A stretch of DNA of 50,484 nt, filler included, from Sphacelaria rigidula (taxonomy: Eukaryota), in NCBI GenBank assembly GCA_964200075.2. It is 3 parts of 3 records of this genome, joined end to end, with 100 filler letters (N's around TTAATTAATTAA, not from the genome) between each part and the next. Parts side by side here need not be neighbours in the genome. Positions count along the whole stretch, not along the records: positions 16,864 to 33,624 come from CAXNAA020001259.1; 2 more parts are not named here. One strand, 5' to 3'. Below the pieces are notes generated by a model. That model saw nothing but the letters and a program-made list of their open reading frames with translations, searched no databases and was not told where the DNA came from. Below are positions 1 to 50,484 of the stretch, one piece after another. The translations under genes and the position numbers were made by a program. Numbering within the stretch: position 1 is the stretch's first letter; every line of letters begins with the position of its first letter.

Positions 1-315
1 TGCTCCCTCAGTGTGTCGACCTCACGTTGGGCCGCGGTGGGGCGGGGGGGGGTGGAGCGGTGTGTAACGTATTCCAGTCTCTAAGGCCCCTTGAGAATAA
101 ACGCCTTTCCCATGGCGAACCGGAAAACCAAGACCGACCACGACATCCAACTTTTAACTTTCGCGCGGCCACTCAAAACCACAGCACGCGTGTGATGTGG
201 TTCATAACCAGTCGCATCGGCCGCTCCATCTCTTCCCGCGAGGACAACATTTACGATCTCACGGCTGTCTACTGGTTGCAACGACGCTGTTGGATCCTAT
301 TCAATTGAGTGCTGA

Positions 316-560
316 TCAAGTGAACCTCTCGGCCGCCTCCCAAGGACCCTTCAGGAACATAGATATCTCGAGCCGTTCCTGCTTGGTTCTGTTTCTTCGT
401 TGCGTCATAATAAGCCCACTGTGCGAGAACACTCGCTCTGAGGGACCTAACGATGCCGGAACAGCCACGGCGTTCCGAGCGACACGCGCAATGCGTAGGT
501 ACTTGCGCGCATTCAGCGCCCACCACTTGAGCGGGTTTTCGTTCATGGCTAGAGCATGTT
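316..560 (-). pseudogene. hAT transposase C-terminal dimerisation domain remnant
   Basis: Translation NPLKWWALNARKYLRIARVARNAVAVPASLGPSERVFSHSGLIMTQRRNR...EISMFLK matches the hAT dimerisation motif (PL.WW...LA...L.VPA.S..SER.FS..G.I.T..RNR). No upstream catalytic core is in frame. Confidence 0.85.
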
Positions 561-699
561 CTATCGCAATGTTCAAAATACCAAGAAAATAAAAAAATGA
601 AAATCCGCAGATTTTTTTCGAGCGGAGCGGATGTCTGGAGTGGACGTAATGGAGCACAGCTCTAGTTTTTTCCCCTCGTATTTTGCAAAAAAACGAGGA

Positions 700-1265
700 A
701 AAAATACAAGATGGCTACTGAAACCAACTCTAATGGGAGGCGTCCAAATTCCTGTTGGAAACTACATTTTGAGTCCTTCTCCGTCGATTTACGCCCGAAA
801 AGAGGGCTAGGCTGATGTTGACGTCTTGGGATGACTTGCTCTACTCGTTGAGACCGTTCCAGGGCATCGTTGCTTTTTCCGCTGGCCGCAGTTTTGTTTT
901 TGGCCAAACCAGGTCAAACACAGATCTTCAGTAAAAAACGGCCTGGTGATCAAAATTTCCCCCTGTTTCTTGATCGCTTGACCGTTTTTTATTGAAAATC
1001 CGTGTTTGACCAAAAATTAAAGTGCAGCCAGTCAGAAATACAAAGTTGCCCTGGAACGGTCTCAATGAGTAGAGCAAGTCATTCCAAGGTGTCAATATCC
1101 GCACAGCCCTATTTTCGGGCGTAACCGACGGAGAAGGGTCAAAAAGACAGTTTTACACAGGATCTTTGAACGGCTCCCATTAGAATAGGTCTTACGGTTC
1201 GTATTTTCACAAAATGGGCCCTCCTGGCTTGTTTGAAAAAGATACAAGATCGGCTTGTATTTTTC
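700..1265. mobile_element. Palindromic (foldback/MITE-like) non-autonomous element
   Basis: Left arm ctaatgggag(730)..ccttctccgtcg..gacttgctctactcgttgagaccgttccagggca..ggtcaaacac is the reverse complement of right arm gtgtttgacc..tgccctggaacggtctcaatgagtagagcaagtc..cgacggagaagg..ctcccattag(1183). A related left-arm copy occurs at ~17040-17200. Outer boundaries are approximate. Confidence 0.75.
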
Positions 1266-1479
1266 TCTAGTATTTTTTATTCGAGACGAGGCGAGACTAG
1301 CATCGCCCGGTAGCCCCGAAGATTTTTGTGCCCTTCGTCATCTGCGGGACTCTCCTGACAGCAATGTCGAACGCCCCCAGCGCCGTTTACACTTTAGACC
1401 AAACTTTTGCTTGTCCATCCCGGCGTACGCGAGATGTTCTCAGGGGTTGGCGATTTATTGGTATCGACCGTGCTCTTGA

Positions 1480-1985
1480 AAACCTGCAGCACGGACAGTA
1501 CCCAGCACAGAGATTACAGGATACTGTCTGTGCTGTCTCATGCGGTGGGTTGTAGGTGCACACATCAGAACAGTAGTATGCACAGCTGTCGTAAAAATGG
1601 TGCGTACAACGTGAGATATGTGAACAAGGTGCAATATAGACAACACTGGGCAGTACTGTGTTGTCTGCACTGCCGCATTGAACAGTAGGATGCACATGCC
1701 ATGCTGCACCCAACGGCTGCCGAAAATGATCTGGACAACGTGCAGTGTAGACAGTAAAAGGCCTGTACTGCCGCACTCAACAGTACAGTACAGCCAGAAC
1801 TGAGCAATGCAGTACTGTCTGTACTGTCGCATACGGCAGTATACATGCGCACATGTCAAGTTTTAGGCGGCAATACACAACGGCCGCACCAAAAGTGATG
1901 TGGAGCAGTGCAGTACTGTCTGTACTGCCGCATACGGTATACGGCAGTATAGGATGAAGGCGTCAGTTTGCACACAGTACGAGCT
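1480..1985. repeat. Dispersed repeat rich in CAGTAC/GTACTGTCTGTACTG motifs
   Basis: gcagtactgtctgtactg recurs at ~1810 and ~1910. The same motifs recur at ~6200-6340 and ~6640-6785. Confidence 0.55.
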
Positions 1986-2279
1986 GGACCAGCAGCGATC
2001 GGGGGAGGTCTATGTTTCATGTCTTCTTACACCAATACAGGAAGCTTGACATGGCGAAGTCTCTAGGTCTTTGTATCTCGCCTTGGCGTGCACACCCCTT
2101 TGAATTCCGCTACCCGTACTTTTGGTACCTTCCCGCTCTTTTGGTACCCCACCCCCTCAAAAATATATCCGGAACCGTAAGGTAGGGTCAATATCTCTTA
2201 TTGTATTTTTCTAGCGGATTTTTTCCTTATAATTTGTTGCAAAATACGATGGGAAAATACGAACCGGAAGAAACGGCCT

Positions 2280-2765
2280 CATACCCAAGTAATGTCTTAC
2301 AGCCAGGTATCGCTGAGAGTGCTTACCCAGCATTTAGGTTGGATATTTGAAGTTATACCCAATCTACCCAATATTTGGGTAGAGTATCTCGGATCGTACT
2401 CAATCTACCCAAAATCTGAGTAAGGTATCCGAGGTTGTATCCAAGTCTATCCAAATTTTGGTAGAGTACTGAGCCCATAACCAAGTGATACTCTATACCC
2501 AGGTATTGCCAAGTATCCTTGCCCAATATTTGGGTTTAGTATTTGATGTCGTACCCAATCTACCCAAAAATTGGGTAGATTATTTGAATTCTTACCCAAT
2601 CCACCCAAAATTTGGGTAGAGTATCTTAGGTCGTACCACATCTACTCAAAATTTGGGTAGGGTGTTTGAGGCCGTATCCAACCTACGTAAACCTTGGGTA
2701 TACGTATTCAAGTTCGTACCCAAGATACCCGAATTGGGGTAGAGGTCATACCCAGGTACTCCCAG
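2280..2765. repeat. TACCC/GGGTA ~39-40 bp minisatellite block, same family as the hAT MITE at 13672-14082
   Basis: Recurrent units like gtcgtacccaatctacccaaaatttgggtagagtat. Near-identical units occur at 13700-14050. Confidence 0.75.
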
Positions 2766-3243
2766 AGGTGCTTGGATATAATTAGTGCTGATTCTCGATC
2801 TAACTTCAGATTTCAGTGAATATGATACGAAAGGGCTCATGATGACTGCGTCACGGAGAGAAGTATTCCATAATTTACCATCTGTCGAGCAGAAAAAAAA
2901 AAGCACGGAATCGAAATGACCACTACAAGTTCATCTACACTCCTGGTTTGACACAGACGCTAAACGAGACTCGTATTTTCTTTCACGATTCCATCTCGCT
3001 CTGTTGTGGGAAGAAGCGTTGCACCGTAATTTGTCGCCTCTTCACACAGCTCGGCTGGTGCCTCGCCTCTTACCCTCATGCCGTGCCACCAACGTTCTAT
3101 TCCTACGATACAAAACAGTGTAACATCCACAATCGTTTTGGAATCGCGGTCAACTGTTACACCTAACAGCAGCAGTACTACTGACTACGATATAAATACA
3201 GTAGTTCACCGTTCCCCCACACCCCCGACACCATCCTAGTCTA

Positions 3244-3613
3244 GAGTCATGCCACGCAAAGGCAACGCTTTGTTGAGCAGCGGGTCGATGTCAGCTTCGG
3301 CGTTCAGGAGATCCTCGGATGTTCCCAAGCGCCGCCGGGGAAGACAGCGTCAATCTTCGGGATATCGCGGTAATCGGGGATGTGCGCGCAGTTCGCCTTC
3401 AGAAACAGGACCATCTCAATAGGCGTTCGGCAACCGAGCCTCAGCTGCTCAGATCGAGCGCGAATTCAGTGGTGTCGGTGCCCTGCTGAGGCCGGCCCGA
3501 AGATTGACGCTGTCTTCCTCAGCGGTTCTCGGGAACAGACGAGGACCTCCTGAACGCCGAAGCCGCCATCGACCCGCTGCTCAACAAAGCATCGCCTTTG
3601 CGTGGCACGACTC
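3244..3613. pseudogene. Two opposed hAT transposase 3'-end fragments forming an inverted repeat
   Basis: 3244-3361 is the reverse complement of 3496-3613. The - strand reads IEMVLFLKANCAHIPDYRDIPKID and the + strand reads AFGNRASAAQIEREFSGVGALL, both hAT C-terminal motifs. Confidence 0.7.
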
Positions 3614-3962
3614 ACGCTTGAAAAACCTGCTCACACTCTCCGCGCGGTCGTGCTCCGTCTTGACCCCAGCAACGGCTCGTTTCTTGAGGTCAGCCCAGGC
3701 GCCGTCAGTTTTTTTTCTTCACCGCCGCATCCGTCGTAGGAGCCACCACGCAGGAAGAGAGAGGGATGACGTCCCCATCTGTCTTCGTGAGCCTCAGGGC
3801 TTGTAAATTCGATTCCGTGTTGAACGGAGGCGTCAGTAACACGGCCCGCATCCCGGAAGGAACAGGGATGCGGAGTGTCCTCATGAAAAACACACACACA
3901 TGAAGCCTCGTAGTCAGGGCCCTGGTGAGCTGTAGGCGAGTGTTCGTGGCAGTAGATCTTAA

Positions 3963-4060
3963 CCCTTAGACCGCGAGGTTAGTCTTCTGTTGAATCGGCA
4001 TCAATTTCAAGTGAAGAAAAGTATGCATGATCCAGAAAGACTCATGTCACGGTCTAAGGG
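3963..4060. mobile_element. Tiny piggyBac-type MITE (98 bp)
   Basis: TTAA|CCCTTAGACCGCGA ... TCACGGTCTAAGGG|TTAA: 14-bp TIR with 1 mismatch, CCC/GGG ends, TTAA on both flanks. Confidence 0.7.
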
Positions 4061-4079
4061 TTAAGCTTTGGGCGTATAT

Positions 4080-4330
4080 TCATGGTTGACAACATGACTA
4101 CTTGATTTTAGAATTGAGAAAGTTTTGAGAAGATTTATGGTTTGGAGCAGGTGAGCAGTGGACCCAGCTCGTCCAGGACGTGCTTTTGACAAAATCGGCG
4201 CCTGCGGCGTCGATTTGAGGTCTACCGACGCACACTTTGCCTAGGGGAACATATGTACTTCCCTTGCCCGAGGGTCTCGTACGCCTCGGGCCGGGGTTAG
4301 GGTTAAGGTTAGCGTTATTGTTAGTTTGTT
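4080..4330 (+). repeat. Dispersed repeat ending in a TTAGGG-like tract, homologous to ~19190-19535
   Basis: atcggcgcctg..cgatt.gaggtct...acgcacactt..ctaggg...cccgagggt.ctcg...ggggttagggtta is shared by both loci. Confidence 0.7.
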
Positions 4331-4359
4331 CGAAAAATCAACCACAGATATACGTCCAA

Positions 4360-5095
4360 AGCTCCAGGTCGCCTCGTTCGTGGTGACTTCTTCCAGCATC
4401 TCCGGGGACACCATTTCCGTGGGGAATGGTTTGAGCTCTTCCCCTTCCCGCGGGGAGTCCACGTCTGCGAGTGACGGGATAACGAACGCCAAGTGCATCT
4501 CGGCCTTCAGGGGCACCTTGCCGTACTGACCGTCACGCGTGATGGCGGATAGAGGTTGTATCAGCGAGTAGAGCTGCAGAATGCCTCCATTGTTGCTGCC
4601 CTCGTCAAGGGGGGAAGGTAAGGGCCTCGGTGCCCTGGAGCTTTCTCAGCAGTTGCCGCAAGCGGATAATCCGCTCCAACGCCTTCGCCAGGCTCAGCCA
4701 TCGTTGGGGTGCGTGCGTGATGACCTCGAAGATCTCGTCTAGCAGTTCCGTCTGCATGTCTTCGGACTTTTTCTCGAAGCTGGGAGATTTGTTGAGCCTC
4801 TCGGGGACCTTCACGACAAGCTTGATGTGGTCACGCTCATAGCGACTCTTGGACTTGGCCGGGTTTGCCGTAGTGCCGAAGGCGTTTTCTGCGGCCTTGC
4901 TCGTCAAATGGCATACACACCAGTTGACAAAGGCTATTGACGTACATGGCCTTCACATCGGAGCCGCTGTCTGTTGTTCCCGAGGCCAGGTCCTTTAGTT
5001 GCACGCCGCACTCTTGCAGAGTCGCCGCGAAAATCTTGAGAAGCCTTTTGGAGGCCATACTTTCTTCGAGGTCCTGCGCAGGCGCGTGGTGCTTG
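4360..5095 (-). pseudogene. hAT transposase catalytic core remnant (frameshifted)
   Basis: Fragments DLASGTTDSGSDVKAM (cf. hAT TD..SN motif), AAENAFG and HAPQRWLSLAKALERIIRL (cf. TRW.S...L.R) lie in successive - frames. Collinear with the C-terminal piece at 3250-3420. Confidence 0.75.
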
Positions 5096-6345
5096 ACCTG
5101 ATGAAATAAAATTAAAACAGGTCAAATAAATACAACTTCAACGCATGAGTTTTCAGCGTTGCCCATGCTATATTTTCATGACTTGCAGCTGGGCCACACG
5201 GCAGGCAGTCGTCTTCAGATCCACGGGTGTTGGTATCTCGACATTACTGGGCGTCCAGCGGAGAAAACATGGCTACCAGTAAGGCAGTAGTATGGACCAG
5301 TCAGAGTGCTTTCAATTCATCAATGTATAACGTCTTGTGCTGTACGAAGAACTTTTAATTCGCCCTACTTTTGCGTTTTTTTTCGCCACTTGGCTGCTCT
5401 CGCTAGTTTCCACTTGAGGCATACTGATGATATAAATCGGGCGTCAAAATTCAACGCTCTCACGACGAAGTGCACATAGCTCCGAAGATGAAACCTCGAG
5501 CCATTTTCTAGCATTCTGTTTCCCGAGAGGACGATAAAAAGGTCGAACTATGTTGAATCAGGTCGAAAAAAGCATAGCAAAATGAGGCCCGTAATAACAT
5601 CCTTTCACGAGGCTACTTTTTATCTAGTTTTCCGCAAAATCGGTAATTTTATGGTTTGTCTCACAAAAACAAATTTCGGAAAAATCCGATGTTTGATTTC
5701 TTGCATTTTTTTCACTCGGTTTGCAGTTGATCCGTAGCCTGAGTTCTGTCAGACACCTGCTGGCGCGTTGCGCGGGAAAAAAAATCCGAAAACTTCGGAG
5801 TTTTCGTACATCCAACTCCTAAAATTTTGCAGGGCAAGACTGTTGAAAAGCCAACATGACTTGGTATTCTCGAATTCATTTTTGCTGGCTAAGCTCGTGG
5901 TGCACACCGAAATCGTAACCCAGGTTATCATAGGTTTCGCAGGCTCGGGGGCGCATTTCGAGAGCGTAACTGTTGCAGTCATCGAGTGGCTTGAGTTTTG
6001 ACCTTGCTGCTGAGTTCAAATATCGCGCTCATCCCTGTAACTGCAACTGACACCGAAACTTGAGCGTCCCTGTGTAGGGTAGAGGTTAGCGACGGAACTG
6101 CGTGGCGGGGTGACGACTGACTTGCGAACACGCTCATGGACAGGACAGGACAGGCAGCGGAAAACTGCACGTTGCTCAAATCTTTTTCACATCATTCCGT
6201 GTGAAGAGAGTGTAGACAGTCCTGTGCTGTCTGTGCTACACGTTGCCCCCTTCTTCACAACCTACTGCTGTACGAAACACGCACACATTGTGCAGACAGC
6301 ACAGACAGTACTGTACTGTCTGTATTGATTACATGTGACCAACTA

Positions 6346-6619
6346 CCGCTTGACGAATCTTGCTCAGCTTTCTCGATGGAAAGCGCGCAAAATCGCTCGG
6401 ACCCTCACACAGCAAAATGAACGAACTCAATTCCGCCGCACGAATTCATGTGAGTCGAAGAAATTTGAATTTGATGATAATCCACGGTCTCGGGCCGTGT
6501 CTTATCATTTGTTTTTCGACTCGAACGAGTTCGTGCGGCGGAATTGATTTAGTCCCTTTCTCTATGTTCGGGTCGGAGCGAATTTGCACGGGAAAAACTA
6601 AGCGAAATTCGTGAAGCGG
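6346..6619. mobile_element. Palindromic MITE with TA TSD (Tc1/mariner-pogo type)
   Basis: TA|CCGCTTGACGAAT ... ATTCGTGAAGCGG|TA, with internal arms caattccgccgcacgaa / ttcgtgcggcggaattg. It is inserted into the CAGTAC-rich repeat. Confidence 0.75.
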
Positions 6620-7847
6620 TACTTGTCTACTTGTATTCAATACAGACAGTACAGCATGCAGGCGCGATGTGAAAAAGAAGCGGGCAACGTGACATGTGTA
6701 CGGTAGAGCTGTCTGTACTCTCTGCACACAGGAGGGTGTGAGAGAGATTTGAACCGCGTGCAGTTTTGTACTGCCTCTACTGTTCATGGGTGTGTTCGCA
6801 ATTCGATCGCCCACCCTAACTCGCAACTCCATCGGTGGACCCCACCTCAAAACTATATGCTCAAGTTTTCGCCAACAATAGAGGAACACATCATGCCAAG
6901 AGGGTCATGATGTCGGTTCCCTGTCACTGCAGTGTATGCATCCCTGTGCGCAGCTCGTGATCTATGCTGCAGGGTTGAGTTGGTAGCTACGAATAGACCA
7001 TGTGGGGATTGTATAGTTCTGCGAATGGGTTGTATCTGACATGGTTGCCTGCAACATAGGAGTCATGTGCCCCTTCGTTCGTTTCCGCCGCGTGTTTTCA
7101 AGCGAAAAAAAGCGAAGCTTCTATCTTTTTCACCCTGCCCGTCGCGCGCAGATGATTGTGAAGTGGTACTCGAAGCCATCTGAGAACATGAATGCCGTGG
7201 ACGTATCAGGTACGAGCTAATTACAACCAATTCGATTCGACCGCATGTTTTCGAGTCGATTTTTTTCATAAGACACGGCTTCAGCTGACAATTGCACGCA
7301 ATATGTAATATATGCACGTGTTACTCGATAACAGTGCGCCATGGTCAACACTTCACTCACAGCAAGCAGAGCGTGCTTCAGCTCGAACGGGCGGTCACGC
7401 TGTTGACGTGTATTTCAAGTAACTGGTGCCTCGACGATTTGCATGTGCACAGGTCGAGAATGTAATGCAGAACAGGGAGCTGTGCTTTGTCCACCTCTCG
7501 CTCCAGGCTTCCAACGACAACCTGCAGGAAGACGGCGTTCCATCATGTGTTGACGACGGGGAACAAAACATACACGACCGCTGGGCACCGACTTCCTGTC
7601 GTCTTGTTTTGTGTTTTTTTCCCCGACGAATGCAATTGCAGATACCAACTTCACGCACGGAACGGTTGTAGCGGCAACAACGAGACGGGGGAGCTGCGTT
7701 ATCGTATTTCATTGTCTATTGCAATGTATGTACACCTGCAGCTTTCCTAGAAAAAGTGCGCTGCAGTCACGCGGCTGGTTACTTGAACGACTGTAGTAAT
7801 ATACACAGTACGCTACAGCCAGTGCTATACAAGACACGAAAAAAGTA

Positions 7848-7945
7848 TGGTAATCTTACAGAAGTCACACAACTGTCGGGTACGGTAAATACCCGGGAAA
7901 ATACCCCGCGTATACAGAAAACCGTACCCTACTGAACACAAGCTT
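7848..7945. repeat. Isolated terminus of the GGGTA-rich element family
   Basis: atggtaatcttacag...aaaaccgtaccctactgaacacaagcttg is a direct repeat of 9061-9159. Confidence 0.7.
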
Positions 7946-8614
7946 GTTATCATCACCCCTGTGGCGGGACTTAAATAACTACTACATATGACATTTCACG
8001 AACACTCTGAACGGCTTCACGGGATCGACAAAACAAGACTACACGACCATTCGCAGTAGTACATGTGCACGGGATCGTCAACATCTACCGGCTTGACGTG
8101 CACTCCCAGAGAGAAAATGAAGGATTTTTACGGCTGCCCGCTCTCTGCAAGCCCTTCGGCAACACAAAATCGTTGACGGCCTAGACGACTTCTGGTGGCA
8201 GTTCATACTCTTTGCCGTGCATGTCGATAGCGCCCTGGGGTTCGATGACCACGACACAACCACCATCAACGTCGATGACCTGTGTATTGCTATCTGATCC
8301 CCTTGGTGGCGCAGATGAACCGCCCCCGCTCGAGCCACCGCTCGAGTCTGGGGGTGATCCGTCCTGGCCGTCTGCAGTGCTGCTCTTGTTTCGTGTCTCC
8401 ACTCAGCAGTACCTCGTCACCCGTCAGATTCCAAACTGGAGAACTTTCCAAGTTTGAATTTTTGTTGGTGTCGTAGTTTTGAATGAAGGAGTAGGGTTGG
8501 TTGGTTGATGGGAAGTACATGTTGCGGTTATGAAGTTGTGTTTTGATTAAAGCTATACCCATACCTCCCCAAGGTATATATATATATATATATATATACC
8601 TCACCTCGTGCCTG

Positions 8615-9159
8615 CAGTCGGGTACATCTACAACGGTATACCCTAACCCCAGGTAGGGGTATGGGGGGCTTACAGAGCTTACAGAGCTGTCGGGTACCGG
8701 TACTGTATGAATGTCTTCCAGAAGTTACAGAACTTGTCGGGTAGGGCATGGAAGGCTTATAAAAAACCGTACCGGCAATAAGGGATTTCTTCAAGGGCAT
8801 ACCTGCGCTCTGGGTATGGGTATGCTTTCTGTACAAAACTCACAGATCTTTCGGGTGAGGGTTCGGGAGGCTTAACGAACTTACCGAAACTGTCGGGTAG
8901 GATGTGGAGGTCGCACGTAAATCCGTACCCGCAACCGGGTATCTTGTCAAGAGCATACGCGTGCCCCCCGGTAACGGTACGGGAGGCTTTCCAAACTCAC
9001 AGAACAGTCGGATAAGGGTACGAAAGTCTTACAGAGTTTGCATAACTGCCGGGTACTTGTATGGTAGTCTTACAGTAGTCACAGACTGTCGGGCACGGTG
9101 AATACCCGGTAAAATACCCCGGGTACACAGAAAACCGTACCCTACAGAACTCAACCTTG
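8615..9159. mobile_element. GGGTA-rich non-autonomous DNA element (probable hAT family), right end at 9159
   Basis: Internal repeats ttacagaacttgtcgggtaggg / tcacaga..gtcggg. Ends in ...gaactcaaccttg, i.e. a CAAGG-type TIR like 13672-14082. Left TIR and TSD not found. Confidence 0.55.
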
Positions 9160-9364
9160 AGGGGTTAGTATAGCGTTGAGGACTTGATGATTGTCGCATA
9201 GCAATTAGACTAAGCGTATATACCGCGAGTTACTCGAACATAAGCAGAGCGGGTTGCACACTGCGGACCACAGGGTACTTAGTTTGTGAGGATGCATTGC
9301 CGACGTCAATTCTGAACTGGAACCTGACGAGTCCACCAGTGACGGAGGAGCGCCAGCCTCAGTG

Positions 9365-9709
9365 TTGTCATTCCATTTATTCTGGACGCCAGTTTACACC
9401 TTTCGGTATATGCAGGCGCCCAAGCCGGGATCACACAGGAGGAAGGCCAACACAGGAGTTTTTTCTTTTTTTCTTTGTTTTACTCCTCCGCCTTCCTTTT
9501 ACGGTGCTTGCGTTGATTTTTTATCGCGAGAGGGGTTCAGCTGTCCCTCTCCCTCGTTGACCGTCAAGTCGAGTTTTGTGTACCCACGATATAGTCGCTC
9601 TCCACTGTGGGGCACTGTGTGAGAAAAATCCCAGTTCGCTCCGAGATTCGAACCCACGACCCAACCGTCAGAAGGTGTCGAGGTTACCAACTGAGCCACC
9701 GGGGCGACC
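9365..9709 (-). mobile_element. tRNA-derived SINE
   Basis: The - strand head ggtcgccccggTGGCTCAGTTGGtaacc...gGGTTCGAATCtcgg carries pol III A and B boxes, followed by a ~270 bp non-tRNA body ending ...ccagaataaatggaatg. Confidence 0.8.
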
Positions 9710-10985
9710 CGCTTTAGAGAGCAATATCGGACAACACGCCCCAAAATCATGCGTAGCTGGCATAGAGACATTTTACTTTTGTACACGATTGGCTCTGGAT
9801 CAAGTACTGACCTTATCAGGGCTTACCAACAAAAACTGAGGTCCAAAGCCCGATTCGGCTACATCATCTCAACAAGTTTTTTTGCAGTGCCCATCAGTGT
9901 CACCAGCTCTACCGATGGCTTCAACAATTATTCAGTGGGTATGTGGATCACTTGAGTACAGCGTCAGGGCGACTACACGATAGTGTGGTCCGTGTGATGC
10001 ACAACATTGAATGTATGTTTTGTTCAAAGCTCGGGCGGGAGGGATGAGAGCTTGTAGAGGGGTTGGTGGTTGTACTTTCCCTTGTGATGTTCCATCGCCG
10101 TGTAGGAAGTGGGGAGGGTTGTTATGGAGCTTAGAGCCGTGGATAACACGTAGACTACTCGTTGATTGTGCTATTGCTTGGTACACACATACGAGGCAGC
10201 CCTACAGCTCGACAACTCGAGCAGAACGACCCACGCATGCTGTTAAACGTTTCGAAGAAATACCGCAGAAACTAAGACCATCCGGCTGCCGAATAAATAT
10301 CCGTGAGGTAATTACTGGGGAACCTGATGATCTTGTCTGAGCGGTTTTACGTGAATTCTGGTTAACCTAGCTGTGATCACCGCTCTCTATCCGACACGCC
10401 TTCTTACAAGCCCAAGACTAAAAGTCTTGCACGTCGTCATTGTCCATCCCCGTCCGGGTGATTGTCGTTTTTTCTCTGAGCAAACGATACGCTCTTGTCT
10501 GTCCACTACACGACTCAATCTTAGATTCTAGCAACAACCATGCAGTTCCTGCCCTCGAGGCAGATCACGCGTCCCGTCGCACCCCACCGAGCAAGAACCT
10601 ATTGCCCAAACCCCCACAGTCCTGGGTAAGGTGGAACGTACCCACTATCCGTGGGTCCCTTCCATGTAATAGGTGATGTTCATCACTGCATCGTGAGCGC
10701 TTGTATTGAAAACTCATGTCGCGCATGAATGTTCAACTTGTGACCTGTAAACAAAAGAGCAACACCCACCCCGGTCGAGCAGAATAGCCCAGATGACCCC
10801 GGAGACGGATTTTCCGCGTGGTACATGGACGAGCACAACCCAGATGGAAAAAGACAATCCAGTAGTGCTCGATGTCTGTGATGTGCCCTCAACACGGAGG
10901 ACACCAGCACCAGCCACCTGGTGAAGCAGTCCCCATGTCCGCGCTTGCCATGCTGTATGTTTGTTTGGCGTCATGCTCCAGTCAG

Positions 10986-13900
10986 ATACGGGCTTTGGCG
11001 TTGCCGGCCCTGCTATCGCTGCTGGTGGATCCGATTCTGTCGCTGGTGGATACGGCCTACGTTGGCCGTGGGCTCGGAGCGATTAGTCTTGCCGCTCTAG
11101 GTACAGCAGTATTCAAGCAGCGGTATACTGTAGCAATTGTTTTCGCCGTGTACAATGAGCCCTTCGACTCGCAAAGTGTGCGAAGAAGTAGCTGGGGCCT
11201 GAGGAGCTGGAGTAGCTATCGCAACAAGAAAAAAATCCGTTACAGCGGCCTTAGGTTCGACTGCGTGGCCTTGGGGGATCTCCGTTGCGGGAGTGTTTGT
11301 GCGCAAAAACCCTGAGAAATTGTATTGGCATCAACGGACTACTATATAGAATGAGCTACTTCACCCGGTCAAACTGTTTGAAGTTGGCTGCAACAGGAGT
11401 AAGTAAGCTGGAACATCCCTTCGTGTTTTTTCAACGGCTAGTTAGTTTCACCATCACCACCAACAACAACAACGACAGCGACAACGACAGTTATTAACTT
11501 TTCAGCAGTTATGTGCTGCCGTCACTATTGTAACAGAGGGCTCACTGTCGAGCTGTCGTTGCGTTCGTTCAAACAGGGCCAGTGTGGTGTCCAGTGTCTG
11601 TCCCCTGGCGCTACCGTCGTACCAGCTGTGTTTGGAAGGCCCGTTTATACCCCCCTTTCCTACAATCATCACAGGGATGCTTTACAGTACGCTAGGTCGT
11701 TTTCGCATTCGTTGAGATTCAGAAGGTACTCCCGTTATATGGTGCCTCCGTGCCCACGCCTTCGTGTGCTCCCTCGTCCCTTTCCCTTTTCGGTCTCTCT
11801 TCGTCGTTGTTTGGGGCGGCCGACCAAGGTCCTTGCACCAGCATTTTCCACTTCTCGTTCAACACCTTCCGCTCGGTTACCCAGAGCACAACATCCCTCG
11901 TCAGCACCAGCCTGGCAGCCGGCAATAAAACCAAAGCAGGTACTTAACGCTGGGATCGTCTAGGTTGAGTTTTAGGGTTACGAGGAGCGCTGGGAAGTTG
12001 GGGCTTGATGGCGTTTACCTGGCTATTGATGATGGCTGGTCTTGCCAGAGAGTCTCATGATGTGTAAAGTAGCACTTTGTTTCTAATGTGAACACGCACT
12101 TTGACCCCCCCCCCCCGAAAAAAATGTTTGAACAAATGAAATGATGACCTACTTTTTTGTAAAACGTGTACTCAGGGATCAGTTAATGTGTGACAATCAG
12201 CAATCAATATTCAACCAATGTACGCCTTACACGTCCTCTCCTCATAACGTGGTATCCAAACTTACCAAACTCCCCGGCAGGCCAGATCGTGCAGCAGATG
12301 TATGTGCTGGCGTTCATGCTCGGCTGCTTGCTCATGACGGGCCTGTATACCCAATCGTCCCGCGTTCTGGCTATCATGGGCGCCGGTCCTCAGACAACGT
12401 TGTTTCCCCAGGCGTCAGCCTACCTCACGGTGCGTCGAGCGTCTCAGAAGGAACCACAACTAGATGCACGCGCGTGCGGGCCAGTATAGCCAAGGTTGAG
12501 AGGATGTCTTGACAGCCTCGTGTCGGACGGTCGGAAGAAAAGTTGACTGCAACGTACGGTGTTTCGTAGTATCGCTGCTGCATCAACTGCTGCCGCTGCC
12601 GCTGCTGCTGCTGCTGCTGCGTCGTGTTTCGTGTCTGCTTTCACACGAAGTCTTCGAGTGTCATCACTTCTCTCAGCTGTTTCCCCTGCGTATGTACATC
12701 CCGCCGCTGCAGACTCGAGCACTGGCAGCGCCAGCCGTTTTGATCATCATGGTCAGCGAAGGCGTATTTCGTGGACATGCTGACACACGTGCTCCGGCGG
12801 TGGCGGCGTTGGGTGCCGCGTTAGCGAACGTTGTGATCGATCCTATATTCATGTTCGTGCTGGGCTGGGGCATCGCAGGTGAACGCCTCGATCCTCTGAC
12901 AGCAGCGGATTCTGTTGAAGCGCAAGTTTTGTCTAGCCGCGCGTTTCGAATGCTCTGTACCCCGCTCTATACAACCTCGTTTAGGCCCTGTTCTGTACGT
13001 TGCGTGAGCCGTTCTACAATACGCCCGCTTCCGCGACGTACTCGGGAGATAGGCTCGCGCGTTCTCGTTGGTCGTCTCAAATAACAAAGCTCGACGTGGT
13101 ACGGTCACAAAGGCAATGAACGGCTTGTGTGTGTGTCAGCGTTGTACTGATTCGTCGTATAACCACCGAATATGTTTTGGGGGACAGAGCCTTGCCCCTT
13201 CTTCTGCTGCTTTCATTGACCGTTCATCGAGCTGTATGCTCGTAGAGGACTCCGACGCAATCCTCTTCTTCCTCTCGGGCGCCGACGCCACATTTCGATG
13301 GAACGTTGGGTTGACCCTACCGAATTCATTCGTTCGGATGCACACATGAATGAAGTCCCCAATCGTCTTGGTATTACCCCCCTTCTGAACACCATCACAT
13401 GACCCCGCACCAGGTGCCGCGGGGGCAACAGCGCTAGCGCAGTACCTGGCGATCGGCATCTACGGAACGCTGTTGTGGCGTGGGGCCCGCGCCGGGAAGA
13501 TGGCGGTGCCCTTTTTTTCTCGCAAGCGTTCGGCAACGAAGAGCGATGCTGATGGCGGTTCCTCGTCGGGGGACGGGGAAAGGGTACAACCGTTACAGCT
13601 GTTGGTGTCCGTCGTGTCTGCTAACACGGCCATGCTCTTGAGGTGTGTACGTTCCTTGGCGTCGAACGTTCCAAGGGTAGTTCGGGTAGGGTATACCCGA
13701 TACTTGGTATTTTGAATAGTCATACTCTAGGTACCCAAACATTGGGGTAGAGTATTGAAATCGTACCCAACATACCCATTTTTGGGGTAGGGGTATTGAG
13801 GTCGTACCCAAGTGATACTTTATACCCAGGTAATGCTGAGAGTGCTTCACCCATATTCGGGTAGAGTATTGAGGTCATATCCAAGTGATACTCAACACCC

Positions 13901-16029
13901 CAGTATTGCTGATAGCGCTTACCCAAAAATTGAATGGAGTATTTGAGGTCGTACCCAATCCACCCAAATATCGGGTATAGGTTTTGAGGTCGTACCCAAT
14001 CTACCCAAACTTTGGGTAGAGTGAATACCCGGGTATTTTACCCAATTATTCAAAAGTACATATCCTATCCGACCCGCCCTTGGAATGTTCAACGTGTGTT
14101 GCGTGGTTTCTGCGTTCGTCTCCTCCTTCCCTCCCCCCATCCATACCTGTTTGCTCCCCTTCGATAAGTTTTCTCGGTTTGGCCTGCGGATAGTACGTAC
14201 CGGTAATGTCCATGCACCGTACTGTGTACTGTAGCATCCTTGTCTCCGTGCGTCTGAGTTCATTCGTTCCTCCGGAGACAGTTTTTTTTTCGAGTTTCGC
14301 AGGTCCAACTGGTGACTGGACCAGAGTCTGCTGGCGTGTTGTTATTCGTCCATCCAGCCTATTTTTTTCTGTTTCTGTTCCCTTTTTTTTTCTTTCCTTG
14401 GAGCGTGTTTGAGTTTCGCTTTTCTTGGGTACGTCTATTATGAGACCACGGCTGGACCCTGGGGGGGTCAGTTAAACTGCGACAATCAATCAATCAATCA
14501 ATCAGCGGAGCGGTGATGTATGCGTACTATGATATAATCTTACAACACGATCGCTCGGAGCACGCAAGTGTTTCGCGCAGTCGTCATGCCGGGTTGTGTT
14601 TTATACACGCGACCTTACCCTTGCCCCCCGCTCCCTCTCCCCCTCTCCCCCGCCCCCCCACCCCCCGGCCTGGTTTGTGTGGTCGATGCTACGAAAGGAC
14701 AACTTCGCTCATGGCATGCTGGTCGGTGGCGACCGCCGTTGCGACGAGGATGTCCTCGGTTTCAGTCGGCGCCCACCAGGTGAAAGGAGCCTGGGAACGT
14801 AACTTTCATGTTGGTGCGAACTCCGTGTATGCTGAACTAGTTTTAACGACCACGTGTGTTTAGGACGTCGGGTCGTAGTGCTTGGAATCGGTCTCGATAG
14901 TACTGGGGGTTTGCCGACACCCGTTTATCGCGGCATGACACTAAGGCTTTACCTACCTTGGCGCTCCTCTGTAAGCAAGTCAAACAACAGGGCAATATGC
15001 CGCGGATCTTGCCGAGAGCCCGTTTTTTTTTGTTGTTATTACCGAGGAAATTGGTGCACACGCGTATGAAAACCCAGGGGCAAGGCAAAAACGCAAGAGC
15101 TCAACGTGTGCAGCGGTGGTGAACTCATGCGCCGACACAACCTCAGCCCAAATCTTGGCCTCCTGTTTGCTGATCTTGTTTTTCACTCTCTTGCGGCAGG
15201 TGGCGCTGTCTCTGTGGTTGCTGTTTGCGTTGGTTGCCGAGGCTCCTTCGATCGCCGCACAGGTGTTGGGAGCGAGGTAACACGTGTGCTCCAGGGCACA
15301 GCAGCAGCTGGTCTCGGCACTGTCAGGGCGGATCGCGCCAGTAACAGACGTTGCATGATCGCCGTCGAACAACGTAGACTGCACTGTTTCTGAAGTACAG
15401 CGCTGCGAGGTCACGTGCTCGACGCTTCGTACGCCATATATCGTGTGCCGGCTCCACGCAATCCTCGCCTATGAGTAATTTTTGTGGCTTGACTTGTGCC
15501 TCGATGCATGACCGCTCATGAAACAAAAAGCTCCACGCACCTGACGTATTTAGTCGGTGCTGTTTCTCGTGCAAATTCTTGGTCATTATTATGCCTTTTT
15601 ATTTTCAAGTGCAGCAAACCCACTCCCTGCGCTCGGAATGGTTACTTCCGAGCCGCATTCACTGGAATCACCTTCGTATGAACCTTGTCTTGGGACCCCA
15701 AATCATCTGAGAGAAGCGGTAACGTTTGGTACGGGTTCCCTTGTCCTTTTTTTGTGTGGTTGCACCTACACACCCCATTCAGGTACATCGGTCAGGGAAA
15801 ATTGGAAACCGCTCGGTCTATGGGGTGGCGTATTTCCAAGCTTACGCTGGCAGTCAGCGGAGTCATGGGGAGCATCTTGATGTGCTTTAGCGGCGTGTTT
15901 GCGCGATTCTTCACGTCTGACCCTGCAATCGTGCAGCGACTCCGTGTGCTATTACCACTCCTAGCGATCCAGCAGCCTTTGGTATCCATGACCCTGGTGA
16001 CCGAGGGCCTTCTTGTCGGAGCGGGGCAG
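10986..16029 (+). CDS. MATE family multidrug/toxic compound efflux transporter (DinF/plant DTX-FRD3-like), spliced, partial
   Basis: AG/GT-bounded, phase-consistent exons: 10986-11100 (IRALALPALLSLLVDPILSLVDTAYVGRGLGAISLAALG), 11829-11939 (PCTSIFHFSFNTF), 12281-12429, 12713-12878 (GVFRGHADTRAP..ANVVIDPIFMFVLGWGIAG), 13414-13642 (AAGATALAQY), 14698-14779 (VGAHQ), 15200-15276 (VALSLWLLFALVAEAPSIAAQVLGAR), 15783-16029 (FFTSDPAIV..QQP..EGLLVGAG). The 5' exon(s) and last exon(s) were not located. Confidence 0.9.
13672..14082. mobile_element. hAT-type MITE with internal ~40-bp TACCC repeats, in a MATE intron
   Basis: Imperfect TIRs CAAGGGtagttcgggtagggta / tatcctatccgacccgCCCTTG. 8-bp TSD gaacgttc (13664-13671) / gaatgttc (14083-14090), one mismatch. 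Confidence 0.85.
14100..14503 (+). mobile_element. 3' end of a non-LTR retrotransposon with a (CAAT)n tail
   Basis: T-rich UTR-like stretch, then accacggctggaccc..gggtca.. and (caat)5. A homologous inverted copy lies at ~40535-40760. The 5' boundary is approximate. Confidence 0.55.
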
Positions 16030-16149
16030 GTGGGTCGTTCAATTATGGTTGTACTATAGTGAACATCGGTCTGGTGGTGTGTAGAACAAACAAACTCCTG
16101 CTCAACAGTTGTGAGTATGTGTGACTATGAGCGGGGGAACTTGGGACAT

Positions 16150-16430
16150 ATATTATTATTATTATTATTTTCCCCTTGACGGAAGGAGGAAACCCAACCC
16201 AACGCTTTCCCCGCAAGCGAGTTTTGCGAGCGAGTTCGTGTGCCGATTACTCGAAGGCTCGGCTAGACCACCTCGCGGCAGTCATGTGGGGAAGGCGCCT
16301 CGAGCGGTGGCTCAAGGCAGTGTGAGGGGTGCTCCCACTTAAACCCTCGATCAACTTGGCGCAGTGCACTCGCCGCCCTGCTCTTCGGAGCTTCGGCCCT
16401 AGAGGACGGATAGGAGTGGTACGGTGATTT
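16150..16430 (-). mobile_element. Probable retroposon 3' end with an (ATA)n tail
   Basis: (tat)n tract at 16150-16169 abutting a GC-rich non-coding body. Family not identified. Confidence 0.4.
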
Positions 16431-16434
16431 GCTG

Positions 16435-16763
16435 CTGCGTCCCGGTGGTTAACTGACGCCATGAAGTTAGGAAAAACGCGGGTTCGATTCCCACAAGATG
16501 CGTTCAGGTTTTAGCTTTTTTTTTGCAGTACAGTAGCTGGTTTCCGTGTTTGAAAGCGTGGGCACGTGACAAGCAAGTAAGAGTCTGTTTGGCGAAGTTT
16601 TTTGGACGACGGTCGACGCGGTGCAGGAGTAGTGCTGATCCAGTCCGCAACACAGTACCAAAAATGCAAGGCGTGTACAGGGGGGGGGGGGGTTGATTCC
16701 CCGAGACGACGAACTCGTCCCGAGCAAGGGGAAGGGCCACCTAGTGAAGAGAGACGCAAAAAA
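16435..16763 (+). mobile_element. Probable SINE with a pol III B box, running into the gap
   Basis: gcgGGTTCGATTCCcac at ~16478-16494 with a degenerate upstream A box (cggtggttaactga). The body ends in an A run at 16758-16763. Confidence 0.5.
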
Positions 16764-16863
16764 NNNNNNNNNNNNNNNNNNNNNNNNNNNNNNNNNNNNN
16801 NNNNNNNTTAATTAATTAANNNNNNNNNNNNNNNNNNNNNNNNNNNNNNNNNNNNNNNNNNNN
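16764..16863. other. Assembly gap (100 bp with artificial TTAATTAATTAA linker)
   Basis: N run with a central ttaattaattaa. Confidence 0.98.
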
Positions 16864-17024
16864 GACGATCTGACTCGAAATTTCGAGCAACAAATGACCC
16901 AAAATACCCCCCCCCCTATCGTAGGATGACTCCCACCTGTACATGTATGTAATAATAGATTGCTCTGTTTCGCATCGCGCTTCCATTCTTTTCCTTTTCC
17001 TTTATTAGGCTACTTGTTATGTAT

Positions 17025-17320
17025 AAAAAAATATAACTTGTTGAAAAGTGCTTTTTTGACCCTTCTCCGTCGTTTTTGCCCCGAAAAGAGGGATCAGGGG
17101 ATGTTGACACCTTGGAATGACTTGCTCTACTCGCTGAGACCGTTCCAGAGCCCCTTTGCGTTTTCCGTAGGTCACAGTTTCGTTCTTGGCCAAACGTTTA
17201 TTTTCAATAACAAACGATAACAAACGATCAAGGTTTAAAAAAATATAACTTGTTGAAAAGTGCCTTTTCGACCCTTCTCCGTCGTTTTTGCCCCGAAAAG
17301 AGCACCCGCCGTATTTACGC
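17025..17320 (+). repeat. Copy of one arm of the 700-1265 palindromic element, with a local direct duplication
   Basis: gacttgctctactcgctgagaccgttccag matches 833-862. aaaaaatataacttgttgaaaagtgc...ccccgaaaagag occurs twice (~17025 and ~17237). Confidence 0.75.
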
Positions 17321-17419
17321 CAGCGCTGGCCAAAAAACAGAACCTGCCAGCAGTCTAGAACCAGCCCTACATCGAATTTGTGCAGACCCGCCGGTCCTAT
17401 CAACACCATTTTCGAATCC

Positions 17420-18530
17420 GCCCGTGCACAACAGAGCCGGCACACCATTTTTGAACCCATCCACGCGAACAGAGCAGGCACATAAGGCATGCCATAAAAC
17501 GCACACCCACAACACATCTCACACGCACACATGCACTGACGAACCACCACTAGCTAGCCGCAAAAGCAACAGCAGCAGCAGTACTGTGGTACGGAAACTG
17601 CCGTTGAACTTATCGCACACGCTTCACGCACCTAGCAAGCGACTGGACCATCACGTACTCTCGTGTGTCTGCATCAAATGTTGTGTGTTCGGATCAAATG
17701 TTTGTAGTGAGGGTATATTCCAGCGACAATACAGGCAACTGAAGTATGCACTCTCGTGTGTCAGGATCAATTGTTGTGTGCTTGGATCAATTGCTTCTAG
17801 TATTTAGTACAGAGAGTGCTGCGTAGCATTGCCCCCAACCGCAGACAGTAAGTAGTAGTAGACAGTACCGTGCGCTATACAGACGATACTGAGCGGGACG
17901 GTGGCATTTACTGCTCTGAAAGCCGTGCCGTGAGCACAAGTCAGTTCGACCATCAGGACGACAGCAGATGGTTTGCTGATGTCGCCATGGAAAGGGTTTT
18001 CAAGACTGCTCTCATTGTCCCCAACCACCAACACACCAACACAACAAACGCGGCGAAGGACAGAGAGACAACGGCGAACACACCCGGAATATAAAATATA
18101 TCTTCACTACAAGCATTTGATCCGAAAACACAACAAATGATCCAAACACACAAGAGTACGTGATGATTCAGTTGCCTGCTAGGCACGTGAAGCGTGTGCG
18201 ATAAGTTCAACGACGGTCTCCGTACTACAGTACTGCTGCTGCTGTCGCTTTTGCGGCTAGCTAGTGGTAGTTCGTCAGTGTTGTATGTGTGTGTGTGTGA
18301 GCTGTGTTGTGGGTGTGCGCGATGTGGCATGTCGCCTGCTCTGTTTCGGGTGGGTAGGTTGAAAAATGTTGTGCCAGCTATGTTGTGCGCGGGCGTGAAG
18401 CGTGTGCGATAGTTCAACGGCGGTCTCCGTACTACAGTACTGCTGCTGCTTTTGCGGCTAGCTAGTGTTGGTTCGTCAGTGTATGTGTGCGTGTGAGCTG
18501 TGTTGTGGGTGTGCGCGCTGCGGCATGCCC
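17420..18530. repeat. Long inverted repeat (arms ~17420-17720 and ~18095-18390, partial extra copy 18395-18530)
   Basis: ctgacgaaccaccactagctagccgcaaaagc...gttgaacttatcgcacacgcttcacg vs cgtgaagcgtgtgcgataagttcaac...gcttttgcggctagctagtggtagttcgtcag. The + ORF 17250 and - ORF 17953 give near-identical peptides, confirming the inversion. Confidence 0.85.
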
Positions 18531-18904
18531 TACCCCGAGGGCGTGTTCTTCCGTAGTAGTACAGCAGCAACAGCAGCTGGACGCCTTTGATTTTGCAAGA
18601 AGAGAACGTGTTCAGGTTCTAAAAAACACTGCAGAACTGCTGTGTTGTCTTGTGTTCAGTGTAGTACTCTGTACTCCATTTACCACTGCAGAATCGTGTT
18701 GTGTTCAGTGTAGTAGCTTGTACTCCAGATAACGGGGTCACGTTTTGAGTAGTTTTTGAAAAGTTCTGCTTTTTTTACAAGTCCTCGGAAAGTTCTGCTT
18801 GTTTTTCTGCCACAGAAATCCAATGCCGAGTCTGGAATAGCCTGAGACAACAACCAATTTGAGACTTGGAATGTTTCTCGGTGATATCGAGAAAAATCCA
18901 CAAC

Positions 18905-19540
18905 ATCTGGGCGAGCTGTAGGTGAGGCGCAAACGCCGAAACATTCACCTGCAAACTCTGCTCCAGTGCACTGTAAGTTGACATCGCTAGAAGGACACTA
19001 CGATCACCACCTTGCCGGCTGCCAGACTGTCAGGACGTAGCGTTCGCTAGCATTGCTACTGTCTGTACGGGGGTGTTGCCCCCTTGTGAGGTACGTTTTG
19101 GAGCATGATACTAGATGAAGAGCATCCTTCCTTGTACATGGGCACAAAACGCTGGGGGTTCTCAGAACGACTGCCAGAGCAGTAGACTTCATCACTTGGT
19201 AGTTCAAGACAGTTCTCGAAATTTTACGGCTTGTGGGCAGGTGCAGTATTGGATTTCAGTGTTGACACCGAAATTCGGATCTTTAACCTCTTGACCCCGA
19301 GGCTTGGTCACCTGCCGAATCGGCATCAATATTCACTTGAAAAAATTATGCGTGATCCAGATGAACTACCCTACTCCTGGCGTACGCAGAACGCGTTTTC
19401 GTCTACATCGGCGCCTGGGACGCCGATTCGAGGTCTGGCAACGCACACTTCGACTAGGGAGCAAGTTGCACCCCCCGTGCCCGAGGGTTCTCGGTATGTC
19501 TTCGTTGGGGTTGGGGTTAGGGTTAGTGTTCTTCGAAATG
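18905..19540 (+). repeat. Dispersed repeat homologous to 3920-4330, with a TTAGGG-like tract
   Basis: Shared blocks: gagctgtagg; gaatcggcatcaat...atgc.tgatccaga; atcggcgcctg...ggggttagggttag. Confidence 0.65.
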
Positions 19541-21238
19541 CATTAGCACCTGCGCAAACCATGAATTTCCGAGAAATAGCTGTCAACTACCAAGTGCGAA
19601 AGTCACCCAAGATTTCGAGTATGATGTACATCATCCTTGTAGATGGGGCACCAAACGATGGGCTTCTCACCCACGACTTCGATTTGGAGGATGATACTAG
19701 GTGGGCAGTGGCAACTGCTGTGCGTGCAGGTAGGTGCCCCTTGGAGCAGGATGCGTTTGGTGTCCGTCCGACGAAGTTATCCCCCAAAATCCGAAATCGA
19801 TAGGGGTTTTAGACTGGAACAATCTAGCAAAAACACTGCCGCAAGAATTCCGACGCAAAAACGGAGTCGCAAAAAAACATTTGTTCGAATTTTTACCCGC
19901 AGCAGAAACCAACTTCACTTTGGCAAATTGGAACAGATGGTGCTGATCTCGTCGTTTGCTTGCCTTCGCCGGCACAATAAGGGACAGGGTTATACTACCT
20001 GCCCGTGTATGGCGTTCATAACTGTGGTAAACATCTTCCTCGCAGCTTCTCTGTGACACGGGGGGGCAGTCGGACAGGCTAGGGCGTGATTGACCGGCTC
20101 TCTCGGGATGCTGCAGCAGCACACGAGTAGAAATACCGACTGTAGAAAGCCCAGTGCATAGATTGCAGCATGCTTGCTCTCTGTGAGTTGTATGCGCAGA
20201 TACACCCACTTGAACCACCAGCTGAACACTTTTCAGACGTTGCGGTAGCGTGCACTCGTAGCAGCAGTGCGGGTAAGTAGAGGAGCTACTGGATTGTTCG
20301 TGCTCCTCACTTCGAACGTGATTATGTCTGCAACCGACGACCACCGTGCTTGACCCCAACAGCTCCAACATCGCTGCCGGGGCACATATCGTCTAAATAG
20401 ATCGATTCCGCCAATCCGCGGTGCTCTTTACTCCACGACGTAGCCCAGGGCGTCACTAGCAAGGTTCCTGATGATTCTCGCATACTTGCGAGCGCCACGA
20501 CGTGCGCCGAGGGCAGCTCTTCGGAGTATTGGGCTGCCGTCCGAAATATTCGGCGTTCGCCAAACGTGGGTCTTGGCGAAAAAATCTAGCCGCTTCATTT
20601 TCGGACAATGTCAAGCGCCAGGTGTGAAAACGCCCAAACTCTCGGCGATCCCCGAAAAACCTGTGTCGATAATAACGACCCTAAGTTGCATGTGCACTTG
20701 GCTTGGCCCACGACCGATTTTAGGAGTTCTTCACCAATTTCCACATACACGTCATCCACCTGATTGTGTCAAAATATATGGTCTGTCACTTCGAAGACAC
20801 GAATTCGGAACTGGGAATGACGTGAGCAGTTTTTGGCGATCGAGATGGGGGTCATCCTCAAGGGATTCAGGACGGAAGTCAGATTCTCTATACAAGACAA
20901 AACATGAGTCTCTCGTGTCAGGCTTCGAAGTTATGGCATCGTCATGATGACGCTCGCCCAAACTGCCAATTCGTCGCTGTACCGGTTTCACCACCCTTCG
21001 CCGCGCGCTACCACGCGGCATCCGCTACTGCGAGTGTGCATGCATTTCCAGAAAGATGGTGCCCACTGCACAATGTTGCGTCGACAAATACCTGGTGGAG
21101 AGTCCTGAGGATGGGGACGTGGTAAAACTTCACAACCTGACAGAAATTCCCCCACACAAGAAAACAACGCAACACGTTCATAGAGCACTTTTCCTTCCAG
21201 AGCACCGATCCTGCAAGCCAGAAAACTGCAAGGGCAAT

Positions 21239-23896
21239 CTACGCAACGAGATCGGTGCATGGAGGGGCAACATCCATCACCTCGGATATTTGAAGAGGGG
21301 GGCTAGACAGTCCTAGCTCCAACTTCACGTGTGCGTCTTCCGTTGCCTCTCCGGACTCCACATCTTCGCACACGCCAGGGTGTCTTGGTAACACCGCTAG
21401 CGAACCACGGAGCCACATCATACGATTTTCACTACTGCCATCGCTCGAGCTGCCACTGCCGCCGACGATACAGTGACCTCTTGAAGGGGCAGCCCTCTCG
21501 CTACCCTGGCTCACTCCCTTGCGAGTACTAGCATCAGAAGGGGTTGCAAGTTCCACCTTCACTCCAGTCTCTGCCGTCGCCTTCGACGGCACCCCATCAG
21601 AGCCTGAGGGTGATTGTCCCGAGGCTAGCGGCGGCACTGCATTGCCCTGCCTGGAGCTAAGGCGCACACTACGACGAGTACTCATACCGTCGCTTGCTCC
21701 AGAACCCAAGTATGCTGCGCGGTTGCGTTTGTTGCCTCGTGCATCAGCAACAAAGCCACCGTCATCCTCCGTCGAGCTTCGGTTGTAGGCGCCCACCCCT
21801 GTGATAAACCCTGCTGAAATGATAACTCTGGCCGAGTTGTGTGCAGCACCACGTTGTCTACAGAACTTTACCATACCGACGTCGCACTTTATGTAGACAC
21901 CCCATTCGGAGCCACCCTCATTCCCGCAGTTACTTTCCACTATATCCACCAAATCTACCGTTCCCCCCGTGGCATGCTGAGAAGATATCTGTGGCTTCTT
22001 GCTCTCGGCAATACCATGGGACGGAGACTGAGTTGAGTCGTCGCAGCTGCACCTCTTTTGTACCACATTCACCATTCCGGCTGTGGAATGCTGGGGACAG
22101 AACTGCGCATTTGCGCTTCCCGCTACACCCAACGGACACCCAGGGCAATATTCGTGGCCGCATGTCTCGCTCACCACGTTCACCATGCCCAGAGAAGGAT
22201 GCCGACAGCAGAACTCTGCCTTCTTGCTCCCCGTCGCACCATATGACGGCTGCTTGGTGCAGCCCTCGTGTCCGCACTTCTTGTTCCATAGTTGCACCAT
22301 TCCTGAGTCAGCATGCTGGGAGCAGAACTTCGCCTTCTTGTCTCCGGCTACACCACATGACGAACGCTTTGAGCAGCCCTCGTGGTCGCACTTTTGGCCC
22401 CTCACGCTCACCATTCCAGGAGAAGCATGCCGAGAGCAGAACTCCGCCTTCTTACTTCCCGCTGCACCATAAGACGGGTTCTTGGAGCAGCCGTCGCGGC
22501 CGCAACTCTTGTTTCTGACATCCACCATTTCGAGAGGAGCATGCTGGGAGCAGAAGTCCGGCTTCTTGCTTCCCACTGCACCATAAGACGGACGCTTGGT
22601 GCAGCCCTCGTGGCCGCATGCCTTGCTCACCACGTTCACCATGCCTGGAGAAGCATGCTGGAAGCAGAACTCTGCCTTCTTGCTCCCCGTCGCACCATAT
22701 GACGGCTGCTTGGTGCAGCCCTCGTGTCCGCACTTCTTGCTCCATATATGCACCATTCCCGGGGGAGCATGCTGGGAGCAGAACTTCGCCTTCTTGTCTC
22801 CGGCTACACCACATGACGAACGCTTTGAGCAGCCCTTATGGCGGCACAGTTGGCCCCTCACGCTCACCATTCCAGGAGAAGCATGCTGAGAGCATAACTC
22901 CGCCTTCTTACTTCCCGCCGCACCATACGATGGGTTCTTGGAGCAGCCGTCGCGGCCGCAACTCTTGTTTATGACATCCACCATTTCGAGAGGAGCATGC
23001 TGGGAGCAGAAGTCCGGCTTCTTGCTTCCCACTGCACCATGCGACGGACGCCTGGAGCAGCTCTCGTGGCCACATTTCTTGCTCACCACGTTCACCATGC
23101 CTGGAGAAGCATGCTGGAAGCAGAACTCTGCCTTCTTGCTCCCCGCCACACCAAATAATTGGTGCTTGGTGCAGCCCTCGTGTCCGCACTTCTTGCGCCA
23201 TATATGCACCATTCCCGGGGGAGCATGCTGGAAGCAGAAGTCCGCCTTATTGCTTCCCAATGCACCATAAGACGGATGCGTGATGCAGCCCTCGTGGCCG
23301 CACAATTGGCCTCTTACCTTCACCATTCCCGCAACCGCATGCTGGAAGCAGAACTCCGCCTTCTTACTTCCCGCTGCACTATAAGACGGTCTCGTGGAGC
23401 AGTTCTCGTTGCCGCACTTGTCGCTACCCACATTCACCATTCCCGGAGGAGCATGGTGGAAACAGAATTCCGCCTTCTTGCTTCCCTCTGTACCATAAGA
23501 CGGCCTCTTGGAGCAGCCCTTGTTGCCGCACTTTCTGCCCTTCACGCGCACCATTCCCGGAATTGCATGCTGGGAGCAGAATTCCGCCTTCTTGCTTCCC
23601 TCTGTACCATAAGACGGATCCTTGAAGCAGTCCTCGTTGGCACACTTTTGTCCCTTTACGTTCACCATTCCAGGAAAAGCATGTTTGTAGCAGAATTCCG
23701 CTCTCTTGCTCGCCGCTTCACCAAAAGACGGCTGCTTGAAGCAGCCCTCGTGACCGCATGTCCGGCCTCTTACCTTTACCATTCCCGGAGAAGCATGTTG
23801 GAAGCAGAACCTTACCTCCTTTTTCCCGGCTACATCATAGGACGGCCGCTTGGAGCAGCCCTCGTGGCCACACGTTTTCCTCACTACATCCACCAT
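21239..23896 (-). CDS. EsV-1-7 cysteine-rich repeat protein (about 16 tandem 38-aa C-x4-C-x16-C-x2-H units plus a low-complexity C-terminal tail)
   Basis: Uninterrupted ORF (open from 23968; first ATG at 23896, MVDVVRK). Unit consensus KKCGHEGCSKRPSYG.AGSKKAEFCSQHA.PGMVNV is characteristic of the EsV-1-7 domain family expanded in brown algae. No introns are needed. Confidence 0.92.
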   Translation of the reverse strand: MVDVVRKTCGHEGCSKRPSYDVAGKKEVRFCFQHASPGMVKVRGRTCGHEGCFKQPSFGEAASKRAEFCYKHAFPGMVNVKGQKCANEDCFKDPSYGTEGSKKAEFCSQHAIPGMVRVKGRKCGNKGCSKRPSYGTEGSKKAEFCFHHAPPGMVNVGSDKCGNENCSTRPSYSAAGSKKAEFCFQHAVAGMVKVRGQLCGHEGCITHPSYGALGSNKADFCFQHAPPGMVHIWRKKCGHEGCTKHQLFGVAGSKKAEFCFQHASPGMVNVVSKKCGHESCSRRPSHGAVGSKKPDFCSQHAPLEMVDVINKSCGRDGCSKNPSYGAAGSKKAELCSQHASPGMVSVRGQLCRHKGCSKRSSCGVAGDKKAKFCSQHAPPGMVHIWSKKCGHEGCTKQPSYGATGSKKAEFCFQHASPGMVNVVSKACGHEGCTKRPSYGAVGSKKPDFCSQHAPLEMVDVRNKSCGRDGCSKNPSYGAAGSKKAEFCSRHASPGMVSVRGQKCDHEGCSKRSSCGVAGDKKAKFCSQHADSGMVQLWNKKCGHEGCTKQPSYGATGSKKAEFCCRHPSLGMVNVVSETCGHEYCPGCPLGVAGSANAQFCPQHSTAGMVNVVQKRCSCDDSTQSPSHGIAESKKPQISSQHATGGTVDLVDIVESNCGNEGGSEWGVYIKCDVGMVKFCRQRGAAHNSARVIISAGFITGVGAYNRSSTEDDGGFVADARGNKRNRAAYLGSGASDGMSTRRSVRLSSRQGNAVPPLASGQSPSGSDGVPSKATAETGVKVELATPSDASTRKGVSQGSERAAPSRGHCIVGGSGSSSDGSSENRMMWLRGSLAVLPRHPGVCEDVESGEATEDAHVKLELGLSSPPLQISEVMDVAPPCTDLVA

Positions 23897-26312
23897 TCTC
23901 GGCCACGAACGCTGGGAGCATAAATCTGCCCTTTGATTCTTACACTGCGCAATTAGCGCTTGGAGCACCGATCGTCGCTGCCCTCTTTTTTCGCCACGCC
24001 GGCCATGAGCTACTCCTTCGCGTGGTGGTGCGTTGTCGACAACAAACTGCTGAAGGTAGAACGTTTGTCAGACACGTCGGAGACGGGATTGCAAGCTGGA
24101 GGTGAAACCGAGTAGATATGCTTGGCAAACGAATGAGACTCTTGTTCGCCCGTACCTTCTCTACACAAAAAACACCATATTCAAACATCAGATTCGCCTG
24201 TGATTGGCCGCGGTGGTGTTTACTTCACGAAGAAAACCTCCCTTCGAAAGTGATTCGGGGTCTCGGGAACTGGATCTGAAATGTAAAACGTCCTCGTGGG
24301 CTTCCCTACCACCGTTTGGGTTGTCGAAAAAGCACATGGCTCGCAGCGGAACATGAGAGTGCTCAGCACAACCATTGCACGATGGTAAAAAAAGACGCGC
24401 TGCATCCCACGGCTTGAGATATAGATAATTTATCTCAATGATCAGATGGTAGACCCCGCGTATCTGAAACCTACCATGTGGGTGAAACATTGGCGGGATC
24501 GTAGGAGGGGAGTGTCAAACGCAGGATGTTGGAGACATGAATCGCTCCCAATGGACTATTTACGCCTGCGGGATCTGCTGCGTCAGCCTTTCTGAATCTT
24601 GCCACCGCGCCGAGTCTCTGGTGACGGAGCTACCCAGGCGCTCCGTTGAGGCGAGGCGAAGTGTGTACTCTACTGTCGTGAAACCTTATTCAATATGCTC
24701 AAGAGTTGGTAATCGTTCGGCCGCGTGCCTTCTTTGACGCATGACTCATCGCTTTACATGATGCTTGGCAGATTGTGCCGTCTATGTGTAATTCATAATG
24801 AGCCTCAAAACCGGTCGTTTTGGGCCTTGTAACATCTGCGGATGAGACTTCCCGTCCCAATCAGACACGACTGTAGTGCACAAAAGAATCGGAATGGCAG
24901 AAGCAACGTGCATTCAAATAGATGGACACCACATGCAACTTGATCCCAACAATCAGATTTCGACACTCAAGATATCCTCGACAAGCGGGGTGTCCTCTGC
25001 ACCCTGGCGCTATCAACTGGAAAGAAGTGAACAAGGGTGTAGCAAAAAAACAAAGTGCACCTGCGGCAAAAACCATGCAGTCCTGCGCCGATAGAAAGAA
25101 AAATCGGAATATAATCTGAACCTTTATCACCCCCGCACACACTGCTACAAAACCCCACAACAGATTCAGCGATATGGGGTTGCTGTCTGTGGTTGCGAGG
25201 AGATGTGGGCAAACTTACAGCGCCTCGCAGCGCCTGCAGCGCGCGTGCTACCGTATTTCTCGAGTTGAGTCCTTATGCAGGCAATACGCCCAGCCGCTTC
25301 GCACAAATTGTCATGATCAAGCGGGTGTTCCAGTACAGATCAACATTCGTTTCCCGGCGCATCACCCTCCCATGTGCCGATGCAGTCGGAGCACGTGGAT
25401 GGGTTACTTTACATAAGCGTTTGCAGACGGAGCACGTATTTCTGGGCAGCGGGGCAGCCATTTCGGGTGCATTCTGACGAATGTGCCGAAATTCGTTCCT
25501 CGCCTCGACAATTTGTACAGTAGCCCCCCCTCCCCCCAAAAAACTGCCTGGTTTGGGGAGGCAAACTCTTCACGTAAATCGAAATGGAAAAAGCCGAGCA
25601 CAATGAGCAGCTGGGAATTTCCACGTTTGGGTTCGTCCTCGCCAATGTCGCCCATATGAGGCGATTTATGCAGCCTGAGCCCAAACATCTGGATCTGTAA
25701 GATCATTTATTTCGTGACAATTTTGAGCTATTCCATTGGGGGGGCTTTTGTAGAAAGTGTCCGTCGTTATCACTGTCCCATGCACCGCAGCCGTCGACGC
25801 CCGGGAAACATGCTGTTTGTGATGTCGGACTAGTTCCCCAAGTTTCACGGCTGCGCTCCCAGGGGCTGCGAAGAAATCTACGTGCAAAGATGCGGACAAA
25901 ATGTGGGGAAAAATAGTAGTCATCTGTGGCAAGATACATGAGGTGGGGTTGCGCCGCATATCCCACGTACGGCAACGTACTTGCGGTATGTGTCCTCTCC
26001 TCGGTAACACGGGAGAGGTCGGGAGATTTGGAAAAGATCTTGCGACAGCATCACTGTCTGGGTTTGGTACATAGTCCTTTGACGTCTTTCAAGGTGTCCG
26101 ATCGGACGCCAAAATTGGTTGTTCACCCAGGACCCCGACATCTCGGATATCGAAATCCAAATTTCCATGGCGTATAGTAGTTGTCAATAGCTACCAACAA
26201 GTGAAGAAATGGAAGCATACTTCGAAGATTTGGTGTGGATACGGAGATTTTAATTCTCCGGGTTCTCATTCCTAATAAAAGACCCATCCCCAATTTGTAA
26301 AATCACGTGTTA

Positions 26313-26790
26313 GGCCGTTTCTTCCGGTTCGTATTTTGTTTGGCTCGTATTTCCCGCTTCTAGGATATTTGACAAGGCTTTTGACCCCCAAACAGGGAAA
26401 ATCGCCACCACACGTCTTGGACACTTTGTATCACCCCACCGAGAGGGACCTAGCCCACTTTTCCGATTCGCTTGAGTAAGAAATTTCGAGAGCGGCCTCT
26501 GGACAAAATTACGAGGAAAACATATAATGCACAGTCTGTTGGTATTTCAGCTTGAAAACACGTACAGACTGTGCACCATATATTTTCCTCGTGTTTTTGT
26601 CCATAGGCGGCTCTCGAAATCTCTGACCCAAGAGAATCGGAAAAGTGGGCTAGACTCCTCTCGGTGGGGTGAGACAAAGTGTCCAAGACGTTTGATGGCG
26701 ATCTTCCCTGTTTGGGGGTCAAAAACGTTGTCAAACATCCTAAAAGTGGATAATACGAGCAAAACAAAGTACGAACCGGAAGAAACGGCC
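26313..26790. mobile_element. PIF/Harbinger (Tourist-like) fully palindromic MITE
   Basis: TTA|GGCCGTTTCTTCCGGTTCGTA ... TACGAACCGGAAGAAACGGCC|TTA: perfect 21-bp termini and a 3-bp TTA TSD. Arms pair along the full length (e.g. ttttgacccccaaacagggaa / ttccctgtttgggggtcaaaa). Confidence 0.92.
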
Positions 26791-26794
26791 TTAC

Positions 26795-27120
26795 ATATAT
26801 TAGTGGATCATATTGGAACTTTGCGATATATTGCCGGTGTAATATATATTGGTACCCTTGGACTGCACACGTATTGCGCGCCCAACATATACTGATGTCA
26901 TGAGACTGCATACATATTGCCCGCCCAATATATGTTGGTCCAGTGGGATTGCACACATTTTGTCCTATCAATACATATTGGGGCAGTGTGGGCGACGACA
27001 TTTTGCACGAGCAATATATATTAGGGTCGCATTGGTGAGCACATATTGACCTGTCAATATATATTGGGGCCGCGTGGGTGCCAATGTATTGGCCGGACAA
27101 CATATCTTGGGTATTATAAG
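26795..27120. repeat. CAATATATATTG-motif-rich block
   Basis: Dense atatattg / caatata motifs. The same pattern occurs at 29440-29745 and 30320-30970. Confidence 0.6.
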
Positions 27121-27964
27121 TATGGTGTGCGCTTTGAGAAAGCTCCAGACGCGATGGGTGCCGGTGCCCCAGATTGGGAAAAGCTTCAGAGGAAGCCGCA
27201 GAAGTTCGCGTGCATTGCTACGGAGAGTTGTCGAATGCGTGTGAAATATGCTTCGACGTATTTATACATATATATATATATATATGTGTGTGTATTGGCC
27301 AGAAAATGTGGTGACAAGAGAGGCGACCCCGTACATTTGCCTTTTGATACCTATCGGGTCACCGGTGCGGGGACGCCCATCCCCTTCACAGTTATGGGTA
27401 GGAATGGAGGCCCTAACGACCAAAAATAGGCACAAGATTTAAAATAAGAAATAACGCGGCAAAATACTAAACACGTCAGTAGATGGTCGGACCTGTGCCG
27501 AGGCCCTCACGAACACAACACACGTTTCATCACTTATTAAGTTGGTGTCGTATGGGAAAGCTGTGGCACTGGAGATCGCGCGGTTCTCGACACAGGAAGC
27601 AAGCCGGTCCACGGCACTTGACAGCCCCCCGCATACACACAAGAGGTAGGGGACCTAGTTTGATATTTGGCTGGCGTCGCGTCAGCGGCACGGAAATCCC
27701 CTCCCAGAGCGGAAAACACCTTATTTTAGTATATTTAGGTCATTTGCGAGTCAGCATCACGCGTAAGCGCAAAAACCAAACGAGGCGACATAGCTTAGGT
27801 GTGTGGGAAGCGCACGCAAGAAACCGCGGTCCAATCCCCCGCTTCGTTGCCGAGTTGTAAGCGTTGCGCGATCGGCACTTTTGGGTCGAGGATCAGTAGC
27901 GCCTTTCGAGGTCGAAGATGGCAAATTCAAAACAATCGGTGCGCATACTTCTTTTCCTGCCGCA

Positions 27965-28545
27965 AGCAAGTTGTGACAGCATGCACTTGGGTTGCGTGCC
28001 CCCAGGCGCTGCTTTGTTCTGGGCGGCTGTGCACAAGGGGCGAATTCGCCTTTCAACGGCGAATATCCTTTCAAGTGTCGAATTACAGAGGGAGAGCTGA
28101 CAGAAGAAAGACAAAGCTGGCGGCTGCTTCATGTCAGGGCTCCAGTGCAGAAGCCAAGGCGTCGAGAGCGATTTTAGTACGACTGTGTGCATTACATCTG
28201 CTGGCGACCGCGGTCATGTACTTCGTAACTGTCTGTATATACTATTAATAGTATCATAATGAGATGCAAAGTATGCTATGTTCGACAAGCTTCGTTTTGG
28301 GCTGCGTGTTTGTTTTCTGGCGGCGAGCAGTGTGTGACGGATGGCATTTCACCTTGTGGCATGCCACCAGCTGCTGCTTTGTTCTGTACGGCTGTGCACG
28401 CAGGGCAACTTCGCCGTTCAACAGCGAGTACCCTTCATGTATTGAGTTGCAGAGAGCGAGGTCACACGTGAACTTCGGTTGTTGCGTCTGAGGGTTCCAG
28501 AGGAGAAGCCAAGGCGCGAAGAGTGATTTTGATTTCCGACTGCGC
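27965..28545 (-). repeat. Diverged direct duplication of a ~210-bp, apparently coding segment
   Basis: 27970-28180 vs 28330-28535. The - strand peptides are KSLSTPWLLHWSP..LSLCNS..GYSPLKGEFAPCAQPPRTKQRL and KSLFAPWLLLWNP..LALCNS..GYSLLNGEVALRAQPYRTKQQL. Confidence 0.7.
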
Positions 28546-29747
28546 ACCATGTATGCCTAGGTCGGCAGAGCCACGATGTTTCAAGTGATTGCCTGTACAT
28601 ACTGAGAATTGGGAAAAATTGACGTTGAAGATGTTGATCTGGACAGGGAGAACCAGACCGTGGCCAAGCGACTGACAAGATGGGATTCCATCCACTCATG
28701 CCATGACCCTTATCCCATAGGGTCCATGAGAAATTCACTCTCGAATCCCGCAGTCATAGCTGTATGTAGGACATGCAGCGCGTAGGCAATCCGCACAGCA
28801 TGAACCTCTTGATGGTCAACATCATCAGGATCGTTCTCGGTACTTTTCGGATGTGCGACGCTGCTGCTCATGATCTCCGAATTTCCATACTTTCTCGTTC
28901 TAGTACCATGTCAGGCACGCCTTTCACTGCAGTGACGTTGGTGTGTAGCGGCCACAACAGCTGCTGTTCGTGCTCTTGTTTTGTTATCTTCGCAATGACG
29001 GTAAACGTGGGGTGGCAGCTCGGGGGCGTGTGCTTCCCGACTGGTGCAGACAGAAGCAGGACACTAGGGAGTTCAACAAGATTGTCCATTTACTCATGTG
29101 GAGCGAGCTTTCTCCCGAGAAACAAAATCACCTCAACACCGACCACTCCCAGGCTTGAATAAATGTACTAGAAATATTGTTCATTTCTTACGAGCCAAAT
29201 CGTCATTTGTAGGTGACGCGTGTACTTTCCACTGATATGATTCGTTGGATTACAGGCCACCTCTGACCCATGTAGCGTTCAGCTTGCACTTTACATGAAT
29301 ATAGTACCCAAAATCGGCCCCCATCCTTACCCATTACAGTATGTAATATATCTTGGCTAAACATCACGACGGAAAACGCGGGTCGATATGCGCCATCTGG
29401 TACCCCTGTGATCACTGGTGCTGTGTTGCTTATACCCTGGACAAAACAATATGTTCCAACATCATGCCAATACTTTAAATTGGAGACAGCGCAAATATTG
29501 CCCTTTCAATATATTTTGTGTTGAGGTGTTCTCGCAGACATTGAAGCAACAACATATGTTTCTTGTGTCATGATCGTGAAGTGATACATGCCAATATATA
29601 TGGACATGCGTTTGCTCCGGGAACATAGCATTCAATACATGTTGTGCATGCCGGCCGTGAAGGTATTGACGTGTCAATATAACTCTTCGATATAACTCGA
29701 AATATTGAGTCGAAGCGATGCGTGACATGTTGTTACCCTAATATATG

Positions 29748-30316
29748 CTCCCTCTGTTCCGGAATATAAGTCGATTTGAACAAAACGCAAAGAAAAATCA
29801 ACGTGGCGATCTTTCTTTGAAGTCGCGAAATCATTCCTACCTGGAACACAATGTTTTTTTCGAAAAAAACACTTTTTTTCAGTTATTTTTCCTTCACGTT
29901 CTTCTTTCGCTTGAAAGGTCCCAAGTTTTGGCACCCTGTCGTTTTTTCTCCGGTCAAAAGGGAGAATATTTTGTTTTTCCCTCAAAGTATCCGTCTACAG
30001 GTAGCCACATATGGTCACTTTCCACACAAAAAAAAGGTCGGAAAAAAAAAAAAACTTGCTCCGTACGGGAGAAAAAACGACACGCTGATTTTCTTTACTC
30101 ACCAGATATTTGGAAGACCCCCCTCGGGGATAAAAAGCCATGAAAGGGAATGAAAATTGATCATCCCCTATTTTTGGCCGCTTCTTCAACTGCACAACTT
30201 GTCCGAGCACGATGAAAACAAATGACGCAAAAATACCTTTTCTAACGCCCTCAAGTGCAAAACCGGACTCATTTCTGGAAAATCCAAATCAGACTTATAT
30301 TCCGGAACAGAGGGAG
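29748..30316. mobile_element. Stowaway-like (Tc1/mariner) MITE
   Basis: Perfect 25-bp TIR CTCCCTCTGTTCCGGAATATAAGTC / GACTTATATTCCGGAACAGAGGGAG. Flanks are TG / TA. AT-rich interior. Confidence 0.9.
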
Positions 30317-31038
30317 TATTGAGCACCAACCATGCAAAACTATGTTTTCAATATATATTGCGCATGTTCATCGCATGGCTTTCGTGCAGCCAATATATGT
30401 TGAGTATGCTCGCGGAGAAATGTATTGCGCGTTCTCGCCATGTGGTGATACACCTTTCGTTGGCGCCCGCGAACATTTGTTTCGCCCATCATACTGATTG
30501 CAATAGACTTTTCAATCTACACGTTGAATCAACATAATTGCTACACCAACATGAATTTTGACCGTCGGTTCCGTCGTGTACTGTCCACCAAATATATATT
30601 GGACGCATTGACGCGCGGCATGTTGGGGCGGCAATATGTATTGACGCTTGGGATGTCAAGTATATCGAATCGTCACTATATATTGACCTCGTGTGGCAGC
30701 CAATATGTCATTCGATAAATATATATATAATATATATATATATATTGGTGCCTTACCGCACCAAGATATTACTCGGCCAATACGTATTGAGGTGGCGCGT
30801 GTTGTGATATATTGTTCTGTCGATATATATTGCATGTTGCGAGCCTTGACAAATGGATGGCACGAGATATATTGGCGGGTCTCTCGTGCCATCATATTGT
30901 TCGCCCAATATATACTGACAACCCGACGCGTCGACATACTGAGCGGGCAAATATATTACATGTTTTATTGTCGAGGGTGTGATGTGTTTTGAATCCTTCG
31001 CATCTTTCGAGTTGAACTCCATTTATTTCATTTTTTTA

Positions 31039-31674
31039 CTTCCTTTTCTCCATAAGGAAAGGTACCTAAATTTGTACGGGCCCTTAACGATGTCCGATCG
31101 TTTTTTCTTTGCATGAACTCTACGGTGTTTTGGGGGTTGAGAAATTGTGCTTAAAATTTGCAGCTCGTGCTTGAACCATGCCACCGAACGGCTGCAAAAA
31201 AAAAAGTCGGCCCAAAAACGGACGTTTTTTTGCCCCTTTCGGAGGGGAAAAAAGTGTCGAAGAACACTTCGTAAGATGGGCGAAAACGACCTTAGTGTGG
31301 AGCACACCAGGGTTAGCGCGCGCGAGAGGGCGGGGACATCGGAAAGGGTGGTAAAATATGATCAAGAGGCCTTCGCGAAGGCGTGGGACTTCCTGGCAGC
31401 AAGCCCTAGTGACGGCGGGGGCAATTAAAAAAAAAAAAAAACGAAGAATCGATACTTTGTTTTCCCTCGGAAAGGGGCAAAAAGCGGCCATTTTTTGGGC
31501 CAACTACTTTTTTTTGCAGCCGTTCGGCGGCATGGTTCAAGCACGAGCTGCAAATTTTGAGCACATTTTCTTAACCCAAGAAACACCGTAAAGTTTATTG
31601 GAAAAAAAAAAACGATCGGACGTCGTCAAGGGCCCGTACAAATTTAGGTGCCTTTACTTATGGGACAGAGGAAG
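31039..31674. mobile_element. Stowaway-like MITE with ~230-bp inverted arms
   Basis: TA|CTTCCTTTTCTCCATAAGGAAAGGTACCTAAATTTGTACGGGCCCTT ... AAGGGCCCGTACAAATTTAGGTGCCTTTACTTATGGGACAGAGGAAG|TG. Internal arms aaatttgcagctcgtgcttgaaccatgcc / ggcatggttcaagcacgagctgcaaattt. Confidence 0.85.
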
Positions 31675-33624
31675 TGCGCGATCTCCTGCATGGGCCAGCG
31701 ACCGTTTTTTCCCCGTTTCCGGAAGAAAGAAGGGAGGGGGGGAAACCCGGAAGAAATGGCGCAAAACGCACGCATGTGCAAAACTAGCTTTTCGTTTTCG
31801 CTTCATCAGTGATGAGACTATACCTTCGCCTCGTTTGAAAGCATGTCCTCATGTTATCAGGAACGTTTAAAATGACAACAGGCAACATTCATGAAAATTC
31901 GGCCGACAAAGATACAAATTCGTCGAAATCGCCCTGAAGTTGGTCAAATTTGACTCAAATTTTCCCACAGTACCAACTCCGATTCTTCCCCATTTATCTG
32001 TCATGAGGATCTCCGTGAATGCATCGTTGCAGCGAAGCCAACTACAGCATCGCACACCATTCCGTTCAAAGTATATGATCCGCGCGCAAAACCTGATTTT
32101 TCTCATGTGTTGCAGAAAGTACAACTTATGGTCAGACAAGACAGGAATCCTGCAAGATATGCGTGGGAGACGCATGTGAGCAACAGCGTCGCCCTCCACG
32201 ACACGAAGGCCCATAGATATTTGCGGAGGTTGTGTTCCGTTTCACATATGCGGGAAAGGGGGAAGTTATGTTGGAATACAACCCCGTGCATCCCATATAT
32301 GTCGAAGAGTCGAGGCCGGTCCTTCATCTGAGTACGGAGACGCGCTCCGACACACTCCGGGGATGGTTGGAAAAGGGATTCGCCGGTGAAATACATGTTT
32401 CTGTGTCTCTGTAAACAACATAATTCGACATGAAACATCCTACAGAGCACAATCCATCGATTTCCTTTTCACGTCTTGCCCTTGGAATCCCTTAAATGGC
32501 GTGTTTACTGCGTCTGTGATGGTTTAAGAGACAACCAACTAGACTACTGACCAGTCAGCCCTGACTGGTCAGTAGTCACATACATCGTGCCCGCAGAGTC
32601 GTGGATGGGGTGTGAGTACAGGCACCCCTCATCATGGTCTTGGTGAACCATATATCCATGGGGAGGGAAAACAAAATTGCCAACACAGTCGACACGTGTC
32701 TTCCATTCGTCTCTTGAATAACTGTACCCCAAGTGCCGCCTGCGCCGTCGACAGTTCGGACCTGTCTCCACGATATTCCTTGCCATAGCCCCCAACCCGT
32801 AGCCATTACACAAACAACAGCGACCTACATCCTGCGTACCGGCACCACGATTGTGTTAGCCCCGGCGTCGTTCGATAGCGGGCGATGACGTGCGCCGGCA
32901 ACCCACCATCGCACAAGACGCGACGCCGAGTGAACACTGTGTCACCGACTTCGTCACAAATGCCGAAAAAGACCACATCCAATAGCCGAACCATCAGGTC
33001 AAACACGGGCAACCAACTTATTGAACACCATGGGAACGAACCGGGGACCCTGTCTGGCGCCATGCCAAGGTCATGAACGTCATGTGAGACCCCCTTCATC
33101 GCTCACACTTGCGGTGACCTGACGGGAAATGTATCACCGACGGCAAGCACGAGACAGTGCAGGCAAACGGCAAAACAGGTGGGGGTCGTGTTAAAATGAT
33201 GTCTGACAGTCATTAGGCGAGAGGGGGGCACCGATATTGCCGCCGTCTCCATCGGAAGAACAGCGAAATCATGCCACAACTTCCCCACCAGGAGTTCTTG
33301 CAACAACGCTACTGTTTGCGTTCTCTGCCGTTCCGCGTGATCGGTTCTCCAGTCGAACTGCTTTTCAAATACATACCCCCATGTATCCGTAACCGTATGT
33401 CGCAAGTCTCCTGTCCACGCATCACCCCACCCCACGAGCACATCGGGTCCATCATGATTACAGGCTGGTTCACGTTGATCACCCAAAATTGTGTCATTAG
33501 CAAATGCCTTCCGCAATACGCACCCAATAGTCGCATATATGGTCTCATACTGACCGCAATGAAGAGACGAAGAGGGTGACAGGGCCGGATTTTTCTTTGA
33601 GGCCGTAGCGGTGGCGCTATGGAC

Positions 33625-33724
33625 NNNNNNNNNNNNNNNNNNNNNNNNNNNNNNNNNNNNNNNNNNNNTTAATTAATTAANNNNNNNNNNNNNNNNNNNN
33701 NNNNNNNNNNNNNNNNNNNNNNNN
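33625..33724. other. Assembly gap (100 bp with artificial TTAATTAATTAA linker)
   Basis: N run with a central ttaattaattaa. Confidence 0.98.
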
Positions 33725-34049
33725 GGTCAGATTTCAGCGAGGGGGGTGATGTTCACCCTGAGCTGCACGGATTCTGCCCTAACTCGTTGCATACAGCACT
33801 GTTGCCATCGCAATTTTCGAGAGGAATGTTCTGTCTATATATGGACGCACCTTAATTGTTCATGCGTCTTCTCCTCCCTCCTGGGTGATGCCGTCTGGGC
33901 CGCTCTTGAATGCACAGCAGGTGCGGACCGTACTTGCGAAATCAGGAAATTTGCCATCATCCAATGATTTTCATCGTTTTTCGCGGAAGCGTTTAAAAGA
34001 CTATTAAAAAAAAAAACCCTGCGTAACACTGTGTAGTTGAGCATGCTTA

Positions 34050-37000
34050 TTCCACTGTGGATCATGACCACAGGGAACCCTCGCTTTCCGTTGCTCCACG
34101 GGTTGGAGAAGGGCCCCCAGCAGTGATCCGGTCGGTAAGTCAAGAGCTCACACCGTCACGAAGCACTCCCGAGAACTTCCCACCAGCGACACGGCATGAC
34201 GGTACGCCTCAGGCATTGGATGTGCCACTACCGCCCTCTGTCCTCCCTCGTTTCCCCCTGATCCAGCACCATCAAGGAGGTCGAGGCGGAACGTGTCGAG
34301 TCACAAGATCACCCTACCTACTGTCGGTTCGTTGTCGCATTCATTCACGTCCAGATCCGCCACTGGCGAACTCACACCACGACAGTCTCATGCGGGTAAC
34401 TGACGATTCGTCCCCCATGTTTCCACTCTTGGCCCCCGACAACGTGTCTCCCGATGAATCCGTGGAGACCATGTCTATTTTTAATTCATGTGCTGATGTT
34501 TCGAACGTGAGCTCCGCTGATGCAGTCACCGGAACCACGTCCGACGACGAAAAATCGCCGATCCGTTTATCCACTACCGTAAATGATTCGAGAGGCGCAT
34601 CGCAGTGCAGGGTTGAAATTTCTGCTGACCCCACACTAGGAACATCCAATACCAAGCCCGCCGTGCATGCCCCCCCCCTACCGACATCACAGCCGGCCCC
34701 GCTTCCACCGCGACGGCCATCCCTAATGGTCACACTCCCACAACAGTGTACGAGATATGTAGCCCTAACACCCAACATTGGAGAATACCCAAGATCAGTG
34801 CCCACATCTCAAGGCCCCACAAAACCACCCTAGATATATCTCAACACATATCGATTCGTTGCCAAACTTATGGCCCTGGCATCACCAGGCTCGGGCTCCC
34901 CTCAAACCTTTCTCACCACCAGTTGCTGGCGGAACATGCTCCACACCGGCGCGGCCGATGACGAATGTCTGTCCGCTGTCCCCCCCCACGCACCTTCGGT
35001 AGCTTCGGGTCAGGTTCTACGTTTGAGTGCCACCCAGGCTGTGCGATCAAGTGTTCAGCTCTTCAATGATACGCACCCCATGGCACGACCGTCTGTTTGA
35101 GCTTTGATTGTTCTGCGCAATGCCATGGCATTCGATGGTTTGTTGGGCAGAGAATAGCTGGTTGCGTTTTCCGACACATACATATGTTCGGCAGGAAGAT
35201 GTATTCGTGAAGGACGGACGCCCGCAATTTTTCCGACGTCTCCGCATTGACTGAGCACCCAACCAGTTGTTGAGGTATGCTTCGGCTCCGTTTCTACGTA
35301 CACTTTTGTCTGATATATGTCCCCGCATCGGTACCACTTCCCCAACTGATGTAGAGCAAAATGCCGACTGCAATGGACCAGTTTCAGATGATACAATGGT
35401 CTTGACCGTGTCGGATGACGATGCGGAAACCGACATTCCTCAAAAACTGTCGGATTGTTTCCAGCATGAGCAGCGAGCAATTTGTTTGCGACTATGGAAT
35501 GACGTCCCAACATACGTCTGTCACATTACCTTCAATCTCGACGGTGCCGGTTGGACTGCAGCGGTCATCGACAAACTTGTAGATGTTCTGACCCGCTATG
35601 CCGCGCGATTTTTCACCTCACCTCTGGATTTGTGTCGTTGCACGGTGGCCTCGTATAAAATCACCGTGCCATAAAGAGCGCTCCCCAGTTCTACACGCTC
35701 GTATCGCACGAAACCGCTGCTGGCGGATCAAGTACAAGTAGTCATAAATAGTCACCTAGCTGCGGAGATCATTCGCGTACGCCTCCACCGAGACTCAGGG
35801 TTTGAGCATGAGTGGGCTGACACCGAGACGTCAGGTTTGAGCATGAGTGGGCTGACATCTTCTGGCCCGAAAACGGCGCTCGGTGGCTTGCCCCCTCGAT
35901 CCCTTTTTCGGTTTCTGGGGATGCCAACACCAATGCAAGTACCCTATTTGGATATGAACGTTTCGGAGTGACGAACCGCTGCATCAATGTTGCCGCTGCA
36001 CCGGAGCTCCCCGTCCCCCCATCTGTTTTCACTGTACAAGTACGCGATCTCAGATCTAGTAGAACGAGGGTGGACAGCAAGAAGAAGTAAGTTTGTTTTC
36101 CCGCCAAGATTGGGCGCGAGAACAATATGCCGAGCTTGCGTGCCGCTCAGCAATACTGTACCTGTCCCAAAATTTCCCACTCCCATTCCCCTCCGCGGAT
36201 ATCCTCAAACCCGTCGGACGGCGCCGGGCATCCACACAGGATGACGTTGTTGAGCTGGCCCGCAAGGCGAACTGCACATTGGTGCTGACGGCATTGTACG
36301 TTTGGTTTGCAAACCGACGCAGGCACCTCAGTCACATCACCCTACCGGTAGATGTGCTCTATTACACCGTCAAGAAGCTCTTCGCATTCACGTGCCAATG
36401 CTGATGCGACCATGGATTTTGCACGAGTGTCATTCCAACGCTTCGACTGACCCAGACTATCGAGCGATTCTACTGGTGGATAGGTATCAATCAATGTGCC
36501 CGTTGGTAGTTACGTCGCTGTTTTATCTGTCATGCGCGCAAGACGTCTCCAGACCGTGCGTTGGCCAGTCACGTCCATGCCGCCCCAATGAGCTCGCTGA
36601 AGTTATATATTGGGACGTTTTGGGACCTTTGCCTCTCACCGAGAGTAGCAACAAGTACATAATGTTGATTACTGATCGATTAAGTCGCCCCTCCGGCATG
36701 CATGCTGTCTCAGAAACCAACTATTCCGCGGAGGGCGCTGTCAATACCCTGGTGTACAAATATATGCCACAATGGGGTGTCCTCCGGAAAGTTTTGTCCG
36801 ACAACGGCCAACACTTTTCTAGCAAAAATTCTGCTACGGTTAGTGCACTCTTGGGTTCCCACCGCATCTTTACAAGCCAGTACCATCCCCAAGCGAACGG
36901 TGAGACGGAACGTGTCAACCAAACGATGGCGCAAATGCTGTCAGCCGTCACAAACGAATGGCAAATAGATTGGGATCTGCATCTGCCCTTCGTCCAAATG

Positions 37001-37500
37001 AACTACGTAGGTTCGGTCCGCACACTGCCACCGGCCTTGTAGAATTCACATTGGTCGCGTGCCGCAACTGCCGTTGACTTTATCCGAGCGCCGCAACGTG
37101 AGCGGTCATCAGAGTTTGGCCCAGGATATCAGGGAGTACCATGAACTTTTGAGGCATCGTCTGCGGTTGGCATATGATTTGGTGCGCGAGCAAGACCAAA
37201 TCAATTTGGCAAAAAGCGATCAGTGCCAATGCCACGTTGGATGCGGTGATGCATAAGCGCCCAGTGTGGAAGGTAGGTGCATGGGCGTGGGTGTACAGCT
37301 ATACAGACAAGTCTCCAAGGCGCCAGCGCGAAAAGAGACTCGGCGGATAAGGTGTTGAAGGCCAAGTTGTCCCTGAATTGGATCGGGCCGTGAAAAACAT
37401 CGGGCGTCGGCCCCAGTGCTACAGCACCGGATGATCGGCCCATCGAGGGAAACCTGTTGTACCTCGATTTCCCCACGGATGAGGCTGGGCCTCCGCAGAA
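34050..37500 (+). mobile_element. Decayed Ty3/gypsy LTR retrotransposon internal region (RT N-terminus and integrase)
   Basis: RT lead-in LDLCRCTVASYKITVP*..RSYRTKPLLADQVQVVINSHLAAEII at ~35620-35775. Integrase core at 36420-37010. GPY/F-like KLSLNWIGP at ~37360-37390. Stops and frameshifts throughout. LTRs not delimited. Confidence 0.85.
36400..37010 (+). pseudogene. Retroviral-type integrase core (rve) remnant
   Basis: WILHECH; WDVLGPLPLTESSNKYIMLITDRLSR; VLSDNGQHF; TSQYHPQANGETERVNQTMAQML; DWDLHLP. The D,D(35)E motif is recognisable. Confidence 0.92.
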
Positions 37501-37506
37501 AAACTG

Positions 37507-37636
37507 AGTGTATGCGCATATGTGTATGCGTGTATGCGTGTATGTGTATGTGTGTATGAGTGTGGGTGTATGTATGTGTATGTGCATATGTGTGTATGCG
37601 TGTGCGTGTGTGTTTATGTGTGTGTATGTGTGTGTG
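37507..37636. repeat. (TG)/(TGTA) compound microsatellite
   Basis: gtgtatgcgcatatgtgtatgcgtgtatgcgtgtatgtgtatgtgtgt... Confidence 0.9.
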
Positions 37637-38224
37637 AACGGTCGCGTCGCCATGCTGTTTTGGAGCTGCCCCGTATGTTGGAGGTCGGGTTGACATGGTT
37701 CTGAAGTTGTGGTGCCTTTGTTCGAACATATTTATGTACCAAGGCAAGGTGATCCAAGTGCAACGGAACGAGCGTTTTTTGTTTTTTCGTTTCGACAGTT
37801 GGCTCAATCAACTGTCATAGGCCGCCGTACGGTATTTGTGAAGACCTCGCATTGTTTTATATCTAACAAGCCACCTGGAATCGGTGACCTGGTGAATTAT
37901 TGGAGGACGTGTGTGCGTTCATCGTATGCAATTGTGAGTTGCGAATATTCTGCAGCTTCGCCCTTTCGTCCTCGTTTGGCTCGACATTTCTGGAGAACTG
38001 AGACCAGGTTGTAGTCTTTCCCTCCACTGTCATCCATTCTGTGCCGAGGTACTCACTGCAGTTGCTCCTTGCTAGCTGTGAGGGTTTCAGTCACCTTCTT
38101 CCCTCGTTCATTGTTTTGGTTTTTCATGTTTTTGTTCCTGCGTCTCTCCGACCTTCACGGAAGCCACCAACACAGGCGGTTCTAGTGGCCTGGCGGATCC
38201 GAGAAGACCCGTCCCTTCTTTTCA

Positions 38225-38632
38225 GCCCAACGTTTGCGAAAACGGATGGCCGATACCCCAAGGGCTTCCTCAGTAAATGTTACTTTACGTAATCAGCCGT
38301 GTGTTCGATATTTGTGCCAACGGATGACCGATACCCCAAGGGCTTCCGTAGCAAATTGGCATGTGTCGGTGTCCATTATACTTTTTTTCTTTCTCTCGTT
38401 TCTTTAGTGTTTCTCGTTTTTGTTCGTTCGTCTCCACGACCTTCACTCCCTCGTTAATTGTTGGATCCGGCCCACCCCGTCTCTTCTCCTCAACCCAACA
38501 TTTGCAAAAACGGATGACCGATTCCCCAAGGGCTTCCTCAGCAAATTGTCACGTGGTTTGGGGTGTCACAACTGTGGAGTTTGTTGTCGGTGTGTGCGAT
38601 AATGGATGACCGATCCCCCGGACTTCCTCAGT
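38225..38632 (+). repeat. Four copies of a GGATGACCGATACCCCAAGGGCTTCCTCAG-like motif (probable gypsy 3' non-coding region)
   Basis: Copies at ~38243, ~38322, ~38512 and ~38604. Confidence 0.7.
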
Positions 38633-39527
38633 ACGCGTCGCGCGGGGATTGTCCCTGCACGGTCTTGGAACTTCAATTGGCCACTGCTGCCGCTCCTAGA
38701 CCCTATACCGCGAGCTATCTCGTCGGTCCTTACACCGGTGTGAGCTTTTGCATGCACTACCTCAATGTTGAAAGTGATGTCTTCTTAATCGTCATGCCTT
38801 GGCGGGTCCCCTTGAAGCCGATTAACGTGAACTCCTACCGCGAGTGTCGCGCTTCCCCTTGGTGTTCGTTCGATCGTGGGTACTACAGCTCCCGTTGCCT
38901 AAAAAGTAGCTTGGTTTGTGTGGGTTTCCCAAGTGTTTGATCGTAAAACCGTCCGGGCCACGCGCTGATCTTATCGACGGAGCGTAGCTTGTTTGTGTTC
39001 CATGTCAGTGGGTAGATTAATTGACCATCCGGGTCACGTGCTAATACTGCAGGTCGTAGTTGTCAGGCTCGGCGCCTCCTTTGTGTGTACCAGAGACTGG
39101 ATGATAGCGCAACCGCGTGAGTCATGCGCTGAGGCTGAAGGCCGTTGTTTGCCAGGCTAGACGAGTTCCCCATTGCTCTTTGTTTTGTTTCATCTTGCCC
39201 CTTTTTGTGGTGTGGGAGACTGAGGCGAAACGTGATTCTTCGAAGCTCTTTGAGCGTTTGTAAACTCACGCTTCAGAGTGGGCTATTGTCATGTTATTTG
39301 CAGGGGTTGATCTCGGGACCTGTCATCTCTCAGGCATACATGTTCCGGAGTACAGCAACGTTTGGATATGAATATTTGATTTGGCTGTGAGGGATGGCAG
39401 CTTGTTGAAAGATCCAAGTCGATGTTCCGAAAAGCAGTCGATGTGAGATATAAGTTATATTGTTGATTGTATTGTCTACTGCACATTGAATGTTCATGTG
39501 CACGACAGATAATCCATTTCGCACGTG

Positions 39528-42500
39528 TCAATCGAAGGTGTACCCCAGTGCATTCATGACACCCGACGCTCCACAGGCGTTCCACACAGCTGCTGCCTCT
39601 TCTTGCGGCATTTGGTTGCGCCAAAGCTTGGCCATTGCTGCTGCGTGTCTGCGTGTACCATACTTGTCCCAAGCTGCTCGCTCTGCCGTTTGGGCCTCGC
39701 AGTTGACATCGTGGGGACTATCATTGCTGTCGTCGAGTGCATTTCGTGATAGCCGGACGATGCAGGGGGAACAGCAGATCAGGTTGAGAAATCGTTTTGC
39801 CATGCAACGAAACTGTCCGTCTGCCTGCATGCATGCCTGCGTACTCGCCAGACTGAGTGTCTGGCAGATTGACTTCGTACGTTTGTTACGGATAATTTGT
39901 GTATACGCGGCTTGGTTGGACTCCAACAGCACCGATCGCGTAGACCGTCTTGGACAACACCAACAAGAGCGATATATCTTCACCAGGCACCAACCATCAC
40001 CGCTTACTCTTCTCGACATTTTCTCGTGGGAATGAGAAACGAAATCTCGGCTAAGTCAGTCGCACGACCTACCGTCATCACGTGGCTCACCTTTTATTTT
40101 TGACGAAATCTTCCCCGATAGGGCTCCCCGGAGAGTCGTGCGCTTTACTTTCGTCTTGCCTTGAGCCACCGACAGTCTGGCAGTAGCAGTGACGAGGGTT
40201 TGCACGATGATGGGTGACTACTTCGACGTGTCTTTCTTGTTCACAGTTAGCGATCGCCAAAATTTCAGACCTTCTCCCATTTCTTTTATTTGTCGACAAT
40301 AATGGCCCTTAGATCATCAAAATATTATGCTACTTTTGAAATGGAACAAATAACACATGTAATACAACACCTTGTTTCGGGAAGACCCACTGTTGTACGT
40401 ATCCTTTTGTAGCGAGAAAGGAACTTGTAAAGCATATTATAAACCATGCCAGTAGCCCACATATTGCGAAGAAGCTGTTTTGCAGCATACTCTCCCCCGT
40501 TGCAATTCAATAGTGCGACCAGAACACCGCTGTGATCGATTGATTGAGTGATTGGTTGATCATTGATGGTTGCTTGTTGACCCGCTTCGAGTCTAGCCGT
40601 GGTTACAAGCTAGACGTTACCAAGGCAATCAAAGCAGAAATACTCGCTGAAGAAATCTCGAGAAGATAAAGGAAAGAAAACGGTTGACAATGAACAGAGC
40701 GAACCGGGATCAAACAAAAGGCAGGAAAGGAAGCGAAACAGAAAAAACGAGAAAAACACCCCGTGAAGACTTCGTATAGATCTCGGGAAGCGCAGTAAAG
40801 GCTTTTTCTAGGGCTTCAGCTAGGAAGGTCGCACGAAGAAGACGTGGAAGTGAACACTAACACGACTCAGAGAGGGGAACAGACAGATCGAACGATGTAT
40901 ATATTTAGATGGGTAATGCTTTTTCCAAGTCTAGCTGCGGTTCGACTACCTGCCCGCGTTTGTCCCATGTGCCTTTCATCGACACAACAACACCCGAAAT
41001 GCACAACACACAGTCCGTAGCCATCGTTCAAGCCATCCCATGGTGCAACCGGCCTCGTAGCGGACGAGAAACGCGTCTGCTGCACAGTGTTGTGAAGTAC
41101 CACCGCCGGACTGGAGGTGGACATGAGCTATGTCCAAGTCAGACTTGGACACGACTCATGTCCACCTCCAGCGAGTGGAATGCTTGTCCGCGCTTGTCCC
41201 ATGTGCCTTGCATCGACACCACAACGCCTGGAATACGCTCACACAGTCCGTAGTCACCGTTCAAGCCATCGCACGATGCAAACGGCCTCGTAGCGTACGA
41301 GAAAAGCGCCTGCTACACACAGTGCCAAAACCATACCGCCAACCGGCTGGAGTTGGACATAAGCTATATCCAAGTCGAGACTTGAACATAGCTCATGTCC
41401 AATTCCAGCGAGTATAATACCTGTCCGCACCCGTCCCATATACCATTCTTCGACACCACAGCAGCTGCAATACACTCACACAGTCCGTAGCCATCGTTCA
41501 AGCTATCGTGGGATACATACGGGGTTGTGTAGCGTACCAGAAACGCGCCTGCTGCACACAGTGTAAAACACTACCGCTACCCGACTGGAGTTGGACATGA
41601 GCTATGTCCAAGTCCAGCGAGTGGGATACCTATCCGCGCTGATCGCATGTGCCTGGGATCGACACCACAGCAGCTGCAATATACTCACACAGTCTGTGGC
41701 CATCGTTCAAGCCATGGTGCGGCGTTGTAACGGAGGAGAGACGCGTCTGCTGCACACAGGGTAAAAACGTGCATCTGCTCCGGACTGGACTTGGACATAA
41801 CTCTTGTCAAAAACACGACTCACGCAACTTGGACATAAGCTATATTGGCTGAGGGCATGAGAGCACGTAATCATGTGCTTGCGATTGATAGCAGCCGCGT
41901 TGCAGACAAGAACGCCAACAGGTGATTGCCGCTAGTACATTCTGCCCGCCTTACTCCCCGATGCACGAAGGTTTTGAGTAGCGTGAGCATGTATCTACCG
42001 GCAGTGTTCGATAAACTAGAAATGTACACGTTGCTCAGGTATCCCGCGTCTCTCCATGTATATTGCCCACTGCCCGTGTAACCTGGAGCTGTTGGATACG
42101 GAGTGCGAATAACGTGTACCAGCCGCAAAGGTGGCTTATGAATCAACCCTTTCTTCGTCGCACCGGCGGTGTCCTCGACACTAAACCAGTGGGTCGATCC
42201 CCTACGGCTGTAGGAGCTGCGAGAAATGACCCCTATGTTGTATAGTCTATCTAGAGGCCCACGATGGCTTCAGCGGTGGCCACGGGCTGTGTGAACTTAT
42301 TGCAGCTGCTGTGGTGTCGATACCAGGCACATGGGACGAGAGCGGACAGGTATTCCAGTCGCTGGACTAGGGCGTAGCTTACGTCCAACTCCAGTCGGTT
42401 GGCGGTACTTTTTTGGCACTGTGTGTAGCAGGCGCATTTCGCGTACGCAACGAAGCCGTTTGCAACGTGGGATGGCTTAAACGATGGCTACGGACTATGT

Positions 42501-45500
42501 GAGTGTATTGCGGGTGCTGTAGTGTCGATGAAAGGCACATGGGATAAACACGGGCGGGTAGTCGAATCGCAGCTGAACTTGGACATGACTACTTCATAAC
42601 TTTTGTCCAGGTCGCGACGTGGACATAGCTTATGTTCGAGTCGCGACGTGGACATAGCTTATGTCCAAGTCGCGACTTGGAATAGTTATGTCCACCACCA
42701 GCTGCGATTTGACTACCCGCCCGCATTCGTCTCATGTGCCTTGCATCGGCACTACAACACCCGGAATGCACTCACACAACCCGTAGCCATCGTTCAAGCC
42801 ATCGCACGGTGCCAACGGCCTCGTAGCGAGCGAGAAACGCGCCTGATGCACAGTGCCAAGACATACCGCCACCCGACCGGAGGTGGACATACGTTATATC
42901 CATCACCAGCGATTGGAATACCTGTCCGCGCTCGTCCTATGTGCCTTGCACCGATCCTACAGCACCTCCTGGTATACACTTACACAGCCCGTAGCCACCA
43001 CTCGAGCCATCGCACGGTGAAGACGGCCTTGTAGTGGCATAGGAACGCGCCTGCTGAGCAGTGCCAACAATTACCGCCACCCGACTGGAGGTGGATACAA
43101 GCTACTATGTCCAAGGGGCGAATTTCATGTCCAACTCCAGCGAGTGGGATACCTGTCCGCGCTCGTCCCATGTGCCTTGTATCGACACCACAGCATCTAC
43201 AATATACTAACACATTGCGTAGCCACCGTTGTTCAAGCTATGGTGGGGTGCAATGCTAAAGCTCGCGGGAGCAGTATCACGATGCTGTGGCCTTTAGGAC
43301 GACTAGATATACAAGATTCGCCTTCTTCCTCGCAGCTCCTACAGCCGTGGGAAATCGACCCACTAGGTTTGTGTCGAGGACATCGCCGGTGAGACAAAGG
43401 AATGGTCGATTCATGGAGCCATCTTCGCGGCTGGTGCGCGTTATCCGCGCTTCGTACCCAACAGCCCCAGGTTATACGGACAGCGTACGTAGATAACGTG
43501 CGACGCGAGACAGCTGAGCAACGTGTACATTTGTAGGTCATTGAACACTGTCTGTAGATACGTTCTCATCACGCTGGTAAAAACCTCGGTGCATCGCAGA
43601 ACAATTCGGGTAAAACGTACTAGCGGCAATCACTTGTTGGAGTTTTGTCTGCAACGTGACCGTTATCAATCGTAAGCACATGACTACGTGCTCTCATGTC
43701 TCCAGTCTACATAGCTTATGTCCGAGTTACCTACGTCACGTTCGTCCAAGTAACCCGCGGTCGGAGTTTCAGTATCCAAACGGGTTGGCCACGTCTTCTG
43801 CCAACTATCGGGCCCTTTTAACTATCACTTGCACCTTGCGATGGTTTGAGCGATGGCCATGGACTGTGTGAGTGTATTACAGCTGCTGTAGGGTCGATGC
43901 AAGGTACCTGGGACGAACGCGGAAAGGTATTTCAATCGCTGGTGGTGGATATGGCTTGTGTCCACCTCCAGTCGGGTGGGGGTGTTTCTTGGCACTGTGC
44001 AGTAGGCGCGTTTCTCGTCCCCTACGAGGCCGTTTGCACCGTGCGATGACTTGAACGATGGCCACGGACTGTGTGAGTGTATTGCAGCTGCTGTAGGGTC
44101 GATGCAAGGTACATGAGACGAACGCGGATAGGTATTCCAATCGCTGGTGGTGGACATAGCTTGTGCCCACCTCCAGTCGGGTGGGGGTGTTTCTTGGCAC
44201 TGTGCAGTAGGCGCGTTTCTCGTCCGCTACGAGGCTGTTTGCACCGTGCGATGACTTGAACGATGGTCACGGACTGTGTGAGTGTGCTGCAGCTGCTGTA
44301 GGGTCGATGCAAGGTACATGAGACGAACGCGGATAGGTATTCCAATCACTGGTGGTGGACATAGCTTGTGCCCACCTCCCGTCGGGTGGGGGTGTTTCTT
44401 GGCACTGTGCAGCAGGCGCGTTTCTCTCTCGCTACGAGGTCGTTTGCACCGTGCGATGACTTGAACGATGGTCACGGACTGTGTGAGTGTGTTGCAGGTG
44501 CTGTAGAGTCGATACAAGGCACATGGGACGAGCGAGGACAGGTGTTCCAATCGCTGGTGATGGACATAACGTATGTCCAAGTCGCGACTTGGACATAGAT
44601 TATGCCCACCTCCAGTCGGGTGGCGGTGTTGTTTGGCACTGCGCGTTTCTCTCTCGCTACGAGGCCGTTGGCACCGTGCGATGGCTTGAACGATAGCCAC
44701 GGGCTGTGTGAGTGCATTGAAGGTGCTGTAGGGTCGATGCAAGGCACATGTGACGAGCGCGGGCAGGTATTCCAATCGCTGGTGGTGGACATAAGCTATG
44801 TCCAAGTCGCGACTGACTTGGACATAGCTTATGTCCAACTCCAGTGGGATGGGGGTATTTCTTGACACTATGCAGCAGGCGCGTTTCCCGCTTGCTACGA
44901 GGCCGTTGGCACCGTGCGATGGCTTGAACGATGGCCACGGACTGTGTGAGTGCATTGAAGGTGCTGTAGGGTCGATACAAGACATATGGGACGAGCGCGG
45001 ACAGGTGTTCCAATCGCCGGTCGTGGATATAACTTATTATGTCGAAGTCGCGACTCGGACATATAGCTTTTTATGTCCACCTCTAGTCGGGTGGCGGTAT
45101 TGTTTGGCACTGTGCAGCAGGCGCGTTTCTCGCTCGCTACGAGGCCGTTGGCACCGCGCGATGGCTTGAACGATGGGTACGGGTTGTGTGAGTGAATTGC
45201 AGGTGTTGTGGTGCCGATGCAAGGCACATGAGATGAACGCGGGTGGGTAGTCAAATCGCAGCTGGTGGTGGACATAACTATTCCAAGTCGCGACTTGGAG
45301 ATAGCATTACCCATTTAGATATGTATATATTATAGAGAGACAGACAGACAGAGAGGGACATCGGGAAGCAATGTGAATGAAAAGAAGCGGACGTGAACGA
45401 AAACAAGGGTTCTTCAACGTTCGTATGCATCAGGGCATCTAGTTTGAGTGGTGGCTCTCTCCTGAGACCGGAAAACACTTTTTTTGAAGAATATCCCGAA

Positions 45501-47953
45501 ATTAGGAGAACATGGACTTCGGCCATAGCTTACACAGATATCGACCCTTATCTAATGTATCCGTAGGAATTCGCCAGCCTACCCACGACATACACCGGAC
45601 ACACGTACCCCACTCGCTGTTTCCCTTGTTTTCGCATCCTCTGATGGGTTCACGTTCGAGGCTCCGCCAGCACCGTCAGGGATGTGGGAGTTCAGCTTGT
45701 CATCACCTCTATGGTTGCTACTGTTTCTGCCATCGACACAGTCTTGCAGTTTTGTGTTCTCTTGTATCCACAGGGAGACTCTGGTCGGGACCTCTCCAAG
45801 GCCTGCCCACTTGTACACTCGTTCTACCTCCCGCTCTGCAGATACGGCCAAATCTTCATAGCGGACCAGGAGGTACCTGTTCAAGCAGGACCCAGGAATG
45901 GGGAGGGAGAGCGTAGCACGGATGGACACCTTTCAAGTGCCGCGATACCACCACACTACGCAACTGCGTATCTTTCATTTACCCGTACGTGCAACCTTTT
46001 ATCGAAGTGTTCGAGGTTCGGGGTGTTTTCGTTGCGCTAGATGGATTCCCCGCTTCCAATAGCGAGGGTTGGGGGCACGACACCGTAGGAAGCCGATAGG
46101 GGTGCGAAGGCACGGCTGGATTCGGTGGTATCTAGTCATGTCTCGGTTTCCCCAAAACCTGTCGCGGTCGCAGTGGTAGAGCTTCTAGTTCAAAATCGGC
46201 GATAAGTTCACTTTTTTCAAAAGCTGGCTCTGAGCTGTACTTGCGCTCCCCTGGGAGTACTCGAAACTAGCGAATTGTGACTAACGTTTATCAGTCGACG
46301 CCGGCTATCGTGTAACGGGACTGGAGTACCTGGAGGAGTGCAGTTTTCTCGATGTCCGTAGTTGCTTTTGATACACGCCGCAGATGCTGCAGAGTAGTGT
46401 GGACGGAAGCAGCATCAATGAGGAATGGACACATCAAATACATGAGGTTTAGAAGCCGCACCGTTTCGTGACGTATACGAAATATGAACGTAACATTGCT
46501 CAGCCATGCTTTTCTCATCCCCCCTTCGAGCATATGGGAAGGACAACACGAAAGAAGGGGTTCTCAACTCTACGAGTCAGCTCCCTCGAAATAACTTTCG
46601 TCGTACGGCGCTGAAATGCGTGGGAGGACCGCGTGCTTCTTGGACCGCATCGGAGTTTAAACATTGCTATGATGGTTGGAGTGAGGATGAGGGTTAGTGT
46701 TATGGGTAGGATTAGGATTAGGGGCGCGGTCGCTGCAGGGACTTGCTCAAGCGGTCTTGAAAAACGTTGATCGTAGGGTGCTCAAAACCCGATGCGGTCC
46801 AGAACGCACGCGATCCTCCCACGCATTACAGCGCAACAGCTCACTCACATCAAACCATCGAAATATTCCTTCAAAGAGAATTGAACTCGACCTGTGCCGT
46901 CACAAAATGTCCATATTTCGGCTGAGGCTAAGACTCACATAATTCCGAGAACGCGGGCCCGCTCCTTCCCCGAGGGGGGCAACTCCGTCAACCTCAAATT
47001 CCTCCTTCGATTGCTGAGCCTGCCGTCGGCGCCACCAGCGTTATCAGAAAAATTACCGCTGTTAGCATGGCCAGTATGCCTGGCGCTACCGCGTTCGAAA
47101 AGAGATCGGTTCCTCCATCCACCATCACTACTCCCGAGAATGTCGCCTCCGGATATAGTCCCGTTGCTTACGACCTGCCGCCGTTCCGCCACGTCTTCTG
47201 TAATCAACTTTGCGCCTCGTTGAGGTGGAGCTTTGTTCATGCATTCGCATCCGCGTACGCACAGACACGCACACACGAGAATATGCGCCATAGGGAACGC
47301 GAAGATTTCATCCGTGTGTTGTAGTAATTTTGTCCCTAGCGTTTCAAGTGGTACGTACCGCGGTCTTCTATGATCTTCAGGACAAAAGGTGGATTGTATT
47401 TATTGGCCTCCTTAAATTAAGCATGTAACCCTACGAACCTACGAACTTTTTACAGTCTTCTGTAGATACTAGAGGGATATGCCTTGTGCGAAGCACGTGT
47501 TCAAATGTTCATACATACGCAGGAAAATATTCTCAAGCCCGGGAGGATACTGTGCTGCAAACACCGGGGGCGTACGTCTTGCGCGAGATGTGTGCTGGAA
47601 TGTTCGTAAGGAGAAAGATATTCTGAAGCCCGCGCACATGTCGTGCCAACGCTATCCAATACTTGTCATTCGCAATCAAGTCTATGGGGTAGAATATGTT
47701 TTTACTTTTCATTGAAGGGTCTGGAGACCGTTCCGTGGTGACTTCCGCCGCCGCAAAATCTCCTATCGGTTCTGCTTGGGGTGAAAAGTAGCGCCGATAC
47801 TTGTGCGCGACGTTGAACGTATTTATCTGAGAGTGGATAACCGCCCTAGGGTCGCGCACAAGATGCACGATGAGCAGTCGACGACCGCCGGTGTCGCGTT
47901 CGTCCACTCCGCCAACCCCGGTGTCGGCTCGAATGGTCTTGACTACGACGGCC
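39528..47953 (-). CDS. Carbohydrate sulfotransferase-like protein (CHST/Gal-GlcNAc 6-O-sulfotransferase-like), spliced, 5' part missing
   Basis: Phase-consistent exons on -: 47953-47706 (AVVVKTIR..LLIVHLVRDPRAVIHS, 3'-PB motif), ~47215-46939, 46386-46330 (ICGVYQKQLRTSRKLHSSR), 45876-45609 (YLLVRYEDLAVSAEREVERVYKWAGL), 40176-40091, 39726-39528 (KLWRNQMPQEEAAAVWNACGASGVMNALGY*). The 5'-PSB exon is not seen and is probably beyond the window. Confidence 0.88.
40535..40760 (-). mobile_element. 3' end of a non-LTR retrotransposon with a degenerate (CAAT)n tail
   Basis: The reverse complement reads accacggctagactcgaagcgggtcaa...caatcactcaatcaatc, homologous to 14445-14503. Confidence 0.55.
40911..45312. 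mobile_element. 4.4-kb non-coding foldback element built of ~205-bp tandem units, with TIRs and an 8-bp TSD
   Basis: ATTTAGAT|GGGTAATGCT...AGCATTACCC|ATTTAGAT. Unit starts at 43861, 44066, 44271, 44476 (205 bp period), then 44701, 44939, 45181. Units occur in both orientations. Unique block 41855-42225 is inverted at 43330-43700. Confidence 0.88.
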
Positions 47954-49299
47954 CTGGGAACCAAAAACAGGCATGGGCTGTGCAGTGATCCTTTTCAATG
48001 CATTTCGTCTCATTGAACACAATGCCGCTCGTACGTACGGGATAATCGCAGGTTGTCTGTATGTCAAGTTTGACCTTACCCCACTCATACCAGCTTCAAA
48101 GCAAACCTCGGCGGGGTTGTGCAGGTCAAGTCCTTCAACGAAAGAATATATCACTAAACCCATATGTAAACCTGCTCGCCCGAGTACAATGCTTTGGCAT
48201 CTCCGTAGCTTGAAATCCTGCGGCTTCGTGGTAACACGGTGCTACGGTATTCTAGGTAGATTCCAAGGGTGAGCATTCCGTCAGGATGGAAGACAAGAAT
48301 GCTGATACTCCAACAATAGCATAAAAAACGTCCTTCCGCGTCTTGAAGAATTCAAGGTCTCCTCTGCCATGAACAGAGGTCTCCTCGCATTCAGGTTTAC
48401 CTTTCCATTGAGGCTCGTCAGACCAGGGATATACGTGAAAATATCACGGAGGAGCCAACTGAATATTTTTTTTGTATGTTGAAACTTCCCCTGGCTTGCG
48501 TGTCGCGCATTGTTGCTCCGGTGTCTAAAGCCATATGTGTCTCCTTTCGTATATCCGGAACGGTTCTCGCACCACGTGAGGGAAGCCACTTTTATCAGAC
48601 ACCTTCATCTCTGAAGAACATCGTACCGGATTTTTTCCCGAGCCCTAGAAATTTTTTATAGGAAAATCTTATAGGGCAGAGAATTTCCCCACCTACCTTT
48701 AAAACTTCCCGTTTTTACCTCTGTAAAAAACATTTCCAGCAACGGAATTTCTTTGCCGAAATACCAACGGCGGCACTTTACCTCTCATGGAAGTATTCCT
48801 CTTTCATCATTTCGAGAGACGTGCGGAAAAAATATCGGGGCAATTTTTGATGATACCCGAAAAAAGTCACATGTGAAATGGCGAGCAGGAGGGTAAGTTT
48901 TGAACACTTCCTGCTGCCTCTTGAACCTCATACGCCGTTCACGGTGCAGTATGTGGGACTTGCACGACAGGGGCTGTTCGCATTAAGTTCTCGTTTTGTC
49001 CAATTTCAGGATATATTGGCGGGCACAATGTAGATTTATTTCGAAGAGCTTCTGCTGCACAAATTCCAAATCTGCCCGTGTAGAGTAAATGTCTCTATTA
49101 CGGAACAGTTCTAATTCAGGAACGTTTTCTTTTAATCGTCCATAGCAGGCGAAATATTGATCGTTTCCCATTCTGTTTTTTGCTGCGTGTGCACAAGAGC
49201 ACGTTGCTTCTTTTGAGCTACTACACGTGGCTTTTTCATCGGGAAACACCATCCCACAGTATCTTTCTTCAAAACCAGCTTTTTGGTCGATCGGCTGCT

Positions 49300-49720
49300 A
49301 AGCATGCAGAGAGTAAGGGCGGACCCAGAACGTGCAGCAGAGGCCGTTGAAGAGGTACGCAGCGGCCGCATGACCTTCTGTGCTGCTGCAAAAGCCTTTG
49401 ACATCTGCGTTGCTTCACTGCAGAAGCGTGTCAGTGGTAGCGTGGGCATAGCTGACAGGGTTGGTCCGGGTACTGTACGGTCGAGGTAGGAAGAAATTCC
49501 ACCGAAGATATGTTGAAATTTGCCGCAGCTCGTCAAAGGGCCTAACCCAGGCGGTTATAGCGCTCTGGAGCGACAGCCAGCCGGTGCCGTAGGACCCGAA
49601 AGTAGGCCCAGGTTGGAAATGGCTCGACTTGTTTCTTTGGGGGCACCCGTGGCTAGGTGAGAGCAGCGACCGCATCTACACGGCCGATAGGGTGGGGCGG
49701 CTGACGAAGAAAATCGCATG
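49300..49720 (+). pseudogene. pogo/Tc5-type transposase N-terminal remnant (psq-type HTH plus CENP-B-type HTH)
   Basis: AAEAVEEVRSGRMTFCAAAKAFDICVASLQKRVSG...VGPGTV..*EE resembles HTH_psq. Downstream GPGWKWLDLFLWGHPWL resembles the Tc5 HTH 'W...F..RHP.L' motif. Contains an in-frame stop and frameshifts. Confidence 0.75.
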
Positions 49721-50484
49721 CTGGAGTTTTATGTGGCCTGTGAGGACTACGTGCACAAGGAGAAGCCGGCAATCGACCACAGATAGAACACTGACGAGAG
49801 AGATGCTTTACAGTCTGTCAAGAGCCGTTCCGCTCATGTGATACGACGCGTGTGTCTAGAGGTAGAGCCAGAGGCTGTTGCTGTAGAGTGGTATTTATCT
49901 GCTCCCAGTTATGCTGCGTTTGAAATGGTATTATTCTCGCCGCATTCTTCACCGACAAAGCACTTGGCGTTGCCTGCTCATTACTGTCTCGGCGTGCTCT
50001 ATTGACTGTACTTATTCTTCATGGAAGTACTGCGTATACCGTCTGTACAGGTGTTGCAAGTACCGTGATTAGAGGTGGTGCCAGTACTGTGCGTACCACC
50101 CGATACTCGACGTACTACCCTGTACCGTGCCCCCCCCCGTGTGGTCTTATGACTATGACATGCACGATCATGAGTATACCCCCCCTCCCCCTTCCCGCCC
50201 CTACACCCGCCACTCGTGGATATCTCCACCGAAGGTGTTACTTCGCAAGGGATCAAGGCGTGGACGGCCAACGCCGAGAAAGCTTCGGCGAAGGTTTTGC
50301 TGCTTGGCTTGCTCTGTTTCGTGCTCGCTGCTGTCTGCGAGCTTCGTCTACCGTTCTCGTAGTCATTGTCGCTTTTGACGAGAATTTCGTGGGGGGGAGG
50401 GGGGGGGGGGGGGCAGTAAACGTGTTGCATTGTCCCTGGGCGGCCTCCAAAGGGTGTTTCGGGGGGTGGAGGGGAGAGGAGAAG

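Follow-up and report, generated by a model that had tools for sequence, protein, structure and literature searches.

A long EsV-1-7 cysteine-repeat array in the brown alga Sphacelaria rigidula, enlarged by recent duplication of a four-unit block

The EsV-1-7 repeat forms the basis of the largest gene family expansion specific to brown algae, which includes the developmental regulator IMMEDIATE UPRIGHT (IMM). Two reports describe the repeat as connecting phaeoviruses, brown algae and IMM (10.64898/2026.04.27.720984, 10.1101/2024.02.19.579948), so a link that the first-pass annotation of the DNA studied here had also drawn is already in print. Tandem clusters are a feature of this very large family, for which 10.1101/2024.02.19.579948 gives 95-101 genes in Ectocarpus, 234 in Saccharina and 335 in Ascophyllum. 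The same report describes IMM as a unique N-terminal domain followed by five repeats, with this domain defining its orthologues (Denoeud et al., 10.1101/2024.02.19.579948). According to the other report, none of the Ectocarpus EsV-1-7 proteins carries any other Pfam domain (10.64898/2026.04.27.720984). The repeat has also been found at the N-terminal position of a transposase (PMC12477816).

We analyzed a stretch of 50,484 nucleotides, filler included, from the Sphacelaria rigidula assembly GCA_964200075.2 (the window). One of its regions is best explained as part of a nuclear gene of the alga, namely the large exon coding for a protein of the EsV-1-7 cysteine-repeat family (Pfam PF19114, IPR043822). 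The minus strand codes for the array, in a single stop-to-stop frame of 942 codons (21239-24067). Met58 (window position 23896) is probably the start codon, giving a product of about 885 residues; no in-frame ATG lies 5' of Met58 in the frame 21239-24067, and annotated relatives open directly with MVNV or MVDV. Third-position GC within the array is 0.66 in frame versus 0.52 in the other frames, and it is not raised in the tail (0.53 in frame). The leader and the repeats are arranged as follows:

23897..24046, minus strand: 5' leader of the large exon, holding a frameshifted, decayed unit 0 and a 17-codon upstream ORF
22187..23896, minus strand: units 1-15, intact 114-bp (38-residue) EsV-1-7 units of the form C-x4-C-x16-C-x2-H, gap-free and in register from Met58
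22757..23212, minus strand: units 7-10, higher-order repeat copy A, with 91-95% DNA identity per unit to copy B
22301..22756, minus strand: units 11-14, higher-order repeat copy B, delimited by identity matrix and sliding comparison
22187..22300, minus strand: unit 15, start of a partial third block copy, 92% identical to unit 11
22076..22186, minus strand: unit 16, one codon short at 37 residues; all four ligands (Cys, Cys, Cys, His) kept, with x15 instead of x16
21848..22075, minus strand: units 17 and 18, a degenerate array cap that is kept in tail-bearing relatives; Cys2 and Cys3 gone from unit 17

The assignment to PF19114 (EsV_1_7_cys) is far beyond chance, given an E value of 1.1e-239 and a score of 774.3 bits (cut-off 25), with matches in 16 stretches; the domain identity proposed beforehand is thereby confirmed. 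All 96 homologues that we collected carry PF19114; with Ectocarpus proteins, identity reaches no more than 53-58%, in alignments that cover 17-28% of the query. Tandem Repeats Finder reports a period of 114 with 15.5 copies and 72% matches (22152-23920). The first-pass annotation had counted about 16 intact 114-bp units in one exon; 15 are indeed intact in one open frame, and the 16th has lost a codon. Every one of the 60 Cys/His ligand positions in units 1-15 is kept, and the unit-to-unit spacing is 38 residues, the typical period of the family, in 15 of 16 intervals. The two ends of the array are decayed, as had been noted, in that the upstream remnant is frameshifted and the 3' units are degenerate. 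Unit 16 is nearest to units 8 and 12 (71 and 70%), and both its one-codon deletion and units 17-18 recur in a Sphacelaria protein that is 52% identical (P0098, see below). The 3' degenerate units are therefore an old, conserved cap and not freshly decayed.

Like the Ectocarpus proteins, the window protein contains no other Pfam domain, and it is built from the same tandem C-x4-C-x16-C-x2-H unit of 38 residues as the rest of the family. It may differ from IMM as described, in that the large exon, read alone, lacks such an N-terminal domain and has only the decayed unit before unit 1; a further exon may lie upstream. It differs from the family in its length: with 17 units the array is longer than that of any of the 130 relatives examined (5-12 units in the 96 homologues, 0-9 in the 34 tail relatives described below), and it has a clear, young four-unit higher-order repeat. 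Since the EsV-1-7 family is well described in brown algae, the gene is a further member of a known family; it is an unusually long, otherwise ordinary member, and no new kind of system. Searches of the window protein (P0001) and four homologues against PHROGs and NCBIfam returned nothing informative, and none of the 69 pattern matches from a scan of IMG/VR with the unit alignment was confirmed.

The array owes part of its length to the recent duplication of a 456-bp block of four units. Units 7/11, 8/12, 9/13 and 10/14 share 93, 93, 95 and 91% of their DNA sequence, and Tandem Repeats Finder recovers a second period of 456 (3.8 copies, 83% matches), both in agreement with the duplication of units 7-10 as 11-14 noted at first. 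The repetition of unit 11 in unit 15 likewise holds, at 92% DNA identity versus 85% between units 15 and 7. Comparing the array with itself at a shift of 456 nt, we found that the high-identity block opens at about 23242 (the end of unit 6) and reaches the first part of unit 12, as compared with unit 16. Unequal, in-register recombination recently doubled the block (dS about 0.09) and began a third copy. Units 3 and 4 both contain GTEGSKKAEF, again as noted before, and are 82% identical at the DNA level; the remaining pairs reach 66-81%.

Downstream of the array the frame continues into a tail with three conserved short motifs:

21242..21847, minus strand: Ser/Gly/Ala-rich tail of 202 residues, followed by the stop codon at 21239-21241
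21719-21754, minus strand: tail motif FVADARGNKRNR, of the VAD.RG.KR.R type, with a basic KRxR patch
21551-21562, minus strand: tail motif VKVE, of the psi-K-x-E form ([MVI]KVE in relatives)
21317-21328, minus strand: tail motif VKLE, of the psi-K-x-E form

An exhaustive search with the tail found 34 relatives at E <= 0.001, 18 of them at E <= 1e-10 (best 1.5e-52), which carry 0-9 units. Within these motifs, one Ala, two Arg and one Glu do not vary across the tail alignment, and the Lys residues hardly do. All four of the tail relatives that we looked up are Sphacelaria rigidula proteins (CAM9333076.1, CAM9673890.1, CAM9749683.1 and CAM9625022.1; P0098, P0100, P0108 and P0120, respectively). 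They share the layout of the window protein: the units begin at the first Met, a degenerate unit caps them, and a Ser/Gly-rich tail with VAD.RG.KR.R, [MVI]KVE and VKLE follows. Unlike the window protein with its 17 units, they have 3-8, and their tails are only 31-52% identical to that of the window protein; none is a high-identity orthologue. Judged by general consensus patterns, the KRxR patch may be a nuclear localization signal and the psi-K-x-E motifs may be SUMO sites.

Taken jointly, these observations are in our estimate, at a probability of roughly 55%, best read as an EsV-1-7 gene that has grown by block duplication, drifts near-neutrally, and encodes a zinc-holding, DNA-binding nuclear regulator resembling IMM. 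The array was lengthened by in-register unequal recombination, with later near-neutral drift at the positions that usually vary in the family. From the residue spacing, each unit is predicted to hold one zinc ion through C9, C14, C31 and H34. The unit would fold as a small knuckle poor in regular secondary structure, and a row of such knuckles would give a flexible and strongly basic array, like beads on a string. The basic KRxR patch of the tail may direct nuclear import, and the two psi-K-x-E motifs of the tail may serve as regulatory sites of the SUMO type. The array may bind DNA along its length, and the protein may be a nuclease-free relative of proteins that combine such an array with a Vsr-like nuclease. 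Its role would then be that of a regulator of chromatin or transcription like IMM, and not that of a fast-evolving defence sensor. The gene is a convenient test object, with a long and perfectly phased array, a dated internal duplication and a conserved tail with motifs of nuclear type; that close paralogues differ in unit number adds to this value. If the repeat reads DNA, as the nuclease and transposase fusions of its relatives suggest, such arrays would show how block duplication yields new specificities.

The link to DNA comes from distant relatives. Of the 96 homologues, 53 match an HMM of a C-terminal Vsr-like nuclease domain, including 7 that had not been used to train it; P, D, E, D, E and H are invariant in this domain (RPD ... 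E.DE.QH ... NPD). These fusions of an array with a Vsr-like ('EDxHD', I-Bth0305I-type) domain are mostly unnamed metagenomic proteins, together with one Pedinophyceae protein, and they have the same repeat and period as the window array, in 5-12 units. The nuclease HMM found no match in the window protein, the 13 named brown-algal homologues or the 34 tail relatives, and the window tail is unrelated to the nuclease domain. Since the nuclease is absent from all of these closer proteins, the connection is one of guilt by association; together with the charge of the array, these domain fusions make nucleic-acid binding plausible. It is a doubtful conjecture that the brown-algal arrays descend, without the nuclease, from 'natural zinc-repeat nucleases' of giant viruses and read DNA modularly, with a fixed short stretch of bases per 38-residue unit. 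If true, block duplications such as that of 7-10 into 11-14 would give nuclear regulators new and long binding specificities, and EsV-1-7 would be a third programmable protein reader of DNA beside C2H2 fingers and TALEs.

The alternative that survives best, though we consider it unlikely, is that the array is a zinc-knuckle scaffold for protein or RNA and not for DNA, the nuclease and transposase fusions of its relatives being a different use of the repeat. An AlphaFold2 model of units 7-10 (mean pLDDT 86.3, no helix of at least 4 residues) has a pTM of only 0.49, which suggests a flexible string without a fixed superhelix that tracks a groove, as a scaffold of this kind might have. Against it, the array occupies the place where a nuclease needs a targeting domain in the 53 homologues with the fusion, the transposase also has the repeat at its N-terminal position, and the array is strongly basic (90 Lys+Arg versus 42 Asp+Glu, net charge +48, pI 9.35). 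Nor do structural comparisons speak for a scaffold, since none of the structural matches was strong enough to indicate a relationship; searching solved structures by sequence gave no match for units 7-10 and one meaningless match (E = 0.88) for the homologue profile.

It is improbable, in our view, that the array is adaptive in the manner of PRDM9 or KRAB-ZF proteins, selected for new combinations of units and of specificity residues and perhaps tracking transposons or viruses. None of our analyses connected the gene with transposons or viruses as targets. The first-pass annotation had proposed a recognition array diversified by recombination; enlargement by recombination of a four-unit block stands, and PRDM9-, KRAB-ZF- or TALE-like hypervariable positions under diversifying selection are not supported. 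C2H2 arrays (KRAB-ZF, PRDM9) and TALEs resemble the window array in possible working and not in membership, as tandem arrays of small modules subject to unequal recombination, and the array may be a DNA reader like them, judging from the fusion partners of its relatives. The window ligands are Cys3His, with other spacing than in C2H2 fingers and a 38-residue period, no C2H2 Pfam family matches at E <= 0.01, and the modelled units 7-10 lack the beta-beta-alpha fold. In contrast to the helical TALE repeats of 33-35 residues with two variable positions, the window period is 38, the model is non-helical and about 14 positions vary. Neither a small hypervariable set nor significant positive selection is found in the window array, in contrast to both systems. 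The residues after the second Cys, highlighted at first, do vary, and all nine hexamers listed for that site are present, but the strongest variation lies mainly before Cys1 (the most variable positions of the unit being 3, 5, 36, 17, 8, 23 and 6). Variation covers about 14 of the 38 positions, which are also variable family-wide (Spearman 0.71 between the per-position entropies of the array and the family), whereas C2H2 and TALE arrays concentrate it in 2-4.

The recency of the block duplication and the record length of the array nevertheless fit an adaptive array. The young copies differ by 24 non-synonymous and 8 synonymous changes (dN/dS 0.80, Fisher p = 0.65). We grouped positions as variable, middle or scaffold according to how much they vary in other proteins, which keeps the classes independent of the array. 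Between recent pairs, dN/dS is 1.36 at variable positions (21 non-synonymous versus 5 synonymous; p = 0.63, with low power at 26 differences), 0.61 at middle and 0.38 at scaffold positions; over all 105 unit pairs, the values are 0.72, 0.36 and 0.20, respectively. The value of 1.36 points in the adaptive direction, but no dN/dS differs from 1 (p = 0.63-0.65), and with entropy following the family, diversifying selection is unsupported. The classes reflect graded constraint and near-neutral drift, with the scaffold under purifying selection. Between 669 and 721 contigs per run fall on the array at a likeness of at least 90%, although no contig in any of the 4 runs extends across the whole array. 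This number implies that the genome contains many young paralogous units, as would suit an adaptive array. In strain X8, unit 15 holds 3 of the 4 non-synonymous differences seen where the array is covered, which would suit it as well, yet the covered pieces (6 differences) are similar in divergence to the flanks (13 in 1470 bases).

That the gene is a young, redundant paralogue turning into a pseudogene, its repeats merely drifting, is very improbable. In its favour, the dN/dS of 0.80 between young copies is also what a decaying gene would show, the family is large and clustered in tandem (10.1101/2024.02.19.579948), the terminal units are degenerate, and a frameshift disrupts the 5' unit, where an upstream ORF lies and Met58 is preceded by no ATG in frame. 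Against it, the frame is open over 942 codons, all 60 zinc-ligand codons are intact despite a median pairwise dN of 0.27 among units, and scaffold dN/dS is 0.20. The tail motifs also persist in relatives of just 52% identity, the presence of the degenerate terminal units in P0098 makes these units old, and in strain X8 the frame is free of stop codons, with 7 non-synonymous and 5 synonymous differences.

The upstream ORF of the leader (ATG at 24006-24004, stop at 23953) encodes a peptide that resembles the first half of a unit. Contigs of runs X5 and X6, which come from one study and whose RNA label is a guess, cease to match at 24046/24048, where a pyrimidine tract followed by cagcag looks like a candidate splice acceptor. 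Their depth is 40-68 over the frame and the 3' flank and drops to 0-4 upstream of this point, in a region that X1 and X8, both DNA runs, still cover at about 30; we regard this as a very weak hint of transcription. We rejected a provirus context for the locus, as the 27 flanking ORFs gave weak MatE and integrase matches only, with no strong match to a viral-type or other family. In the X5 and X6 contigs, residues specific to one block copy appear swapped (unit 9 position 5, Ile/Arg; unit 13 position 5, Arg/Ile; unit 11 position 6, Ser/Arg), which may reflect gene conversion or assembly chimeras of near-identical copies and which we counted as neither.

The repeats form a single tandem array at 22152-23920, called by Tandem Repeats Finder with a period of 114 bp (15.5 copies, 72% matches) and, over the same interval, with periods of 228 bp and 456 bp, the latter giving 3.8 copies and 83% matches. 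The first-pass annotation gave no strand; the array is coding on the minus strand, within a single stop-to-stop frame of 942 codons (21239-24067). No in-frame ATG lies upstream of Met58, and Met58 is the likely start because annotated relatives open directly with MVNV or MVDV, i.e. with the start of a unit. Cutting in register from this residue gave the following features, so that of the roughly 16 intact units first counted, 15 are gap-free and the sixteenth lacks one codon:

23896-22187, minus strand: units 1-15, gap-free, 38 residues each, cut in register from Met58 (window position 23896)
minus strand, register cut: unit 16, one codon missing, all four ligand residues kept
minus strand, register cut: unit 17, second and third Cys lost
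minus strand, register cut: unit 18, degenerate
minus strand, after unit 18: C-terminal tail, 202 residues

A further, frameshifted unit remnant lies upstream of Met58; one half, the first, forms a 17-codon upstream ORF (ATG at 24006-24004), the other being in the main frame. The proposed EsV-1-7 identity held in the domain HMM search: the repeats match PF19114 (EsV_1_7_cys, E 1.1e-239, 16 stretches), and Pfam gave no other family for the window protein at E <= 0.01. A unit HMM run over all six frames of the 50 kb found no second EsV-1-7 gene. With 17 units, the array is the longest among the 96 homologues and 34 tail relatives examined. The gene is a new member, and an unusually long one, of a family that is already well described and is reported to count 95-101 genes in Ectocarpus and as many as 335 in Ascophyllum (10.1101/2024.02.19.579948).

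The higher-order structure was read correctly at first pass, and every sequence detail listed there, including the GTEGSKKAEF of units 3 and 4 and the hexamers, is present. The DNA identity of units 7-10 with units 11-14, respectively, is 93, 93, 95 and 91%, and unit 15 repeats unit 11 (92%, against 85% for unit 7); units 3 and 4 share 82%, and the remaining pairs 66-81%. When the array is compared with itself at a 456-nt shift, high identity begins close to 23242, within the final 30 nt of unit 6, and extends to the comparison of unit 12 with unit 16, the latter being nearest to units 8 (71%) and 12 (70%). Together, these comparisons indicate at least one recent in-register duplication of a 4-unit block, with a further partial copy from unit 15. 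The array has grown by unequal recombination of this block, which is ordinary behaviour of in-phase tandem repeats. Contigs at 22476-23145 from two runs of one study (X5 and X6, labelled RNA by guess) carry the sister-copy residue at position 5 of units 9 and 13 and at position 6 of unit 11, reflecting either chimeric assembly or, in other individuals, gene conversion between the two copies of the block.

Across the 15 units, M1, V2, C9, C14, C31 and H34 are invariant, and all ligand codons are intact (60/60). The first-pass annotation had placed the variation right after the second Cys; this hexamer does vary, but only moderately, and is exceeded by positions 3, 5, 36, 17, 8, 23 and 6, which have the highest entropy (2.66 to 1.89 bits). 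It had also suggested a recognition array diversified at such positions, for which neither entropy nor dN/dS gave support. Entropy per position follows the family-wide pattern, tracking that of 215 units of other proteins (Spearman 0.71, p 6e-7). The block copies differ by 8 synonymous and 24 non-synonymous changes (dS 0.087, dN 0.070, ratio 0.80, Fisher p 0.65). With positions classed as variable, middle or scaffold by their variability in other proteins, dN/dS was 0.72, 0.36 and 0.20 over all 105 unit pairs, and 1.36 (21 against 5 differences, p 0.63), 0.61 and 0.38 over the five recent pairs. In a strain diverging by ~0.9% (DNA run X8), the frame is free of stop codons and carries 5 synonymous and 7 non-synonymous differences. 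These results show that the scaffold is under purifying selection and that the other positions change in a roughly neutral manner; with so few differences to count, the data neither demonstrate nor exclude diversifying selection.

The decayed units noted at both ends are present, but those at the 3' end are not recent. Units 16-18 recur in the Sphacelaria relative P0098, with the same one-codon deletion and with the third Cys of unit 17 likewise lost, and they are therefore an old, conserved subfamily end. A word-index search with residues 640-942 returned no relatives; by exhaustive phmmer, residues 704-942 matched 34 proteins at E <= 0.001, and for 18 of these the E-value was 1e-10 or lower (best E 1.5e-52, 52% identity). 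All four looked up by name are unnamed Sphacelaria rigidula products. The 34, some of them fragments, have 0-9 EsV-1-7 units followed by the same cap unit and tail. An Ala, two Arg and one Glu are invariant in the tail alignment and several Lys residues nearly so, within three motifs:

21704-21754, minus strand: VAD.RG.KR.R
21551-21562, minus strand: [MVI]KVE
21317-21328, minus strand: VKLE

These match what we take to be the consensus of a nuclear localisation patch and of two SUMO-type psi-K-x-E sites, and the tail may accordingly be read as carrying one putative patch and two putative sites.

PF19114 was found in 96/96 homologues of the 518-1649-residue band (best identity 49-58%). Their alignment brought out a conserved block of ~150 residues at the C terminus (RPD ... 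E.DE.QH ... NPD; invariant P, D, E, D, E, H, R, R, N, P), detected in 48/96 by motif search and in 53/96 by a block HMM, 7 of these outside the training set. Its bearers are mostly unnamed metagenome proteins. Pfam gave no significant match to the block, the sole trace being Hjc at E 0.29. A model of one homologue with array and block (P0018; mean pLDDT 87.4) gave weak Foldseek matches only (E 0.05-0.3), the best for the block being Vsr endonuclease and the I-Bth0305I catalytic domain; most of the matches are nucleases of the PD-(D/E)XK type. By the block HMM, this nuclease domain is absent from the window protein, from the named brown-algal homologues (0/13) and from the tail relatives (0/34). 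In full-text literature searches on EsV-1-7, PF19114 and EDxHD (11, 1 and 18 papers), no title or abstract opening dealt with the array-nuclease architecture. The gain of an N-terminal EsV-1-7 domain by a Tc1/mariner transposase of Ectocarpus has been reported (PMC12477816). In precomputed Pfam lists, EsV-1-7 units occur together with a reverse transcriptase (homologue P0096) and with PF14223 (P0072). PF24906 (WRKY19 zinc finger) also matches inside the EsV-1-7 arrays of four proteins (P0036, P0042, P0058 and P0062), a hint that the two repeat families may be related.

Judging from the relatives' fusion partners and the tail motifs, we consider with moderate confidence that the protein is most likely a putative nuclear, zinc-stabilised, basic DNA-binding repeat array. 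The proposed analogy with PRDM9, KRAB-ZF and TALE arrays stands for the mode of growth and perhaps for the kind of ligand, but not for the fold, nor for the confinement of specificity to a few positions, nor for demonstrated adaptive evolution. The main value of the gene is as a clean substrate to test what the EsV-1-7 repeat binds.

The surroundings are intron-rich host DNA (window GC ~0.50). A provirus context was rejected, there being no viral or other strong family match among 27 flanking ORFs; two gave weak matches:

12500-13081, plus strand: part of a MatE transporter (E 0.0023), probably an exon belonging to a gene nearby
36254-37039, plus strand: integrase core (E 0.00075), probably a decayed retroelement

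X5/X6 contigs span 20800/20965-22236 and 23588-24046/24048 at a depth of 40-68, with ~30 more letters beyond 24046/24048 that do not match the window. Upstream of this break, which follows a pyrimidine tract and cagcag, like a splice acceptor, their depth is 0-4, whereas DNA runs X1 and X8 stay steady at ~30. The pattern hints, very weakly, at a transcript that includes a non-coding exon farther upstream; the runs are RNA only by guess. An inverted repeat of 240 nt lies at 26308-26795 (87% complementary, 8 nt between the arms). Farther along, two blocks of 205-240-bp tandem repeats stand in inverted orientation at 40909-45314 (arms 78-93% complementary), where Tandem Repeats Finder called:

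40962-41614: tandem repeat
42704-43095: tandem repeat
43829-44568: tandem repeat
44416-45309: tandem repeat

An ORF in this region (44230-45033) had no Pfam match. At the outer ends of the blocks, open frames begin with MGNAFSKS (left, 40909, plus strand) and MGNAISKS (right, 45314, minus strand), and the blocks could represent either a satellite or two convergent genes for repeat proteins.
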